Source of the DNA: Thermoplasmatota archaeon
GTDB lineage: Archaea; Thermoplasmatota; Thermoplasmata; UBA10834
Assembly (NCBI GenBank): GCA_963818745.1
Contig: CAWFTI010000001.1
Span: forward strand, 47,345 to 111,344
DNA length: 64,000 nucleotides
Reading direction: 5' to 3'
Shown: positions 1 to 64,000 of the stretch, in pieces
Layout: every line of letters starts with the position of its first letter
How positions within the stretch are numbered: position 1 is the first letter of the stretch
Notes under the pieces: model-generated
Told to the model about the DNA's origin: nothing
Seen by the model: only the letters and a program-made list of their open reading frames with translations
The model's database searches: none
Position numbers and translations under genes: made by a program

Positions 1-606
1 CAGGCCCTTGGCGAGCGCGGCCTTCACATGGTCGACCCCGTCCGGGAGCGGACAGGACACCTCGAGGGTGCCGTCGATCATGACCGATGGGAGCTGTATG
101 TTCTCCTTCGCGACCTCGGATATCGAGGGGACCCAGTTCTTGTCCACCCCGGCCTCCTTGATTCCATCCGGGTTGATGGCGGCCTGCTCGAAGGCGGAGT
201 AGAGCGTGCCGAACTCTTCCATGAGGGTCTCGCCGACCGCATCGAACGCCTCCTCGAGCGACTTGCCCATCTTGGTGCCGACGATCTCCAGGAGCTTCTC
301 GGCCTTCTTCTCGTTCTTCCACTCCTGGATCTTCTCGCGGCGCTGGTGGTCGTTGACCTGCTTGAGCGAGACGTCGATGTGCCCCTTGTCCTTGTCGACG
401 GAGAGGACCTTGCAGACGATCTTCTGGCCCTCCCGGACGTGGTCCCTGATGTACTTGACCCAGCCGGTGGCGACATCCCTCACGTGGATGAAGCCCTCCT
501 TGCCTCCGTACTCGTCGAGGGAAACGAAGGCGCCAAAATTCTTGACGTTCTGCACCGTGCAGACAACGAGATCTCCTATTTCAGGGAACTCTGCCTTAAG
601 TGGCAT
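1..606 (-). CDS. eif2a: translation initiation factor 2 subunit alpha (runs off window start)
   Basis: Own translation from ATG at 606: [68 protein letters not shown] (S1 domain). Conserved L44e-S27e-eIF2a gene order. Confidence 0.96.
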   Translation of the reverse strand, partial: MPLKAEFPEIGDLVVCTVQNVKNFGAFVSLDEYGGKEGFIHVRDVATGWVKYIRDHVREGQKIVCKVLSVDKDKGHIDVSLKQVNDHQRREKIQEWKNEKKAEKLLEIVGTKMGKSLEEAFDAVGETLMEEFGTLYSAFEQAAINPDGIKEAGVDKNWVPSISEVAKENIQLPSVMIDGTLEVSCPLPDGVDHVKAALAKGL

Positions 607-791
607 TACTGGACCTCTCCGAGCACCTGCCCTCTGACCTGACCCTTGCCGCCGGTCGGCTTGATCAGGGTGGCGCCGCAGACGTTGCACTTCACCTGTG
701 TCGCAGGCTTGTCGAACGCAATCTGCTCGTTGCCGCAATCCTGGCACTTAACAGTGATGAACTTGCTCTTGGGAGCCGGTATCGCGCTCAT
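606..791 (-). CDS. rps27e: 30S ribosomal protein S27e
   Basis: [43 protein letters not shown]4 zinc ribbon; C-terminal part of ORF 606..1181. Confidence 0.96.
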
Positions 792-793
792 CC

Positions 794-1075
794 TCAGGCC
801 TCCTTGAGTTCGAACGTCTTGGACCTTATGCAGGTCCTCTGATGAGCCTTCTTGCAGGTCTTGCACCTGTACCTGAGCGCGACCTTGACCGTGGGCTTCT
901 GCCGGCCCTCGTACTTGGGCCTCGGGAACCCGCCGTATCCAGAGGTCGCCCTCCTGTATCTGCGCTGCCCCCACTTCAGCTCGCTCCTGGGCCTGCTCTT
1001 GACCTTCTCGACTTCGTGGTCCGTGTGCTTCTTGCACTTGGGACAGAATTCCTTTCTCACTCTTGGCATCTTCAT
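794..1075 (-). CDS. rpl44e: 50S ribosomal protein L44e
   Basis: MKMP...[11 protein letters not shown]...[18 protein letters not shown]...[15 protein letters not shown]. Confidence 0.97.
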
Positions 1076-1229
1076 CTGAATCAGCGACCCATGGGGCAGT
1101 TGACGAGTAAGCGGGAAGACGTATTAAAGCATTACCGAGCGTCACTAGCAGGCCCAGCAGTCCTTTTGCCAACCGCCGCATGGTCCCGCCGCCATCTGAT
1201 ATCAGACCAGGTAAGACACCTCCCGACTG

Positions 1230-1265
1230 ATATGGAAACTAATAAATATATGGTAATTAATAAAT
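1230..1265 (+). promoter_or_regulatory. AT-rich promoter built from two tandem 18-bp direct repeats
   Basis: ATATGGAAACTAATAAAT (1230-1247) and ATATGGTAATTAATAAAT (1248-1265), 16/18 identical, ending 15 bp before the regulator ATG at 1281. Confidence 0.55.
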
Positions 1266-1280
1266 GGCTAGGCACATAAT

Positions 1281-1646
1281 ATGACGGACAAGGGGCTCAC
1301 CAAGAAGGACGAGTTGCTCGTCGAGCTTCTTATGAGGACGGGGCTGTCTAAGAACATCGCCAAGACGCTCGTGTACCTCAGAAAGAAGGAAGAGACTACT
1401 TCCGTCGAGATCGAGAGCGCCACTAGTCTCAGACAGCCTGAGGTTTCTATCGCCATGCAGGAGCTGCGCAGGCGCAAGTGGGTCTCGAAGAGGGACATCA
1501 AGAAGGAGGGCAAGGGCCGTCCCGTGCACTCTAACAAGCTGGCGCTGTCGTTCGAGAAGATCATCGACACCATCGAGGCCGAGGAGCGCAAGAGGATCGA
1601 GATGATCGAGGCGACGATCAAGCAGCTGAAGGAACTCGCGAAGTAG
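1281..1646 (+). CDS. archaeal winged-helix transcriptional regulator (COG4738-like)
   Basis: TSVEIESATSLRQPEVSIAMQEL..RKWV...KKEGKGRP HTH plus wing. Confidence 0.85.
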   Translation: MTDKGLTKKDELLVELLMRTGLSKNIAKTLVYLRKKEETTSVEIESATSLRQPEVSIAMQELRRRKWVSKRDIKKEGKGRPVHSNKLALSFEKIIDTIEAEERKRIEMIEATIKQLKELAK

Positions 1647-1661
1647 CGGTGCCGCCGAGCA

Positions 1662-2336
1662 TCATCGTTTTCTCTCGAGCACCTTGATGCCGTCCTTCGA
1701 AGCCACGATGACCTTGCTCGTCAGCCCCACGAACAGACCGTTGTCGACGACGCCCGGGACCAGGTTGATCTCGGCCTCCATCCTCCTGGCGTCCTCTATC
1801 TTCGGGAACCTGCAGTCCGCGATGTAGTTCCCGTTGTCCGTCACGAACATCGCGCCGTCCTTGAACCTCATCTTGGGCACGCACCCGAACTGCTCGAGCC
1901 TGCGCACGGTCGCCTCGTACGAGAACCTGACGATCTCGACCGGCAGAGGCGCCTTCTGGCAGAGGTACTGGACCAGCTTGGAATCGTCCACGACTATGAC
2001 CTCCTCGACGGTCGCGGCGGCCACGATCTTCTCCCTGACCAGGGCGCCGCCCAGGCCCTTCACGAGGTCCAGGTTGGGGTCCACCTCGTCGGCCCCGTCT
2101 ATCGTAAGGTCGACTCTGGGATGGTCCTTCAGCTCCCCGATCCGTATCCCGACCGATCGCCCGAGAGCCTCTGACTCCCTGGAGGTGGGTATGCCGACGA
2201 TGTCCGCGCCTTCCCGGACTCGGTCGCCAATCAGCCTGATGGCGATGCTGGCGGTGGAACCGCTCCCGAGTCCCACGACCATGCCGCTCTTCACATCCTT
2301 GACCGCCTCGCGGGCGGCCATCTCCTTCAGGTCCAA
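1662..2336 (-). CDS. rpiA: ribose-5-phosphate isomerase A
   Basis: GLGSGST, IDGADEVD, KGLGGALVREKIV, TDNGNYIAD motifs; probable TTG start at 2336. Confidence 0.96.
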   Translation of the reverse strand: MDLKEMAAREAVKDVKSGMVVGLGSGSTASIAIRLIGDRVREGADIVGIPTSRESEALGRSVGIRIGELKDHPRVDLTIDGADEVDPNLDLVKGLGGALVREKIVAAATVEEVIVVDDSKLVQYLCQKAPLPVEIVRFSYEATVRRLEQFGCVPKMRFKDGAMFVTDNGNYIADCRFPKIEDARRMEAEINLVPGVVDNGLFVGLTSKVIVASKDGIKVLERKR

Positions 2337-2340
2337 CGCG

Positions 2341-3100
2341 TCACGCTCCCTTCGGTCTCCGCTTGAGCCCGAAGTTCCGAGAGACCAGACCGCAGAGTTC
2401 CTCGACGACATAGTCGTCGATCCGCTTGCCGTTCTCGGCCGATGCGGCCTTCGAATCGCCCATCACGCCCGTCGGTATGTACTTCTCAGGATCGTGGAGT
2501 ATCATGTACTTCGGGGGCCTCGACCTGCCCGTGGGCCTCTCCTTGCCGACGAGCTCAGGCCGTATGTTGAGCACCCTCGATGTCTCGATCTGGCCCGCGT
2601 GTCCGTCGTCCTCGGGGAACTCCTTGCCCCTGAGGTCGTACGCGATATCGTAGTCCGACAGCACCATGACCTTGATGTCGTTGTCCTTCTCGACGGCCCT
2701 CTGCGCGCCCAGCCTGAGCGCGGCCATGTGGCCGCTCCCCGCGTGACCGGTGAGCAGCAGTGATCTTCTTGACGCCGTTCCTCGAAAGCTCGGAGACGAT
2801 GTCGAACGCGAGCCCCTGGACGGTCTCGAAGCTGAGCGAGATGGTCCCCGGGAAGTTCCTCGTGCTCCTGCACTCGCCGTACCTGATGGGCGGGAGCAAC
2901 AGGGCGTCGAACTCGACCGCCACCCTCCGAGCGACTTCCTCTGCCTGCATGGAATCGGTCCCCAGGGGCAGGTGCACTCCGTGCTCCTCAGTGGAGCCTA
3001 TCGGGACTATCGCGAGCGGCTTCTCCCTTGCGCGCCTCGCGAAATCCCTGCTCGTGATCTCGTCAACACAGACTGGACTAGTGCTTCGCTTCACCGACAT
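2341..3100 (-). CDS. creatininase / creatinine amidohydrolase family protein (one frameshift ~2755)
   Basis: PIGSTEEHGVHLPLGTD in ORF 2555..3100; TGHAG, DGHAGQIETS and GVMGD..AS.ENG in the 2341..2727 frame. Confidence 0.85.
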
Positions 3101-3281
3101 GCTTCGCTCCCCCCGGCTTCACCGAATCGAGGTCTATCAACTGCACCCCGCAGACGGGACAGCTCATGCTCGACAGCGATGTGTTCCCGAACTTCGTCCT
3201 CAGCTCGGCGTCTATCTTCTCGAGCCGGTCCTTCGGGATGGTCCTGTCGCACTTGGGGCAGTAGTACACGGATTTCTGCAT
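3078..3281 (-). CDS. small zinc-finger protein (67 aa)
   Basis: MQKSVYYCPKCDR...MSCPVCG: two CxxC pairs; overlaps start of the creatininase gene. Confidence 0.65.
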   Translation of the reverse strand: MQKSVYYCPKCDRTIPKDRLEKIDAELRTKFGNTSLSSMSCPVCGVQLIDLDSVKPGGAKHVGEAKH

Positions 3282-3315
3282 GAACGTATCCGTACATAAA
3301 CCCAATCGACAGGAG

Positions 3316-3360
3316 TGACATGTCGTCTCCGCGCCTGACATGTCATGAGGGGATATATCC
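3316..3360 (+). promoter_or_regulatory. paired palindromic operator-like sites and TATA-like box upstream of the macroglobulin gene
   Basis: TGACATGTC (3316-3324) and TGACATGTCA (3336-3345) 20 bp apart; GGATATATCC (3351-3360). Confidence 0.4.
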
Positions 3361-3393
3361 GGTGCGCGTGCGGTGTCGTGCTCGGGTGAGTGT

Positions 3394-6300
3394 TTGAGGA
3401 AGGCCGTCGCCCGGTTGGTCTCAAGGGACAGGAAGAACAGGTTCGTCGCGACTCTACTGACAGTGTTGCTAGCGGTCGGGGCCGTGGGGGTGGCGATCGA
3501 GAACATCGACGACGCATACCTCGCGAACAAGCTCAACCTGATCACGTACGTACCTGACAGGGTCACTGCAGGCGGCGAGTCCACAATCATGGTCTTCGCG
3601 GTCGACAACCAGGGGAACCCGATCGCCGGACAGAAGGTGGATGTGAGGCTCGAGATAGGCAACACGAGCACCGTCGTGTGGTCCGGCCGCACGGGCGACG
3701 ACGGGTCCGCGTCACCCGCCATAGAGTTCCCCGCGACCGCGGGCAAGGCCAAGATCGTCGTGAGCTCGGGAGTCGATGTCATAGAGACGACCACCGTGCT
3801 CGACGACAGCATCAGAATCATCATCACGACCGACAAGCCGGTCTACAAACCTGGCGATGTCATTCACATGAGGTTCCTCACCTACGCTGGCATGGATCCA
3901 CTGCCCCAGGAATCCGAGCTTCTCGCGGAGGTGATCGACCCCAACGGCGACAAGATATTCAAGAAGCTCCTGTCGCCGGACGAGTACGGCATATGCTCGT
4001 ACGACCTGTCGCTGTCGGATCAGCTAAGTCAAGGAACCTACACCATATCGGCGACCGTGGGCGAGAGGACGGTAACAAAGGCCCTGACGGTGAAGGACTA
4101 CGTCCTGCCCAAGTTCCGCGTCGACCTGCTCGGCACGGATGCCTGGTACGCGGTCCACGACGATATCACAGGCACTGTCTCCGCCGAGTACTTCTTCGGA
4201 GAATCCGTCCAGGGCACGGTCGACCTCGAGGCGAGCGTCTACCTGGGAGTCTGGGAGACATACTACTCTGACACTGGCACGCTGTCCGATGGAGAGTACG
4301 CGTTCGAGATCCCGCCCGTGGGATATGCGGTCGGCATCGAGGCCGCAGGCGGGAACGGGTACATCCAGCTGAACATCACGGTGACCGACACCTCCGGGCA
4401 TGTCGAGAAGAGGTACAGGGTGATCCCGGTCTCCGAGAGCGCACTCGTGATGTCGGTGCTCACGGATAGCTGCGTCGTGGGAGAGCAGTCCACATTCAAT
4501 GCGATCGTCCGCAGCCCCGACGGCGGGGCGGTTGAGAACGCGACCGTCAAGCTGTACGTGTACAACGCTACGACGTACACCACGGCCGCAACCGCGAGCA
4601 CGGACGAGCGCGGCATAGCCGCACTGACATTCACATACGCCGGCGGGTCGATGGCGAGGCTCACCGCCACGCACCGTCGGGAACGGCTCGAGCATCTACA
4701 TCGACCTCTTGGAGGACGAGGGGCTCAAGGTCGTCGCGGACTACGAATCGTATGGCGTGGGCGACACGGCGAACTTCGATATCATATACGCGGGCGGTTC
4801 GATGACCCGTAACGTCTACTGGGACCTGGTCTCCAGGGGATATCTGGTCGACAGAGGGGTCGTACAGCTCGAAGACGGGCGCACATCCCTCCAGCTGGTC
4901 GTCGGCCCTGACACGGAACCATTCGCGCAGCTGAGGGTCTACAAGATCGAGGAGGACATGGGCGTGTCGAGGGACGCGGTGACGTTCTCGGTCGGAGACG
5001 CCTCTATGCTCACGGTCGACGTGAGCACGGACAACTCATCGTACTATCCGAGGGACACCGTGGACCTGTCGTTCTATGTCGAGAACGGGGGTGCTCCGAC
5101 GATGGCAGCGCTAGGGGTGTCCGTGGTGGACGAGGCGGTGTACGAGGTCGGGGGCACGTTCCAGGGATTCGAGGAGATTGTCTTCGGCCTCGACGAGGAG
5201 TTCGTCATTCCGCAGTATCAGATCCTGACCTATGTCTACGCAGGCGTCGGCACATTGCCTTCGGAGTCCACGGAGGTCGTCTCCGAGATGGACGAAGGAC
5301 GTGCGATGTCCACGTGGCCCGAGAATCTGGCCACGGCGGAGGACATCCAAGTGGAGGCGTCCAGGGGCTATTGGTTCTCGCTCTACCTGTGCGCCGCGGT
5401 CGGGTTGATGGTCTTCATGGGGTCCCGCGCGAGGGGCAGGAACTACGGGCTGGTGGCCGGTGTGGTTGCCCTCCTCATCGCCGCGGGCATGGTCACTGCC
5501 TACGTGGCCACACTCGGATTCGGCGGGTCGAGCGATAGCGGTCCCGTACCCAGGGTGCCAGCCGCGGACGGCGATGCGTTCTTCGACAGGAGCACTGAGT
5601 TCATGGGGACCGGGGACTTCGACACCGCGTACGGCGACGATTCCTCGACAGACGGGAGCAGCGGGAGCGTCTCGCGACCATCGATAGTCCGCCAGTACTT
5701 CCCGGAGACATGGTACTGGAACCCGTGCCTGCTCACCGACGAGAACGGACGGGCGAATGTGACCCTCACGGCGCCCGATTCGATCACCTCATGGCAGGTG
5801 GACGTGATAGCGTCCACCTCGGACGGCATGATCGGCACGGGCTCTGACTCCGTGACAGTCTTCCAGCCATTCTTCGTGGAGCCCGACATACCCGTCTCCG
5901 TCGTGAGAGGGGACGAGTTCCCGCTCAGCGTCATGATATACAACTACCTGGACACGGAGCAGACCGTGAACGTGACCCTGGTCGACGACCCGTGGTTCAC
6001 GCTGGTCTCCCCCTCGGACCAGACCGTCACAGTCCCTTCAGGCTACGTGTCCTCTGTGTCTTTCACGATAATCGCCGAGAAGGTCGGCTGGCACACGGTG
6101 ACCGTCTCGGCCGAGTCCGAGGAGGCATCGGACGCGGTCGTCAGGCCGATGGAGGTCGTCCCCGACGGCAAGAAGGTCGAGACCCTGTTCAACGGGGATG
6201 TCGGGAACGGCAGCGTCACGCAGACCCTCTACCTCATGGAGGACATGATCGAGGGAAGCGAGAATGCGTGGGTCAAGATACAGGGAAGCGTCGACGCTGT

Positions 6301-7826
6301 GCTCCTGGAGGGCGTGGACGAGTTCATACGGTACGTGTCCGGCTGTGGGGAGCAGTCCCTGTCGATGCTGTCAATAGACATCCTAGCCTACGCCACAGTG
6401 GTGGACCTCGGGACCTCCCCTGAGAAGATGTTCGAATACGAGAGCATCGTCAACCAGGGGATCCAGCACGAGCTCATGTACCTGGTCGAACCGGAGAACG
6501 GCATCGGCAGGGGCATCGTGTGGTTCCCCGGAGACCAGGATGTCCATCCGTGGCTCACATCCTGGGGCCTGATAGCGTTCCAGGACGCCGTCGACGCAGG
6601 CTTCGGGCTCGATGAGGACATCATCACCGACATGCAGGACTGGCTGAAATCGATACAGCAGGACGACGGCTCGTGGGAGTTCCCCGACTGGGGGATATAC
6701 GAGTTCAACAACCCGATACTGAAGGCGAAGGACATCGCGGCCACGGGGTACATAGCAAGAGCGCTCCTGCGCTCGGGCGTGCCCGCATCCGATTCGTGCA
6801 TCCAAGCCGCGGTCGACTATGTCCAGAGCAGAATCTCCACCGTCGAGAACGATCCCATACAGCCTCTCGCTGTCGCTGCTCCTGCTGAACGCGGGCGGCG
6901 GCTCGATATCTACGCGCGATTACATCGCGGACAGGCTCGAGGCGCTCAAGATAGTCGAAGGCGAATCAGTGCACTGGACGAGCGACATGAGCCTGATATC
7001 GGATAGCGACCTCGGCTGGGGAGGCTGTTCGCCGAGGATCATCGAGACCACCGGCTACGCTGCGATGGCGCTCCACGGAGAAACAGGGCACGCGACGTCC
7101 GTCAGCGGCGCGGTCAAGTACCTCCTGGACCACAGGGGCGAGCTCGGCGGCTGGATGTCCACGCAGGACACCGTCGTCGCGTTCCACGCACTGGCAGAGG
7201 TCGCATCGGGCAGCTCGGTCGAGGACGTCCAGGTCCAGATCATGGCCGAGGACGTCGTCATAGAGACGATAGACATGGGCGAGTTCAACAAGGACGTCAC
7301 GTACCTCGTGGACCTCAGGCCGTACCTGGCGAACGTGACCAACGTGACAGTCTCGTGCGTCGGCACGGGGTCGGTCCTCTACTCGATCTACCTCGAGCAG
7401 TACGTGCCGTGGCCTGACGAGCCCGAGTCCTCCCCGTTCCTGACCCTCACGGTGACGTACGACGCCACCTCCATATCTGTGGATGACAGGCTCATGGCCC
7501 ACATGTACCTGCTCTACAACGGGACCGCGCCCGTCATCAAGATGATACTCGTCGACCTCCGCGCGCCGATGGGGTTCGCATTCGACCTCTCCGAGTTCGA
7601 CGCGCTCGACTCCCAGGGAGTGATATCCTCCTACGACTACAACGACCGCCAGGTCGTCGTGTACATCACGGACATCGTATCCGGCGTTCCGGTCGAGTTC
7701 GATTACTCGCTCGTCGCAGAGCTGCCCATCGAGAGCACGCTCCAGGGGGTCGTCGCATGGGACATGTACAATCCTGAGGAGCTGAGGTCGGAGACGCTCC
7801 CGGTGGACTTCGAGGTGTCGGGGTGA
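3394..7826 (+). CDS. alpha-2-macroglobulin / thioester-containing protein, ~1470 aa (frameshifts ~4672 and ~6855)
   Basis: N-terminal TM/signal; MG2 motif ITTDKPVYKPGD; V(K)DYVLPKF; VRQYFPETWYW; APDSITSW; FQPFFVE.DIP.SVVRGDE; thioester GCGEQ (6341-6355); GGWMSTQDTVVAF; receptor-binding-domain-like MILVDLRAPMGF...WDMYNPE. Spread over ORFs 3373..4812, 4709..7006 and 6819..7826. Confidence 0.93.
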
Positions 7827-7890
7827 CACCCCTGGCAGGAAAGGATTAACTCACCGTCATCACTTCAGGTTTGTTCGCGGGGTTCGGGGT

Positions 7891-9446
7891 GTGACTGCAG
7901 GAAACGGGGGCAAGTGCAGCTTCAGGCTGAAGGCCAAGGAGAAGGTCCTGGTCCAGCTGTACCTCCACATGTGCGGGCCTGACGACGGAGTGTTCCCCTT
8001 CGAGGTGACTCAGAAAGGGCTCTCGGACCACCTGGGCCTGCGCAGGAGCCACGTGGCGGTCGCGCTGCAGGAGCTCGTAAGGGACGGCATGGTTGAGGTC
8101 GCCAAGGGGCACGTCGAGGGAGCCCAGAGAAGGCAGAACGCATACTGTGTGACCACGGACGGGCTCGACGCCGCCAAGGCGCTGTGCGAGCAGCTCCTCG
8201 AGGTGGAGGTGTCCTTCGAGAGCAGCGAGGGCACGAGCACGGTCAAGGTCTCCGAGCTTGTGAACTCGCGCAGGGCGAACCTCACATCAGTCATAATCCA
8301 GCTGGAAAGGGGGGGCCCGGTCAGAGACGAGATCACCATCATGACGAAGCCGGAGAAGAAGCTGATCTCCGTGTTCTGCCCGACGTGCAAGAAGCAGATC
8401 GAGGTCGACAACGTGTTCTTCGAGGAGGAGGTCGGGTTCGACTGCCCTGGCTGCGGAAGGCCGTACAGGATCGTGCCCGCGCTCAAGGCGGAGGAGGTTC
8501 CGGCCCGCACCACGCGCTCCAGGCCGAACGCCGCGGTCGCCGTTGCCTTGGCAGCCGTCGCCATGCTCGCACTGGTCTTCGCCTCAGCTTCGGTCTGCCT
8601 CTCGACCATCATCGTCATCGGCGCCGGGGGCGGGATAGTCGTCTGGCTCCTGACAAGGGAGAAGAAGGATGGCGAAGCCGAAACCCAGGACTCGCATCAG
8701 CGCGGTCCTGGGCACGGTCATCATCAGCCCGCTCCTGCTGATCCTGTGGCACATGAGCGTCGCGACGATCGACCCCTACGAGACCATGGCAGCCCTGTTG
8801 CCTATATGGGGGGCTGCCGCCCTGGGGTACCTGGTCGTCGTTTTCCTGCTCCCCGATTTCAGAGGGGACTATCTGCTGTCCGCTGGACTGGTCATGATCA
8901 TGATTGCAGCGGCGACGATGTTCGTGGTCGAGTTCGGGTGGATCGAAGTGGGGATGGCTCTTGCGGTCGGCATCAGCGGAGGGGTCATCGTCGTGCTGTC
9001 GACCTTCCACCCGATCGACAGGGACGCCAAGGTGCTGGACGGGGCCGCGTCGACCGGGGCGTTCCTGCTTCTGCTCGCGGGCGTGGTGCTCGTGCCGAGC
9101 AGCGAGGAGATGACAGACCTGCTGGCCTCCGGCAGCGTCGCTCTCCTGGGAGTGGTTCTCGTGGGCGTGAGGGCAGCGAGGGAGCTGACCGGCGCCAAGG
9201 ACATCTCGTCACATCTGCTCGCCTCAATCCCGCTGACGATGGCCGGGAGCCTGCTGGCGCTCGGGGCGTTCCTCGTCGAAGGGGGAGCGGTGCTCGCAGG
9301 CGTCGTGGAGCTCGCGGCGGCCGTCCCCTTCGGGTACTTCGGGCTCAAGCAGGTCCTCAACAAGGACTGGCCGTACAGGGTGCCCCTGGTGACTGTCGTT
9401 CTTCGCGGTCATCGCGCTCGCGCTGATCGCGGGGCTCCTGACCTGA
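7891..9446 (+). CDS. winged-helix + zinc ribbon + multi-pass membrane protein (frameshifts ~8668, ~9398)
   Basis: FEVTQKGLSDHLGLRRSHVAVALQEL HTH; FCPTC...FDCPGCGRPY; then ~10 hydrophobic segments (ORFs 7891..9426 and 8669..9493). Could be two genes. Confidence 0.7.
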
Positions 9447-9489
9447 CCGAACTGGTATATACGCCGGCAGAGGATACGTGGACGAGTCC

Positions 9490-10161
9490 ATGAGGGTCTC
9501 GGCGCTCTTCTCGGGTGGAAAGGATTCCACATACGCCGTCTATCTCGTCCAGCAGCAGGGCTGGGAGGTCGTCAGCCTGCTGACGGTGGTACCGAAGGCC
9601 GAGGACTCGTACATGTTCCACTACCCGAACATAGCCTGGACGAAGCTGCAGGCAGAATCCATGGGCATCCCGATCAAGTACAAGGAGAGCAGCGGCGAGA
9701 AGGAGAAGGAGCTCGCGGACGTCGAGGAGCTCATGCGCGGGGAGGACGTGGACGGGTTCGTGTGCGGCGCGATCGCGTCCGACTACCAGTGGTCGAGGCT
9801 GAACGAGATCTGCCACAGGCTCGGGAAGCCGCTCCACGCACCCCTCTGGCGCAAGGACCAGGTCACGCTCCTCGAGGACATGGTGCACGCGGGCTTCAGG
9901 TTCATGATATCAGGAGTGTACGCCCAGGGGTTCGACGAGGGATGGCTCGGGAAGACCATCACCGACCACTCGATCAACGAGCTGAAGAGGCTGAGGGACA
10001 AGTACAGGATCAGCCCGTCAGGCGAGGGCGGGGAGATCGAGACCTTCGTCCTGGACGCGCCCAACTTCTCGAAGTCGGTTCACATAGACGAGGCCCAGAC
10101 CTGCTGGGCGAAGACATCCGGCACGTTCGTGATACACAGGGCGTCGCTGGAGAACAAGTAG
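9490..10161 (+). CDS. dph6: diphthine--ammonia ligase (PP-loop ATPase)
   Basis: LFSGGKDS, DSYMFH, GAIASDYQ, PLW, GEGGEIETFVLDAP.F. Confidence 0.92.
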   Translation: MRVSALFSGGKDSTYAVYLVQQQGWEVVSLLTVVPKAEDSYMFHYPNIAWTKLQAESMGIPIKYKESSGEKEKELADVEELMRGEDVDGFVCGAIASDYQWSRLNEICHRLGKPLHAPLWRKDQVTLLEDMVHAGFRFMISGVYAQGFDEGWLGKTITDHSINELKRLRDKYRISPSGEGGEIETFVLDAPNFSKSVHIDEAQTCWAKTSGTFVIHRASLENK

Positions 10162-10221
10162 AGGGTTTCGAAGGGTTTGCCGCGGGCGCGTCGTGCCCGC
10201 GGAGAGGTCCGCGCGCGACGA

Positions 10222-11527
10222 TCACGCGTCGGTGCACTTCGCACCGCACTTCTGGCCGCCCTTCTTGTAGGCCTTCCTGCGCTCCTCCCTGAGGGTCCCC
10301 TCGGGTATGAGGCACATCTTCTTGCCGGATGCCACTGCGGCCACGCCGTCCGAGGCCAGGTGCGGGTACTCCTCGCACATCTTGCAGCCGGGCGGGCACT
10401 TGCTCACCCTGTCGCCCTCGACCTCGGGGAACTGGAATATGCCGCCCTCGTAGTTCCTGAGCACGACCCTGGTGTCCGACTGCGATATCAGGTAGGTCGG
10501 GCCGACGGGAATCTTGCCTCCGCCCGTGGGCGCGTCGATCACGAACTGCGGGACCGCGAAGCCCGATGTGTGCCCGCGCAGGTGCTCGATTATCTCGATG
10601 CCCTTCGCGATGGACGTCCTGAAGTGCTCCAGACCCTTCGCGATGTCGCACTGGTAGATGTAGTACGGCCTGCACCTTATCCAGGTCAGGTCCTGGCAGA
10701 GCTTCTTCATGATGGTCGGGCAGTCGTTCACTCCCTTCAGGAGGACGGTCTGGTTGCCCACGGGTATTCCCGCGTCAACGAGCATCTCGACCGCGCGCTT
10801 GGATTCCGGGGTGATCTCCTTCGGGTGGTTGAAGTGCGTGTTGAGCCAGATCGGGTGGTACTTCCTCAGCATCTTGACCAGCGCCGGTGTTATCCTGTAC
10901 GGCAGCACGACGGGGGTCCTCGACCCCAGCCTGACGATCTGGACATGCTTGATCTTCCTGAGCTCCCTGATGACCTTCTCGAGGAACTCGTCGGAGACCA
11001 GGAGGCAGTCGCCTCCCGAGAGCAGGACGTCCCTGACCTGCGGGGTCTTCCTGATGTAGTCGAGGCCCTCCTCGATCTCGGCCCAGCTCCTCTGGTGGTC
11101 CGTCGTGCCCAACGATCCTGCGCCTGCAGCAGTGCCTGCAGTACATGCTGCACTGGTCCGTGATGAGGAACAGGACCCTGTCGGGGTACCTGTGCGTCAG
11201 GCCTTCGTGGGGCGCGTCCGTCGTCTCGCCGACGGTGTCCTCCATGTCCTCCTTCGTTATGTGCAGCTCCTTCGAGCTCGGGACGGCCTGCTTCCTCACG
11301 GGGCATTCGGGGTCGTCCGGGTCCATGAGCGTGGCGTAGTACGGCGTGATGGCCATGCGGAGGTACTTGGTGGAGTTCCTGATCTCCTCCTTCTCCTTCT
11401 CGGTGAGGTTGATGACCTGCGCCAAGGTGTCGACGTCGGTTATCCTGTTCTTGACCTGCCACTTCCAATCAGTCCACTGCTTCGGACTGACGTTCTTCCA
11501 CAACGGGATGTCCTTGTACTTCCTCAT
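10222..11527 (-). CDS. kamA: lysine 2,3-aminomutase, radical SAM/PLP (frameshift ~11105)
   Basis: [80 protein letters not shown]. Confidence 0.93.
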
Positions 11528-11648
11528 CGGTCAGGCCCCCTATCCGGGCTGTCCCTGAAAAAGGGTATAGGATTCCCCTATTTAGAGTAAGTGCGGGAAA
11601 TGCAGCGGCCGAAGGCGCAACTCCCCCTGATTCTCCAACCATACTGGA

Positions 11649-11671
11649 GTCACTAGTGACCGTATTATATA
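11649..11671. promoter_or_regulatory. 12-bp perfect palindrome adjacent to TATA box between kamA and the histidine kinase gene
   Basis: GTCACTAGTGAC (11649-11660); TATATAATA on the minus strand (11671-11663). Confidence 0.45.
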
Positions 11672-11722
11672 CCGTCTGGGTCAATTCGACATTGTCCGCG
11701 TACCCACCGGCATTCGGGCATC

Positions 11723-13159
11723 ATGTGGAGGGAGACGCTGATAGACGTACTCTGTGTGGACGACGACGAGTCCATGCTGGAGCTGGTCGCGATGTTCGTG
11801 GCCCGCTCCGGGGACTTCAAGATCGACACTGCCGCCTCGGCCGAGGAGGCGCTCTCGAGGATGGACGAGCGGCACTACGACGTCGTGGTATGCGACTACC
11901 AGATGCCCGAGATGACCGGCATCGACCTTTTGAGCATCCTGAGGAACCAGGGGAACGATGTGCCGTTCGTCATCTTCACCGGAAAGGGCAGGGAGGACGT
12001 GGCGATAGACGCCCTGAACCGGGGAGCAGACTTCTACCTCCAGAAATCGGGCGACACGAGGGCGATGTTCGCGGAGCTCGCGAACATGATAACCCAGTCC
12101 GTGATGAGGAGGAGCGCCGAGCAGGAGTGCAAGCGGGTCGAGCGCATGTTCCACATGCTGGCGGACAACACGCAGGACGTGTTGTACAGGATCCGCATCA
12201 AGCCGGATGTGGCCATCGAGTACATCAACCCGGCCGTCGAGAAGTTCTCTGGATACAGCGCGGAGGAGTGGATGAGGGACGAGACCGTGATGTTCAAGGT
12301 GATACATCCGGACGACCTGCCCAAGCTCGACGAGGCGCTCAAGGACCCCGACTCGCACAGGAGGCCCATCATGCTCCGCTGGATTCACAAGAACGGCACG
12401 GTCACCTGGGCCGAAGATCTCGTCACCCCGATCAAGGACCAGTCTGGAGAGATCGTCGCCATAATCGGCATCGCGCGCGACATGACCGACCGGATCGCGA
12501 TGGAGCGGGCGCTGGAGGAGGCGAACAAGAAGCTGAGCCTCCTGGGGGGCATCACGAGGCACGACATACTGAACCAGCTGTCGGTCATGTACGGCTATGT
12601 CGAGCTGGCCCGCGAGAACGAGCGGGACCCTGCCGAGCGCGAGAAGCTCGACAAGGCCCTCGCCTCCGGGGACATGATAAGAAGGCATCTGGAGTTCTCG
12701 AGGGACTACCAGAGCATGGGCACGGTGAGGCCCGACTGGACCGATGTGCACGCGATCGTGGACCGCGTGTTCCGTTCGCTCGACCTCAAGGGCGTCCGCC
12801 TCAGGAACGACACGAAGGGGCTGCAGGTCTTCGCGGACCCGATGCTCGAGAAGGTGTTCTACAACCTCATCGACAACACTCAGAGGCACTCGGGGGGCGC
12901 GAAGAACATACGCGTGTCCCATCTCATGAAGGGGGACGACCTCGTCATCGTGTACGAGGACGACGGGAAGGGCGTGCCCGAGCAGGACAAGGAGAGGGTC
13001 TTCGGGAGAGGGGTGGGGAAGGGCACTGGCTACGGGCTGTACCTCGCGCGGGAGATCCTCGAATTGACCGGGATGAGGATACGCGAGACCGGCGAGCCAT
13101 GCAAGGGCGCGAGGTTCGAGGTGTTCGTCCCCGGGTCGAGGTTCAGGCTGACGGCGTGA
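11723..13159 (+). CDS. hybrid sensor histidine kinase (REC-PAS-HisKA-HATPase)
   Basis: VLCVDDD...VCDYQMP..TG; PAS IHPDD; ITRHDILNQL H-box; FYNLIDN N-box; YEDDGKGV and GTGYGL G-boxes. Confidence 0.93.
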   Translation: MWRETLIDVLCVDDDESMLELVAMFVARSGDFKIDTAASAEEALSRMDERHYDVVVCDYQMPEMTGIDLLSILRNQGNDVPFVIFTGKGREDVAIDALNRGADFYLQKSGDTRAMFAELANMITQSVMRRSAEQECKRVERMFHMLADNTQDVLYRIRIKPDVAIEYINPAVEKFSGYSAEEWMRDETVMFKVIHPDDLPKLDEALKDPDSHRRPIMLRWIHKNGTVTWAEDLVTPIKDQSGEIVAIIGIARDMTDRIAMERALEEANKKLSLLGGITRHDILNQLSVMYGYVELARENERDPAEREKLDKALASGDMIRRHLEFSRDYQSMGTVRPDWTDVHAIVDRVFRSLDLKGVRLRNDTKGLQVFADPMLEKVFYNLIDNTQRHSGGAKNIRVSHLMKGDDLVIVYEDDGKGVPEQDKERVFGRGVGKGTGYGLYLAREILELTGMRIRETGEPCKGARFEVFVPGSRFRLTA

Positions 13160-13361
13160 ACGACCCCGAGAGCGTCGAAGACGACAACCCTCCAGCAGGT
13201 CCATCCAGGTTTTTCGACGGCGTATCCAGTCAACACTTAAGTAGTATGGGAGGGTATTCAATGGTACCTGGAGAGATTCATTGGTAGTCCGCAGAGGATA
13301 CAGAGGGCGCCGGAACAGCGAACCGCGGGTGCATCACCCGAGCGAGAGCCGGAGGACCCTC

Positions 13362-13601
13362 ATGCTCAACCTGAACAGGATCACATCGTTCAGATACGGT
13401 ATCAGGGAGATCATGGTGAACCACGAGGTCAGCGAATCGGTCGCGTCCTCAGTGGTCGCATCTGTGATAGCGAAAGGCTCCCGGATGTCGATCGATACCG
13501 CAAGGGACTACGTGCTCGACCAGGAGAAGGCCGGAAGCTACCCGAAGGCGGTCTCGGACGAGATACTGGACCTTCTGGACAGATACTCGAGACACCGCTG
13601 A
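13362..13601 (+). CDS. small hypothetical protein
   Basis: SD-like GGAGG before ATG 13362; helical 79-aa ORF with normal codon usage (could start at 13281). Confidence 0.65.
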   Translation: MLNLNRITSFRYGIREIMVNHEVSESVASSVVASVIAKGSRMSIDTARDYVLDQEKAGSYPKAVSDEILDLLDRYSRHR

Positions 13602-14097
13602 GCGACCATCAGGTCTTCTGCGTCGAGGACATAGACGATATCGTTCTCATTCAGCGTCGTACAGGCCCTCGAGGCGCGCCATCTCTCTGAACCCCACCTT
13701 CTCGTAGAGCCTCCTGGCGTCTTCCCTGTTGACCTGCGTCGTCAGGATGACCTTCCTGAGTCTCACGCCCGCTCGCTCGTAGAACTCCTTCATGTCCGAG
13801 ATGGTGGCCCTGAGGAGCTTCTCCCCGAGGCCGCTCTTCCTGTGCTTCTCCTCGACGAACAGGTTCTCGACCCAGCCGAGGCCGCAGTAGTCCTCGCCTT
13901 CGATCCGCCAGAAGCACGAGCCTCGGATGGTCCTCACCGACCTTGGCGACCAGGATCTGATGATAGTCGAAGTAGCAGTTGACGAACCAACGGGACTGCT
14001 CAGGCCCGACCTTGAGGTCAGGGGATGCGTACATCTCGACCAGACGGGCCACATCGGGCTCGGCGGCCCTGGAGATCTCTACCTTCGCTGCTGCCAC
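13600..14097 (-). CDS. GNAT family N-acetyltransferase (frameshifts ~13930, ~13650; 3' end uncertain)
   Basis: LGWVENLFVEEKHRKSGLGEKLL motif A; N.DARRLYEKVGF motif B. Confidence 0.8.
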
Positions 14098-14229
14098 GGG
14101 TATCCTTCCTGCAATCCCATGGCGCCATGATAAGGTTTCTCGTCGAATCGTGTGCGCGAGAAGAACGCCAGGACGAGGCTGTGGCGGGGTAGGCCGTGTG
14201 TGTACCAGCAAGGGCCGGACAGGTCAGAA

Positions 14230-14814
14230 TCATCTCTTCTCTTTCCAGTCTGATCTCAACATCGAGAAGAGTACGTCGTCGGCGTAGTTCCCGAACTCGT
14301 CGAAATAACGTTGCCTGAGCACGCCCTCTTTCTTGAACCCGAGGTTCTTGATCAACTTGATAGAACGCTTGTTCCGAGGCATGATGAAGACCTCTATCCT
14401 GTTCAGCTCCATCTTCTCGAAGCCGAAGTCGATGACAGCATTCATCGCCTCGGCCATTATGCCCTTGCCCCAGTGCTCTCTTGCCAGGTCGTAGCCCATC
14501 TCGGCCTGATGTCGCCACTCCGCGGAAGGGGCCCACTTGTAATAGCCCAGCGAACCGATGGGCCGGCCTTCCCCCTTGAGCGTTATGACCCATCGGAATC
14601 CTTGCCTCTTCCGGTACAAATCGACCATGTCGCTCCTGACCTCTTCCCGGGCGGCCCCGATGTTCCTCGGACCCTGCTCTCCCCCTCCCCAGACCATCTC
14701 GGGCCTCGAGAAGTGTTCGAGATACCATTCGGCATCCTTCATCGATGGCTGCCGGAGAACCAGGCGCTTCGTCCTGATCTCAGGGAACTCCTTGAAAGCG
14801 GTCTTCCTGTTCAT
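14230..14814 (-). CDS. GNAT acetyltransferase, RimJ/RimL family
   Basis: FPEIRTKRLVLR, AEMGYDLAREHWGKGIMAEA, N.RSIKLIKNLGFKKEGVLR. Confidence 0.9.
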   Translation of the reverse strand: MNRKTAFKEFPEIRTKRLVLRQPSMKDAEWYLEHFSRPEMVWGGGEQGPRNIGAAREEVRSDMVDLYRKRQGFRWVITLKGEGRPIGSLGYYKWAPSAEWRHQAEMGYDLAREHWGKGIMAEAMNAVIDFGFEKMELNRIEVFIMPRNKRSIKLIKNLGFKKEGVLRQRYFDEFGNYADDVLFSMLRSDWKEKR

Positions 14815-14968
14815 TGTGAGATCTCTTGCAGACAAGCCGTTACGTCGTTGCCGTTCAGTTACATGAACCATCATAATCTTTGCGGCATCCTAGCATGGCA
14901 GGCACTTAGGCCCCTGCGTGCTGAGACGGCAATCATGCACGATCAGAGAATGGTCAGAAAACTGAAAG

Positions 14969-15042
14969 TGGGGTAGATCGGATTTGAACCGATGACCTCA
15001 TGCTCCCAAAGCACGTATCATACCAAGCTAGACCACTACCCC
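14969..15042 (-). tRNA. tRNA-Pro (UGG), intronless, no encoded CCA
   Basis: GGGGTAG TG GTCTAGCTTGGTATGATA CGTGC TT TGG GA GCATG AGGTC ATCGG TTCAAAT CCGAT CTACCCC A; 7-bp acceptor stem, anticodon at 15008-15006. Confidence 0.95.
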
Positions 15043-15111
15043 GGGTTCGGGCCCGGTCTCGTACGGATTATCGCCATCCTGAATAAAAGGGTTCGCTCGT
15101 ACGACGGCAGC

Positions 15112-15901
15112 TCAGCCGGAGAGAGATGTCGTCACCGAATACACGAGCTCGCAATCTGGCGTGTCGCCATCTTCTGCTCCAGAGGACTCCCAAACGCCGT
15201 CGAACGGGAGGGATATCTGATGGTCGACCGATTCGAGCCCATCCGACGGGCTGTAGTCCATGATCTCGTAATCGGTCACGTTCGTCTCGCTCACGGACCA
15301 GACGTCGTACGCTATGATCTTGAACCCGAACGACTCCAGCCCGTCCTCGACATCGACCGTGACGTTGAAGAAGTCCTCGAGGGAGAGCACGTAGACGAAC
15401 ATCTCGCTGTCGAAGGTGACATCGTACGAGCCGTCGCCGTCGGCATCGAACTCACCTGGAACCACGGGTTCGGGATAGTATCTCCATCTGTAGTACGGAT
15501 TCCTCATACCCGAGGAAGTCGAACGAGTCGAGGGATATGGACACGACTCCGTTGCCCCCGTCGAAGAAGTCGCTCACATCTCCAACGCCGTCTCCGTCCG
15601 AGTCCGCAGTCTCCGTCTTGTCGGTCGGGAACGCGTCCGAGTTGTCCCCGACACCGTCCTTGTCGGTGTCGAACTGCTCTGAGGGGTCACGCGGGAACTC
15701 GTCCGAGACGTTCACGGTCCCGTCTTCATCCCAATCACCAACTGAGGCGAGGGGCGAGAGCGATGGTGTGAGAACGACATAGAAGGCAAGCATGAGCATC
15801 GTGATCACGACGATGGTCGATGTTAACACCGTGATGTGCGCAGTTCTCTCGACCTCATCGCTCAATCCAGCTTTCCCTCCTTCGCCAGCATGAATATTCA
15901 C
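15112..15901 (-). CDS. membrane-anchored acidic protein with thrombospondin type-3-like Ca-binding repeats (frameshift ~15505; start uncertain)
   Basis: N-terminal TM, then DEFPRDPSEQFDTDKDGVGDNSDAFPTDKTETADSDGDGVGDVSD; ORFs 15452..15901 and 15112..15507. Confidence 0.7.
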
Positions 15902-15925
15902 GCACGCTCGCTATAATACTTGCCC

Positions 15926-16080
15926 GGTTCTGTTGCATCATCGGGTGGTGACCTCCAGGCCACTCACCCTGATCGCAACTCGTTCCATTCGGCTCCGACC
16001 GTGCGCCCCTCTCGGGGTCGTATAGGACCATCATCACGTCATGCTGGAACGCGCCGGGGCTGAACCGTAAGCCCCCTGCC
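15926..16080 (-). ncRNA. putative omega-RNA scaffold overlapping the tnpB 3' end
   Basis: Minus-strand stems: GGGGCT/AGCCCC; CGTTCCA/TGGAACG enclosing CCCC-GAGA-GGGG; long terminal hairpin GTTGC..GGGTG..GTGGCC-TGGA-GGTCAC..CACCC..GCAAC (15979-15932) ending 6 nt before the element boundary. Confidence 0.65.
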
Positions 16081-17175
16081 ATCCCTTCCGGGAAGGCTGT
16101 CTGCAGCAGATTGATGCTGGCGTTGACATGCCTGTCCGCCTGCCAGCCGCACTCGCACTCGAACCGGGCGCCCATTCGGGAATGTTGTATCCTCCCACAT
16201 ATCGGGCACCTCCTGCTGCTGTTGTATCGGATCCACCTTGACCACGGGCATGCCTCTCCAGGCGGCCTTGTACTCTATGATCTGATGGAGCTTCCTCCTC
16301 GGCCACATGCTCAGACGCCTGTTCAGGACCTTGTCCCTCCTCGGCTTGAACACCCCTTCAGGTCCTCGAGCACTATCGCGGCCTTCCGCTCCTCGGCGAA
16401 GTCCAGCGACCGCGTTCGCCACCTGGTGCATCCGGTACTCGATCCTGCGATGCTCCCTCCTCCCCTCCTTCCGGCACAGGCGCCGCGAGGTCCGCCGGTC
16501 ATGCGCCTTCTTCTTCTGAAGGCGCTTCCGCCGGTCATGATGGCGTGCCTGGATGACGGCCACTTCGTCGAAGGCGGCCCTGGCGGGCGTGCTCACCCCG
16601 TCCTCGAAGAACACGCCGTCCAGGCTCCTCTCGTTCGTGTCGAGCGAGAGGACGGTCTCGGGCACGTACGGCTTCCTCTCCCCCTTCCTGAAGGCGACCA
16701 CGACCCGGTCGGGAAGGACCGTCAGAGAACCGAGGGAAAGGGCGTGGTCGTCCAGGTACCTCCGGTGATACTGGCTGACGACGAGCCTCAGCTCGACATG
16801 CAGACCAGCCCGTATCGGCAGGTCGATGACGCCGTTCACCCGGTCGAGCTTGTAGGCCTGGTTCTCCGCCTTCATCATCAGGCGCTTGACATAGGGGATG
16901 TGCCGCTGGAGCCCCCTTCTGAGGCGCCTCCGGTGGTTCTTCAGGACGCTCCCAGCGACCTCGAACGCGGAGACGAGATGCTGGGAGTACATCCTGGGAT
17001 GGTCCTTGCGGAAGTCCTTGTATGCCAGCTTCGCGAGGGCGTTCCTCGAGCTCACCCGCGCCTGGAGGCCTGCCCGGATCGCGTTGTTGACCGCCAGCCT
17101 GAAGTCCTCGAGCAGGAACTTCGCCTCGGACGGAAGCTCAGACTCGAGCTGGAAGACCACCCCTCTGACCGGCAT
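15926..17175 (-). CDS. tnpB: TnpB-family RNA-guided nuclease homolog (about 3 frameshifts; true stop unresolved)
   Basis: RuvC-I VLSLDTNERS; bridge-helix-like EHRRIEYRMHQVAN; RuvC-II AIVLEDLKG; LNRRLSMW..IEYKAAWRGMPVVKVDP; Zn finger CPIC..CEC; RuvC-III ADRHVNASINL. Pieced from ORFs 16039..17175, 16323..16538, 15855..16175. Confidence 0.9.
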
Positions 17176-17340
17176 CTCAGCCAGTGACGTGCGTTCGGGA
17201 CATTACTCTCTGTCGATTACATGCAGTCGAAAGCAAGATGAAGGAGCTGGCATCGGCTCCCGTCCGCCTTCACCACCCGACTTTGAACAGAACCCTTTCG
17301 CAGAAAAGCATAAAATACGCTCGACTGTCTCCGTTCTCTC

Positions 17341-17872
17341 GTGAGGAGTGCTGCTACGGCGGGCAGGATATGTGTTCTCGGCATGGCGACTTCCGCCGTG
17401 GTAATCGTCCTCATGGCCTACAGGGCTCTTGCCTACCCCGAGGAGGAGGCCTGGGTGGTTCTCGACGATGTCGGATGGGGGGTCCTCGTGTCGGCTATCG
17501 CCGGCTTCGCAGTATCCTTCGCGCTCCTGGTACATGCCAGGTACCTGCGAGAGCGGGCCGAGACGGGAGCGCCTGAGATGCAGGCCGTGACCCCCGTCGG
17601 TCCGGAGCTATCGGAAGGGGTGCCCGAGAAAGCGCAGGAGGAACCCGCGCAGGAACGCCCTGAACCCGACCTGAGCAGGCTGTCGAAGGACGAGAGGAGG
17701 CTGTACGAGCAGGATCAAGGAGGCGGGGGGAGAGGTCCTGCAGATGAAACTCGTCGCCTCCGGCGAGTTCTCGAAGTCCAAGGTCACGAGGCTCTTGGAC
17801 AGGCTGGAGTCGCGGGGCCTCATCGTCCGGGAGCGCAGCGGGATGACGAACCGAGTGAGGCTCAGGAGATAG
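17341..17872 (+). CDS. two-TM membrane protein with C-terminal winged HTH (COG2512-like; frameshift ~17712)
   Basis: Two hydrophobic helices, then LSKDERRLY / IKEAGGEVLQMKLVASGEFSKSKVTRLLDRLESRGLIVRERSGMTNRVRL. Confidence 0.8.
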
Positions 17873-18020
17873 CGCGCCTGCGGCCAGGGAAGCCTCACTG
17901 ACCTTTCGGATTTCGTCGTTCTGCAACTGATTTCACGCGAGGCTTTACGTGGTATTTCACCGATGTACGTCGATTGGGGCATACTGGACAGTATGCCCGA
18001 TTCGAATAGGAGGGAGGACA

Positions 18021-19578
18021 ATGGACTTCATCAAGGACCGCGGGATCCTCATCCTTGCCCTGGCGTTGGCCCTGGTCGTGCCCGTGACGGGGACGGCCAC
18101 GGCGTCGGGCGATGAGGATGACGGCGACCGAGTACCACGTGAGCTCAGAGAATGGACCGTGATGCTGTACATCGGCGCGGAGAGTCCGTTCTACGAGACA
18201 TACGACGAGAACGGGGACGAGGTCATCGTCCCGTTCACGCTCGGACAATGCGAGAGGGCGTTCGCGGAGGCCGAGATCGACCTGGCCATGAAGGACGTGA
18301 ACCTCGTCGTCTTCGTCGACAGGACCGAGATCGAAGGCACATTCATCTATGACGATTCGGACCTGCAGAACCATGTGTACCTCATGCCCGAGGCGAACTC
18401 GTCCGACCCGGACGTGCTCGGGGGTTTCGTCAGGGACTGCATGAGCCTGTATCCAGCCAACGAGTACCTTCTCGTCGGCAAGAACGGGCACGCCTGGTGC
18501 GGGATCTGCCCTGACGACGACGGAGGGGCCGTGGACAGGGCCATGATGCCCATAGACGGCATCGCGAAGGAGCTGCTAGAGATACAGGAGGAGACCGGTG
18601 AGCGCGTGGATGTGCTCGCCTTCGACGGGGACAACATGGCGTCCGTGGAAGCTGCTTACGAGCTCAGGCACGCGGTCGATTACCTCGTAGCCTCGCAGCA
18701 GGACGTCCCCTTGGACGGCTTCCCGTACTACCTCTTCCTGAAGCACCTGCTCGAGGGCTCGGCCGGGACTGACACCGTCACCCCGAGCCAGCTGGCGTGC
18801 ACGATCGCCGAGGACTATGTCTACTACTACAACAACACGGACGGGAAGAAGGTGCTGCTCGACCACCTCCTCTCCAACTCGCAGATGGCGGTCACCGCAT
18901 CCGCGTTCGAGATGGGGGAGGACGGCGGGAACATCGAGAGGATCGTCGTCGCGTTCGACGCCGTCCTCGACCACATGATCTCATCGTGCGACGGGATGTG
19001 GATACCGCTCAACAGGAACAACATCGCGTCGGCGAGGGACTACGCGCTGATAGGCAAGATGGGAGACCAGGCGGGGTACGAATGGCTGCCGGACATCTAC
19101 TCCTGGCTGGACATGACGGACCGGCTGGTCCAGCTGTACCCGCCAGAGGACCCGCTCTGGATCGGACCGGACACCGATTTCACCGCACTCGTCGACGAGT
19201 TCAAGCAGTCGATCCTGGACGCCAGGACCTGCATGGTGGAGTGCCAGATACTGGCGAGGTCCAACAACTCCGATCCGCACGGCCTGAACTTCTGGTTCCC
19301 GCCCACATGGCTGCAGTGGGAGACGCTCGACATGACCCGGGAGAGGACGTACGAGTATGCCGGATCGAACGTCGAGCTGCCTGCGGAATATTACTGCGTC
19401 GACTGCCCGTACAACTACAGCGAGTGCGGGCTGGACATGGTCGAAGACACGAGCTGGATCGAGTTCTTCGGAATCTATTACGAAGCGCGTTGGCTCTTGT
19501 ACAACAGTGGCATGGGGGAATCTGCACCGCGAACGGCTATACGACATTCTCCTCCCCAATCATCACTCCAGCTCTTGA
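18021..19578 (+). CDS. secreted clostripain-related (peptidase C11-like) protein with atypical active site; 3' end inferred through a frameshift ~19515
   Basis: Signal peptide; WTVMLYIGAE; EANSSDPDVLGGFV....YPANEYLL; VDVLAFD..NMASVEAAYEL...VDYLVASQQ..P..GFPY. Confidence 0.8.
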
Positions 19579-19697
19579 GAGTCTGGCCTGTTCGCGGAAA
19601 CTCCTTACCAAATCAAAACCCCTTAACTATTTTTCCTACACGGACAAGCGGCGGAGGCACGCCCCGAACGAGCTCTGCCGTCCCGCGCTCGAGCCAT

Positions 19698-20260
19698 TCA
19701 CATCAGTCGGGGCAGCTCCTTGATGAACAGGTCCATCGCCTTGCCCCTGTGCGATATCCTGTTCTTCTCGCCGATCTCGATCTGGGCGAAGGTCTTCGAG
19801 TATCCTTCAGGGATGAATATCGGGTCGTACCCGAACCCGCCGGAGCCGGCCTTCTCAGCGGCTATCGAACCGACGGAGACGCCCTTCGTCATGTGAGGCT
19901 TCTCTGCCTGGCGCCATGAAGCCGATGCAGCACTCGAACCTGGCCGACCGGTGCTCCAGCGCCCTGCATGAGCCTCAGGATCCCGTCGCAACCGACCGTC
20001 TTGAAGACGTAGGAGGAGTACACCCCGGGGAACCCTTTGAGAGCGTCTATGAACAACCCGGAATCGTCGATGAACAGCGGCCGGTCGTGCCGTTCCATGA
20101 GCCACTCGAGCCCCGGGACGATGGTCTCCTCGAGCGTGTCCGCCTGGATCTCCGGATACGTGGTCTTGATGCGCTCGATCTCGTACCCGTGCTCCTTCAT
20201 CTGCTGGGAGATCTCCCTGAACTTCCCGTCGTTGCTCGTGGCGAAGGCTATTCTTTTCGT
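19698..20260 (-). CDS. rdgB: non-canonical purine NTP pyrophosphatase, RdgB/HAM1 (two frameshifts; ACG at the expected start)
   Basis: FATSNDGKFRE, YPEIQAD, DDSGLFIDALKGFPGVYS, GFGYDPIFIP, EKNRISHRGKA. Confidence 0.93.
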
Positions 20261-20872
20261 GTGTACCGCCCCCTCTTCTCGATCTCCTTGACCTTCCTGA
20301 GCACCTCGGCATCCCCCGGGGTTGTGCCTCACATAGGAGTCCTTGACCACGTCGTACAGCCCGCTCCTGGCATGATGCGCGGAATGGAACGCCTCCTCGA
20401 GCAGGTGCATGTCGACCCCTTTGTCCTCCGTCTCCGAGGTCTTCTGGCCGAGGGAGAAGTCTATGAGGACTATCCTGTCCCCCTCCAGCAGCATGTTGCT
20501 CGTCGTGAGGTCGCCGTGGACGATGTCGTTCGCGTGCAGCTTCGCGGCGATCTCGCCGATCTTCTCGCACACGACCTTGGCCTTGTCGTCCGGAAGGTCC
20601 AGGAGCGCGTCCTTGACGCGGACGCCCTTGATCTCCTCCATCACGATCCTGTTCTCCGGGAGGTCGACCGAGTATATCACGGGGACCGCTATGCCCGCCC
20701 TGCGCGCCTCGAGCATGAGCCGGACCTCGTTCTTGATCCTGAACGTCTGGAGCGACCGGTCCAACGACGGATGCCTGTAGCCCTTGACGACGCGCTGCTT
20801 GTGCACGACCTCTCGGCCCATCCAAGTGGCCGAGTCGAGCCTGGCCTCCGCGCCTACCCTGTGGACCGTCAC
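20248..20872 (-). CDS. bud32: KEOPS complex kinase Bud32 (frameshift ~20315)
   Basis: GAEA, KQRVVKGYRHPSLD, EARRAGIAVP, HGDLTTSNM, LIDFSLG, EDKGVDMHLL; C-terminal EIEKRGRY in the shifted frame. Confidence 0.93.
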
Positions 20873-20968
20873 ACCAGCCGCAAAGGGCTCCGCGATAATA
20901 AGATTGTCTGAGGGAGGCTCCTGACATGTACTCAAAACGCTTATCATCAACCAGCCCGATTGTGGCAT

Positions 20969-21634
20969 GTGCCCCACTTGGCCATAGGCTCCACGGCATT
21001 GGACGAACTCCTAGAGGGAGGGCTCGAGGGAGGCGCGATCACGCTCCTGTTCGGCGAGGCGGGGACGGGCAAGACGAACATATGCCTGCAGGTCTCGAGG
21101 AACGTCGCCTTGGCGGGCAAGAAGGTCGTATACATCGACACGGAAGGGGTCTCGCTGGAGCGGCTCAAGCAGATGGCCGGGGACAGGTACGAGGACGTCA
21201 TGAAGAATGTGCTGTTCTTCGAGCCGCACTCGTTCGATGAGCAGGAGAAGTTCGTCGATAAGGCCGTGAGGCTCGCCGAGAGCTCGCTCGAGGTGGGCGT
21301 GATCATACTCGATTCAGCAACGATACACTACAGGCTCACGAGGAACGACGAGGAGAAGGGCATCAGGAAGTCCCTGAGCCCACAGCTCGCGAAGCTGCTC
21401 GGGGTCGCGAGGAGCAAGGACATCCCGATCCTCCTGACCTCGCAGGTCTACACGGACATCGAGAAGGGCACCTTCGAGCCTCTGGGCGGGCACGTGCTCC
21501 TCCACAACGCGAAGGCGATCATCAGGCTCGACAAGGTGGGCTCGAGCTCGAGGAGGGCCGTCATAATCAAGCACCGGCACCTCGAGGAGGGCCGGAGGGC
21601 GGACTTCAAGCTGACGAAGTCGGGCGTGACCTAG
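20969..21634 (+). CDS. radB: DNA repair and recombination protein RadB
   Basis: LDELLEGG, GEAGTGKT, YIDTEG.S.ER, TSQVY, IKHR motif. Confidence 0.93.
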   Translation: MPHLAIGSTALDELLEGGLEGGAITLLFGEAGTGKTNICLQVSRNVALAGKKVVYIDTEGVSLERLKQMAGDRYEDVMKNVLFFEPHSFDEQEKFVDKAVRLAESSLEVGVIILDSATIHYRLTRNDEEKGIRKSLSPQLAKLLGVARSKDIPILLTSQVYTDIEKGTFEPLGGHVLLHNAKAIIRLDKVGSSSRRAVIIKHRHLEEGRRADFKLTKSGVT

Positions 21635-22615
21635 GTCTTCCTTGTGACCATGTAGTCCGCGAAGGCCTTCAGGGCTTCCTTGTGGCTCGAGTCCTTGAGG
21701 ACGCTCAGGCGGTCCTTCGCCTTGGCCACGAACTCCGCGGCCACCCGGTCCGCGTGGTCTATCGCGCCTATGTCCTCGAGCAACTGCCTTCGCAGCGACC
21801 AGCTCCTTCTCTGAAGCGTCCTTCTTCCCCAGGACCGCGAGGAACTCGCTGCGCTTCCTGCCCTTGAGCTCCTCGAGCGCCTTGACGACTATGAGCGTCT
21901 TCTTGCCGTTCCTGATGTCGTTCAGGACCGGCTTCCCGAACGCCTCCTGGGTGGACCTGAGGTCGAGCACATCGTCCCATATCTGGAACCCGAGGCCGAT
22001 CAGCCTGCCGTACTCGAACAGCGCCTCCTGCTGTGCCTCCGTCCCTCCGCCGACGATCGCGCCTCCCTGGGCGGCGGCGGAGTACAGGACGGCGGTCTTG
22101 CGTTCGATCATCTTGAGGTACTCGTCCGCGGCGACGGTCTTCTTCTTCTCGAAGTCCATGTCCATCTGCTGGCCCTCGGCCAGCAGCCTGACCGAGCGCG
22201 CGAGTATGTCCACGAGCGCGACCGCGCTCGCGTCGTCGACGTCCGACTCGAGCACTATCTCGAACGCGCGCGCGAACATGGCGTCGCCCGCGAGGATCGC
22301 CATCGGTATGCCGTAGGCCGCGTGCACGGTCTTGATGCCGCGCCTCGTGTCGTCCTCGTCCATGACGTCGTCATGGACCAGCGTGAAGTTGTGCACCATC
22401 TCGAGCGCGACCCCGAAAGGCATCGCGGCATCGGCCTTGCCTCCGACCGCCTCGGACACGATGCTCGCGAGGAGGGGCCTGAGCCGCTTGCCCCCTGCCG
22501 CAGGATAGTGCACCATCGCCGCCTTGAGGTTCTTGTCATCCATCACGTCGAGGGAGCCGACCAGCCTGGCGTTGATCCTCTTCACTCTGTCCTTGTAGTC
22601 CTCTGGAAACGCCAA
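21631..22615 (-). CDS. idsA: geranylgeranyl diphosphate synthase (frameshift ~21780)
   Basis: GGKRLRP, HNFTLVHDDVMDEDDTRRG, ILAGD, EGQQMD, FQIWDDVLD. Confidence 0.93.
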
Positions 22616-22620
22616 CGGGA

Positions 22621-23706
22621 TCACTCCATGAGATTGTCCAGCCACTCGCGCGTGCGCCCCACTATGAGGGCGTTCGCGGCCGCGAGCTCCGCGAGGTCCT
22701 TGGCACCCACCAGGAACATCGCCGCCTTGAGCTCGTCTATGATGGTCCTGACCTCCAGCGAGAGGGCGTCCTCGCCCTCGAGCGCCGCGGGGAGCAGCCT
22801 GCCGGCCATGCCGCCGCACGATGCGCCTATGCTTATCGCCCTCGCGACATCCAGGCCCGACCTGAGGCCCCCGGTCGCGATGATCGGGAGGCCCACGTTC
22901 GCGACGACCGTCGACACGGGCGTCGGGATGCCCCAGTCCCAGAAGGTCTGCCCGATGTTCGCCCTGGTGGCGTCCCCGACGGACCTCGCGCGGAAGTACT
23001 CCACCGCTGAGAAGCTGGTGCCTCCGAGGCCTCCGACGTCCAGCCCCAGGACCTTCGCCTTCTTCAGCCTGAGCGCGGCCTCTCTCGAGACGCCCGCGCC
23101 GGTCTCCTTGGCGATCACGGGCAGCTCGGACGCGAGCTTCCCGATCGCCTTGGCGCCGCCCTTGGCGTTGGTGTCGCCCTCGGGCTGCACGACCTCCTGA
23201 AGGTAGTTGAGGTGGATTGCGAGCACATGGGCGTCGATCATGTCCATCGCCGCCCTGCCGTCGTCGACCGTCAGCGGGGCCCTGAGCCCCTGCGGGACCA
23301 GCTGGGGCAGGCCCAGGTTGCCTATCCTGAGGGGTATCTCGAACTCCTTGATGACCGAGTATGTCTCCGCGAGCTCCGGGTTCTCGAGGGCCGCCCTCTG
23401 GCTGCCCACGCCCAGCCCGATGCCGAACTTCTCGGCGACGGCCGCGAGGCTCCTGTTGATGTCCCTCGCCTTGCCGTACCCGCCCGTCATCGCGGAGATG
23501 ATGATCGGCGCGCTCAGCCTGCGCCCGAAGAGAGTGATGGACACGTCGATGTCGTCGAGGTCGATCTCGGGAAGGGCGTCGTGGACGAGCCTGACGTCGT
23601 CCCAGTAGACGTACGATGTGCCCAGGTCCTCGTTGGCGCAGATCTCGACGTGGTCGGACTTCCTTCTCTCGATGAGCCTCTCCGGCGTCCCGCCCTCGTT
23701 CGGCAT
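22621..23706 (-). CDS. fni: type 2 isopentenyl-diphosphate delta-isomerase
   Basis: RKSDHV, ISAMTGG, GVGSQRAAL, HLNYLQEVVQPEGD, KETGAG, GGTSFSAVE, WGIPT. Confidence 0.96.
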   Translation of the reverse strand: MPNEGGTPERLIERRKSDHVEICANEDLGTSYVYWDDVRLVHDALPEIDLDDIDVSITLFGRRLSAPIIISAMTGGYGKARDINRSLAAVAEKFGIGLGVGSQRAALENPELAETYSVIKEFEIPLRIGNLGLPQLVPQGLRAPLTVDDGRAAMDMIDAHVLAIHLNYLQEVVQPEGDTNAKGGAKAIGKLASELPVIAKETGAGVSREAALRLKKAKVLGLDVGGLGGTSFSAVEYFRARSVGDATRANIGQTFWDWGIPTPVSTVVANVGLPIIATGGLRSGLDVARAISIGASCGGMAGRLLPAALEGEDALSLEVRTIIDELKAAMFLVGAKDLAELAAANALIVGRTREWLDNLME

Positions 23707-23714
23707 CAGCACAC

Positions 23715-24491
23715 CTACCTCGGAAGGACGGTGGTCGACACGACCTCCCGTCCCTTCACGGCCTTCTCCAGCCTTCCTGGCACATTGCCGTTCAGTATCA
23801 TACACTTTTCGCAGTGCTCGGAGATGGCCAGCATCCTCTCCAGCTTGCCGAATATGCTGCCCGTGACATCGTCGTTCACTGACTCCGAGCGCCTGATGGC
23901 CTCGAGCTTCAGGGAGTCTATCTCCGGGACCAGCTCCGCGTCCGGGTTCGTCTTCGGGTCGCTGTCGTACACCCCGTCGACGTCCGCGCAGAATATCACG
24001 AGCTCCGGCCTGAAGGCCTTCGCGAGCTCGGCCATCATGAGGTCGCCCGAGCAGATCGAGAACCCGATGCCTTCGTCGGGCACGACGTCGCCGAACGTGA
24101 CCGGGACGAGGCCTATCCCCAGCTGGCTCTCGAACGGATACGGGGAGAAGGACTTGACCCTGCCATCCTTGAACACGCCCGCAGCGGCCGGGGGCACGGA
24201 GACAGCGTTGATGCCGTTGTCTATGAGCGCCTCGAGCACCTTGAGGTTGAGCTCCCTCACATCCTTCTGCACCGCCGCCACGTGCTCGAGCTGGGACTCG
24301 CTGCTGAACCCCTTGTGGAGCTCGTGCTTCTTCGCGACTATGTGCCCGAACGAGCCCGCGCCGTGCACGACCGCGAGAGAGTCCTTGGCCGGCCTCAGCT
24401 CCTTCGCGAGCCTTCGGCATTCGGCCTCCCTGAAGGTCCGGAGGCGGGACTTGTCCGTGATGACGCTCCCGCCGAGCTTGACTAGTATCAT
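23715..24491 (-). CDS. ipk: isopentenyl phosphate kinase
   Basis: MILVKLGGSVITDK, VHGAGSFGH, SGD, DVDGVY, DVTG.I.GK; operon with fni and idsA. Confidence 0.93.
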   Translation of the reverse strand: MILVKLGGSVITDKSRLRTFREAECRRLAKELRPAKDSLAVVHGAGSFGHIVAKKHELHKGFSSESQLEHVAAVQKDVRELNLKVLEALIDNGINAVSVPPAAAGVFKDGRVKSFSPYPFESQLGIGLVPVTFGDVVPDEGIGFSICSGDLMMAELAKAFRPELVIFCADVDGVYDSDPKTNPDAELVPEIDSLKLEAIRRSESVNDDVTGSIFGKLERMLAISEHCEKCMILNGNVPGRLEKAVKGREVVSTTVLPR

Positions 24492-24615
24492 GCGATCAGC
24501 AAACCTCTGGTCTTCCTCGCGATACGCATATCCCATCATAAAACCGTCGAGCGCGGGCTAAGAGGTGCTCTGACATCATCTCTGCTACGGTCGAACCACG
24601 ACCTTCGCCAGCAGG

Positions 24616-24888
24616 TCATCTGCTCATATAGATCTCGACAGAGGAGACGTTCGCGCTGCCGCCTTCCAGGCCGGGAAGGGACTCGGTGGCGATCTTGACA
24701 TCCTTGTACGCGAGATCCCTGACGAAACGGTTCCTCACGATCTCCGCGACGTCCACGGCCCTGCTTATCGCACGGCCCCTGGCCTTGATGCAGACGTTGT
24801 CGCAACCCCCGTTCAGCTGGGACACGACCGCGAGGACATAGTTCATGGTGGCCTTCTTTCCGATGTAGATAGTGCTCTCCTCAGCCAT
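24616..24888 (-). CDS. albA: DNA/RNA-binding protein Alba
   Basis: [37 protein letters not shown]. Confidence 0.95.
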
Positions 24889-25042
24889 GGGTTCCTCCGA
24901 ATAACCCCGTTATTCAGAGCCCACTCCTCGCTATAAATAATTATTCTCCGGCCATTGACGAAGCAGCCCCTCAGACCACGTAGCGCGCCCGTCCCCGACC
25001 TACCAACCTTGAAATAATGCACCAGCCCTTGCGAGAAGAGAC

Positions 25043-25856
25043 ATGCGCGCGCTGGACAGGAAGATGGAGAGGCTGAGGGGGATCATCGGATCCATGGGCT
25101 CCGCAGCCGTGGCGTTCTCCGGGGGAACCGACTCGACCCTCGTCGCCAAGGTCGCGCGGCAGGAGCTGGGGAGCAAATCGCTCGCGGTCACCATCGCCTC
25201 TCCGCTGTTCCCTGCATCCGAGCTCGCGCAGGCGAAGGCCGTCGCGAGAGAGGATCGGGATAGAGCACATCGTCCTCAGGCTCGACCCTCTCACGGAGAA
25301 GAGCTTCGTCGCGAACCGACCCGACAGATGCTACCTGTGCAAGCTCGGAGACTTCAGGGAGATCATCGCGGTCGCGAAGGAGCGAGGGTTCGATAATGTC
25401 GTGGACGGCTCGAACGTGGACGACTCCGAGGACTTCCGTCCGGGCGCGAAGGCCAAGGAAGAGCTTGGCGTGAGGAGCCCGCTCGCCGAGGCCGGGATGA
25501 CAAAGGCGGATGTCAGGGCGGCCTCGAAGCTGCTGGGCCTTCCCACATCGACCAAGGGCTCGAGCCCGTGCCTCGCCTCGAGGATACCGTACGGCGAGGA
25601 GATCACGAAGGACAAGCTCAGGATGGTCGAGGAGGCGGAGGACTTCCTCAAGGGCCTCGGGTTCCGGGATGTCCGCGTGCGCGTTCACGGGAACATCGCC
25701 AGGATAGAGGTGTCACCGGGCCAGCTTAAGAGGCTGTCGTCAGACCCCGTCAGGGCGAAGACGGCGAGGAAGCTCAAGGCGCTCGGGTTCGCATATGTCA
25801 CTCTGGACATGGAAGGATACCGGATGGGTAGCCTGAACGAGGTGTTGCGCGCATGA
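25043..25856 (+). CDS. larE: ATP-dependent sulfur transferase LarE (frameshift ~25250)
   Basis: VAFSGGTDS, RCYLCK, DGSNVDD..DFRPG, CLASRIPYG, VRVR.H, GYRMGSLN. Confidence 0.92.
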
Positions 25857-26611
25857 ACCGGAAGAAGATGGAGAAGATACTGTCTCAGCTTAGCAAGGGC
25901 GACCTCTCCGTGGCCGAGACCATGGAGATGCTCAGGATACTCCCGTACGAGGACATCGATTTCGCAAAGCTCGACCACCACCGGGAACTCCGGAAGGGGA
26001 TCCCCGAGGTGGTCTACTCCCCCGGGAAGACGGACGCTCAGATCGTCGAGATCGCCTCCAGGACCTTGGCCCGCAAGGGCGAGGTCGTGTTCACGCGCAT
26101 GAGCGAGAAGACCCACGGAAGGCTGGAGAAGAAGTTCGGGAAGAATGTGCGCTGGTACCCCGAGGCGCGGATCGCGGCCGTGGGCCTGGAGGAGAAGGAC
26201 CGCGCGGGCAGGATCCTTGTCGTCACAGCGGGCACATCCGACATACCGGTGGCCGAGGAGGCCGCGGTCACGGCCGAGCTCTTGGGGTGCGAGGTCGAGA
26301 GGCTGTACGACGTCGGCGTCGCCGGGATGCACAGGCTCACATCGAACCTGAAGCAGTTCGACAGGGCAGATGTCATAATCGTCCTCGCCGGGATGGAGGG
26401 CGCCCTGCCGAGCGTGGTCGCGGGCCTCACGAGCAAGCCCGTCGTGGCGGTCCCGACCAGCGTCGGCTACGGCGCGAGCTTCAGCGGCCTCGCCGCGCTC
26501 CTGGGCATGCTCTCGAGCTGCTCGAGCGGCATAGGCGTGGTCAACATAGACAACGGCTTCGGAGCGGGCGCGCTCGCAGCGGTGATCGTCAAGAACAAGT
26601 ACGGCCCCTAG
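25853..26611 (+). CDS. larB: nickel pincer cofactor biosynthesis protein LarB
   Basis: FAKLDHHRELRKGIPEVVY..GKT, AGTSDIPVAEEA, DVGVAGMHRL, AGMEGALPSV, VNIDNGFGA. Confidence 0.95.
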   Translation: MNRKKMEKILSQLSKGDLSVAETMEMLRILPYEDIDFAKLDHHRELRKGIPEVVYSPGKTDAQIVEIASRTLARKGEVVFTRMSEKTHGRLEKKFGKNVRWYPEARIAAVGLEEKDRAGRILVVTAGTSDIPVAEEAAVTAELLGCEVERLYDVGVAGMHRLTSNLKQFDRADVIIVLAGMEGALPSVVAGLTSKPVVAVPTSVGYGASFSGLAALLGMLSSCSSGIGVVNIDNGFGAGALAAVIVKNKYGP

Positions 26612-27538
26612 GGTATCTTGGTCCCGCACTTCCTGCAGAAGGAGTCCTCGCCCCTGGGCTTCGTGCCGCAGGACGGGCACTTCCTCTCCTTCGGGACCTT
26701 CGTGCCGCACTTGGAGCAGAACACGTCGTCCAGGTCGAGCATCGAGCCGCACACGCGGCACTCGGGGGCACCCAGAGGGCCTCTCTCGGCCTCGGGCTCC
26801 TCGGTCTCCTGCTCCGGCATCTCCTCGATCCCTTCATCCCTGGCCTTGAGGGGTATGGTCTCCCTGGAGGCCTCCTCGCTCAGGCCCTTCCTGGCCCTGA
26901 GCGCGAGCGACAGGGCCTTGGAGTAGTTGCCAGCGTCGAACTCGTTCTGTGACTGCGCCACCAGGCTCTTCGGCACGGACACGTCCGTGCCCCTGTCCGA
27001 GGCCGCCGCGAGCTCCGACTTCGCGGTGCTCAGCTCGAACTTGGCGCTCAGGTAGTTGGGGCCGCTCTCCGAGGGCAGCTTCGTCCCCGAGTACGAGTCA
27101 CCTGAAGGCGGGGGCGGGACCCTCGGCGTCGACACTATGTTCTCCGCGACATCCTCGAGCCTGCGTCTGGCGTCATCATCCCCGCGCAGCGTGCGCGTGG
27201 CGACCGGAAGACGCTGCGGGCTTCCTGACCTTCGTGAGCTCGTCCTTCGCCTTGTCGCAGAGATCCGCGGTCCTGTCGTAGTTCCCGTCGCTCATCGCGT
27301 CCTTCGCCGGCTTCAGGATGCTCTGGGCAGAGCTGACGTCCACGCCCTGGCGCTGGAGGGCGTTCATGACGGAGCGAACCGTGAGGATCTGGTTGTACGC
27401 CTCGTCCCTGCGCATGCTGGCCACTCTGACCTCCTTGCTCTTGCCCTTCATCACCCTGAACTCAAAATACAGGACGATGAACATCAGCACCGCCAGGATG
27501 CTGATAAGCATGTACTTCTCGTTCTCTGTGAGAGCCAA
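26608..27538 (-). CDS. membrane-anchored protein with helical repeats and C-terminal double zinc ribbon (frameshift ~27180)
   Basis: N-terminal TM; two similar blocks (QGVDVSSAQS..MSDGNY / RGTDVSVPKS..FDAGNY); CRVCG..FCSKCG..CPSCG..FCRKCG. Confidence 0.75.
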
Positions 27539-27634
27539 GGAAGGCCAGCTCCAGCTCGATTAGCTATCTGTGTTCTTATAAACCCTTCCTCCAGAAAACC
27601 GACGCTGCAGAACGAAGGTGAGAAAATGAGTGGC

Positions 27635-27848
27635 TGACGGCTTTCCACAACCCTAGCGGGTTCAAACGATACGGTTCACCCTGTACCCGAAGGTACCTGG
27701 CTAGCGTATCTAGCCGCTAGGACCGAGACGCCTCAAGGGCGTTAGGCTTCCCGAGGGCTCGCGCACCTCAGTACCGCAGATAACGTAGGCGGGCTTAACT
27801 TCTGGGTTCGGAAAGGGACCAGGTGTAACCCCGCCACTATGGCCGTCA
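27635..27848 (-). rRNA. rrf: 5S ribosomal RNA, ~214 nt, with a ~98-nt internal insertion
   Basis: UGACGGCCAUAGUGGCGGGGUUACACCUGGUCCCUUUCCGAACCCAGAAGUUAAGCCCGCC...GUACUGAGGUGCGCGAGCCCUCGGGAA is canonical archaeal 5S. The helix-I partner GCCGUCA appears only ~100 nt later than normal (27641-27635). Confidence 0.95.
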
Positions 27849-27880
27849 AACCGCTCGAGTCCAGTCTAATAACGATGTCC

Positions 27881-27888
27881 TATATAAG
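27881..27888 (-). promoter_or_regulatory. TATA box of the 5S rRNA gene
   Basis: CTTATATA on the minus strand ~33 nt upstream of the 5S 5' end. Confidence 0.6.
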
Positions 27889-27974
27889 CGTTGTCCACCA
27901 GGTCACGAAGACTATGCCAGTAGTAGTAGGGCATTGTTTGATTACGCCCATCCGCCTTCCCGAAAACGCTTGGC

Positions 27975-28712
27975 ATGAGGAAGATCCTAGGCATCACATT
28001 CGACCTCTGGGACACATTGATCAAGGAGCTCCCGGGGAACTCCGAGAAGGTCGCGCGCATCCGGATCGACAGGATGTCCGACGTGCTGGACAGGGGAGGG
28101 CACGCGCACTCGCGCGAGGAGCTCGAGGAGGCGTACGACAAGCTCGGCATGTTCCTCGACTTCACATGGGCGAAGATGAGGGACATGCCCGTCAGGGACC
28201 ATGTGCTCTTCATGCTGAACTGCGTCGAGTGCAGGCTCGCGAGCAGGCTCGCGCCCGAGGACTTCGCGGCCATCGAGAAGATCTACGCCGACAGCATCCT
28301 GGAATCCCCGCCCGCGCTGCTCCCGAAGGTGAGGGAGACGCTCGCGGCCGTCAGGGAGAAGGGGTACAGGGTCGGCCTCATATCCAACACCGGCAAGACG
28401 CCCGGGTCCACCCTTAGGGTCGTCATGGAGGACCTGGGCGTGCTGCAGTACTTCGGCGTGACCACTTTCTCGAACGAGATACTCGTGAGGAAGCCGGCCG
28501 AGGGTGCGTTCAAGGTCACGCTCGAGTCGATGAAGCTCCTCCCCCGGGCGGCGGTCCACATAGGGGACGACCCCGAGAAGGACGTGGAGGCCGCGAGGAA
28601 CGCTGGCATGCACGCCATCCAGACCCTGACCACGGGCGCGAGGAGGGCGGATTCTGCGGACGGATACGTCACCGACCTCGACCAGGTGCTCGAGGCGATC
28701 GAGAGGCTCTAG
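27975..28712 (+). CDS. HAD-superfamily hydrolase
   Basis: ITFDLWDTL, LISNT, RKP, VHIGDD..KDV.AA..AGM. Confidence 0.9.
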   Translation: MRKILGITFDLWDTLIKELPGNSEKVARIRIDRMSDVLDRGGHAHSREELEEAYDKLGMFLDFTWAKMRDMPVRDHVLFMLNCVECRLASRLAPEDFAAIEKIYADSILESPPALLPKVRETLAAVREKGYRVGLISNTGKTPGSTLRVVMEDLGVLQYFGVTTFSNEILVRKPAEGAFKVTLESMKLLPRAAVHIGDDPEKDVEAARNAGMHAIQTLTTGARRADSADGYVTDLDQVLEAIERL

Positions 28713-28757
28713 AGGCCAGCAAAGCTTATCGACGTTCAAGCTCTTCGACCCACTGAA

Positions 28758-29490
28758 ATGGCTCCCGACGCGTTCGGAAAGGCGTTCCTCGCATACTTCG
28801 AGGGCAAGAAGCCGGACATGGTCATCGAGCGCGAGGACGGGTACCTCGACTCCGACGACATGGGGTCGTACTTCTGCGAGTACAAGGACTTCCCCGAGTG
28901 CGAGAAGAGGGCGCTCGAGCACGCGAAGGGTAGGGTCCTGGACATAGGGATGGGGGCGGGCAGGATAGCGGTCCACCTGCAGGACAAGGGGCACGAGGTG
29001 GTCGGTATAGACCTGTCCCGGATCGCGCTCGACGTCGCAGCGAAGAGAGGGGTCCGCGAAGGCCTGATGATGTCGGCTTGCGACCTCGAGTTCGAGGACG
29101 GAAGATTCGACACGGCGATAGCCTTCGGGAACAACTTCGGCCTCTGCGGCACCCCCACAGGGGTCATCGGCATGCTCGTCCGGCTCCGGAAGATCCTCTC
29201 CGACGACGGAGTCATGCTCGCAGAGTCCATCAACCCAGTCGCGACGAACAACCCGGACCACCTCAGATACCAGAAGGAGAAACGTGGACAGGGGGAGGAT
29301 GCCCGGGCAGATCACCATCCGGTTCAAGTTCGACAGCCTCGTGAGCGGGTGGTTCGACCTGCTGATAGTGACCCCGGGGCAGATGGAGGAGCTGTGCGCG
29401 AAGGCCGGCTGGAAGGTCGAGGCGACCTACCCCTCAGGCCCGGACCTGTCGAAGGCCAACATATACACCGCTGTTCTGAAGAAGGCCTGA
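28758..29490 (+). CDS. class I SAM-dependent methyltransferase (frameshift ~29290)
   Basis: RVLDIGMGAGR, VVGIDLS, FDTAIAFGNNFGLCG; C-terminus in ORF 29284..29490. Confidence 0.85.
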
Positions 29491-29492
29491 GG

Positions 29493-30278
29493 CTAGAGCA
29501 GCGCGAGCGCGAGCGCCAGCAGCGTCCCGAGGGATATGGACGCGAAGTTGTTCCCCAGCTTGCCGATCATGCCCTTCCGCTCCAGCGTGGCACCGATGAC
29601 GCTGTCTATCTGGCACCCGAAGAACCCGCAGAGCATCGGCACCAGCAGGGTCATGGGGCCCGCCAGCAGCTCCGAGTCGAACCCCGCGAAGACCACGTAG
29701 GCCATCGCGGAGGTGTACGCCGAGGCGACGAACGCGACGAGCTGGCCCGTGAGGGATATCCCGCCGTCCGTCCCGCGCTTGACCCTCTTGAAGGTCGTGA
29801 TCATGTACACCCTGGGATCCACGATCCCGATCTCGCTCGCGACGGTGTCGGAGGCTGCGACCGCGATCGCGGAGATGAAAAGGAAGCTCGCGATGTCCTT
29901 GGGGAACATGTTGGAGCCGATGGCGCCCTCGTTGGCCAGGACCTCGGACACGAAGCTCGCGAGGGCTATCAGTGTCGGCACGGCCCCGTTCGCGAACACG
30001 TTCCTCCAGGTGCGCTCGCCCTTGTGCCCCTCCTGGAGTCCCTCGGCCTTCTTCCACTCGAACCTGTACTTCGTGGCGCCGAAGCTGGTGACGAGGAAGA
30101 TCAGCAGCAGGAGGAGCCAAAGGACGTTCCCGCACAGCCCGATGACCATTCCGACGACGAATGCGGACAGCGACCCCGAGAGGTCGAATATCCTCCTCTT
30201 GTAGGAGGCCACGGCCATCGCGGTGCAGAACGCAGCGACGCCTAGGAATGTGATCAGGTCTGGGAACGGGAGCTCCAT
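29493..30278 (-). CDS. DUF92 (TMEM19-like) membrane protein
   Basis: RTWRNVFANG, A.SDTVASEIG, GTDGGISLTG, IDSVIGATLE. Confidence 0.92.
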   Translation of the reverse strand: MELPFPDLITFLGVAAFCTAMAVASYKRRIFDLSGSLSAFVVGMVIGLCGNVLWLLLLLIFLVTSFGATKYRFEWKKAEGLQEGHKGERTWRNVFANGAVPTLIALASFVSEVLANEGAIGSNMFPKDIASFLFISAIAVAASDTVASEIGIVDPRVYMITTFKRVKRGTDGGISLTGQLVAFVASAYTSAMAYVVFAGFDSELLAGPMTLLVPMLCGFFGCQIDSVIGATLERKGMIGKLGNNFASISLGTLLALALALL

Positions 30279-30286
30279 CGCACCAC

Positions 30287-33200
30287 CTATCTCCGAAGAC
30301 CTAGAAGACCCTGCGGCAGTGAGGGAGCCTTCGAGTACAGCTTCTTGACCATCTCGTTCACGCCGCGGACCTTGTCGAGGTCCCCGTCCCACTCGATCAG
30401 GTGGTCGCTGAACCTCTCCTCGATCTCGTCCACGACCATCTTCATCCTCGAAGACACCTTCTTGGACGCCTTCCCGTGGAGTATCACGGCCAGGTACACG
30501 TGCGAGCCCTTCTCGACGAGCACGCTCTTCTCGCCGAAGTCCAGCTTCCGGAGCGTGAACGAGGTCTCGTCCTTGAACGAGTCCTTGATGAAGTCCTGGA
30601 TCGCCACGAACATGCCGCTGAGCACCTGGTCGTCCATGCCCGGCTTGAGCCTCCTGGTGGTGTGCGCGAGCATCCGGCCGTCGTGGTATATCACGAAGGT
30701 CTCGTCCACCGATATCTTCCTCTCGCGCATGAAGTACACTCCCGGTGCCGAGGGCCGCCAGGACGGCCCCGGCCAACAGGTAGGGGAGCAGGACGTCCAG
30801 CAGATGCAGCTTGACCGTGAGCGTGTATGGGTGGGTGGTGGCGGAGTTGCCCGCGAGGTCCTCGACGATTATGTAGTACTCGAGCGCGCCCGACCTCATG
30901 GGCACCTCGACGAGGGCGTAGAAATCGCCAGAACCAGAGGAAGTCATGAGGATCGGGGACACGCTATCGTCCCCCGGGTACCTCACATACAGGACCACGC
31001 CGTCGGGGTCGAGGTTCTGCTCGTCCACATGGACGGTGATGTTCACCTTGTCCCCTCCGAACACGGAGGAGCCGGAGTAGGTGACCGTGACCTCCGGCGG
31101 GAGGTCGTCGACCGTTATCGATATCGCCCGCCTGACGGCGATGTTGCCGTCCTTGTCCTCGGCGCGCACCTCGATGGAGTAGGTGCGGTTCTCCCAACCG
31201 TCGGTGCCTATCTCGTACAGGGTCTCGAACTCGAGGAACGCCCCGCCGTCGATCGAGTACACGACCGACACGAGCGGCAGGGAATCGTCGCCGACGATGA
31301 ACCTGACGGGCGTCCCAGACCGTATCACGGAGTTGTTGGCAGGGGTAACGAGCTGGATCGACGGTTCGACCATGCTGAGGCTGCTGCGGAGCACCAGCAC
31401 GTTCCCATCGTCGTCGGTGAGAGTGAGGTTGACCTGGTAGTTTTTCACCGGGTCGTAATCGTGGATCAGAGGCTCCAAAGGCGCGCCTAGGATCAGCTCG
31501 CGGGCGCCGTCCCCGAACTCCCAGAGGGTGTTCGAGATGTCGGGGAAGCTCAACGCGAGCGCCGAGGCGTTGAATGTGATCGCCGAGGTCCGCTCAGGGT
31601 CGTCCCTGGAGACCAGGACATCGTCCTCGAAAGTACCGGAAAGAGGCACATCGACGATCTCGAGATCGAGCTCCTCGATCCGGGACGATCCGTCTGCATC
31701 CGTCACGCGCACCTTGGCGGTGTAGTTTCCGGCCCAGAGGTACGCATAGGTCGTCACGTTCGTGTCCGTGGTCCGGTCCGCTGCGAACTGCGGCCCGAGC
31801 GATATGAAGTCCCACTCGTACGACACGACCTCGTCGTAGCTGGACACCGTGGCCGCGAGGTCCAGCTCCTCGAACTCATGGAACACGGACTGCCCGGAGG
31901 ATCACCGAGAGCACGATCTCCGGAGAGACCTCCAGCACGTCGAACGCCATCGAGAAGGAGTCGCTGTCGCCGTCCGCCTCCGAGACCTCGAGGGACATCC
32001 CGTAGCTGCCGTCGCCGACGACGAACTCGACGGCTGCCATCTCCGACGCGCTGAGGGAGTATTCCTCCGTCGCTCCGCCGGGATATGTGAACGTCCAGTG
32101 CCAGTCGACGATGCCGTCGTATGTGTAAGTCCCGTCCTCGAACTGTGAACGGAAGACCTTCTTCAGGAGATGACGGTGACAACGAGAACCCCGCCGAGGG
32201 GCCGATGTCGAACACCTCGATGTTGAACAGGCTGATGTTCGAGTCGCCGTCGACGTCGGTGACTCTCACGGCGACCGTGTAGACCTCTGATACACCCGAG
32301 GCGCCGAACATGTGAGTGGTGCTGTTCACGGTGCCGGTGCTGTCATCCGCCACGAACGGCTCGCCGGAGTACGAGAAGTTCCATTCGACGGAGGATATCG
32401 CGTCCACAGGCCCGTCGTGCCACGCGTCCACCACGACCGATATCGACACCGTCTCCCCCTCGTCCACGGAATCATCGGCGACGATCGAGAGCTCGGGGTC
32501 GAGCGCGAGCACGGCGAAAGTCTTGGACTCGGCCGCGACGGAGCCGTCCGAGTCGGTGGCGGTGAGCACGACCGTGTGCAGCCCGTCGTCGAACTCGTCA
32601 ACGGTTATCGTGCTCTCGAGCCCGGTCGACACGACGATCCCGTCGACCGTCCATGTGAGGTCCACCACGGGGTCGTAGGAGTAAGTGGAGTTAACGAAAG
32701 TGACTGGTTCTCCCTCGTGCGGGTTGAGGGGAGACCACGAGAAATCCGGATGAGGATAGCTGTCGATGACCTCGACGGTGGTGGTGTCCGATGAGTTGAG
32801 GCCGGCAGGGTCCCTGACCTCCATCGTCACGCCGAACGTGTCTATCTCCATGTAGGTGTGCGTCGGGCTCGGCTCCCTGGCCCAATCCGTCACGGGCGTC
32901 CCGTCGCCGAAGTCCCACCTGTACTCCATGTACGGTATCTCTGAGTATCCGGTGATGGAGGAACCGTCGAACACGAGCGGGTCGCCCTGGTGCGCCTGAT
33001 AAGGTCCGCCCGCATCCGCGACCGGCGGGAAGTTGTACTGTTCCCAGATGGAGACCGAGTGCGAGCCCGAGTCGCAGATCAATAGGTCGCCTCTGTGGTC
33101 CTGTGTGCCGTCGCCGATGACCGCACAGGTCGGATACGCCCCGGACACGAAGGTCATCGAGGGGACATCCGGGATCACGCCCATGGTCTGCTTGTAGAGG

Positions 33201-35392
33201 AAAGTGAGGTCTGCCGATGAGAACATCGCCACTACGTCCGCCCTGCCGTCGTCCGTGGCGTCCATGACGGACACGAAGGAGGGCTGCTCGGGGAGGATCA
33301 GGCCATCGTACGAACCGACGGCAGATGTGAAATCCTCCTGCCTGAAGAACCTCAGCTCCGAACCACCGTACGCGCGCGCGGCTATGTCCGCGAGCCCGTC
33401 TCCCGTGAGGTCACCGCTCCAGAGCTCCGCGAAGTCCTCCGACCAGGTGTGGAAGAGTATCATGTCGGGTGAGTAGGGGAACGGGTATCCGTATTCCGTC
33501 TCCTGCTGAAGAAGGATCCCGATCTTGCAGTCAGGCATCGGGTATGCGATGTCCTGCAGACCGTCCGAATCGAAATCGCCGAGGGCGATGGTGAGGCCCG
33601 GAATCGACGAGAAACCGACCATGAAGTCGGGCGTCGAGTTGAAGGGGGTCTCCCCGCCTGTGTTGAAGAATATCTCGATATGGTTCTCGTCGGCTGCAAC
33701 CGCGATGTCCGGGAGAGAATCGTTGTTGAGGTCCCCGACGTCGAGGTCGTCCAGTGTCCCGTTGAGAATCAGCTCGATGGATTCGAACGTGCCAGGGTCG
33801 TCGGCGTTCCAGGAGCTGACGCTCACCTTCTGTCCTCCGAGGGCCGCGGTGACGACTTCATCGGTGCCGTCACCATCAACGTCGGTCACCGACGAGTTCC
33901 GTCGGCTGGTATCCAGGGTTCCAACTCTGCGTGGTCCCCGAGAAGCTCAGGAGGTAGCCGAACGATGAAACGGAAGGGTATAGCAGGACGAGATCTTCGT
34001 TGTCGTCGCCGTCGATGTCGCCCGCGTCGATCTTCGTAGCCTGCCAGTACGCGTTGGTCCATGCGGTCGCATTGCCGTTCGAGAACCCAGCATCCGAACC
34101 CGAATACACGGCAAGGCTCGACCCGGACCAATCCTCCCGCGCAGAGGCGACAACCAGATCTGCGAGAGCGTCCGCGTCAATATGCCCAATCAGCGCGTTC
34201 AATGGATTGGACCCTGTAGGGAACGTGAAATCTGGCTCGATGGCCACGGCCTTCGATTGGCGGCGAGCTGCATGAATCCCGATGCGATACTTGGCCGCTG
34301 CGAGAGAGGAAGACGAGGTCGTCAGCTCCGTCGTCGTTCAGATCACCGGCGGAAACGGTGCTGAAGTCGAGGCTGAGTGTGCGGTTTTCGCAGTTCGCTC
34401 GACGGGAGGCCCGATCGATTGGAAGAAGAACCGCACCGCAGACGGAGAGGTCGTGAGAACCGCCAGATCAGCAAGGGCGTCGGTGTTCAGATTGGCAGCG
34501 ACAACGCTGACCGGATTGCCCGAACACCGAGAGGGTCTTCTCGTCCGCCGAGACCCGCTACCTGGGTTCTGGAGGAAGAGGTACAGGTTGTTGTCGTACT
34601 GGTTGGCGAGAACAATATCCATGAGCGCGTCATCGTTGAAATCTCCCGAAACGATGGCGTTGCTCCCCTTCCCCCGTCTACCATCACTGCGTCTGAGGAA
34701 GTCTGGACCTTCAAGTATCCAGTAGCGAACCGTTCTCAGTCATCGGAGTCTCGACCGGTGCACGCGAAGACTAGGTCTGGATGAGCATCTCCGGCGAAGT
34801 CCCCTACGACGAAATCGACGGGGTTGTTGATACAGACTCCGTGGGAAGTTCTTAGCATACGATGTGTTCGAGACGAATTCAATAATTTCTAGGTACTCGG
34901 TGTCCATCGCACCATTCCTTTCCTCCAGCACAACGATACTCAGGTTCTCATCGAGGTACCTATCGATTACACGCGAGAGCAATTGGATTCCTGTCCAGAC
35001 GATATGTTGTATGATGGATAGCTCGCGAAGGTGCCGTCCGGCAGACCGTAGAACAGAGAGATGTATTTCGAGTCCTGGCCCGACACGCCGACGACGAGAT
35101 CGTCGATGCCGTCCCTGTTGATGTCGGCCAGGATTGCGTCCGTCGAGCCGCCTGGCAACATCAAGGCCCTCGAGATCAGCGGGTACTCGGTCACGTTCAC
35201 CGAAGTATCGAACGGATCAGGGAATGCGACCGCCTCGACGGAGGGTGCCTCGTGGGCGGCCTCGGGCAGCCCGGGCGCGTCTGCGGCAGGGGAAACGCCT
35301 CGAGCGCCTCCGATGGGCAACAGCAGGGACGCAATCGTCAGGACTACGACTATCGTCGCCAGTGTACGACGCAAGTGGTACCCATCCCGCAT
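30287..35392 (-). CDS. very large (~1700 aa) surface protein: signal peptide, FG-GAP repeats, PKD/Ig domains, TM, cytoplasmic longin-like domain (many frameshifts)
   Basis: ADINRDGIDDLVVG, GDLNNDSLPDIAV, GDFDSDGLQDIA, GDLTGDGLADIA; PKD YRWDFGDG..PTHTY; TM LLPYLLAGAVLAALGT; tail VDETFVIYHDGRML..DDQVLSGMFVAIQDFIKDSF. Pieced from at least 7 ORFs. Confidence 0.8.
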
Positions 35393-35500
35393 GAGTGACA
35401 GAGGCTTTGCTTCGATAAGATGCTTTCGGGAAAATGCACCGCCAGACCCCCATTCGTCCTGTCCAAGTGTTAAATAGAGCGCGGAGCTTAACACGACCTG

Positions 35501-36698
35501 ATGAGCGCATCCCTCAGGATTGGCAGGATCTTCGGGATCCCCATATTCATACACATCACGTTCCTCGTCATACTGCCCCTGTTCGTCTGGGTGTTCTCCG
35601 AGGGCACTGGAAGCATGCTCGGCGTCACCATGGGCTTCGGGGACCTCGATGTCTCTCCGACGGTCAGGTACGTGTTCGGGGCGACGGCCGCCACCCTCTT
35701 CTTCGCGACGATACTCACGCACGAGCTCGCGCACTCGTACCTGGCGATGAAGTACGGCGTGCGGATCAGGAGCATCACGCTCATGCTGTTCGGCGGTGTC
35801 GCGTCGATGGAGGAGATGCCGAAGGCCCCCGGCCAGGAGCTCAAGATGGCCTTCGCGGGCCCACTCTCGAGCCTCGCCATAGGCGCGGGATCCTACGCCG
35901 TGATGCTCGTGCTCGACGCATCCGGCTCCGCGACGATCGTACAGGGGCTCGCGATACTGTTCGGCCTCATCGCACTCTACAACGTCCTTCTCGCAGGGTT
36001 CAACCTCATCCCCGCCTTCCCGATGGACGGCGGAAGGGTCCTCAGGTCGTACCTCGCATCGAGGATGTCGCACCTGGAAGCCACGCGCAAGGCCGCGAAG
36101 GTGGGCAGGTACATGGCCATAGGCATGGGCTTCTTCGGGCTAATCGTCCTGTGCAACATCTGGTTCATACTGATAGCGTTCTTCGTCTACATCGGCGCGA
36201 CTGAGGAGGAGCAGGCGACGGTGATATCCGACAGCCTCGAGGGACTGAAGGTCGGGCAGATAATGACCGGTCCCGTGCAGGTCGTGCACCCGGAGATGTC
36301 CGTGCACCAGCTGCTCGACCTCATGCACTCCACGAGGCACATGGGCTTCCCTGTAGTCATGGGAGGTCTGGTCGGAATCGTGACGATCACGGACACGCGG
36401 AAGGTCCCCAGGGACAGGCTCTATTTCGCCAAGGTCGGGGACATCATGACGAAGACAGGTCGTGACCGTCTCGCCCGATATGAACGCCACGGACGCGTTC
36501 AAGCTAATGAGCGAGAGGAAGATAGGCAGGTTGGCCGTGCTCCAGGACGGAAGACTGGTGGGCATCCTGACCACGAAGGACCTGACGCGCGCGGTCGACC
36601 TGGCCGACGCTCGGATGAGGGGGCAGGGGCCGATGTTCTACCCGCCCCCGCAGGTCCCTCCGCCACCGCCGCCTAGCCCACCAACTGCTTCCTCTTGA
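35501..36698 (+). CDS. site-2 (M50) zinc metalloprotease with CBS pair (frameshift ~36455)
   Basis: HELAH, MAFAGP, FNLIPAFPMDGGR, two CBS domains, Pro-rich tail. Confidence 0.92.
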
Positions 36699-37783
36699 AC
36701 AGCACGAGGCTGATCAGCACGGCGACTACCGCATACCCGAGCATCACTATCGCCGCCGTGGACGGGTCGGGATAGAAGTTGCTGATCGTGAACCCTCCGG
36801 GGAATTCCTGCGTCCAATCTGTCGGGTAGGGGTCCATCAGGATGTATATGAGCGCGCCCGATGCGAATGTGACCGACGCCTCCACCTTCGACCCCGTGAA
36901 CAACGAGATGCCGTCCACGATGGGCAGGATCATGATGAACAGGAAGAACGTCAGGACCGTCGCCCCGGTCGTCCCCTTCAGACAGCGTGCTTATGAGGTA
37001 TGCCACTGCCATCACGGCGAGCAGGTACTCCAGCGCGAAGGCGTACGACAGGATGTAGTCGTCGTCAATGCCCCTGGCGGTGTACGCAGAGAGACCGGCG
37101 AGCACGCCGTAGAACAACGTCATCACGAGTATGCCCGCGGTCATGCTCGCGGCGAACTTGCCGAAGAACAGGACCTCGCGTCTGACCGGGTTGGGGAAGA
37201 TCAGGTACCCGGTCCTGTTCTGGAACTCGCTCACGAGCGCGTCTGCGCCGAAGAACGTGGCGCACACGACGACCAGTATGCCCGCGAAGTTGAGGAACAA
37301 CGTCTCGAAGCTCTCCGCCGCTGTGTACCAATCATAACTGGCGGTCATCACGTGCCCGGTGACGTCCTGCATGAAGAACACAACGTACACGCTCTGCCCT
37401 TCGAACGTGAGCTTGGACACGAACCAGTTGGCGCCGCTCCCGGCGGGGTACTGGTCCCCGTCCATGTATACGACGAGCGTGTCCACGTCGATCTGGCTTC
37501 GGTTTATTATGCCCGCAGCGGTCGGGTTGAACGGTCCACCCGATCCCCCGGGGAATGTCTCCGCCGGCAGCATGTACAAGGCCGCACCAGAGTCGGTGCC
37601 GCTGTAGGGCTGGCCCAGCGCGGGCGGAAGGGCGTACAACAGCCCCAGGACGACCACCGCGATGGCCAGCGATGCGAGCAACCTCTTCGACCTCAGGTAC
37701 TTCAGGAGCTCGTACTTCCAGACAATGGGGATCTGCTTCAGGTCCGAGGGGACGCTGTGGGTCGCTTTGATCTCTTCAGTCAT
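36673..37783 (-). CDS. ABC-2 type transporter permease (frameshift ~36980)
   Basis: DALVSEFQNRTGYLIFPNPVRREVLFFGKF; multiple TMs; directly follows the ATPase gene. Confidence 0.85.
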
Positions 37784-37788
37784 CTGCA

Positions 37789-38715
37789 TCACCTCGACTC
37801 CTTGACAAGGTCCATGTACATCATCTCGAGCGGGATGCCCACGGGGCTGAACCCTGTCACGCGCGCGCCCGCGGACTGTATGGATATGAGCAGCTCGGCC
37901 CTCTCCTCGGGCGAGCCTTCGTAGGTGACGACGAGCGTCCGGCCGTTCACCCGGTCGACGCCCTTCACGCGGGCGAGGGACCGTATCCTGTCGAGCATCG
38001 AGTCCGGGGTGTCGGATGCGGTCATCACCTCGATCTTGTCGATCTTGGTCAGTCCCTTCAGGTTCTCGATGGAATCGTATACCAGGAGCTTCCCGTGGTC
38101 GATCAGCGCGGCCTTGTCGCATGTCTCCTGGACCTCTCCCAGGAGGTGGGAGCTCATGAAGATCGTGTACTTCTGCCTCTTCAGCTCCCGGATGATCTCC
38201 CTGACCTCGACCATGCCTCTGGGGTCGAGGCCGCTCGTGGGCTCGTCGAGTATGAGTATGTCGGGCTCGTGCAGGAGCGCCTGCGCGATCGCCAGCCGCT
38301 GCTTCATGCCCTTCGAGAACTTGCCCACCCTCGTGGTCCTCCACTGGTCGAGCTTGACCTGCTGGAGGACCTCGTTGCTCCTCTTGACGATGTCCGAGTG
38401 CGACATTCCCCGGACGCTGCCGATGTATGCGAGCGTCTCGTTCGGGGTCAGGTAGGGATAGAACTCGGGCGTCTCGACCACCGCGCCCACGTGGCTCAGG
38501 GCCGTCTTCGGGTGCTCGATCACGTTCACCCCGTTCAGCATGGCCTTGCCGCTAGTGGCGGAGATCAGGTTCGTGAGTATCTTGATCGTCGTGGTCTTGC
38601 CCGCGCCGTTCGGTCCGAGGAAGCCCACGGTCGTGCTCTTCGGGACGGTCAGGTCGAGCTTGTCAACCGCCTTGATGGGCCCGAAGTCCTTGGTGAGGTG
38701 CTGTAGCTCTATCAT
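37789..38715 (-). CDS. ABC transporter ATP-binding protein
   Basis: GPNGAGKTT, FSKGMKQR, ILDEPTSGLDP, SSH. Confidence 0.95.
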   Translation of the reverse strand: MIELQHLTKDFGPIKAVDKLDLTVPKSTTVGFLGPNGAGKTTTIKILTNLISATSGKAMLNGVNVIEHPKTALSHVGAVVETPEFYPYLTPNETLAYIGSVRGMSHSDIVKRSNEVLQQVKLDQWRTTRVGKFSKGMKQRLAIAQALLHEPDILILDEPTSGLDPRGMVEVREIIRELKRQKYTIFMSSHLLGEVQETCDKAALIDHGKLLVYDSIENLKGLTKIDKIEVMTASDTPDSMLDRIRSLARVKGVDRVNGRTLVVTYEGSPEERAELLISIQSAGARVTGFSPVGIPLEMMYMDLVKESR

Positions 38716-38807
38716 GGTATCTACCTCTGTATATGTGCGGGCGAGGGATTCGCCCTGCGGTACTTAAGCGGAACCGCGGAATCCCTGAAGTACTTGCGCC
38801 CGAAAAA

Positions 38808-39074
38808 TCATTTCCCCAAAGCAATGAATAGGTCCTTCGCGAGCCCCTCGGCCCGCTCCTTCGAACCGACCGGGTGCATGAGGAGCCTGCCCCGGGGGTA
38901 GAGCGTGATCTCGACGTCCTTTCTGACGACCAGGAGCACACCCGCGTTGGATACGATCTCGTACCCCTTGGTCCTCAGCACACGCTCGCACTCGTCCAGG
39001 TCGAGCGAGACCCTTCCCTTGGGCACGGCCTCGTACGCGTCGAACTTGCAGGGCTTGACCGCGAGGAACTCCAG
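38808..39074 (-). CDS. small hypothetical protein (start uncertain)
   Basis: Open frame LEFLAVKPCKFDAYEAVPK...EITLYPRGRLL; tightly coupled to the upstream gene. Confidence 0.6.
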   Translation of the reverse strand: MEFLAVKPCKFDAYEAVPKGRVSLDLDECERVLRTKGYEIVSNAGVLLVVRKDVEITLYPRGRLLMHPVGSKERAEGLAKDLFIALGK

Positions 39075-39078
39075 CCCC

Positions 39079-39621
39079 TCACCTCTTGCCGACTATCCTG
39101 TCGAGCAGTTCGTCGACCTGCGCCTTGAGGCTCGCGACGGTAGTCTCGTTGGTCACGACGTAATCCGCGAGCGCGATCGCGTTCCCCAGACCCCACTCGA
39201 GCTCTCTCTTGTCCCTCTGCTCGAAGTCGGCGAGGGTGGCTGGGGAGTCCGGCCTCGACCTCGCCTTGAGGCGCTCGAACCTCACCTTGGGGGAGGCGTG
39301 TATCGCGACGATCCTCAGGTCCTCCCCGAAGGCGTGCTTGAAGACCTTGATCTCGTCCGGGCCGCGCGTGCCGTCGATGGCCACGAGGTCACCGCCAACG
39401 AACGGTATGGTCCTCTTCGCCCAGATGTCCATGCCGAACCGCTTCCGCTCGTCGTTGGCCAGCCCGCCCAGGTTGGAGTCCGACTGGTCGAGCCCGAACT
39501 CCTTGGCCTTCTCGCGCACGATGTCACCCATGCGGACGATCTTGGCGCCTCTGGCCACGCAGCACTTGAGGAACTCCTCTTTCCCGGAACCCGGCATCCC
39601 GGTCGTCACTAGTATCTTCAA
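39079..39621 (-). CDS. archaeal dephospho-CoA kinase-like P-loop protein (UPF0200)
   Basis: TGMPGSGK, MGDIVRE, IDGTR..DE, RFERL..R.R.D, RDKRELEWG. Confidence 0.85.
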   Translation of the reverse strand: MKILVTTGMPGSGKEEFLKCCVARGAKIVRMGDIVREKAKEFGLDQSDSNLGGLANDERKRFGMDIWAKRTIPFVGGDLVAIDGTRGPDEIKVFKHAFGEDLRIVAIHASPKVRFERLKARSRPDSPATLADFEQRDKRELEWGLGNAIALADYVVTNETTVASLKAQVDELLDRIVGKR

Positions 39622-39675
39622 CTCTCACACCGACACTATGATGGGTGCCGCCGAGAAAAAACCTTCGATGGATGG

Positions 39676-40854
39676 TCACCAGTCGGTCCTGAGCCCCCGG
39701 CCGAGGGCGGATTCGACGCATGGACCGAGGGAACCGAGGTCGAACGTGGCCTTCGCCCAGTACCTTGGGCAGAGGCCGAGCCCGAGGCACACCTCGTTCA
39801 TGCGCCTGTCGGATATCGCGCTCCCCCAGGCGGAACCGAGGAGGTCCTTCGACGCGGGCGCGACCTCCTTCGGAGACGCGAGCAGGCCTTCGAAACCCTC
39901 CCGTGGTCCGCTCGACATCAGCGAGCACGGCTCGACGCCCGCACGGGCGCACTTCGTCATGAGCTGGGTCGCCTCCCTCGCGGAGAGGCCCAGCGAATGT
40001 GCCTTCTCGAGCGCGACGATGTCGTAGTGCAGGTACCCGGGCTCCTTCGACGCGAGCGCCATCACCTTCGGGTCCTCTTCGACCTTGACGAAGGACCTGC
40101 ACGGGTACGGGCACCCGAAGCACGCGACATCACGGTGCACTAGCGACCTGAAATCCTCCCGGGCGGCGGCCTTGGAGAACGACGCCAGCCCCTCGCCCCT
40201 GCCCAGCCTGGAGATGTGCTCGTCCCGCAGGCTCGCGCACGAGTCGAAATGAACGTCAGCATCGGACACCTCGAACTCCCCCATGCCCCTGAAGGCCACG
40301 GCGACGAGGTTCTTCCTGCCGAACTCTGCCCCGAGCCCGGCCTTGTCCTCGCCGCCCCAGTAGTTCGTCACGAACTGGGCGATCGGGCTCCGCGCGTCCC
40401 CCCAAGGCCCGACCGAGAGCACCTGTATCTTCCTGTCCCCCTGCTGGTCCCTGACCTTGTCCGTCCTGCCCCACGAGTCCATGCCCTTCAGGGCGGGGGC
40501 CGGGACGAACTCGATAATGCCGTCCCTTATCCAAACGTATCCGGGCTCGGGCGCGGCGCCCTTGATGACGATGAAATCGAAACCTGTCAGCTTGAGCTCC
40601 ACGCCCGCGTGCCCGAGCAGGGGCGCGCGCCCGTTCGGTCCCCAGACGACGCCCGCGCACGCCGCGGGCACGAGGCTGCCTGTGAGGATGCCCGTACCCA
40701 GGACGAGCGAATCCGAACCGTGTTCGGACGCGAGCCGCTCGGCGACCTCCAGGGACGACTGCCTACCAAGGAGAAGCCCTTCCTCAAGCTCCTGCTCGGA
40801 GACCTCGCCCGACGAGAGGTCGATCACGCCCGCCCTGCCGTTCGCGAGGAACAT
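39676..40854 (-). CDS. aldehyde:ferredoxin oxidoreductase-like protein, compact (392 aa)
   Basis: IDLSSG, LVLGTGILTG, ELKLTGFDFIVIKG.A.EP.Y, GLGAEFGRKNL.AV, CFGCPYPC, C-terminal LGLC. Confidence 0.8.
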   Translation of the reverse strand: MFLANGRAGVIDLSSGEVSEQELEEGLLLGRQSSLEVAERLASEHGSDSLVLGTGILTGSLVPAACAGVVWGPNGRAPLLGHAGVELKLTGFDFIVIKGAAPEPGYVWIRDGIIEFVPAPALKGMDSWGRTDKVRDQQGDRKIQVLSVGPWGDARSPIAQFVTNYWGGEDKAGLGAEFGRKNLVAVAFRGMGEFEVSDADVHFDSCASLRDEHISRLGRGEGLASFSKAAAREDFRSLVHRDVACFGCPYPCRSFVKVEEDPKVMALASKEPGYLHYDIVALEKAHSLGLSAREATQLMTKCARAGVEPCSLMSSGPREGFEGLLASPKEVAPASKDLLGSAWGSAISDRRMNEVCLGLGLCPRYWAKATFDLGSLGPCVESALGRGLRTDW

Positions 40855-40855
40855 G

Positions 40856-41188
40856 CTAGTCCACCGCCTTGATGCACTTCGTGGGGCAGATCCTGACGCA
40901 CTTCGGCTCCCCGCCGCACAGGTCGCACTGCTCCCTCAGAAGTATGGGCTTCGCCCCCGGCCCTCCGGAGCCCGAAGGCTGCTGCCCGGATGTGACGCCC
41001 TCGGGCCTGGCCATGACCATGCCCTCGGAGCGCGTCTTGAGCACGAGCCCGAAGTAGTCCGCCTTGTCCTCGATGTGAAGAATGATGCTCGAGGTCATGG
41101 GCGTGAGCACTGAATCCCTGTTCAAGCTGCACACGGTCTCGCACAGGCCGCACGCGATGCACTTCAGCGGCTCGAAATCCAGCCTCAG
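40856..41188 (-). CDS. 4Fe-4S ferredoxin-like subunit (start uncertain)
   Basis: KCIACGLCETVCS and QCDLCGGEPKCVRICP; directly upstream of the AOR-like gene. Confidence 0.8.
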   Translation of the reverse strand: MRLDFEPLKCIACGLCETVCSLNRDSVLTPMTSSIILHIEDKADYFGLVLKTRSEGMVMARPEGVTSGQQPSGSGGPGAKPILLREQCDLCGGEPKCVRICPTKCIKAVD

Positions 41189-41209
41189 GGTCTCACCCCT
41201 CCGGATCGA

Positions 41210-41665
41210 TCAGACGATGTTGTCCGAGACGTCGGTCGTGATCCTGTCGCAGTACACGCACCTCAGGCTGATGGGCTTCTTCGACTCGACCTCGAACTCC
41301 GCCTCGACGGGCTCGTTCTTGTTCGTGATGCAGCCCGGGTTGGAGCACTTCATGATGCCCTTGACCTTGCTCGGGACCTCGACCACGAACTTCTCGGCGA
41401 CGTTGTAGTCCCTGATGATGTTGATCGTGGCGTCCGGGGAGATGAGGGCGACCTTGTCCAGCTCCTTCGGGTCCAGCTCCCGGTCCTCTATCTTGACGAT
41501 GTCCTTCCACCCGGCCTTCTTGCTCGGGACGTGTATGAGCACGCTCACGGTCGAGCTGACATCCTCCTTCACGCCTATGATCCTCAGCACCTTCAGGGCC
41601 ATGCCCACGTCTATGTGGTCTATGACCGTGCCGTTCCTGATCGGAGTGACCTTGAACTCCTTCAT
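41210..41665 (-). CDS. pyrI: aspartate carbamoyltransferase regulatory chain
   Basis: IRNGTVIDHI, KDIVKIE, CSNPGCIT, RCVYCD. Confidence 0.97.
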   Translation of the reverse strand: MKEFKVTPIRNGTVIDHIDVGMALKVLRIIGVKEDVSSTVSVLIHVPSKKAGWKDIVKIEDRELDPKELDKVALISPDATINIIRDYNVAEKFVVEVPSKVKGIMKCSNPGCITNKNEPVEAEFEVESKKPISLRCVYCDRITTDVSDNIV

Positions 41666-42597
41666 TTCGAACCCCCCAGCACGAGCGACAGGAGCGCCAT
41701 CCTGACAGGCACACCGTTGAACGCCTGCTCGAAGTACTTCGCGTGCTCCGTCTGGTCCACCTCGGGGTCGATCTCCGTGACCCTCGGGAGCGGGTGCATG
41801 ATTATCAGGTCCTTCTTGGCGTTCCTGAGCATGTTCATGTCGACCTTGTACAGCCCCGCGACCTTCTGGTACTCCGCGGGGTCCGGGAACCGCTCCTTCT
41901 GTATCCTCGTGACGTAGAGCACATCGGCGTCCTTGATGACGTCCTCGAGCGAGCTGCTTATCTTGGGCTTGGTGCCCATGCCCTCGATCCGCTTCAGGTG
42001 CTCCTTGGGCATCTGCAGGGTCGGGGGCGCGACGAAGGTCAGCTCCGCCCCGAACATCGAGAGGGCCTCCGACAGCGAGTGCACGGTCCTGCCGTACTTG
42101 AGGTCCCCGAGGATCGCGACGTGGTTCCCCTCGATCTTCGACTTGAGCTTCTTGATCGTGAACAGGTCCAGCATGGTCTGAGTCGGGTGCTGGCCGGCAC
42201 CGTCACCCGCGTTCAGCACGGGCTTGTTCGCGAAGTGCGCCGCGAGCCTCGCCGCGCCCTCCTGAGGATGCCTCAGCACTATCACGTCGGAGTAAGAGTC
42301 GACCATCCGGATCGTGTCGGCGAGCGTCTCGCCCTTCGCGACGGATGACCCCTTGGGCTCGTCGAACCCCAGCGTCCGACCGCCGAGCCGGGCCATGGCC
42401 GCCTCGAAGGACAGCCTGGTCCTCGTGGACGGCTCGTAGAACAGCGACCCGAGTACCTTACCATCGAGAAGGCTGCTCTTCTCCTCCCCCTTGGCGATTG
42501 GCACCATCTTCTCTGCGACCTTGAGCACATGCTCTATCTGCTCCCTCGAAAAATCACGGATGGAGACTACATCCATCCCCCTGAAACTACCTGACAT
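41662..42597 (-). CDS. pyrB: aspartate carbamoyltransferase catalytic chain
   Basis: FYEPSTRTRLSF, HPTQTMLD, GDLKYGRTVHSL, TRIQKERF, MHPLPR. Confidence 0.97.
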   Translation of the reverse strand: MSGSFRGMDVVSIRDFSREQIEHVLKVAEKMVPIAKGEEKSSLLDGKVLGSLFYEPSTRTRLSFEAAMARLGGRTLGFDEPKGSSVAKGETLADTIRMVDSYSDVIVLRHPQEGAARLAAHFANKPVLNAGDGAGQHPTQTMLDLFTIKKLKSKIEGNHVAILGDLKYGRTVHSLSEALSMFGAELTFVAPPTLQMPKEHLKRIEGMGTKPKISSSLEDVIKDADVLYVTRIQKERFPDPAEYQKVAGLYKVDMNMLRNAKKDLIIMHPLPRVTEIDPEVDQTEHAKYFEQAFNGVPVRMALLSLVLGGSK

Positions 42598-42732
42598 CAG
42601 GCACCTAATCGAGTGATGCCTTATAAGACTTTCACGGGGGACGCTGGCAGGCGCGTCGAACCTCGGCGAATCGTCCCCGTGATAACCTCGGAAACGGCTC
42701 ACGAACGGATGCCAAAGGGTGCCGGGGAGCGC

Positions 42733-43092
42733 TCACACGAGGTCGAAATCGTCTATCGCGCTGTTCATGTTGGAGAACCAGTCATCTGCGCACCTGTGAA
42801 GCCTGTCCTTCAGCTGGGTAGGGGGCACGGCCGAGTACACGTGGAAGTATCCTCCCCGCTTTATCGTCTGCGTCTCCCTGAAGGCGAGCCCGGCAGAGAC
42901 CAGCTTCTGCAGCGCGCGGTAGACGGTGCTCCTGTCCCTCTTGTATGAGGGGGCGAGGTCGTCCGCCCTCAGAGGGCCCTGTTTGACGAGCTTCTTGTAG
43001 ATCGTCAGTTCGAAATCGGACAGGCCGTAGACGCACTTCACGATGTCCCTGCAGGTCGCCTGTCCGGAGAGTATCTTCTGAGGCTCCACCAT
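42733..43092 (-). CDS. TrmB-like HTH transcriptional regulator (COG3355-like)
   Basis: CRDIVKCVYGL, RDRSTVYRALQKL, GGYFHVY; divergent from the tusA operon. Confidence 0.85.
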   Translation of the reverse strand: MVEPQKILSGQATCRDIVKCVYGLSDFELTIYKKLVKQGPLRADDLAPSYKRDRSTVYRALQKLVSAGLAFRETQTIKRGGYFHVYSAVPPTQLKDRLHRCADDWFSNMNSAIDDFDLV

Positions 43093-43229
43093 GTCGCACG
43101 GTAGTGCCATTATTATACTTAACCGTTGTGACGGACACCACGTCCAGACACAATCCCGAGCATCGGGGGAATCTTTATTAAGTAACAACGTAATCGCATA
43201 TGCACGGTTATGACATAACCGCAGGAGAG

Positions 43230-43463
43230 ATGCTCTTGGACAAGGACGCGACCCTTGATGCGAAGGGGCTCATGTGCCCCATGCCGATAGTGCAGCTCGC
43301 AAAGAAGGTGAGGGAGATGAAGTCGGGGCAGGTCTTGGAGCTGCTGGCCGACGATGTGGGGGCCAAGGAGGACGTGCCCGCCTGGTGCAGCCGGACCGGG
43401 AACGCGCTCGTCGCCATGGAAGAAGAGGGAAAGCTGATCAGATTCTACATCAGGCTCAAGTGA
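43230..43463 (+). CDS. tusA: sulfur carrier protein, TusA family
   Basis: LDAKGLMCPMP, GQVLELLADD.G..EDVPAWC..TGN. Confidence 0.93.
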   Translation: MLLDKDATLDAKGLMCPMPIVQLAKKVREMKSGQVLELLADDVGAKEDVPAWCSRTGNALVAMEEEGKLIRFYIRLK

Positions 43464-43498
43464 GGGACACAACGCGGTTGGGAAAAGAGGAGATCGAT

Positions 43499-43903
43499 AT
43501 GGCTGAAAAGTTCTGTATGGTAGTGAGCGAGGGAAGTCTGGACAAGGCGCTGATGCCGCTGATCATGGGCAACACGGGGGCCGCCATGGGAATGGAGGTA
43601 CACGTGTTCTACACGTTCTTCGGGCTCAAGCTCCTGAAGAAGGGCGTCAAGCCGAAGCTGCCGGGGATAATGAGCCTCTTCACCGGGATGATGGTGAAGA
43701 AGATGAAGAAGCTCAACATCCAGGATTATCACACCATGATGAAGGAGGCAAGGGAGCTGGGTGTGAAGTTCTACGCGTGCAGCACGTCCATGGCGATGAT
43801 GGGCGTGAAGGAGACGGACCTGGTCGAGGGCACCAAGATTCTCGGGGCATCCGCGTTCCTGAACCTGGCCGCGGACGCGAAGATGACGCTGTTCATCGGA
43901 TGA
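43499..43903 (+). CDS. DsrE2-like (DsrE/DsrF/DrsH-like) protein
   Basis: AAMGMEVHVFYTFFGL..L, GVKFYACSTSM, G.SAFL..A....TLFI. Confidence 0.88.
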   Translation: MAEKFCMVVSEGSLDKALMPLIMGNTGAAMGMEVHVFYTFFGLKLLKKGVKPKLPGIMSLFTGMMVKKMKKLNIQDYHTMMKEARELGVKFYACSTSMAMMGVKETDLVEGTKILGASAFLNLAADAKMTLFIG

Positions 43904-43913
43904 GCGGGATACC

Positions 43914-44213
43914 ATGAAGACCGCATTCCTGATCTTGAAATCGCCCCTGGAGCAAGACCCGACTCACGTCATGAAGAGGTTCGCATCGCCTGAGGAAGCG
44001 AGCGTGATCCTCGTCGAGGACGGGGTCTTCCAGGCGCTGAGCCCGGACGCCGCAGTCCGTCTCGGAAAGGCCGCGCACGAGATACTGGTCTCGAGGCAGG
44101 ATGTCGAGGCGAGGGGGTTCGACCCTTCCAAGCTGAAGGCGGGGAAGGCCGTCGGATACGACGAGATAGTGGATCTCATAATGGAGCGCACGGAGCGCAC
44201 CGTGACGGTGTGA
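43914..44213 (+). CDS. dsrH: DsrH/TusB family sulfur relay protein
   Basis: LKSP, ILVEDGVF, DVEARG, VGYDEIVDLI. Confidence 0.85.
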   Translation: MKTAFLILKSPLEQDPTHVMKRFASPEEASVILVEDGVFQALSPDAAVRLGKAAHEILVSRQDVEARGFDPSKLKAGKAVGYDEIVDLIMERTERTVTV

Positions 44214-44222
44214 GGGGATCAT

Positions 44223-44582
44223 ATGACGAAGACTCTGACAATCCTGTGGAGGTCGGGCTCGATGATGGCCATGGACGTGAACGTGGCCGTGAACCTGGCC
44301 AAGGCCGCGAAGGCGAAGGGCTACGCGGTGAAGATGTTCGGGTACGGAGAGGGCGTGACGGCCGTCAAGAACGGCCAGAACCCCAAGAGGTTCCCCAACG
44401 TGGGCAAGGAGCTCGAGCAGATGGCACGCGAGGGCGTGGAGATCGCCGTGTGCGAGACCTGCTGGGCCGCGAGGGGGTTCCAGAGGGGAGAGGAGATCCC
44501 CGGGGTCAAGGTAGGGAGCCTGACGAACGACCTGTTCAGGTTCGTGTCCGGGTCGGACAGGCTCGTGACCGTGGCGAGGTGA
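44223..44582 (+). CDS. dsrE: DsrE/TusD family sulfur relay protein
   Basis: MFGYGEGV, IAVCETCWAARG (conserved Cys), SDRLVT. Confidence 0.85.
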   Translation: MTKTLTILWRSGSMMAMDVNVAVNLAKAAKAKGYAVKMFGYGEGVTAVKNGQNPKRFPNVGKELEQMAREGVEIAVCETCWAARGFQRGEEIPGVKVGSLTNDLFRFVSGSDRLVTVAR

Positions 44583-44583
44583 G

Positions 44584-44943
44584 ATGATGGCCAACTCAAC
44601 ACTTGTGCTGATAACGAAGCCCCCGTACGGACTGGAGGAGGCGTTCGCCGGGCTCAGGCTCGGACTCGCGATGAGCGTGAACGGCATGAAGACCTCAGTG
44701 CTCATGCTCGAGGACGGAGTTTACAACGCGGTGGGCTCGCAGAGGCCCGACGCGGTCGCGATGCCCTCCAACGTCGAGGCGACCAAAGAGCTGTACGATT
44801 TCGAGGTGCCGGTCTATGTCGTGAAGGAGGACCTGGCGTCCAGGGGAATCGACGAGTCCGCCCTGTTCGAGGGGCTCAAGGTCGTGCCCGCGTCCAAGGC
44901 CAAGGAACTCCTGGCCGAGCACGACGTCGTGACGACGTTCTGA
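44584..44943 (+). CDS. dsrF: DsrF/TusC family sulfur relay protein
   Basis: ITKPPYG.E.A..GLR, LEDGVY, VKEDL.SRGI, DVVTTF. Confidence 0.85.
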   Translation: MMANSTLVLITKPPYGLEEAFAGLRLGLAMSVNGMKTSVLMLEDGVYNAVGSQRPDAVAMPSNVEATKELYDFEVPVYVVKEDLASRGIDESALFEGLKVVPASKAKELLAEHDVVTTF

Positions 44944-45008
44944 ACCTCTTCCGGGAGGGACGACCTCCCATCAATTCATTTTATGAGTACTGTCAGCGAT
45001 GCCTCTGC

Positions 45009-46716
45009 GTGCATTTCGAGATAATCGACAGGGACGGGCTTGCGCGGACTGGCATCCTGGAGGTGCGGGGCGCGAAGCACATGACCCCCGCGATCGCGTT
45101 CGTGGATTCGCCCAAGTTCCCCGCTCCTGAGGGGGCGCTCAAGGTGGAGCCTGCTGCGGACGGGACGCAGGGACACCTGTCGCTCGCGCCGTCCGAGTTC
45201 ACCTCATCCTCCGTCGAGGCCGACCTGAAACCGGGTTTTAGAGGGTCGAAGTACGCCCCCGAGGCGCCTGCGGGGGAGTTGGCGGTCATTGAGGGCATCG
45301 CTTCGCTCATGCTCGACTCCAACGGGTTCGTCGCCGCGATCGGCCGGCTCAAAGCCGGCCCTGACATCCTCAAGCCTGCATACTGCTCGGTCGCGGGCCT
45401 GCCACACAGGCTTGCGCTCCTCAGCATACTGCGGGATCGACCTGTTCGACTCCGTCCCGCTGATCATGGCCGCGGAGACGGGCACGTACCTCACGAACAC
45501 CGGAAGGCTCGACTACAGCCGGCTGAAGGAACTGCCGTGCTCGTGCCCCGCCTGCCATTCGGGCAGGCGAGGGAAGGAGGAGCTGCTCAGGCACAACTAC
45601 ATCGTCGCGGAGAACGAGATCCGCATGATCAGACACGCGATAGAGCTCGGCACCCTGAGGGAGCTCGTGGAGGCCAGGGTGAGGTCCGACCCCTGGCTCG
45701 TCCAGAACCTGAGAATCATGGACCTGGAGCAGTACGACCTCCAGGAGCTGCACGCGCCCGTCAGGGGCACGCCGTTCCACGCGGGGTCGAAGGAATCCCT
45801 GTCGAGGCCGGATGTGGTCAGGTGGAGGAAGCGGCTCGCGGAGAGGTATGAGAGGCCACGACGTGCGCGCGCGCTGTTGCTGATCCCCTGCTCGGCCAAG
45901 AAGCCGTACTCCCTGTCGAAATCGCACGCGAGGTTCAGGGAGGCGCTCATATCCAGCGGAAGGTACGAGCTCGTGCACGAGGTCATCGTCACATCGCCCC
46001 TCGGGCTCGTCCCGAGGGAGCTGGAGCTGTTCTACCCCGCCAAGGACTACGACATCCCCGTCACCGGCCACTGGGACAGGGACGAGAAGAGGATGGCGGA
46101 GGACATGGTCTCGTGGCTCGTCGGGAGCCAGAAGTACGACCTGGTGATCTCTCACCTCGGGGACGAGCGGGAGCCGGTCAACTCCGTCCTGAGCGACTTC
46201 GTGGACACATCCATGGGGAACCCGGGGTCGAGGGAGAGCCTCAGCCGCCTGACGGAGACGCTGAGGGAGCGGCTGCCCGCGCCCTCGGAGGAGGACCGGC
46301 GGGAGAGGGACATCGACGACATGCGCTCGCTGTGCAGGTTCCAGTTCGGGCCCGCGGGCGAGACACTGTGCGAAGGCGCAGGCGTGTACGGGCGCTGGCC
46401 CAACCTCAAGATATCCCGGGGGAATAGCCAACTGGCGATGCTCACGGGAGACCGCGGGATGCTTTCCCTGACCCTGGACGGAGGGAAGGTCCTCTCGGAG
46501 CAGGGAGCCTACTGCGTCGAGATAGGCGACTTCATCCCCAAGGGCAACCTGTTCGCGATCGGGGTCGAGAAGGCCGACGAGAGGATCAGGATAGGGGACG
46601 ATGTCGTGGTAGTCCACGGGAAGGACGCGAGGGCCGTCGGCGTGGCCCGGATGACCCCACAGGAGATGGGACTGGCCGAGAGGGGAGAGGCCGTCCACAT
46701 CAGGCACGCGCTCTGA
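45009..46716 (+). CDS. arcS: archaeosine synthase alpha subunit (frameshift ~45425)
   Basis: FEIIDRDGLARTG; IPCSAKKPYSLSKSH; VTSPLGLVPRELE..YPA..YDIPVTG.W; C-terminal PUA domain. Confidence 0.92.
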
Positions 46717-46809
46717 GCGGCCCTGACAGAGCCAGACTATTTTCGCCCACCCCCACCTGTTAAGCTATTGACCTCCGTTTCACATGGAACCCTTCGACAG
46801 GTGTGAAAA

Positions 46810-46896
46810 ATGGTGGACGCGGATCACTACAGCTGGGAAGAGATGTACGACCTTCTGGGCTGTGAGCCGGAACTCGAGCCGGCTGCTGACTATTGA
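46810..46896 (+). CDS. putative small acidic protein (28 aa)
   Basis: MVDADHYSWEEMYDLLGCEPELEPAADY; AGGTGTGA SD-like sequence just upstream and a terminator downstream. Confidence 0.55.
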   Translation: MVDADHYSWEEMYDLLGCEPELEPAADY

Positions 46897-46906
46897 TGCC
46901 ATCCCA

Positions 46907-46957
46907 GATAGGTAGGAATTTTGCTCCTCCTACCTATCAACCTTCTTCTTTTTTCTC
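46907..46957 (+). terminator. hairpin plus pyrimidine run between convergent genes
   Basis: GATAGGTAGGA (46907-46917) / TCCTACCTATC (46928-46938), perfect 11-bp stem, then CTTCTTCTTTTTTCTC. Confidence 0.6.
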
Positions 46958-47313
46958 GGCCCTGCGAGGGAGTATATGCGCCAGTTCCTGCTCCTCCTCG
47001 ACCTGACGAGCCCTGCGTTCTCGAGTATGCGCAGATGATACGACAGCTTCGAATCGGTCAATCCTGTTATCTTCTTCAGGAGACACGGGCACATGTCAGA
47101 GAGGGACAGCGCCTCGAGTATGCGGAGGCGGACCGGGTCCGCCATCGCGCCGTGGCTGCGGGCCTCGTCCTCGAGGTCGCGCATCGAGCGTATCCTTGAT
47201 AGGAGCCTGTCATATCCTCCCGCCTTCGCCACGCCTCTCGCGACCTCAGGCGGGACGGCGAGGTTGCCCACAGTTCCGGGGCAGCATAGCGATTCGATTT
47301 TCTTTGGAATCAC
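46930..47313 (-). CDS. arsR: ArsR/SmtB family transcriptional regulator
   Basis: AMADPVRLRILEAL...MCPCLL...SKLSYHLRIL.NAGLV; N-terminal CC; divergent from acr3. Confidence 0.88.
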   Translation of the reverse strand: MIPKKIESLCCPGTVGNLAVPPEVARGVAKAGGYDRLLSRIRSMRDLEDEARSHGAMADPVRLRILEALSLSDMCPCLLKKITGLTDSKLSYHLRILENAGLVRSRRSRNWRIYSLAGPRKKKKVDR

Positions 47314-47404
47314 AATCGATAAATACGCTGCGAGATATTTCAAGTTTTGTCGAAACGCAGTGGGCATGCACGCCTCCGACCAGATGCTTACCAGGTGAAC
47401 ACCG

Positions 47405-47992
47405 ATGGGGATCCTTCCATGCTGTCCGGGCAGGAGCGTCACGAAGAAGATCAGAGTAGGCGACCTCGAGGTCGGGATAGCGGACCTCGACGGCATCCTC
47501 GCGAAGGCCGCCGAGATGGGAGACGCCTCCGAGACCGAGCTCAAGAAGGTCCTCATGCGGGAGACGAGGAAGCACAACTACGTTCCCGAATCCGCCGAGC
47601 AGGAGTACATGGCGGCCATCTGGGCCGAGTTCGTCCGATTCAGGGAACGGGACGCGAAGCAAACGGCCGTCACGAGGATCGAGCCGATAGGTCCTGCGCC
47701 CGCGAAGCGCGACCCCATGGAGGGAATCCCGAGGAACGAGGTGCAGTGGTTCCCGACCATCGACCGCGACAAGTGCACGAGCTGCGGGGCATGTGCGAAG
47801 TTCTGCCACAAAGGTGTTTACGAATCCGGGGACGAGGTCAAGGTAGTGAACCCGTACAACTGCGTCGTCGGGTGCACGGGCTGCGTGAGCCAGTGCCCCG
47901 AGGGTGCGATATCGTTCCCGTCGATGAGGGTGCTGGCCACACAGCTGCACAGCCTGAAGGAGAAGTACCAGAAGGGGAAAGCGAGAGCATGA
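47405..47992 (+). CDS. 2x[4Fe-4S] ferredoxin fused to an N-terminal Cys-Cys domain
   Basis: PCC...VGI.DLD...NYVP..AE.EY; [11 protein letters not shown] and [13 protein letters not shown]. Confidence 0.85.
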
Positions 47993-49135
47993 GTGAGGGA
48001 AGCTGCGGACAAGAGCCGGGCACATGTGCAGCGCCACGAAAGAAGCTCTCGTTCCTGGATGAATTCCTGACGCTCTGGATATTCCTCGCCATGGCGGTGG
48101 GGGTGGGCATCGGCTACGCATACCCCGAGATCTCGGACTTCATCGATTCGATGAGCATAGACAACGTCTCCCTCCCCATCGCAGTCGGCCTCCTGGTCAT
48201 GATGTACCCGCCCCTCGCGAAGGTCAGATACGAAGACCTCGGAAGGCTGCGCGAAGCGAAGAAGATGCTGGGCACCTCCCTCCTCCTGAACTGGCTGATA
48301 GGTCCCTTGCTCATGTTCGCCCTGGCGTGGCTCTTCCTGCCGGAGCCCGAGATGGCGCCGTACAGATGGGGGCTCATCCTGGTCGGCCTCGCCAGATGCA
48401 TCGCGATGGTCCTCGTTTGGAACATGCTCGCAGATGGCGACTGCGAATACTGCGCGGTGCTCGTCGCCTTGAACTCGTTCTTCCAGATCGTGATGTACTC
48501 AGCGCTCGCATACTTCTTCATCACCGTGATGACGCCCGTGATCTCACCGTCCGCCGAGATCCTGGTGGTAGACATCAGCATGTTGGACATCGCGAAGAGC
48601 GTGCTGATATTCCTGGGCATCCCCTTCGCTGCGGGGGTCGCGAGCTGGTACCTCCTGACCCGAAGGAAGGGCAGGGAGTGGTACGACAAGGTATTCGCCC
48701 CGACGATAAGCCCGCTCGCCCTGATCGGCTTGCTGTTCACCATCGTCGTCATGTTCGCCCTTCAGGGGGAACACATCGTTGGCCACCCGTTGGACGTCGT
48801 GCGGATTGCCATCCCGCTCGTCACATACTTCCTTCTGATGTTCTTCGTCAGCTTCGCGATGTCCCACAGGCTCGGGTTCACCTACGGCCAGGGGGCCACG
48901 CAGTCGTTCACTGCCGCCAGCAACAACTTCGAGCTGGCGATCGCCGTGGCGGTGGCGACCTTCGGGATAGCCTCCCTCGAGGCGTTCGCGACCGTGATCG
49001 GCCCGCTCATGGAGGTCCCCGTGCTCATCGGGCTGGTGAACGTCTCCCTCTGGATCAAGCGGAGGTACTACGATGCCGATGGGATGCCTGCGGAAAAGCG
49101 TGCTCCGAAGAGGGAAACGGCCACGAAAGGCTTAA
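47989..49135 (+). CDS. acr3: ACR3 family arsenite efflux transporter (no in-frame stop as assembled; end approximate)
   Basis: [60 protein letters not shown]. Confidence 0.93.
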
Positions 49136-49284
49136 GTGCCCTTTCAGAAATCCCCTACCGTCGGGACGACTGGGATGCACTAGTGGTTCTCAGAGCAGAT
49201 GACGAGGACCATCTATCACGACAAGACCTGACCAGGGTAAGCGAGATGAACATATACGGGCCTGGATTGAGGGCGCTGGCTGTC

Positions 49285-49707
49285 ATGTCTGGCGGATACG
49301 CTACGAAGAAACCGTCCGAGGGCGGCGGGATATCGGCGAGGGTCTTCGTTGTCGATGACGAGGACTTCATAAGGGACCTCTACAAGGACATGTTCGAGTC
49401 CAAGGGACACACGGTGTTCTCGGCGAGGAGCGGCGATGAGGCGGTCCGGATACTCAGGACCATGACGAGCAGGCCCGATGCGATCATCATGGACCACAGG
49501 ATGCCCGGCAAGGACGGCATTCAGACCACGAGGGAGATACTCGACATGGACCCCTCCATACCGATCATATTCTCCAGCGCGGACGAGTCGGTCAGGGAGG
49601 AGGCGCTGGAAGCCGGTGCGATATCGTTCTGGACGAAGCCGTTCCCCATCGCGATGCTGATCAACGCCACGCTCGACGTCGTCAAGGCCAAGAAGGGCTC
49701 GCAATAG
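49285..49707 (+). CDS. single-domain response regulator (in frame with acr3)
   Basis: [25 protein letters not shown]. Confidence 0.88.
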
Positions 49708-49723
49708 GGACCGTCACTCCATC

Positions 49724-50761
49724 TCATTCCATCTTGTATCTGAGTATGGCAGCGACGCCGCCCAGGGATTCCAGCCTTCTGCCCGCCTCGTGCATCGAGC
49801 TCACGATCATGAAATCGCCCTTCGAGTCCTCGACCGACCTGAGCAGCTTGTCGGAAACGGCGGTCCTAACCTTGGTGTCCAGGACCAGAAGGATCTTGAT
49901 CGCGCCTGCCGCTACGGCGTTCGCCACGGCAGCGTCGCCGTAGGCGAACATCCCGTCCTTCGCTATCTCGGCGAACAGCTGCTCCACCAACAGGGTCTCC
50001 CGCGCGACTCGCGAGTCCTCGAGCACCTTGCCCCCGATGCCTTTCTTCATCAGCTCGTGTATGCCCGCCATGCCCGCCTGACCCGTGGACTGCAGGGATA
50101 AGGACCGGGCGACCTCGGGCATCTTCTCCTTCAACCTCTTCGCAAGAGCCTCCTTCGTGAACCCGGGGCCCAGGATGATCAGCGGCTCTCCCTTCAGGGA
50201 GGGCCTGAGTTTCTCGACAATCTCGTCCAGGAAGTCCTGCTCGTTCGATTTCGACTCGTACATCTTCCCGCCAGGGTTCCTCGTTATCGTGGCGGACTCC
50301 TTGATGCCATAGTCCCTCACGACGGCGATGACGGCCTCGGTGTCTTCGATGGCCACGAAGAAGATGGACGGCTTCTCGGCCGATGACACCGCCCGCTTTA
50401 TCCTGTCGAAATGCTGCTGCTTCCATTCGGGTTTGATGACGGCGATGTCGTCGCCCGGAGAGACCATGAGGGTGTGATGCTCGCCGATGTCCTGAGGGCC
50501 TGCCTCTATCCTGCCGAGTATCCTGAGGCGGTCCTCCGACTCGTGGAACTCGACCTTCTCGACCCTTATCCCGAGGCGCATCCGGATCTTATCCATCTTG
50601 TCCGGGCGGAGCTTGTCCGTCTTCTCCTCCTTCCTCCTGAACGCGGTCGCGAAGACGAGGTCGTTCACGTCCACCAGGTTGTAGAGGTGCCACAGGTCGT
50701 CGATGGTGTCCGGGAGGAGCTTGATCTCGTTGCTCCTCGCGTCCTGATGCAGTATCTTCAT
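49724..50761 (-). CDS. pelA: mRNA surveillance protein pelota
   Basis: DDLWHLYNLV, VEKVEFH...RLRILG, HHTL, GPGFTKE, AYG, L.SLGGVAAILRY. Confidence 0.95.
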   Translation of the reverse strand: MKILHQDARSNEIKLLPDTIDDLWHLYNLVDVNDLVFATAFRRKEEKTDKLRPDKMDKIRMRLGIRVEKVEFHESEDRLRILGRIEAGPQDIGEHHTLMVSPGDDIAVIKPEWKQQHFDRIKRAVSSAEKPSIFFVAIEDTEAVIAVVRDYGIKESATITRNPGGKMYESKSNEQDFLDEIVEKLRPSLKGEPLIILGPGFTKEALAKRLKEKMPEVARSLSLQSTGQAGMAGIHELMKKGIGGKVLEDSRVARETLLVEQLFAEIAKDGMFAYGDAAVANAVAAGAIKILLVLDTKVRTAVSDKLLRSVEDSKGDFMIVSSMHEAGRRLESLGGVAAILRYKME

Positions 50762-50930
50762 CTCGGCTCGAGCGCTCAGATGACACAGGGCCGATATCAA
50801 AGCATCGCGTTCCGCCACAAGTACTTGAAAGATGCTCCGAAGATGAACATGGTAAGGAACGGGCGCCCGAGAAAGTTTATATTCTCTCCAGAACATGACA
50901 CTCTGAGTAGTCAGAGGGGGCAGTCAGGCC

Positions 50931-51290
50931 ATGGCCGAATACCTTGCAATCGAAGAGATTCTGGATGAGATAAGGTCCGTGCCCTCGGTCTACGAGGCGA
51001 CCGTCGTCTCGCGGAGCGGGATGCATATCGCAGGGGACGCCCCCCGGGGAGTGCACCTCGAGACCTTCGTCGCGATGTCCGCGATACTGCTCGGCGCCGC
51101 GGAGACCGCGACCGCAGAGCTGAAGGACAAGCTGCTGCATGTCTCCATCGATCTCACCAGGAGCAAGATGGTCCTTGTGAGCGCTGGCACGAGGGCGCTG
51201 CTGGTCGTGACCGCGTCCAACGAGATCGCCACGCAGGAGCTGGCCGAGAAGACCAAGGTCTTCGCGGCGAAGATCGCGGAAAAGATCTGA
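50931..51290 (+). CDS. roadblock/LC7 domain protein
   Basis: VVSRSGMHIAG..P....ETFVAMSAILLGAAETATAEL. Confidence 0.9.
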   Translation: MAEYLAIEEILDEIRSVPSVYEATVVSRSGMHIAGDAPRGVHLETFVAMSAILLGAAETATAELKDKLLHVSIDLTRSKMVLVSAGTRALLVVTASNEIATQELAEKTKVFAAKIAEKI

Positions 51291-51296
51291 GGATTC

Positions 51297-51959
51297 TCAC
51301 AGCCTCTTCATGCCGCCGTCGAGCCACCCAGTGAATGTCTCCCAGGCGTACACGATCCCCTCACGGATGTCGCGGTTCCTGCCGTCCGGGCTGCACTTGC
51401 CTTTTCTAATCCCGTCGAGGACCTCCTCCGCGGTCGAGACATCCTCCATCACCGTATAGGCTCTCCCGACCTCGTGGGCCCTGTGCGCGTCGCTGCCCCC
51501 TGTCTGCGGGATCTTCCTGGCCTCCGCGACCTTGACCGCCTGCCGGTTGCCCCATGAGGAGCTGCCTCCGTTCAACGTCTCGATCGCGTCGAACCTCTCC
51601 TTCGATGCGAGCCTGAGCCCGATCCCGGAAGGGAGCCTCTTTGGGTGCGCGGCAACTGCGACCCCGCCTGCGGCCCTTATCCTGTCGATTGTCTCCGCTA
51701 CGGAGAGGTCCCTCGGGATGATCTCTCGGACACCGTATGCCAGCACGTGGCCCTCGGCCGTCGACACCTCCACCCCTGGAATCGACATCAGGCCCTCGGC
51801 GCGGGCGAGTTCCACCGAGCGCAGAGCGCCCTCGACCGCGTTGTGGTCGGTGATAGCGAACCCCTGCAGGCCCTGCGCCTTGCAGCGCTCGACGATCTCC
51901 TCGACCGTCGCCGCCCCGTCCCTGGAGAACACTGAGTGGATGTGGAGGTCGAGCTTCAT
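51297..51959 (-). CDS. PHP domain metal-dependent phosphoesterase
   Basis: DLHIHS..S.DG, AITDHN, PGVEVST.EGH, AHP, GGSDAH. Confidence 0.92.
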   Translation of the reverse strand: MKLDLHIHSVFSRDGAATVEEIVERCKAQGLQGFAITDHNAVEGALRSVELARAEGLMSIPGVEVSTAEGHVLAYGVREIIPRDLSVAETIDRIRAAGGVAVAAHPKRLPSGIGLRLASKERFDAIETLNGGSSSWGNRQAVKVAEARKIPQTGGSDAHRAHEVGRAYTVMEDVSTAEEVLDGIRKGKCSPDGRNRDIREGIVYAWETFTGWLDGGMKRL

Positions 51960-54163
51960 CGGATCTTCGCACCGACCTGTATGTCCCTGTCGAAGACCAT
52001 CTTGACTTCCTCGGCCGTGTGCAGGACCAAGGCCTTGTCGCCCTGGACGAAGGCCGCGTACTCCCTGCCGGGCTCCCCCTTCGGGACCGTGCATGGCAGC
52101 TTCCTCGAGCCGAGGTCGAGCACGGGCTGCTCGCCGCCGACCAGGAGCCCCGACCTGAGCTCCAGCTTCTGGAACTCCTTGAAGCTGATCTGCTTCTTCG
52201 AGGATGCGATGCCGCTCGAGACCGGGGTGCCCGCTGGAACGTCCTTCTCCGGGGTCACGAGCGCCAGCTTCCCGCCCTCCTCCGCCGCGAGGAGCATGCC
52301 CTCCGATTTCACCCCTCTGAGCATCGCGGGCTCGAGGTTCGTCACGATCACGAGTGTCTTCGTGCTCAGCTCCTCGGCCGTGTAGAACTCCTTCAGGCCG
52401 CTCACGATCGTGATCGGCCTGCCGATGTCGACCTTCATAAGGTACAGCTTGTCGGCGTTCGGGTGCTGCGTGATCTCCAGCACCTTACCGATCTTAAGGT
52501 CCAGGGACGAGAACTGGGAGAACTCGCTCGTGCTCGACACATCGACCTTCGCGAACTGGGGCACGGGCTTTTCCATCCTCGCGCCCTCCTTGAGCGGCAG
52601 GTCGATCCCCTTCCAGCCGACCTCGCCGATGGTGCCGTCCATCCCCAGCTGCTTCCAGATGCTCTCCGAGGAGTAAGGCAGGATGGGCCAGGCCATGACC
52701 GCGAGCGCCTTCGATATCAGCAGGCTGACATGGAGCACGGTCCCGCACCGGTCCTTGTCCGTGCCGATGAGAGACCAGGGGGCGACCGCGTCGAAGTACT
52801 GGTTGCCGTACTGCGCGAGGTCCATGATGCCCTTGAGGGCGGTCCTGAACTGACAGGCCGCGTACGACTCCCTCACCTGCCTCTCGGCCTCCGCGATCCT
52901 CTGGACCGCGGCCCTGTCCCTCTCGTCCAGGTCGCCCTTCCTGGGGATCTCGCCGAAGTTCTTGAACGTGAACGACAGCGCCCTGTGGAGCAGGTTGCCG
53001 TACGTGGCTACGAGCTCGCTGTTGATCCTGAGCGCGAAGTCCTCCCACGAGAACTCCGAGTCCTTCATCTCGGGCATGTTCGCCGTGAGGTAGTACCTGA
53101 TGATGTCCGGCTTGAACTTGGTGAGCAGGTCCGGGATGTCTATGCTTATCCCCATGCTCTTCGAGAACTTCTGCCCGCCCAGGTTCATGTACTGGTTGGC
53201 GACGACATCGTAGGGCAGGTTGAGCCCGCCCACGCCCGTCAGCATGCCCGGCCAGATGACCGTGTGGAACACGATGTTGTCCTTCCCGAGGAAGTAGTAG
53301 CTCCTGCACGTCGGGTCTGTCCAGAACCTGCTCCAGTCGTCCGGCCTGCCCTGGAGCTTCGCCCACTCCTTGGTGGCCGACAGGTACCCGATGACGGCCT
53401 CGAACCACACGTAGATGCGCTTGCTCTCGAAGCCCGGGACCGGGACGGGCACGCCCCACGCGATGTCCCTGGTGATCGGCCTGTCCTTCAGACCTTCCTT
53501 GAGCACGTTGAGTGTGAACGCGCGTACATGAGGGCGCCAGTGGGAGCTGCGCTCCACGTACCCCACGAGGTCCTGCGCGAAGTCCGAGAGCTTGAGGAAG
53601 AAGTGCTCGGTGTCCCTGAGCTCTGGGGTCCCTCCGCAGAGCTGGCACTTCGCCCCTATCAGCTGTTCGGCGTTGAGGTCCATGCCGCACGAGTCGCACT
53701 GGTCGCCCCTGGCACGGTCGTACCCGCAGTGCGGGCACTTGCCCTCGACATACCTGTCCGGGAGGAACCTGCTGCAGCTGTCGCAGAAGAACTGCGGGGT
53801 GGTCCTCTTCTCGAGATGCCCCTTCTCGAGGAGCTTCAGGAAGAACTCCCGGGTCACCTCCTCGTGGTTGGCCGTGTGAGTGTGCGTGAAGAGGTCGAAC
53901 GTGATCCCGAGGTCCGAGATGGCCTTCGAGTTGATCCCGTGGTACCTGTTCGCGATCGTCTCCGGGGGTACCTTCTCCTTGTCGGCGCTCACGGTGATGG
54001 GGGCGCCGTGCATGTCCGAGCCCGAGACCATGACGACCTCGTCCCCGACCATCCTGCTGAACCTTGCAAGGATGTCGCCCGGGAGCAGCGAGCCCGTCAC
54101 GTGACCGACGTGTATCATCCCGTTCGCATAGGGCCATGCCACGCACACAAGAACCCTGGACAT
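51956..54163 (-). CDS. metG: methionine--tRNA ligase
   Basis: AWPYANG.IHVGH, SGSDMHG, Zn knuckles, YVWFEA, KFSKS, C-terminal OB tRNA-binding domain. Confidence 0.97.
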   Translation of the reverse strand: MSRVLVCVAWPYANGMIHVGHVTGSLLPGDILARFSRMVGDEVVMVSGSDMHGAPITVSADKEKVPPETIANRYHGINSKAISDLGITFDLFTHTHTANHEEVTREFFLKLLEKGHLEKRTTPQFFCDSCSRFLPDRYVEGKCPHCGYDRARGDQCDSCGMDLNAEQLIGAKCQLCGGTPELRDTEHFFLKLSDFAQDLVGYVERSSHWRPHVRAFTLNVLKEGLKDRPITRDIAWGVPVPVPGFESKRIYVWFEAVIGYLSATKEWAKLQGRPDDWSRFWTDPTCRSYYFLGKDNIVFHTVIWPGMLTGVGGLNLPYDVVANQYMNLGGQKFSKSMGISIDIPDLLTKFKPDIIRYYLTANMPEMKDSEFSWEDFALRINSELVATYGNLLHRALSFTFKNFGEIPRKGDLDERDRAAVQRIAEAERQVRESYAACQFRTALKGIMDLAQYGNQYFDAVAPWSLIGTDKDRCGTVLHVSLLISKALAVMAWPILPYSSESIWKQLGMDGTIGEVGWKGIDLPLKEGARMEKPVPQFAKVDVSSTSEFSQFSSLDLKIGKVLEITQHPNADKLYLMKVDIGRPITIVSGLKEFYTAEELSTKTLVIVTNLEPAMLRGVKSEGMLLAAEEGGKLALVTPEKDVPAGTPVSSGIASSKKQISFKEFQKLELRSGLLVGGEQPVLDLGSRKLPCTVPKGEPGREYAAFVQGDKALVLHTAEEVKMVFDRDIQVGAKIR

Positions 54164-54278
54164 GTCGACCAGCCGCCCTTCATGGAATGCGCCGCACTTA
54201 AACCTATTGAGTTTTCATATGTCCTGAGTGATAGCCAGAAGGCAAACTCATATACCCGATGAGTGAGATTATCCGGCC

Positions 54279-55775
54279 ATGGCCCCGCTCGAGCTCGGCC
54301 GCCTGAGGCACGACATCGAAGCCTTCCAAGGCGAGATGATGGAGGAATTCTACGCGAACTTCGCAGGGCTCAAGGACGACATGAGCACCGTGGCCATATA
54401 CGACAGGTACGCCCACCTGTTCTCAAAGGACGCGATCGCCGTCGCCGACGAAGCCCTGGACGGGCCCGCGCGCGAGGACGACACGAGGTGGGCGAAGTAC
54501 ATGAAGGCATTCTCCACGATGGGCTACCTCGAGAGCGCAGTGAAGGAGTACACGGACAGGATCAACACGTTCGAGGCGAAGTCCACGGTCGAGTTCGAGG
54601 GAGAGTCCATCCCGTACAGGTTCGTCCCGATCAAGCTCAGGAACGAGCCCGACCACGAGAGGAGGCGCAGGCTGTTCGAGGCGAAGCTCGCCGAGACGGA
54701 CAAGGTCAACGAGATACTGCTCGAGAGGATGACCTTCGTCCACGACATCGCGGGCGAGCTGGGCTTCAAGAACTACAAGGAGATGTGCTCGACCCTGAAA
54801 GGCGTGGACTACAGGGCGTTGGAGGACCAGATGGAGGAGATGCTCCACAGGACCGAGAAGCTCTACGTGACCCACATGGACGGGTTCATGAGGCAGCACA
54901 CGGGCCTCGCGCTCACGGACGCCTGGAGCTACGACATACCCTACGCGTTCAAGGGCGAGGAGTACGACGCGTTCTTCGCCAAGGACAAGCTGGTGGACGC
55001 GTTCTTCGCGACCCTGAGGGCGATGGGCATCGAGCCCGGGAAGTACAAGAACATCACGATAGACACCGAGGAGAGGCCGAAGAAGACCCCGAGGGCGTTC
55101 TGCGCGCCCGTGAAGGTGCCGGAGGATGTCCGGCTGGTGATCAGGCCGGTCGGGGGCTGGAGGGACTACGACGCGTTCTTCCACGAGGGAGGCCACGCGT
55201 GGCACTTCGGGAACACCAGGAAGGACCATCCCGCGGAGTACAGGTACCTCGGGGACAACTCGGTCACGGAGGCCTTCGCGTTCCTGTTCAACTACCTCCC
55301 GTCCAACAGGCTCTGGCTCAAGAAGTTCCTGGGGATGGACGACGCGGACGCGTACATCAAGTTCGTCCAGATCAACAAGCTGATGTTCCTCAGGAGGTAC
55401 GCCTCGAAGCTCGTCTACGAGATGAAGATGCACCAGGGCAAGGTCTCCCGCGATTTCGGGGAGGTCTACAAGAACTGCCTGCAGAAGGGGCTGAGGTTCA
55501 AGCACACGGAGAAGCACTACCTCGAGGACGTCGACGACGCGTTCTACTGCGCGGAGTACCTGAGGGCCTGGATATTCGAGGGACAGCTCAGGGAGGCCCT
55601 GGTCGAGAAGTTCGGGGACGGATGGTTCGAGAACGTGAAGGCGGGGGACTACCTGAGGGAGCTGTGGTCCTACGGCCAGAAGTACACGGCCGACGAGCTC
55701 GTGAAGACCGTCGGGTACGTGGAGCTCGACTTCGAGCCAGTGATATCGGAGATAGAGCGGGCGCTGTCGGAATGA
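54279..55775 (+). CDS. M3/M2-like zinc metallopeptidase (gluzincin)
   Basis: RPKKTPRAFC, FHEGGHAWH, downstream VTEAFAFLF third ligand. Confidence 0.75.
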   Translation: MAPLELGRLRHDIEAFQGEMMEEFYANFAGLKDDMSTVAIYDRYAHLFSKDAIAVADEALDGPAREDDTRWAKYMKAFSTMGYLESAVKEYTDRINTFEAKSTVEFEGESIPYRFVPIKLRNEPDHERRRRLFEAKLAETDKVNEILLERMTFVHDIAGELGFKNYKEMCSTLKGVDYRALEDQMEEMLHRTEKLYVTHMDGFMRQHTGLALTDAWSYDIPYAFKGEEYDAFFAKDKLVDAFFATLRAMGIEPGKYKNITIDTEERPKKTPRAFCAPVKVPEDVRLVIRPVGGWRDYDAFFHEGGHAWHFGNTRKDHPAEYRYLGDNSVTEAFAFLFNYLPSNRLWLKKFLGMDDADAYIKFVQINKLMFLRRYASKLVYEMKMHQGKVSRDFGEVYKNCLQKGLRFKHTEKHYLEDVDDAFYCAEYLRAWIFEGQLREALVEKFGDGWFENVKAGDYLRELWSYGQKYTADELVKTVGYVELDFEPVISEIERALSE

Positions 55776-55815
55776 CCTGATACTTTTTTAAACGGAGCCC
55801 GCCTTCCCCTTGCCG

Positions 55816-57582
55816 ATGAGGATAGCGGCTCTCCTTAAGGACAGGTGTCAGCCCAAGCGGTGCAGTCAGGAGTGCATACGCTACTGCCCGCCCGTCAGGA
55901 CCGGCGTGGAGGCCATCGCCATGGCCGAGTCCGGCAAGCCGGTCATCGCCGAGGACCTCTGCGTGGGGTGCGGCATCTGCGTCCACAAGTGCCCCTTCGA
56001 GGCCATCAAGATCATCGGGCTGCCCCAGGAACTCGTTGGGGAGCTCGTGCACCAGTACGGGAAGAACGCGTTCAGGCTCTACCGGCTGCCCGTGTCGAGG
56101 GCCGGCCAGGTCATAGGCCTGCTGGGGCCGAACGGGATAGGCAAGACCACCGCGATATCCATCCTGTCCGGGCAGGTCGTGCCCAACCTCGGGGACTACG
56201 AGAGGCCGGGCGATTGGAGCAAGGTCCTGGAGAAGTACGCGGGGACCGAGCTCAGGGACTACTTCGCCGCTCTGGCGGACGGGAAGACCAAGACCGCGAT
56301 CAAGCCGCAGTACGTCGACAAGCTCCCGTCGGTGCACAAGGGCACCGTGAAGGACCTGCTCGAGAAGGTGGACGACAGGGACGACCTCGACCGCGTCGCT
56401 GACATGCTCACGATCACAGGAGTCCTCGGGAGGGACATATCGAAGCTCTCGGGCGGGGAGCTGCAGAGGATCGCGATCGCCGCGACCCTGCTCAAGGAGG
56501 TCGATGTGTACTTCTTCGACGAGCCGTCATCGTACCTCGACATCTTCCAGCGGCTCAAGATCGCCAAGGTGATCCAGGACCTGAGCGAGAGGAAGCAGGT
56601 GTTCGTGATAGAGCACGACCTCGCGGTCATGGACTTCCTCTCCGACACGGTGCACATCATGTACGGCTCCGAGGGGGCGTACGGCGTGATGTCCCAGCCC
56701 AGGGCCGTCAGGACGGCCATCAACGTCTACCTCGACGGGTACCTCCGGGAGGAGAACATCAGGTTCAGGGACACGGGGATCAAGTTCGAGAAGCGTCCCC
56801 CGAGGACCGACTGGCAGTCGGAGACCCTCGTCGCTTTCCCCGCGCTGAAGAAGCGGTTCAAGTCTTTCCGCCTCGATGTGTCCAGCGGGGTCATCAAGAA
56901 GGGGGAGGTCGTCGGGGCGGTGGGCCCGAACGCCACTGGCAAGACGACCTTCGTCAAGATGCTCGCGGGGGAGATCGAGCCCACGAGCGGAGAGATCGAG
57001 GGAGAGATCACGGTCAGCTACAAGCCCCAGTACATCAAGCCCGAGTTCGAGGGGAGCGTCAGGGAGATGCTCGCCTCCTCCATCGGGAAGGGCTTCGAGG
57101 CGGGGTTCTTCCAGGCGGAGATATCGCACCCGCTCACGCTCAAGTACCTCCTCGACAAGGACGTGCAGACCCTGTCCGGTGGAGAGCTCCAGAGGGTCGC
57201 GATCGCCGAATGCCTGGGCAGGCAGGCCGACATATACCTGATCGACGAGCCGTCGGCGTACCTGGACTCGTCCCAGAGGATGACCGCCTCCAAGACCATC
57301 AGGAGGGTCATCGAGAAGCTCGGCAAGTCCGCGGTCGTCGTCGACCACGACGTGTACATGATAGACCTCATCGCGGACTCGCTCATGGTGTTCTCAGGCG
57401 TCCCCTCGGAGAGCGGCAAGACGGAAGGGCCGCTGGAGATGCGCGAGGGCATGAACCGCTTCCTGAAGGGTGTCGACATAACCTTCAGGAGGGACCAGGA
57501 CTCGGGAAGGCCGAGGATAAACAAGAAGGACTCCCGCCTGGACAGGGAGCAGAAGAGCAAGGGCGAGTACTACTACGGTTGA
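55816..57582 (+). CDS. abce1: ribosome recycling ATPase ABCE1/RLI
   Basis: N-terminal Fe-S CQPKRC..EC..YCP / CVGCGICVHKCPF; two NBDs with LSGGELQR; C-terminal RPRINK..S.LD.EQK..GEYYY. Confidence 0.97.
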   Translation: MRIAALLKDRCQPKRCSQECIRYCPPVRTGVEAIAMAESGKPVIAEDLCVGCGICVHKCPFEAIKIIGLPQELVGELVHQYGKNAFRLYRLPVSRAGQVIGLLGPNGIGKTTAISILSGQVVPNLGDYERPGDWSKVLEKYAGTELRDYFAALADGKTKTAIKPQYVDKLPSVHKGTVKDLLEKVDDRDDLDRVADMLTITGVLGRDISKLSGGELQRIAIAATLLKEVDVYFFDEPSSYLDIFQRLKIAKVIQDLSERKQVFVIEHDLAVMDFLSDTVHIMYGSEGAYGVMSQPRAVRTAINVYLDGYLREENIRFRDTGIKFEKRPPRTDWQSETLVAFPALKKRFKSFRLDVSSGVIKKGEVVGAVGPNATGKTTFVKMLAGEIEPTSGEIEGEITVSYKPQYIKPEFEGSVREMLASSIGKGFEAGFFQAEISHPLTLKYLLDKDVQTLSGGELQRVAIAECLGRQADIYLIDEPSAYLDSSQRMTASKTIRRVIEKLGKSAVVVDHDVYMIDLIADSLMVFSGVPSESGKTEGPLEMREGMNRFLKGVDITFRRDQDSGRPRINKKDSRLDREQKSKGEYYYG

Positions 57583-58245
57583 GGGGCCTTCTCCTCGGGC
57601 GCCCCATCCTTCGAACGGTTGTTCCTGAGCTTCACGACATACCAGACGATCAGCACGACCACCGCACCTATGACCACGACGTCCAGGCTGCGGAACACGG
57701 ACTCGATGTCCCGCCACCTCGGGCCGAGCCAGTAGCCGATGTACGCGAGCATGAACGTCCAGGGCACGGAGCCGACGAAGCTGTAGAACACGAACTTCTT
57801 GAAGTTCATCTTGGCGATCCCTGCGGGCAGGGATATCACGGTCCGGATGACTGGCAGCAGCCTGCTGATGAACGTGGCCGCGTCGCCGTACTTCGCGAAC
57901 CACTTCTCCGCCATCACGAGATGCTTCTCGCGGAGGAGGATGTACTTGCCGTACTTGAGCACGAACGGCCGGCCGGCGTACAAGCCGACGACGTAGGCCG
58001 CAATCGACCCGACGGTGCAGCCGAACGCACCGGCTAGGGTCACCCCGAGCAGGGACATGACGGTGCCGTCGTAGTTCAGGTCGGTCTCCGCCTGGTAGAC
58101 CAGGTACCCTGAGAACGGCATGACGATCTCGCTCGGCACCGGCATGCACGCGCTCTCCAGGGCCATGAGAAGAACAATTCCCGCGTAGCCCAGAGGAGGA
58201 TATCCAGTCGAGAATGAGGTTGATGCCCCATTCGACGATGCTCAT
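57573..58245 (-). CDS. DedA family membrane protein (frameshift ~58190)
   Basis: MALESAC.PVPSEIVMPFSG, WFAKYG, SRLLPVIRT.ISLPAG. Confidence 0.9.
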
Positions 58246-58333
58246 GGGGGCTCCGTAAACCCTGGGACTTAAAAAGGATTGGGGTAAGAGAGATGGAAAG
58301 CCTATTTGTACGACATGCCTGCTTCGAAGACCC

Positions 58334-59224
58334 ATGAGGCTGGCGGGCATACCGGAGAGCTACAGCGCGATGATGCTCCTGGGGCTCGTCCTCGGGCTCG
58401 CCGCGGGGGGCTTCCCCGTGCTCACCAAGGAGATCTCGATGGGCTCCCTCGCCCTCCTGATGACCATCTCGCTCTCGAACGTGAGGCTGGCCGAGACTAG
58501 GGGGAGGGGTCATGTCCGAGACGCCGCTCTGGCCCTGGCCATCAACTACGGAGTGCTCACGGGGATCATACTGCTGTTCGGCTCGTTCTTCGAGCGGGAC
58601 ATCTGGTGGGGATGGGTGCTCATGGCCGCGGCGCCCTCCGCGATCTCGGTCGTGCCCTTCACGAGCATCCTGGGAGGGAAGACCTCGAGGGCGCTGTTCT
58701 CGACCGCCGCGAACTATCTGGCAGCGCTCGGGCTGATGCCGATGATCTCGCTCCTGCTCATAGGCTCGGCGGTCTCCGTCGAGAGCCTCGTGACATCCCT
58801 GCTGCTGCTCATCGTGCTCCCCATGATCCTCTCGAGGCTGGTGATGAGGTTCAGGATCGGGAAGAGGCAGAGCACGGTGGTCATGAACTTCTCCTTCGCG
58901 ATACTCATCTTCGCGGTCGCAGGAGCGAACAGGGACGCGTTCCTCGGGGACCCGCTCCTCGTGCTGGCCATCTCGGCGGTATGCGTCGTGCGCACCTTCG
59001 GAACTGGGCTGGGGACGGAGTTCGTCCTGCGATATCTGCGCGTGCCCAAGGAGGAGCGCGTGTCGAACGTGCTCTTCGCCAGCTACAAGAACCTGGGGCT
59101 CACGGCGACCCTCGCGATCGCGCTCTTCGAGCCGGTCGTCGCGGTGCCGGCGACGATCTGCATCGTGTTCGAGGTCGTGTGGGTCATCTTCCTGCTCAGG
59201 TACTATCCCCGCGTCCCCGCCTGA
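58334..59224 (+). CDS. bile acid:sodium symporter-like transporter
   Basis: ~10 TM; MAAAPSAISVVPFT.ILGG; YKNLGL. Confidence 0.8.
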   Translation: MRLAGIPESYSAMMLLGLVLGLAAGGFPVLTKEISMGSLALLMTISLSNVRLAETRGRGHVRDAALALAINYGVLTGIILLFGSFFERDIWWGWVLMAAAPSAISVVPFTSILGGKTSRALFSTAANYLAALGLMPMISLLLIGSAVSVESLVTSLLLLIVLPMILSRLVMRFRIGKRQSTVVMNFSFAILIFAVAGANRDAFLGDPLLVLAISAVCVVRTFGTGLGTEFVLRYLRVPKEERVSNVLFASYKNLGLTATLAIALFEPVVAVPATICIVFEVVWVIFLLRYYPRVPA

Positions 59225-59729
59225 AGAAATTCCCCTGCGAGAACACGCCCGACCAATAGGACCCCACGTGCCTCAGATAACCTCTGAACGTCGCGTCCTC
59301 TCTGAGCTCGGCCCAGCGCGAGTAGCCCACGAACAGTATGCCCGCGAACGCCCCCGCGAACATGACAGCCTCGATAGGGTTCGTGTAGTCGATCAGCTCG
59401 TTCTGGAGCTCGTCGATCGAAACATGGACGGCCCAGAAGGTCAGAGGGATCATGTACCGCCATCCGACCGCCAGGGGCCCGATGATGGCCGCTCCGACGG
59501 GGTAATGCAGGAGGGATTTCCAGGGCAGCCCTGATTCGTCGTCCCAGGTCGGCCGGAAGATGGCGGTCCAGCCGTTGTCGTCCACGTACCTGGGCAGCGC
59601 GAAGAGGTGGTCGGCGTCTATGATGACGCCGAACGTGAGGGCCGCGAACCACTCGTCCCGGTTGAGGTTGAGCAGCAGCCCCATCAGCACCGCTATGACC
59701 AGATGCGTGGTCGTCAGCACTTGAACCAT
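59196..59729 (-). CDS. membrane protein, YdjM-like metal-dependent hydrolase pattern
   Basis: TH...IDADH...LLH...H..ID pattern among TM helices. Confidence 0.6.
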   Translation of the reverse strand: MVQVLTTTHLVIAVLMGLLLNLNRDEWFAALTFGVIIDADHLFALPRYVDDNGWTAIFRPTWDDESGLPWKSLLHYPVGAAIIGPLAVGWRYMIPLTFWAVHVSIDELQNELIDYTNPIEAVMFAGAFAGILFVGYSRWAELREDATFRGYLRHVGSYWSGVFSQGNFFRRGRGDST

Positions 59730-59826
59730 TCATCCCTTCGGCGCGGGCGCGCGCCTCCGAGGGGACGATAGCATGCACTAGATATCTTTTCGTTTCGCCG
59801 TCGGTCTCGGCGGGCGCCCCGGGCCC

Positions 59827-59886
59827 TTAATAACCTCGTGATACAGGGACCGGGCGCGTTATTAACTGCGGCGATATTCTTATTAA
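59827..59886 (+). promoter_or_regulatory. AT-rich inverted repeat/promoter upstream of cbiM (possible metal-regulator site)
   Basis: TTAATAAC (59827-59834) / GTTATTAA (59858-59865); a further TTATTAA at 59880-59886. Confidence 0.4.
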
Positions 59887-59916
59887 ACATGCCTGTGCTC
59901 GGTCGCCCAGGGTAGA

Positions 59917-60600
59917 ATGGCACACATACACCTGGAGGATGGCGCGCTCGCACCCGAATGGGTGCTGCTCTGGTCTGCCGTTGCGGGAGCGATGGTGGCC
60001 CTCGCGCTGTTCATGCTCAACAGGACCACCATCACGACCAGGAAGCTGGCGATAGCGGCCATGTGCACCTCGGTCGGGTTCGCCGTGTTCATGGTGAGCA
60101 TCCCCGTCTTCGGGGGCGTGCACCTGAACCTCACACCCCTCATCGGCATACTCGCCGGTCCGGCCCTGGGCAGCCTATCAGTCCTTGCGATAAACGTGTT
60201 CAGCGCGGCAGTTGGACACGGGGGCTGGGGCATGATCGGGGTGAACACAGTGGTGAACATCACCGAGGTGTTCCTCGGCTACTACGCCTACAGGCTCCTC
60301 AGGTCGAAGGCGGACAGGTTCCTCTCGGGGCTCGTGGGCACCGTGTGCGCGCTCGGCGTGAGCGCGGTCCTGGTCGTGCTGATCGTGACGATCTCCGGCA
60401 TCCAGGACTCGGCCGCCACTCAGGAGCAGACCTTCGACAACATGGCGCTCATCGCGGTGGTCAACTTGGTCGTCGCAATAATCGAAGGGCTGGTCACCGC
60501 ATATGTGATCACGTTCATAGGCAGGGTGCGGCCAGACCTGCTGGCCGATGCCGAGCGGGCGCTCCGGCCGAAGCCCGCCCCCACCCCCGCGGAGGCGTGA
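59917..60600 (+). CDS. cbiM: Co/Ni ECF transporter substrate-binding component CbiM/NikM
   Basis: N-terminal MAHIHLEDG, HLNLTPLIGILAGP, GHGGWG.IG.N, IEG.VT. Confidence 0.9.
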   Translation: MAHIHLEDGALAPEWVLLWSAVAGAMVALALFMLNRTTITTRKLAIAAMCTSVGFAVFMVSIPVFGGVHLNLTPLIGILAGPALGSLSVLAINVFSAAVGHGGWGMIGVNTVVNITEVFLGYYAYRLLRSKADRFLSGLVGTVCALGVSAVLVVLIVTISGIQDSAATQEQTFDNMALIAVVNLVVAIIEGLVTAYVITFIGRVRPDLLADAERALRPKPAPTPAEA

Positions 60601-60611
60601 GAGGGAGCGAC

Positions 60612-61442
60612 ATGTCCCGCAGGAGCTACTCGAAGCACATCCCGGACTTCCGGTTCATCACTCACTTCGCCGAGACCGGCTCGAGCCCCGTGCACAGGAT
60701 GAACCCCTGGACCAAGGTCACGCTCCTATTCTTCGTCGTCGCTCTCGCGACTGTGCTGACCGAGCCCCTGCACCTGACGGTCCTCTTCGCCGCGACCCTG
60801 CTGTTCTACGCCTCGGGGAAGTTGCCGATCCGGGTGCTCATAGGCTGGTTCACGTTCCCGGTCATGTTCGTGCTCACGATCGCCATCATGTTCGTGTTCA
60901 CCGAGCCGGGGACCGACCTCGCAAGGTTCGACGTCCTGGGGACGTCGGTCGGCATCACCGACCAGGGGGTGCTCGTCCTCGCGAAGCTGACCGTCAGGGC
61001 CCTCGCGGTCGTCACATTCTCCCTTGCAGTGTTCATGACCACCAAGTACGCGCATGTCGCGCACATGATGCACAGGACGATGCCGGGGCACCTGGCGACC
61101 GTGTTCCTTCTATCGTACAGGTTCATGTTCGTGACGACGGACGAGGTCACGGACGTCCTCGACGCGATGCACTCGAGGAACGGCAGCCTGGCGAAAGGGG
61201 TCGCGAGACAGACGGGCATGTTCGCGGGGATATTCGGCCTGGCGTTCGTCCACGCCTTCGAGAGGGCCGAGCGGATCGCGAAGGCCATGGAATCGAGGGG
61301 GTTCACGGGGAGGCTGCCGGTCGCGGACTCGTGCGGCAGGCCCTCGGCGAGGGGATATGCGTTGATCATGTCATCGGCCGTGCTCCTGGCACTGGCCGCA
61401 TATGCGAGATATTTCGACCCGGTGGTACCCGGGTGGTGGTGA
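60612..61442 (+). CDS. cbiQ: ECF transporter T component CbiQ
   Basis: SPVHRMNPWTK, LSYRFMF, FERAERIAKAMESRGF. Confidence 0.9.
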   Translation: MSRRSYSKHIPDFRFITHFAETGSSPVHRMNPWTKVTLLFFVVALATVLTEPLHLTVLFAATLLFYASGKLPIRVLIGWFTFPVMFVLTIAIMFVFTEPGTDLARFDVLGTSVGITDQGVLVLAKLTVRALAVVTFSLAVFMTTKYAHVAHMMHRTMPGHLATVFLLSYRFMFVTTDEVTDVLDAMHSRNGSLAKGVARQTGMFAGIFGLAFVHAFERAERIAKAMESRGFTGRLPVADSCGRPSARGYALIMSSAVLLALAAYARYFDPVVPGWW

Positions 61443-62314
61443 GGCCGTTGGTTTCGGACGAGCTGTGCAAGGTGTGCCCCGGCGGAGAGAACGAGATAGT
61501 GCACGTGGACTGCGTGACGCACAAGTACCCCGACGGCACGAAGGGCATCCACAACATGTGCTTCAGGGTCTACCCCAAGGAGATCGTGGCGCTCTGCGGG
61601 CCGAACGGGGCGGGCAAGTCCACCCTGATCGAGCACATCAACGGCCTCATGATGCCCGACGTGGGCAGGGTGCGGATATTCGGGGCCGAGGTCGACAAGA
61701 GGAACCTGACCGCCATAAGGAAGCTGGTGGGCCTGGTGTTCCAGAACGCCGATTCCCAGCTGTTCTCCCCGACCGTGCTCGAGGACGTGATGTTCGGCCC
61801 CCTAAGCTCCGGGATGTCCGTCGAGGACGCGAGGAAGCGGGCCGAGTGGGCCCTAGGGGTCGTCGGGATCAAGGAGACGGGCAAGATACCTCACTACCTG
61901 AGCGGCGGCCAGAAACGGCTCGTCGCGATAGCGGGCGTGCTCGCGATGCAGCCCAAGATACTCGTGGCGGACGAGCCGACCGGGGACCTCGACCCGTCGA
62001 ACGCGAGGATGGTCGAGGGGCTCCTGAGATCGCTCAGGGACGAGCACGGGATCAGCGTGGTCGTCGCGATGCACGACATGGACCTGGCCCTGAGACTCGC
62101 CGACCGCATCTGCATAGTCAGGGACGGCAGCATCATCGCCGAGGGAAGACCGGAGCAGGTGCTGTACGACGAGCCGTTGCTGCGCTCGGCGGGGCTGGAG
62201 CTCCCGACGGTGGCGAAGCTGTTCAAGGAGATGGGGTTCGACGACGGAGTGACGAAGAGGCCGAGGAACCTGCAGGAGCTGGAATCGGCGTTGCGCGCGC
62301 CTACACGCGCCTAG
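61439..62314 (+). CDS. cbiO: ECF transporter ATPase CbiO
   Basis: GPNGAGKST, FQNADSQLFSPTV.EDV.FGP, LSGGQKR, ADEPTGDLD. Confidence 0.92.
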   Translation: MRPLVSDELCKVCPGGENEIVHVDCVTHKYPDGTKGIHNMCFRVYPKEIVALCGPNGAGKSTLIEHINGLMMPDVGRVRIFGAEVDKRNLTAIRKLVGLVFQNADSQLFSPTVLEDVMFGPLSSGMSVEDARKRAEWALGVVGIKETGKIPHYLSGGQKRLVAIAGVLAMQPKILVADEPTGDLDPSNARMVEGLLRSLRDEHGISVVVAMHDMDLALRLADRICIVRDGSIIAEGRPEQVLYDEPLLRSAGLELPTVAKLFKEMGFDDGVTKRPRNLQELESALRAPTRA

Positions 62315-62384
62315 ATGGCCTCTGCTGGATGGCAGAGAAAACCAAAACTTAAGAGGTTTCGGGAAGCGGTTTCAGGACCGGGAC

Positions 62385-64000
62385 CTAGAGTTCTTCTTCC
62401 TCTGGAGGCGCCGGGGGCTCATCCTCGTCCTCCATCTCGTCGTCGGCATCCTCGTCCTTCTTCGGGGCCTTCTTCGATGGAGCGCCGCCCTTGCCCTTCT
62501 TCATGAACAGCATGATGGCGGCTGCGACCACTATGACCGCTGCCAGCGCTGCGAGTGCCCACCAGTACTGCTCGATGAAGGTCGCGCTCTTCTCCTCGAC
62601 GGTGATGCTCACGGAATCGCTGCTCGTCAGGCCGTCCTCGTCCTCGACCGTCAGCGTGACATCGTACTCGCCGGGTATGTCGAACGTGAACTCGACCTCG
62701 GCGCCGTACCTGGTGACCGTCTCGCCGTCGTACTCGAAGGTCCATGTGTAGTTCAGGGCCTCCGCGCCTCCGTCGTCCGTCGAACCAGTGCCGTCCAGAG
62801 TGACCGTGTCGCCCTCGGTGACGATCTGGTCGTCACCTGCGTCCGCAGTGGGGGCCGCGTTCTCCGGGAGCACATGCACGACGACCTCGTCGGTGTCTGA
62901 CAAGCCCTCGTCGTCCACGACCGTCAGCATGATCGTGAAGTCACCCTCGTTCTCGAAGGTGTACTCGGGCTCCACGCCGGTCAGTATCTGGCTGGTCACA
63001 TCCGTGAAGGTCCACGTGTACGACGCGATTCCCACGTTGTCGCTCGATCCCGTGCCGTTCAGGGTCACTGTGCCGCCCACGACCACCGAGACGTCCTCTC
63101 CCGCATCCGCGAAGGGCGCTTCGGTGTCGATGACGGTGATCACCACCGTGTCGGTATCCGAGTTGAGGGCCGCGTCCTCGACCGTCAGGGTCACGGTGAA
63201 CACCCCCGCGTTCTCGAAGGTGTAGGTAGCCGTCTCGTCCGGGAGGCTCTGCGCCCCATCGTCGCCGAAGGTCCACTCCCAGCTGACGATGTCGACATTG
63301 TCGCTCGACCCGCCGGCATCCAAAGTAACCTCCGTGCCCATGTCGACCTCCTGGTTGGCACCCGCATCGGCGGTCGGGTCGGTCACATCGGCTACGGTCA
63401 CGACCATCTCGTCCACAGAGGACGTCTGGCCTATCGTGTCCTCAACAACGAGCTCGACATGGTACGTGTCGGGTTGGGAGAACGTGTACTCGGGGGCGAC
63501 CCCGTACATCTCGACATCCAGCTCGACTATGGTCCAGGTGTAGTTGTCTATGCCCAGGTCGTCGGAGGAGTCTACTCCGTCGAAGCTCACCGCGGTGTCC
63601 TCGTCGACTGACTGGTCAGGGCCGGCATCGGCCACTGGGATCTCATCGGCCGAGACGGATATCAGAACTGTATCCGTCGCCGAGTGCCCTGCACCGTCCA
63701 CGACCGTCAGCGTGACGAGGTAGTCTCCGACCGCGTCGAACACGACATCGCACAGTCATCCCGTCCAGGACGACGGTGCTGCCCAGGGAGTCTTCGTACT
63801 CCCATGTGTAGCTGACGATTCCGACGTTGTCCGAGGAACCGCCCGCGTCAAGGGTGACCGTCGTGTTGACTACCGGTGTCTGGTCGCTGCCAGCATCGGC
63901 CACCGGCACCTCGTTGTCCACCGTCATGTTGGTCATGGTGAAGTACCCGTGCGAGCCGAAATCGGATGCGATGAACATCGTCTTGTACGCGACGCTCGGC
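62385..64000 (-). CDS. multi-PKD-domain cell-surface protein with C-terminal TM and acidic tail (partial, 5' part outside window; frameshift ~63745)
   Basis: Five repeats of P.ADAG.DQ.V.....V.LD..GS.D..GI..Y.W.F; TM YWWALAALAAVIVVAAAIMLFM followed by KKGK...EEEEL. Confidence 0.88.

What the first reader, a model, noticed from the sequence alone, without database searches (positions are those of the whole stretch)
15926..17294. TnpB packaged between IS6-family-type terminal inverted repeats, with no transposase
Seen: the tnpB gene is bounded by 25-26-bp inverted repeats, GGTTCTGTT-GCATCA-TCGGGTGGTGA and GGTTCTGTT-CAAAG-TCGGGTGGTGA (9 + 11 identical bp). No tnpA (Y1 or serine) or DDE gene lies inside or nearby, and there is no 8-bp TSD. 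Known: IS200/IS605 and IS607, the usual TnpB hosts, lack terminal IRs, while IS6-family elements (IS257/IS431, ISS1, IS1216) begin GGTTCTGTTGCAAAGT. IS6 elements move replicatively via cointegrates and often lack flanking DRs. Inference: a non-autonomous element in which an RNA-guided TnpB module is mobilised in trans by an IS6 DDE transposase. Replicative IS6 transposition leaves no excised donor site, so the standard TnpB homing role would not apply. TnpB may have been repurposed here, for example for target selection, regulation or element competition.
Basis: partly seen in the sequence, partly recalled or inferred. Interest (0 to 1): 0.86.

Follow-up and report, generated by a model that had tools for sequence, protein, structure and literature searches.

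The report
TnpB carried between IS6-like transposon ends
This is a decayed copy of a small mobile element from uncultured Thermoplasmata archaea that carries an RNA-guided nuclease gene (tnpB) but no transposase, borrows the ends of an IS6-like transposon, and lands just upstream of host gene promoters.

Summary
Inverted repeats at 15926-15951 and 17270-17294 bound a minus-strand tnpB, with no transposase and no target duplication. The tnpB here carries three single-base frameshifts.

The element belongs to a large family. Relatives occur in 33 of 46 genomes of the same archaeal family and in other Thermoplasmata families. Among 29 independent full copies, 15 have a 9-bp target duplication (8 exact, 7 with one mismatch).

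IS6-like DDE elements of the same class share three features with it:
- the end motif GGTTCTGT-N-CGGGTG;
- the 9-bp duplication;
- the insertion geometry, with one end 9 bp from a TTB/VAA motif followed by a TATA-like box of a host promoter.

A 364-bp remnant of such an IS6-like element lies in this genome. No intact transposase was found in it.

Contigs from other metagenomes hold the empty site. They show that the window copy lost 25 bp next to its omega-RNA end, which explains the missing duplication.

Mobilisation in trans by an IS6-like transposase is well supported.

DDE-linked TnpBs with inverted ends are published, so I rate this a new variant of a known kind.

The parts
15926..15951 (+). 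Terminal inverted repeat at the omega-RNA (3') side of tnpB, called RE here: GGTTCTGTTGCATCATCGGGTGGTGA
   Evidence: The same end type recurs in relatives. Homology to empty-site alleles stops at 15925/15926.
15926..16130 (-). Presumed omega-RNA scaffold region. It overlaps the 3' end of tnpB and runs to the element terminus. The guide would start in the flank at 15925 and read leftwards.
   Evidence: This is the most conserved part between the two subfamilies. In an alignment of 24 copies, 34 base pairs were predicted and 15 show compensatory changes. MITEs in this genome keep only this part, at 96-97% identity. There is no Rfam match. That it is an omega RNA is inferred from position and conservation, not shown.
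15975..17175 (-). tnpB, disrupted by three single-base frameshifts near 16406, 16352 and 16228
   Evidence: Three-frame reading. PF07282 scores 22.9 bits here against 74 bits in the intact relative L026. PDB matches are to TnpB and Cas12f. Related metagenome contigs carry +C after 16352, -1 at 16228 and -1 at 16406/16408.
17176..17269 (-). Untranslated left-end region between the inverted repeat and the tnpB start
   Evidence: It is shorter than in the second subfamily, where it is about 340 bp.
17270..17294 (-). Terminal inverted repeat at the 5' side of tnpB, called LE here: reverse complement GGTTCTGTTCAAAGTCGGGTGGTGA
   Evidence: The empty-site contig of run X1 rejoins at 17294.
17295..17303 (.). 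The 9 bp (CTTTCGCAG) at the position of the target duplication. Only this LE-side copy survives.
   Evidence: The family rule is a 9-bp duplication. The empty allele holds one copy followed by 16 bp that the window lacks.
17304..17317 (+). Host core promoter facing away from the element: AAA (BRE-like; TTT on the tnpB strand), 3 nt, then ATAAAATA (TATA-like)
   Evidence: Sequence. The same geometry is seen in 54 of 61 independent LE flanks. The GTG start of the divergent gene lies 47 nt from LE.
17341..17901 (+). Divergent host gene (186 aa ORF) whose promoter the element abuts

Best explanation
The stretch 15926-17294 is a non-autonomous transposable element. It is a tnpB gene plus its presumed omega-RNA region, packaged between the terminal inverted repeats of an archaeal IS6-like transposon family.

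The transposase of that family is about 390 aa: SWIM zinc finger, zinc ribbon, HTH and a DDE_Tnp_IS240 domain. The element carries no transposase of its own. It is moved in trans by such a DDE enzyme, which makes a 9-bp target duplication.

The transposition system places one end exactly 9 bp from the BRE-like AA of an archaeal BRE/TATA promoter. In TnpB elements that end is always the 5' (LE) end, so tnpB reads away from the host gene.

The window copy is an old, stranded copy:
- this assembly holds only a 364-bp remnant of the IS6-like element and no transposase;
- tnpB has three frameshifts;
- 25 bp next to the omega end, including one copy of the duplication, have been deleted. Adjacent deletion is a known IS6/IS26-type event.

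Shown: the boundaries, the duplications, the shared ends and target geometry with IS6-like elements, and the empty alleles.

Inferred: trans-mobilisation, replicative chemistry, the omega-RNA function, and that TnpB drives the element into empty alleles using the TTB next to the duplication as its TAM.
For: 1. Family in this genome. Four more long tnpB copies lie at 77-79% identity, plus fragments. Both subfamilies begin with GGTTCTGTTGC-type inverted repeats.

2. Relatives. TnpB of this clade occurs in 33 of 46 genomes of the family and 68 of 401 sampled genomes of the class.

3. Duplications. Of 29 independent full elements (1310-1594 bp), 8 have an exact 9-bp direct repeat and 7 have one mismatch. 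Re-pairing the flanks at random gives about 0.55. A TnpB at 45% identity in another family (L130) has the same ends and an exact 9-bp repeat.

4. The partner.
- IS6-like elements L098, L108, L144 and L147 have ends GGTTCTGT/GGTACTGT-N-CGGGTG and exact 9-bp repeats. That is 4 of the 5 with both ends in hand; L107 has none.
- The transposase scores 82.6 bits on PF13610 and 23.3 bits on SWIM.
- The own genome holds a remnant with both ends and about 105 C-terminal transposase codons.

5. Shared target geometry.
- 54 of 61 independent LE flanks have TT at -12/-11; the background TT frequency is 2.9%.
- AT content at -21..-16 is 79%, against 49% further upstream.
- The first divergent ORF starts 44-50 nt from LE in 17 of 51 cases.
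- IS6-like elements without tnpB show [end][9 bp][VAA][3 nt][TATA-like] too: upstream of an RHH gene in 9 loci of this family and 4 of another, and upstream of pyrG in L144. L147 has the TATA-like box but AGG in place of VAA.

6. Empty sites.
- The orthologous locus in G001 lacks the element.
- One DNA-run contig joins 15926 to 17294 with 14 other letters between.
- Two contigs from RNA libraries join 15926 to 17303 with 23 other letters between.

7. Rival transposases. Y1 genes occur in 4 of 46 genomes but sit beside a tnpB of 24.8% identity without these ends.
Against: - No fetched locus holds both genes: 0 of 281, of which 52 have IS6-like hits and 220 have TnpB hits. The link rests on shared ends, duplication length and target geometry.
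- In the window's own family the IS6-like transposase was found only as fragments. It hit 12 of 49 genomes of the order, and none of those hits was full length.
- 49 of the 68 TnpB-positive genomes of the class sample have no IS6-like hit.
- The complete genome G018 has four TnpB copies only 77-78% alike and no IS6-like hit.
- 14 of 29 full elements lack the duplication.
- The second subfamily in this genome makes 6-bp, not 9-bp, repeats (7 of 8 copies). It may use another enzyme.
- The two ends are too alike to say which TnpB end matches which IS6 end.
- The tnpB-less controls for target geometry come from few independent sites, mainly the RHH promoter and pyrG.
- The three frameshifts could be assembly errors.
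Confidence: 0.75

Rival explanations
1. The ends belong to a dedicated, still unidentified transposase, or to TnpB itself. Their likeness to IS6 ends would then be shared ancestry or convergence without present-day use of an IS6-like enzyme.
For: - TnpB copies are far commoner than IS6-like transposase genes: 33 of 46 against 4 of 46 genomes for PF13610 in the family.
- No intact IS6-like gene of the matching clade was found in the order.
- The second subfamily has 6-bp repeats.
- No locus holds both genes.
Against: - IS6-like elements share the end motif, the 9-bp duplication and the very specific promoter-proximal geometry.
- No other transposase family was found in the own genome: 5 Pfam families, 0 hits each.
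- The duplication lies next to the TAM-like position. That is not where TnpB or Cas12 nucleases are known to cut, which is TAM-distal (recalled knowledge).
Confidence: 0.12
2. Because IS6 transposition is replicative, TnpB has lost its homing role and was repurposed, for example to choose targets: TnpB would read TTB as a TAM and recruit the transposase.
For: The TT motif at a fixed 9-bp offset is stronger than the TATA-like signal. T is 54 and 59 of 61 at -12 and -11, against at most 37 of 61 for any TATA position.
Against: - IS6-like elements and remnants with no tnpB and no omega region show the same offset motif.
- The guide of a donor copy cannot match a new target.
- The catalytic residues D187, E278 and D354 are invariant in the 6 aligned intact relatives, as expected for an active nuclease.
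Confidence: 0.08
3. This is an ordinary IS200/IS605 (IS1341-type) or IS607-type TnpB element. Its true ends would be subterminal hairpins, and the inverted repeats would be chance or belong to an older IS6 MITE into which it inserted.
For: A small GGAGC/GCTCC hairpin exists near 17243-17260 (finding). TnpB-only elements are usually filed under IS1341.
Against: - Boundaries coincide with the inverted repeats in 29 independent full copies, and 15 have 9-bp duplications.
- Empty alleles break at the repeat tips.
- Y1 genes of the lineage go with another tnpB.
- No Y1 or serine recombinase gene is present in this genome.
Confidence: 0.03

Closest known systems
DDE-transposase-associated TnpB branches (Altae-Tran et al. 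2023, PNAS, PMC10691335; I read section 9 and passages found by term search)
   Same: - TnpB sits inside transposons with inverted terminal repeats.
- The TnpB 3' end lies within 250 bp of a transposon end; here it is about 50 bp.
- Solo TnpBs have the same ends as transposase-bearing elements, from which the authors suggest mobilisation in trans.
   Different: - The only DDE family named in the text I could read is IS630. A 2026 review (PMC13565253, passages) names ISL2, IS630 and IS1031.
- IS6 or IS240 is not named in either main text (whole-word search: 0 hits in each). The supplements were closed and may list it.
- Here no copy with both genes was found.
- The 9-bp offset from a promoter BRE/TATA is not described in the parts I read.
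IS6/IS26 family, archaeal branch (Harmer and Hall 2019, PMC6807381, passages; Varani et al. 2021, PMC7986276, passages)
   Same: - The ends start GG and carry the cTGTt motif.
- The partner transposase has a DDE_Tnp_IS240 domain, and its C-terminal motif IERLHGxEKxRxK is close to the archaeal signature E--F---K-R (H in place of F).
- A 9-bp duplication is on record for ISPfu5.
- MITE derivatives exist.
- Deletion of adjacent DNA that removes one duplication copy is a known outcome.
   Different: - The window element has no transposase at all. Its cargo is tnpB, whereas the review lists one family member with a passenger gene and never mentions TnpB.
- The partner elements are about 2.1-2.4 kb with a roughly 390-aa SWIM-bearing transposase, against about 800 bp and 215-240 aa for typical members.
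- Insertion is strongly site-directed, upstream of BRE/TATA.
IS1341 group of IS200/IS605 (TnpB-only elements)
   Same: There is a single tnpB gene with a conserved structured region at its 3' end, no transposase, many copies, and MITE-like derivatives that keep the 3' end.
   Different: IS200/IS605 elements have no terminal inverted repeats and make no duplications (review PMC13565253, passage). This family has both.
Fanzor (eukaryotic TnpB homologues) inside DDE transposons
   Same: An RNA-guided nuclease rides as cargo in transposons bounded by inverted repeats that make target duplications.
   Different: Those are eukaryotic or viral, with other transposase superfamilies. No relation was tested here.

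Membership tests
TnpB (RNA-guided nuclease, Cas12f1-like TNB domain) | Match to PF07282 above the curated cut-off | tested here: met
   The intact relatives L026 and L130 score 74 and 69.8 bits against a cut-off of 26.3. The window's longest frame scores only 22.9 bits because of its frameshifts.
TnpB (RNA-guided nuclease, Cas12f1-like TNB domain) | RuvC catalytic Asp, Glu, Asp and a CxxC...CxxC zinc finger | tested here: met
   D187 (LDTNE), E278 (LED), D354 (DRH), C330 and C347/C349 are invariant in 6 aligned relatives. The E and D motifs align with the solved TnpB-like protein 8hr5_A. In the window copy the motifs are present but lie in different frames.
TnpB (RNA-guided nuclease, Cas12f1-like TNB domain) | Omega RNA encoded at or over the 3' end of the gene, ending at the element terminus | tested here: inconclusive
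   There is a conserved structure with 15 of 34 pairs showing compensatory change. There is no Rfam family match. Contigs from RNA libraries cover the region, but DNA runs show the same depth profile, so expression is not shown.
IS200/IS605 | Y1 (HUH) TnpA in the element or as a trans partner | tested here: not met
   PF01797 gave 0 hits in the own genome. It occurs in 4 of 46 family genomes, but beside a tnpB of 24.8% identity that lacks these ends.
IS200/IS605 | No terminal inverted repeats and no target duplication | tested here: not met
   Inverted repeats are present in all copies examined. A 9-bp duplication is present in 15 of 29 independent full elements.
IS607 | Serine recombinase TnpA; no inverted repeats; no duplication | tested here: not met
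   PF00239 gave 0 hits in the own genome. Inverted repeats and duplications are present.
IS6/IS26 family (as a non-autonomous derivative) | Terminal inverted repeats starting GG with the cTGTt motif | tested here: met
   The ends read GGTTCTGTTGCA... and GGTTCTGTTCAAAG.... The consensus is taken from the review passage. The same motif plus CGGGTG is found on IS6-like elements of the class.
IS6/IS26 family (as a non-autonomous derivative) | DDE_Tnp_IS240 transposase encoded by the element | tested here: not met
   There is none inside the element, none in the assembly, and none next to any of 220 TnpB loci. Membership therefore holds only as a non-autonomous derivative.
IS6/IS26 family (as a non-autonomous derivative) | 8-bp target duplication | tested here: not met
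   The family makes 9 bp, as do its IS6-like partners. A 9-bp duplication is on record for the archaeal member ISPfu5. The window copy has none.
IS6/IS26 family (as a non-autonomous derivative) | Replicative transposition through cointegrates | not testable with these tools
   There are only indirect hints: a 25-bp deletion flush with one end, and pairs of ends 9 bp apart at hot spots.
DDE-associated TnpB (Altae-Tran 2023) | Inverted terminal repeats around tnpB, with the TnpB 3' end within 250 bp of an end | tested here: met
   The ends lie at 15926 and 17294. TnpB homology ends near 15975.

The most novel reading that the evidence does not exclude
A DDE transposon and TnpB have re-created the IS605 logic by other means.

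- The IS6-like system always inserts 9 bp from the BRE of an archaeal promoter, in one orientation.
- tnpB sits so that its omega-RNA guide reads the 9-bp duplication plus the flank.
- The BRE-derived TTB lies exactly where a TAM must be in the empty allele.

TnpB could then cut every still-empty chromosome copy and drive the element to fixation in polyploid archaeal cells, as shown for IS605 in multicopy plasmids (preprint PMC11870625, abstract read).

The promoter targeting itself would be new for prokaryotic insertion sequences. It might work through TBP/TFB-bound DNA, as Ty3 uses TFIIIB (recalled knowledge).
Probability: 0.3. Interest if true: 0.85.

Novelty: new variant of a known kind. 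Interest (0 to 1): 0.66.

Why it matters
TnpB is the ancestor of Cas12, and its role has been worked out only for IS605 and IS607, which excise without a scar. Whether and how it serves transposons that make duplications is an open question.

This family gives a clean natural case:
- hundreds of copies in uncultured Thermoplasmata;
- sharply defined ends;
- a fixed 9-bp duplication;
- a candidate three-letter TAM at a fixed place;
- a known kind of partner transposase.

That makes the question directly testable at the bench with one intact TnpB, one IS6-like transposase and a mini-element.

The 1-bp-precise placement upstream of BRE/TATA also suggests a way for an archaeal insertion sequence to avoid gene disruption, and possibly to use host promoters. 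I found no description of this in the papers searched.

For annotation, such elements should not be filed under IS200/IS605.

Tried and rejected
- IS605-type ends. I looked for Y1 transposases. There are none in the own genome. Those in G006, G009 and G014 sit beside an unrelated tnpB without these ends. Rejected.

- TTB at -12..-10 as a pure TnpB TAM produced by selection alone. I first read it this way (note). I then found that the motif is part of a BRE/TATA promoter of a divergent gene and that tnpB-less IS6-like elements show it too. The TAM role is kept only as an inference.

- LE equals IS6 IRL and RE equals IRR. I claimed this in my notes after and withdrew it. The two ends are too alike, and the promoter-facing end lies downstream of tnp in IS6-like elements but upstream of tnpB.

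- A clean empty site in G001. The locus is empty, but the 15-23 bp at the joint do not align. The metagenome contigs were needed.

- Expression. Contigs from RNA libraries cover the omega region at the highest depth, but DNA runs show the same profile, so I make no claim. No run holds more than 14% of the words, and habitat labels were not used.

- Neighbour genes of the more distant TnpBs of family f11. The ORF lists were too noisy in this GC-rich DNA to call a transposase. One of these elements (L135) has different, longer inverted ends.

- Rfam: no match.

- Supplements of PMC10691335 could not be read. They may name the DDE families, possibly including IS6.

- No structure or complex prediction was run, and no tree was built.
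Full report
OBSERVATION

The two inverted repeats are real and lie where the finding says.
- GGTTCTGTT occurs only at 15926-15934 (+) and 17286-17294 (-) in the window. The shuffle expectation is 0.25 matches, and 3 of 100 shuffles reach two.
- The inner 11 nt, 15941-15951 and 17270-17280, are perfectly complementary.
- Between them a TnpB-like frame starts at 17175 on the minus strand.
- A three-frame reading shows the gene is broken three times. The RuvC-II motif (IVLEDLKG), the stretch up to VKVDP, and the zinc finger plus RuvC-III (CPICG...CECG...DRHVNASINLL) lie in alternating frames.
- There is no direct repeat at the flanks.
- There is no transposase inside. The whole assembly (1.57 Mb, 4 contigs, estimated completeness 68.8%) gave no hit for DDE_Tnp_IS240, Y1_Tnp, Resolvase, DDE_Tnp_1 or rve.

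THE FAMILY IN THIS GENOME

The assembly holds four more long tnpB copies at 77-79% nucleotide identity, plus fragments. A self-comparison shows this is the only multi-copy insertion sequence in the genome. All five long copies are frameshifted or truncated. There are two subfamilies.

- Window type ("A"). The ends read GGTTCTGT, then 6-7 nt, then TCGGGTGGTG. It has two MITEs of about 410 bp (C1:329034-329444 and C3:482660-483069). These keep only the 3' conserved region, at 96-97% identity. One is flanked by an exact 9-bp repeat; the other has 8 matching bp offset by one.
- Second type ("B"). The ends read GGTTCTGTTGCGAAA... and GGCTCTGTTGCAGAAC, and the length is 1590-1596 bp. Seven of 8 full copies, in this and related genomes, are flanked by AT-rich repeats of 6 bp (one of 7 bp).

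RELATIVES

With a 357-aa TnpB piece read from this genome, the clade is found in:
- 33 of 46 genomes of the same family, often in many copies and at contig ends, with intact ORFs of 405-420 aa;
- 68 of 401 sampled genomes of the class.

The named records are all MAGs labelled Thermoplasmata, Thermoplasmatota, Euryarchaeota, Methanobacteriota or Methanomassiliicoccales. Of 137 relatives, the best 80 were listed.

I located both ends in every fetched locus and removed near-identical flanks.
- 29 independent full A-type elements remained, 1310-1594 bp long.
- 8 have an exact 9-bp direct repeat and 7 have one mismatch. Re-pairing the flanks at random gives about 0.55. The other 14 have none.
- Elements whose TnpB is only 45-48% identical, from other families (L130, L122, L172), have the same ends and the same 9-bp repeats.

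The association between this TnpB clade and these ends is therefore old and clade-wide.

THE PARTNER

A 364-bp stretch of this genome (C1:609355-609718) has the same two ends. It encloses about 105 C-terminal codons of an IS6-type transposase, in three frames.

The matching protein in a relative (L012) served as a query.
- It hit 12 of 49 genomes of the order, all fragments.
- It hit 53 of 401 genomes of the class.
- In another family the elements are intact, at about 2.1-2.4 kb. The transposase scores 82.6 bits on DDE_Tnp_IS240 and 23.3 bits on SWIM.
- Their ends are GGTTCTGT or GGTACTGT, a few nt, then CGGGTG.
- Four of the five with both ends in hand (L098, L108, L144, L147) have exact 9-bp duplications.

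This is the evidence that the TnpB elements use IS6-like ends and chemistry.

Against it:
- No fetched locus holds both genes: 0 of 281, with 52 IS6-like and 220 TnpB loci.
- Only 19 of the 68 TnpB-positive genomes of the class sample have an IS6-like hit, against 34 of 333 TnpB-negative ones. Related genomes are not independent.
- The complete genome G018 has four copies only 77-78% alike and no IS6-like hit.

TARGET SITE

Read on the tnpB strand, the DNA outside LE is strikingly regular.
- In 61 independent flanks, T is found 54 times at -12 and 59 times at -11. TT at both positions occurs in 54 of 61, against a background of 2.9%.
- Position -10 is G, T or C in all but 5.
- Positions -21 to -16 are 79% A+T, against 49% further out.
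- The flank beyond RE shows no mirror motif.
- The first long ORF on the opposite strand starts 44-50 nt from LE in 17 of the 51 flanks that have one. In the window it is the GTG at 17341, at 47 nt.

This is the layout of an archaeal core promoter of a leaderless, divergent gene: TATA at about -30 to -25, the BRE AA at -36 to -34, and the duplication at -45 to -37. The promoter architecture is recalled knowledge.

IS6-like elements and remnants without tnpB show the same layout at one end, [end][9 bp][VAA][3 nt][TATA-like].
- They sit upstream of a conserved ribbon-helix-helix gene in nine loci of this family and four of another.
- One sits upstream of pyrG.
- L147 has the TATA-like box but AGG in place of VAA.
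- Pairs of ends exactly 9 bp apart show repeated hits at the same spot.

So site choice belongs to the transposition system, or to promoter-bound host factors, and not to TnpB. These tnpB-less controls come from few independent sites.

HISTORY OF THE WINDOW COPY

- The orthologous locus of a genome of the same genus (G001) lacks the element. Homology stops at 15925/15926 and resumes at 17310.
- Contigs from public runs give closer empty alleles. One DNA-run contig, with flanks 96.5% and 100% identical, joins 15926 to 17294 with 14 other letters between. Two contigs from RNA libraries join 15926 to 17303 with 23 other letters between.
- The empty allele thus holds one CTTTCGCAG followed by 16 bp that the window lacks. 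The window copy has lost 25 bp flush with RE, namely the second copy of the duplication plus 16 bp.
- In the empty allele the new junction (GGGCAAGTA) is itself preceded by TTC. This fits an intramolecular attack that obeys the same target rule. It is a single case and an inference.
- Related contigs (88-99% identical) carry single-base differences exactly at the three frameshift sites. The window copy therefore differs from its kin by three indels. Whether these are real or assembly errors cannot be told, because the source sample is not among the runs.

THE 3' REGION

The last 200 nt or so up to the RE tip are the most conserved part.
- An alignment of 24 copies from two families gives 34 predicted pairs, 15 with compensatory changes.
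- The inner repeat motif forms the 3' arm of a terminal hairpin, by my reading of the alignment.
- No Rfam family matches.
- If this is the omega RNA, as in other TnpB systems, its guide is the 9-bp duplication plus the flank.

MECHANISM

- Shown: the boundaries, the duplications, the shared ends and geometry, and the insertion polymorphism.
- Inferred: an IS6-like DDE enzyme supplied in trans moves the element, probably replicatively.
- Inferred, more weakly: TnpB still does what it does in IS605. It would cut the empty allele, which here reads TTB + duplication + flank. The occupied LE junction matches the guide for only 9 nt.
- The catalytic residues are invariant in six intact relatives.
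- A preprint shows such a drive for IS605 in multicopy plasmids (PMC11870625, abstract read).

LITERATURE

- Altae-Tran et al. 2023 (PMC10691335; section 9 and passages read) describe six DDE-associated TnpB branches with inverted terminal repeats, and solo TnpBs with the same ends. Only IS630 is named in the text I read.
- A 2026 review (PMC13565253, passages) names ISL2, IS630 and IS1031.
- Neither main text contains IS6 or IS240 as a whole word.
- The IS6 review (PMC7986276, passages) never mentions TnpB.
- Four full-text searches found no report of TnpB in IS6-type ends or of BRE-proximal targeting.
- The supplements were closed and may bear on this.

VERDICT

I rate it a new variant of a known kind, with a testable extra: promoter-anchored insertion that supplies a TAM-like motif.

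Noticed in passing
own genome, outside the window: C1:513137-514728, C3:573985-575580, C4:37287-38874, C1:~426900-428472; relatives L018, L019, L186-L188: A second TnpB subfamily, 85-87% protein identity among genomes and 1590-1596 bp long. Its ends are GGTTCTGTTGCGAAA and GGCTCTGTTGCAGAAC, without the CGGGTG motif. In 7 of 8 full copies it has AT-rich direct repeats of 6 bp rather than 9 bp, and it seems to sit in the TATA-like hexamer itself. It may use another transposase variant.
   Followed up: partly
own genome C3:88427-88485 and C1:579872-~579920: Mini-elements of about 50-60 bp made of two second-subfamily ends back to back. The first is flanked by ATAAT on both sides.
   Followed up: no
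own genome C1:329034-329444 and C3:482660-483069: Two MITEs of about 410 bp that keep only the presumed omega-RNA end of the window-type element (96-97% identity) plus a different inner segment. They could supply guide RNAs to a TnpB made elsewhere.
   Followed up: partly
own genome C1:609355-609718 and downstream; L046-L059, L098, L107, L108, L110, L147: IS6-like elements and remnants sit again and again directly upstream of the promoter of a conserved 104-aa ribbon-helix-helix gene (PF01402) with operator-like repeats (CTGACA..TGTCTGAC). This holds in two archaeal families. It is unclear whether this gene is a preferred landing site or part of a larger mobile unit. A 2026 preprint (search listing only) reports RHH 'Arc' proteins in IS605-family elements.
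   Followed up: partly
L278-L280 (G009, G006, G014): Classical IS605-type pairs (a Y1 transposase of 136-149 aa beside a distant tnpB of 24.8% identity) coexist with the IS6-ended TnpB family in some genomes of the same archaeal family.
   Followed up: partly
L135 (G184:C51), about 1440-2880: A TnpB at 37% identity from another family has different, longer inverted ends (..CGGCTTTGGGATTCTGT..). It also lies next to pyrG. Ends bounded by inverted repeats may be wider in this TnpB lineage than the GGTTCTGT type.
   Followed up: no
window 15890-15925: The RE side of the element abuts a second host promoter that faces leftwards (TATTATAG about 25 nt before an ATG at 15892, read on the minus strand). 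The element therefore lies between two divergent promoters.
   Followed up: no

What the first reader, a model, noticed from the sequence alone, without database searches (positions are those of the whole stretch)
27635..27848. Expanded 5S rRNA (~214 nt) carrying a ~98-nt multi-hairpin insertion
Seen: nt 1-101 are a textbook archaeal 5S up to CCCUCGGGAA. The strands that close the molecule (UGUGGA pairing with UCUGCG; GCCGUCA pairing with 5' UGACGGC) come only after ~98 extra nt (about 27747-27650). Removing them leaves a normal ~116-nt core. The insert is almost fully paired: hairpin ACGCC-CUUGA-GGCGU, then a CCUAGC/GCUAGG stem enclosing three hairpins (GGCUAG-AUACG-CUAGCC; GUACC-UUCG-GGUAC with a cUUCGg tetraloop; GGGU.GAAC/GUUU.ACCC), i.e. 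a four-way junction. A TATA box lies upstream and a T-rich tract downstream. Known: Halococcus morrhuae 5S has a ~108-nt insert in this same 3' region next to loop E; such inserts are rare. Inference: an independent expansion segment in a Thermoplasmata-like lineage, or an excised intervening RNA. I see no clear bulge-helix-bulge motif. Standard annotators would probably truncate this gene.
Basis: partly seen in the sequence, partly recalled or inferred. Interest (0 to 1): 0.87.

Follow-up and report, generated by a model that had tools for sequence, protein, structure and literature searches.

The report
Expanded 5S rRNA in Thermoplasmata archaea
The only 5S ribosomal RNA gene of this uncultured archaeon carries a conserved extra arm of about 100 bases that seems to stay in the finished RNA, and the same arm occurs in many related lineages where it appears not to have been described.

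Summary
The finding is real. A 5S rRNA gene of about 219 nt lies on the minus strand at 27632-27850. It has a net insert of about 97 nt in the 3' strand of helix V, next to loop E. It is the only 5S match in this genome.

- **Spread:** I collected 100 distinct expanded 5S sequences. A model of the insert alone matches 59 of 151 genomes sampled across the class, all-or-none by family.
- **Structure:** Compensatory changes support an intact 5S core, a four-way junction in helix V, a short hairpin and one long unbranched arm with a conserved internal loop.
- **Expression:** Metatranscriptome contigs from three studies cover the insert without a break. In one run the depth is 50 to 1000 times that of the flanks, and no spliced form was seen.
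- **Closest known:** The Halococcus-type 5S insert sits at the same site and has the same V plan. Homology is not detectable.
- **Literature:** Six searches found no report for Thermoplasmata.

Best reading: a constitutive expansion segment, a new structural type. The single-gene tree shows a patchy spread.

The parts
27632..27850 (-). 5S rRNA gene, about 219 nt. RNA position i corresponds to window coordinate 27851-i.
   Evidence: RF00001 hit. Helix I closes at 27634-27641. RNA contigs span 27631-27845.
27745..27850 (-). Canonical 5' part of the core: helix I 5' strand, helices II and III, loop C, helix V 5' strand, loop E, helix IV, and the two pairs of helix V just after loop E (RNA 1-106).
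   Evidence: Core helices are 96-100% paired. Pair 74-105 covaries (GC 78, UA 12, CG 6, UG 2 of 100).
27647..27744 (-). Expansion segment, RNA 107-204, about 98 nt. Net gain over normal relatives is about 97 nt.
   Evidence: Net insert is 95-113 nt (median 100.5) in 100 distinct sequences.
27728..27742 (-). Short arm H1: 5-bp hairpin ACGCC/GGCGU (RNA 109-123).
   Evidence: All 5 pairs change on both sides. 99.4% paired in 35 family sequences and 97.6% in 100.
27714..27725 (-). Long arm, basal helix P1, 5' strand (RNA 126-137).
   Evidence: Pairs with 27648-27659. 8 of 12 pairs change on both sides in the family, 12 of 12 in 100 sequences.
27648..27659 (-). Long arm, basal helix P1, 3' strand (RNA 192-203).
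27711..27713 (-). Conserved asymmetric internal loop, 5' side CUA (RNA 138-140). The following G141 is invariant in 100 sequences.
   Evidence: invariant and nearly invariant columns.
27660..27667 (-). Conserved asymmetric internal loop, 3' side GUUUGAAC (RNA 184-191). G184 is invariant; U186, A189 and A190 are at least 90% conserved.
27705..27710 (-). Helix P2, 5' strand GAUACG (RNA 141-146).
   Evidence: Pairs with CGUAUC at 27668-27673. 96.8% paired, 5 of 6 pairs change on both sides. It is the only helix RNAalifold predicts on the insert-only alignment.
27668..27673 (-). Helix P2, 3' strand CGUAUC (RNA 178-183).
27678..27701 (-). Distal hairpin P3 with a UUCG loop (RNA 150-173). It holds a tandem A.G/G.A that becomes Watson-Crick pairs in some relatives.
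   Evidence: The MFE fold of the insert alone gives the same unbranched arm.
27642..27646 (-). Helix V, junction-proximal 3' strand (RNA 205-209).
   Evidence: Pairs with RNA 67-71; 85% paired. Pair 69-207 reads UA 51, AU 14, GC 10, CG 2, UG 2.
27634..27641 (-). Helix I, 3' strand GCCGUCAG (RNA 210-217).
27881..27887 (-). TATA box TTATATA, about 31-37 nt upstream of the RNA start.
   Evidence: Conserved as TTATATA or TTAAATA at the same distance in relatives.
27623..27626 (-). T run just after the gene, a likely archaeal terminator.
   Evidence: No RNA contig cover over 27520-27615 in runs X4, X6 and X8.

Best explanation
This is the organism's working 5S rRNA, and it carries a constitutive expansion segment.

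- **Transcription:** The gene stands alone, with its own TATA promoter and an oligo-T stop.
- **Core:** The canonical 5S core folds as usual.
- **Insert site:** About 98 extra nucleotides leave the 3' strand of helix V, two pairs after loop E, and turn that helix into a four-way junction.
- **Two arms:** One is a 5-bp hairpin. The other is an unbranched arm of about 80 nt: helix P1, a conserved asymmetric internal loop (CUA opposite GYUNNAAM), a 6-bp helix P2, a second purine-rich loop, and a capped hairpin.
- **Fate:** The segment stays in the mature RNA. By analogy with the Halococcus ribosome, it should point from the central protuberance into the solvent.

Shown here: the gene, the fold, its conservation, and its presence in abundant RNA. 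Inferred: its place on the ribosome, and that the conserved loop is a docking site for a protein or another RNA part.
For: **Only 5S copy**
- One RF00001 match in the window's genome.
- One match in each of three single-contig relatives, G008, G010 and G011.

**Conservation**
- 41 of 58 loci taken from 60 relatives show the insert, 16 are of normal length and 1 looks bacterial.
- At least 83 of 118 stretches from the species-genome scan hold it.
- 100 distinct sequences in all.

**Covariation on those 100**
- 91.2% of cells paired, against 76.6% in shuffles and 32-42% for slid partners.
- 46 of 69 pairs change on both sides.
- H1 5 of 5, P1 12 of 12, P2 5 of 6.
- The MFE fold of the insert alone gives the same arm.

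**Class survey**
- 59 of 151 genomes match, one match each.
- Positive families: 15/15, 2/2, 9/10, 3/4, 15/17, 1/1, 4/4, 3/3, 4/4, 1/1, 1/1.
- The other 18 families have 0 matches.

**RNA**
- Error-free contigs at 27631-27836 (X6) and 27638-27815 (X8).
- X4 tiles 27638-27845 at word depth 5,214-24,432 on error-free pieces, against 96.6 and 13.7 on the flanking genes.
- No joints.

**Promoter**
- Conserved in relatives.
Against: - All RNA runs were held as assembled contigs, not reads. Exact ends, the share of full-length molecules and a rare processed form cannot be seen.
- Contig depths sum look-alike organisms.
- No size measurement exists.
- The window's genome is only 68.84% complete by markers, so a second, normal 5S cannot be excluded for this genome itself.
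- Run X1 has a contig that runs from the gene into the upstream spacer at depth 28. This may be DNA or read-through.
- P1 is only 80.6-89.9% paired on the broad alignment, partly because of alignment error.
- The position on the ribosome rests on another organism's structure.
Confidence: 0.85

Rival explanations
1. Intervening sequence. The extra 98 nt are cut out after transcription, either with religation or leaving a two-piece 5S held together by helices I and V, so the ribosome holds a normal-sized core.
For: - Archaeal rRNA and tRNA genes can carry introns.
- A structured insert with covariation would also suit a processing substrate.
- Contigs cannot exclude a minor or even major processed form (caveats).
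- The X4 contigs are fragmented, and one ends at 27749, near the 5' border of the insert.
Against: - No joint was found in four RNA runs.
- Contigs of two further studies bridge the 5' border with 68 nt or more on each side.
- Depth over the insert is not lower than over the core.
- No bulge-helix-bulge lies at the borders: a lax scan gave 6 candidates against a mean of 3.43 in shuffles, and none is placed so as to restore a normal 5S.
- The comparable Halococcus insert is retained in the mature RNA (Stepanov and Fox, introduction passages).
Confidence: 0.08
2. Pseudogene or assembly artefact. The expanded copy is dead or chimeric, and the real 5S is missing from the bins.
For: - The genome is incomplete.
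- rRNA genes are often missing from metagenome bins.
Against: - The same architecture occurs in 100 distinct sequences from many independent assemblies, including three single-contig genomes with no other 5S.
- Compensatory changes keep every helix.
- The promoter is conserved.
- RNA depth is very high.
Confidence: 0.02
3. The segment is one end of a lateral exchange. The Thermoplasmata arm and the halobacterial arm descend from one module that moved between phyla and among Thermoplasmata lineages by recombination into 5S genes.
For: - Same site by nucleotide count and same V plan.
- In both, a 6-bp helix starting with G follows a YA loop on the 5' side and precedes a GYU..AAC loop on the 3' side.
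- The insert model aligns to the whole halobacterial insert in register.
- The insert-bearing state needs 6 changes on the EF-2 tree, and one clade is rejected (p-AU 0.002).
Against: - The in-register match scores 12.0 bits at E 0.82, while a negative control scores 12.1 bits.
- There are 0 hits with default filters and 0 nhmmer hits at E up to 10.
- I saw the motif likeness before I tested it.
- The tree rests on one gene, and several losses would explain the pattern equally well.
Confidence: 0.15

Closest known systems
Halococcus-type 5S rRNA expansion segment of Halobacteriales (Luehrsen 1981 as cited; Stepanov and Fox 2021, PMC7812874; Tirumalai 2020, PMC7530397)
   Same: - An archaeal 5S with about 100 extra nt (108 against 95-113).
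- Located in the 3' strand of helix V beside loop E, starting after core nucleotide 104.1.
- It is the only 5S type in the cell.
- A short hairpin plus a long unbranched arm with internal loops.
[quoted passage not shown]
   Different: - A different phylum.
- No detectable sequence or covariance-model similarity.
- Here only two pairs of helix V remain between loop E and the junction, and core positions 103 to 104.1 are unpaired linkers.
- The distal element differs: a simple UUCG-capped hairpin here.
- Spread is far wider: 12 of 29 sampled families of a class here, against 25 of 401 sampled genomes of one order.
Bacterial 5S expansion segments (Thermoanaerobacterales, Clostridiales, Halanaerobiales, Alteromonadales; Stepanov and Fox 2021)
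   Same: Self-folding modules added to an intact 5S core.
   Different: [quoted passage not shown]
- Mostly shorter.
- They often coexist with normal copies in one genome. Here there is one gene per genome.
Archaeal bulge-helix-bulge introns in rRNA and tRNA genes
   Same: Extra structured RNA inside a stable RNA gene of an archaeon.
   Different: - No bulge-helix-bulge at the borders.
- No spliced form in RNA contigs.

Membership tests
5S rRNA (Rfam RF00001) | Score above the curated gathering threshold | tested here: met
   80.5 bits against 38, E 1.7e-15. The score is lowered because the model cannot span the insert; normal relatives score 91-114 bits.
5S rRNA (Rfam RF00001) | Helices I-V with loop E and three-way junction, kept by covariation | tested here: met
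   Helix I 96.0%, II 96.1%, III 99.8%, IV 99.7% paired on 100 sequences. Helix V survives as two parts.
5S rRNA (Rfam RF00001) | Expressed as an abundant stable RNA | tested here: met
   RNA contigs of three studies. Depth is 50 to 1000 times that of the flanks in X4. Contigs only.
Prokaryotic 5S expansion segment (sense of Stepanov and Fox 2021) | Insertion of 13 nt or more in a conserved core whose pairing is kept | tested here: met
   Net 95-113 nt. Core helices kept.
Prokaryotic 5S expansion segment (sense of Stepanov and Fox 2021) | Extensive internal pairing of the insert | tested here: met
   H1, P1, P2 and P3 covary. The MFE of the insert alone is -41.7 kcal/mol with the same fold.
Prokaryotic 5S expansion segment (sense of Stepanov and Fox 2021) | Retained in the mature, ribosome-bound RNA | tested here: inconclusive
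   Unbroken RNA contigs and no joints, but no read-level ends, no size measurement and no ribosome preparation.
Halococcus structural type of 5S expansion | Insertion between core positions 104.1 and 105 | tested here: met
   By nucleotide count the first hairpin starts right after 104.1 in both. Here positions 103 to 104.1 are unpaired.
Halococcus structural type of 5S expansion | Sequence and structure of the insert alignable with the halobacterial type | tested here: not met
   Covariance model of the insert: 0 hits with default filters. With filters off, 12.0 bits at E 0.82, equal to a negative control. nhmmer gave 0 hits.
Archaeal BHB intron | Bulge-helix-bulge across the two borders | tested here: not met
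   Crude scan: no candidate at the borders, and the count is not above shuffles.
Archaeal BHB intron | Spliced product in RNA | tested here: not met
   No joints in four RNA runs. Contigs can miss rare forms.

The most novel reading that the evidence does not exclude
The arm is an ancient, selectable ribosomal module rather than a passive add-on. On this reading it was present early in Thermoplasmata, since it occurs in the deepest branch of the EF-2 tree. It was later lost or exchanged several times. It shares origin or function with the Halococcus insert through the conserved internal loop at the same 5S site. That loop would dock a so far unknown partner on the central protuberance.
Probability: 0.15. 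Interest if true: 0.85.

Novelty: new variant of a known kind. Interest (0 to 1): 0.7.

Why it matters
- **Range of the phenomenon.** Large 5S expansions in Archaea were known only from a few genera of haloarchaea, and one site was called the sole archaeal insertion site. Here a second, unrelated-looking segment uses that same site. It is fixed in whole families of Thermoplasmata: 59 of 151 sampled genomes in 12 of 29 sampled families. Eleven were found by the model and one more by eye.
- **Evolution.** Nearly doubling the 5S is therefore not a halophile oddity. The result also gives a natural test of whether that site is simply permissive or functionally favoured.
- **Annotation.** Standard tools place the 3' end of the gene about 100 nt too early in all these genomes.
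- **Limits.** All carriers seen are uncultured, which may explain why it was missed and limits direct tests for now.

Tried and rejected
I tested it against mine on two alignments. I rejected its closing helix and two of its hairpins.
- **Longer basal helix.** I considered a version that uses the invariant GG (RNA 205-206) with C124/U123. I dropped it because the GG pairs with C70/U71 of helix V, whose neighbouring pair 69-207 covaries. The columns involved do not vary, so this is a choice, not a proof.
- **Kink-turn reading of the conserved loop.** Rejected by eye. The position that should be G is G, U or C in different groups. No tool tested it.
- **Homology to the halobacterial insert.** Covariance model with default filters gave 0 hits. 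With filters off the result was not above controls. nhmmer profiles of five groups and of all sequences gave 0 hits.
- **Model-fitted alignment A4.** It was not better than MAFFT for P1, so I cite A2.
- **RNA cover.** The stretches without cover on 27520-27615 and 27856-28023 are noted only as consistent with the gene ends.
- **Genomes without a match.** Four of 36 family genomes had no 5S match. They are 84, 65, 87 and 65% complete.
- **Missed family.** Family f7 scored 0/1 in the model survey, yet its genome shows a divergent insert by eye.
- **Flagged genome.** The tallies include one genome flagged unpublished (G528, family f11, no insert match).

Full report
**What is there**

On the minus strand, Rfam finds a 5S rRNA at 27731-27850: 80.5 bits against a gathering score of 38. 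Its alignment is good up to GGGAAG. After that it forces the last 20 model positions onto a hairpin. The sequence shows that the real partner of the 5' strand UUGACGGC is GCCGUCAG at 27634-27641.

I number the RNA so that position i equals window coordinate 27851-i. The gene then spans about 27850 to 27632, or 219 nt. Relatives with an ordinary 5S measure 121-123 nt in the same trim. The net insert is about 97 nt.

A TATA box (TTATATA, 27881-27887) lies upstream and a T run (27623-27626) lies just downstream. The TATA box recurs at the same distance in relatives.

The gene stands alone. A HAD-family hydrolase gene runs the other way upstream, and small ORFs lie downstream. Apart from one tRNA, Rfam finds no other RNA in the 64-kb window.

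**Is it the working copy?**

The window's genome has 4 contigs, 1,569,675 bases and 68.84% marker completeness. It has this one 5S match only.

Among 60 relatives plus this genome, 56 of 61 have a match. Within the window's own family the figure is 32 of 36, and the four without a match are 84, 65, 87 and 65% complete. Three single-contig relatives have exactly one match each.

All family members score 68-80 bits. Normal-length 5S genes of other families score 91-114 bits. That gap was the first sign that the insert is shared.

**How widespread is it?**

| Source | Result |
|---|---|
| 58 loci read out from relatives | 41 with the insert at the same place, 16 of normal length, 1 on a 557-base contig that looks bacterial |
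| Model of the insert alone (R1) over the class | 59 of 151 genomes; 40 of 107 high-quality genomes; one match each |

In the pattern scan, the other stretches are haloarchaeal or Thermoplasmata and Poseidoniia records with a normal 5S and a chance downstream match, or cut pieces.

All carriers are metagenome-assembled genomes. Their titles include Thermoplasmata, Thermoplasmatota, Methanobacteriota or Euryarchaeota archaeon. Some are loosely labelled Methanomassiliicoccales or Thermoplasmatales. Others are Candidatus Sysuiplasma, Saliniplasma, Haladaptatiplasma and Halarchaeoplasma.

Pooled and de-duplicated, the set holds 100 distinct expanded sequences with net inserts of 95-113 nt, median 100.5.

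By family, the R1 survey is close to all-or-none. Positive families score 15/15, 2/2, 9/10, 3/4, 15/17, 1/1, 4/4, 3/3, 4/4, 1/1 and 1/1. The other 18 families score 0. One of those 18 (f7) does carry a divergent insert by eye.

**The fold**

I compared two models on a 35-sequence family alignment (A1) and on all 100 sequences (A2).

In my model the 5S core is intact, and helix V keeps two parts:
- Two pairs remain next to loop E. Pair 74-105 reads GC 78, UA 12, CG 6, UG 2, other 2 of 100.
- A junction-proximal part joins RNA 67-71 to 205-209. Pair 69-207 reads UA 51, AU 14, GC 10, CG 2, UG 2, other 21.

Between these two parts, two elements emerge:
- A 5-bp hairpin H1: 97.6% paired, 5 of 5 pairs changed on both sides.
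- A long arm made of helix P1 (12 of 12 pairs changed on both sides; 80.6 and 89.9% paired in its two halves), an asymmetric internal loop, helix P2 (96.8% paired, 5 of 6) and a capped hairpin P3.

Over the whole structure, 91.2% of cells pair. Shuffles give 76.6%, and partners slid by 1-3 columns give 32-42%.

Independent checks agree. RNAalifold on the insert-only alignment predicts P2 and nothing else. The minimum-energy fold of the window's insert alone reproduces H1, P1, P2 and P3 (also seen).

- Its closing helix is 71% paired, with one pair of six changed on both sides and two pairs unpaired in 65 of 100 sequences.
- Its GGCUAG/CUAGCC hairpin is 67% paired. It pairs in 100% of cells within the family, but only because those columns hardly vary there (4 of 6 pairs never vary).
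- Its third hairpin is 68% paired.

The four-way junction therefore sits in helix V, and the arm is unbranched.

[quoted passage not shown] G141 and G184 are invariant in 100 sequences. U139, A140, U186, A189 and A190 are conserved in at least 90%.

**Is the insert kept in the RNA?**

Seventeen runs on record as RNA hold part of the stretch; the 20 listed runs come from nine studies. I laid four runs from four studies, all held as contigs:
- **X6:** an error-free contig at 27631-27836.
- **X8:** an error-free contig at 27638-27815.
- **X4:** the gene is tiled from 27638 to 27845 by error-free pieces of word depth 22,720, 24,432 and 5,214. The neighbouring genes have 96.6 and 13.7, and the spacers have none. 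One piece ends at 27845 directly against sequencing adapter, as expected a few bases short of an RNA 5' end.
- **X1:** an rRNA-depleted library with a depth-28 contig that runs on upstream. This may be DNA or read-through.

No run shows a joint that skips the insert.

A lax scan for a bulge-helix-bulge gives 6 candidates against a mean of 3.43 in shuffles. None lies at the borders.

Together this favours a mature RNA of about 220 nt. Because these are contigs, ends and minor forms are not settled.

**Comparison with what is known**

I read the following from the literature:
- **Stepanov and Fox 2021 (PMC7812874).** I read the abstract, Results, Methods and passages of the Introduction and Discussion.
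  - They list 89 expanded 5S rRNAs.
  - The archaeal cases come only from Halococcus, Halalkalicoccus, Halomarina and Halodesulfurarchaeum.
  - All are of one type: 108 nt between core positions 104.1 and 105.
  - They describe the insert as an asymmetric V with a short hairpin and a long unbranched arm.
  - Their survey used annotated 5S genes longer than 129 nt in RefSeq genomes, plus Rfam, 5SrRNAdb and targeted searches.
  - The words Thermoplasm*, metagenom* and Euryarchaeota do not occur in the main text.
- **Tirumalai 2020 (PMC7530397).** I read the abstract and passages. They saw a four-way junction and a flexible insert by cryo-EM.

Six full-text searches and two passage checks found no report of an expanded 5S in Thermoplasmata.

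I fetched the halobacterial type myself. A pattern search over 401 genomes of that order hit 26. Of these, 25 carry the insert and 1 is a chance match.

Counting nucleotides after loop E, the first hairpin begins right after position 104.1 in both lineages. Both have the short hairpin followed by the long arm. In both, a 6-bp helix is flanked by a YA loop on the 5' side and a GYU..AAC loop on the 3' side.

The likeness cannot be shown to be homology:
- Model R1 finds nothing with default filters.
- With filters off it aligns to the whole halobacterial insert in register, but at 12.0 bits and E 0.82. A negative control reaches 12.1 bits.
- nhmmer profiles find nothing at E up to 10.

I therefore file this as a new structural type at the known archaeal site, not as a member of the Halococcus type.

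**History**

I built an EF-2 (aEF-2, TIGR00490) tree of 55 genomes from all 29 sampled families, with three haloarchaeal outgroups. On this tree the insert-bearing state needs 6 changes, and 4 of these are forced by well-supported branches. The family that branches first is a carrier. A tree that holds all carriers together is 106.9 log-likelihood units worse (p-AU 0.002).

Because R1 recognises carriers from 11 of the 29 sampled families, a single origin is likely. The patchy pattern then means several losses, lateral replacement of the 5S gene, or both. One gene and a quick search cannot decide between these.

**Verdict**

The interpretation as an expansion segment is supported, with a corrected fold. 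It is a new variant of a known kind, apparently unreported and unusually widespread.

What the arm does is unknown. My best guess is a solvent-exposed arm whose conserved loop docks a partner. That guess is inference only.

Noticed in passing
window 27851-27856 and 27628-27633; relatives: Leader and trailer just outside the 5S can pair and extend helix I by about 6 bp (GAGCGG with CCACUC). The pairing changes on both sides in relatives, for example GGAAUGG with CCAUUCC and GAGCAA with UUGCUC. This may be a processing stem or a longer mature helix I.
   Followed up: partly
window 27861-27880; relatives: Between the TATA box and the RNA start, the family shares a conserved block (GACATCGTTATTAGAC-like). 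That is more conserved than a spacer would need to be.
   Followed up: no
window 27781 (RNA position 70): The window's 5S has A where 34 of 35 family sequences have C. This gives an A.G mismatch in the junction-proximal part of helix V.
   Followed up: no
L007 (G023, contig of 557 bases): A second 5S hit in one relative looks bacterial in sequence and sits on a tiny contig. It is probably contamination of the bin.
   Followed up: no
EF-2 matches of family f8 (G045, G057, G469, G478, G496, G512, G519, G526): The open frame around EF-2 is about 1050 aa instead of about 735, and the family match starts only at position 20-32. This suggests an N-terminal extension, an intein or a fused upstream frame in that family.
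   Followed up: no
search of 401 genomes of the halobacterial order: 25 of 401 sampled genomes carry the Halococcus-type insert, with at least four sequence variants of the first hairpin and the arm. That is more carriers than the 15 strains listed in 2021.
   Followed up: partly
window 14969-15042, minus strand: A tRNA gene (RF00005, 62 bits) is the only other Rfam match in the window.
   Followed up: no
RNA 147-149 with 174-177 (window 27702-27704 and 27674-27677): The second internal loop of the arm (CUA opposite GAAC) repeats the letters of the first (CUA opposite GUUUGAAC). Other groups have GAG opposite UAAA or UAAG there.
   Followed up: no
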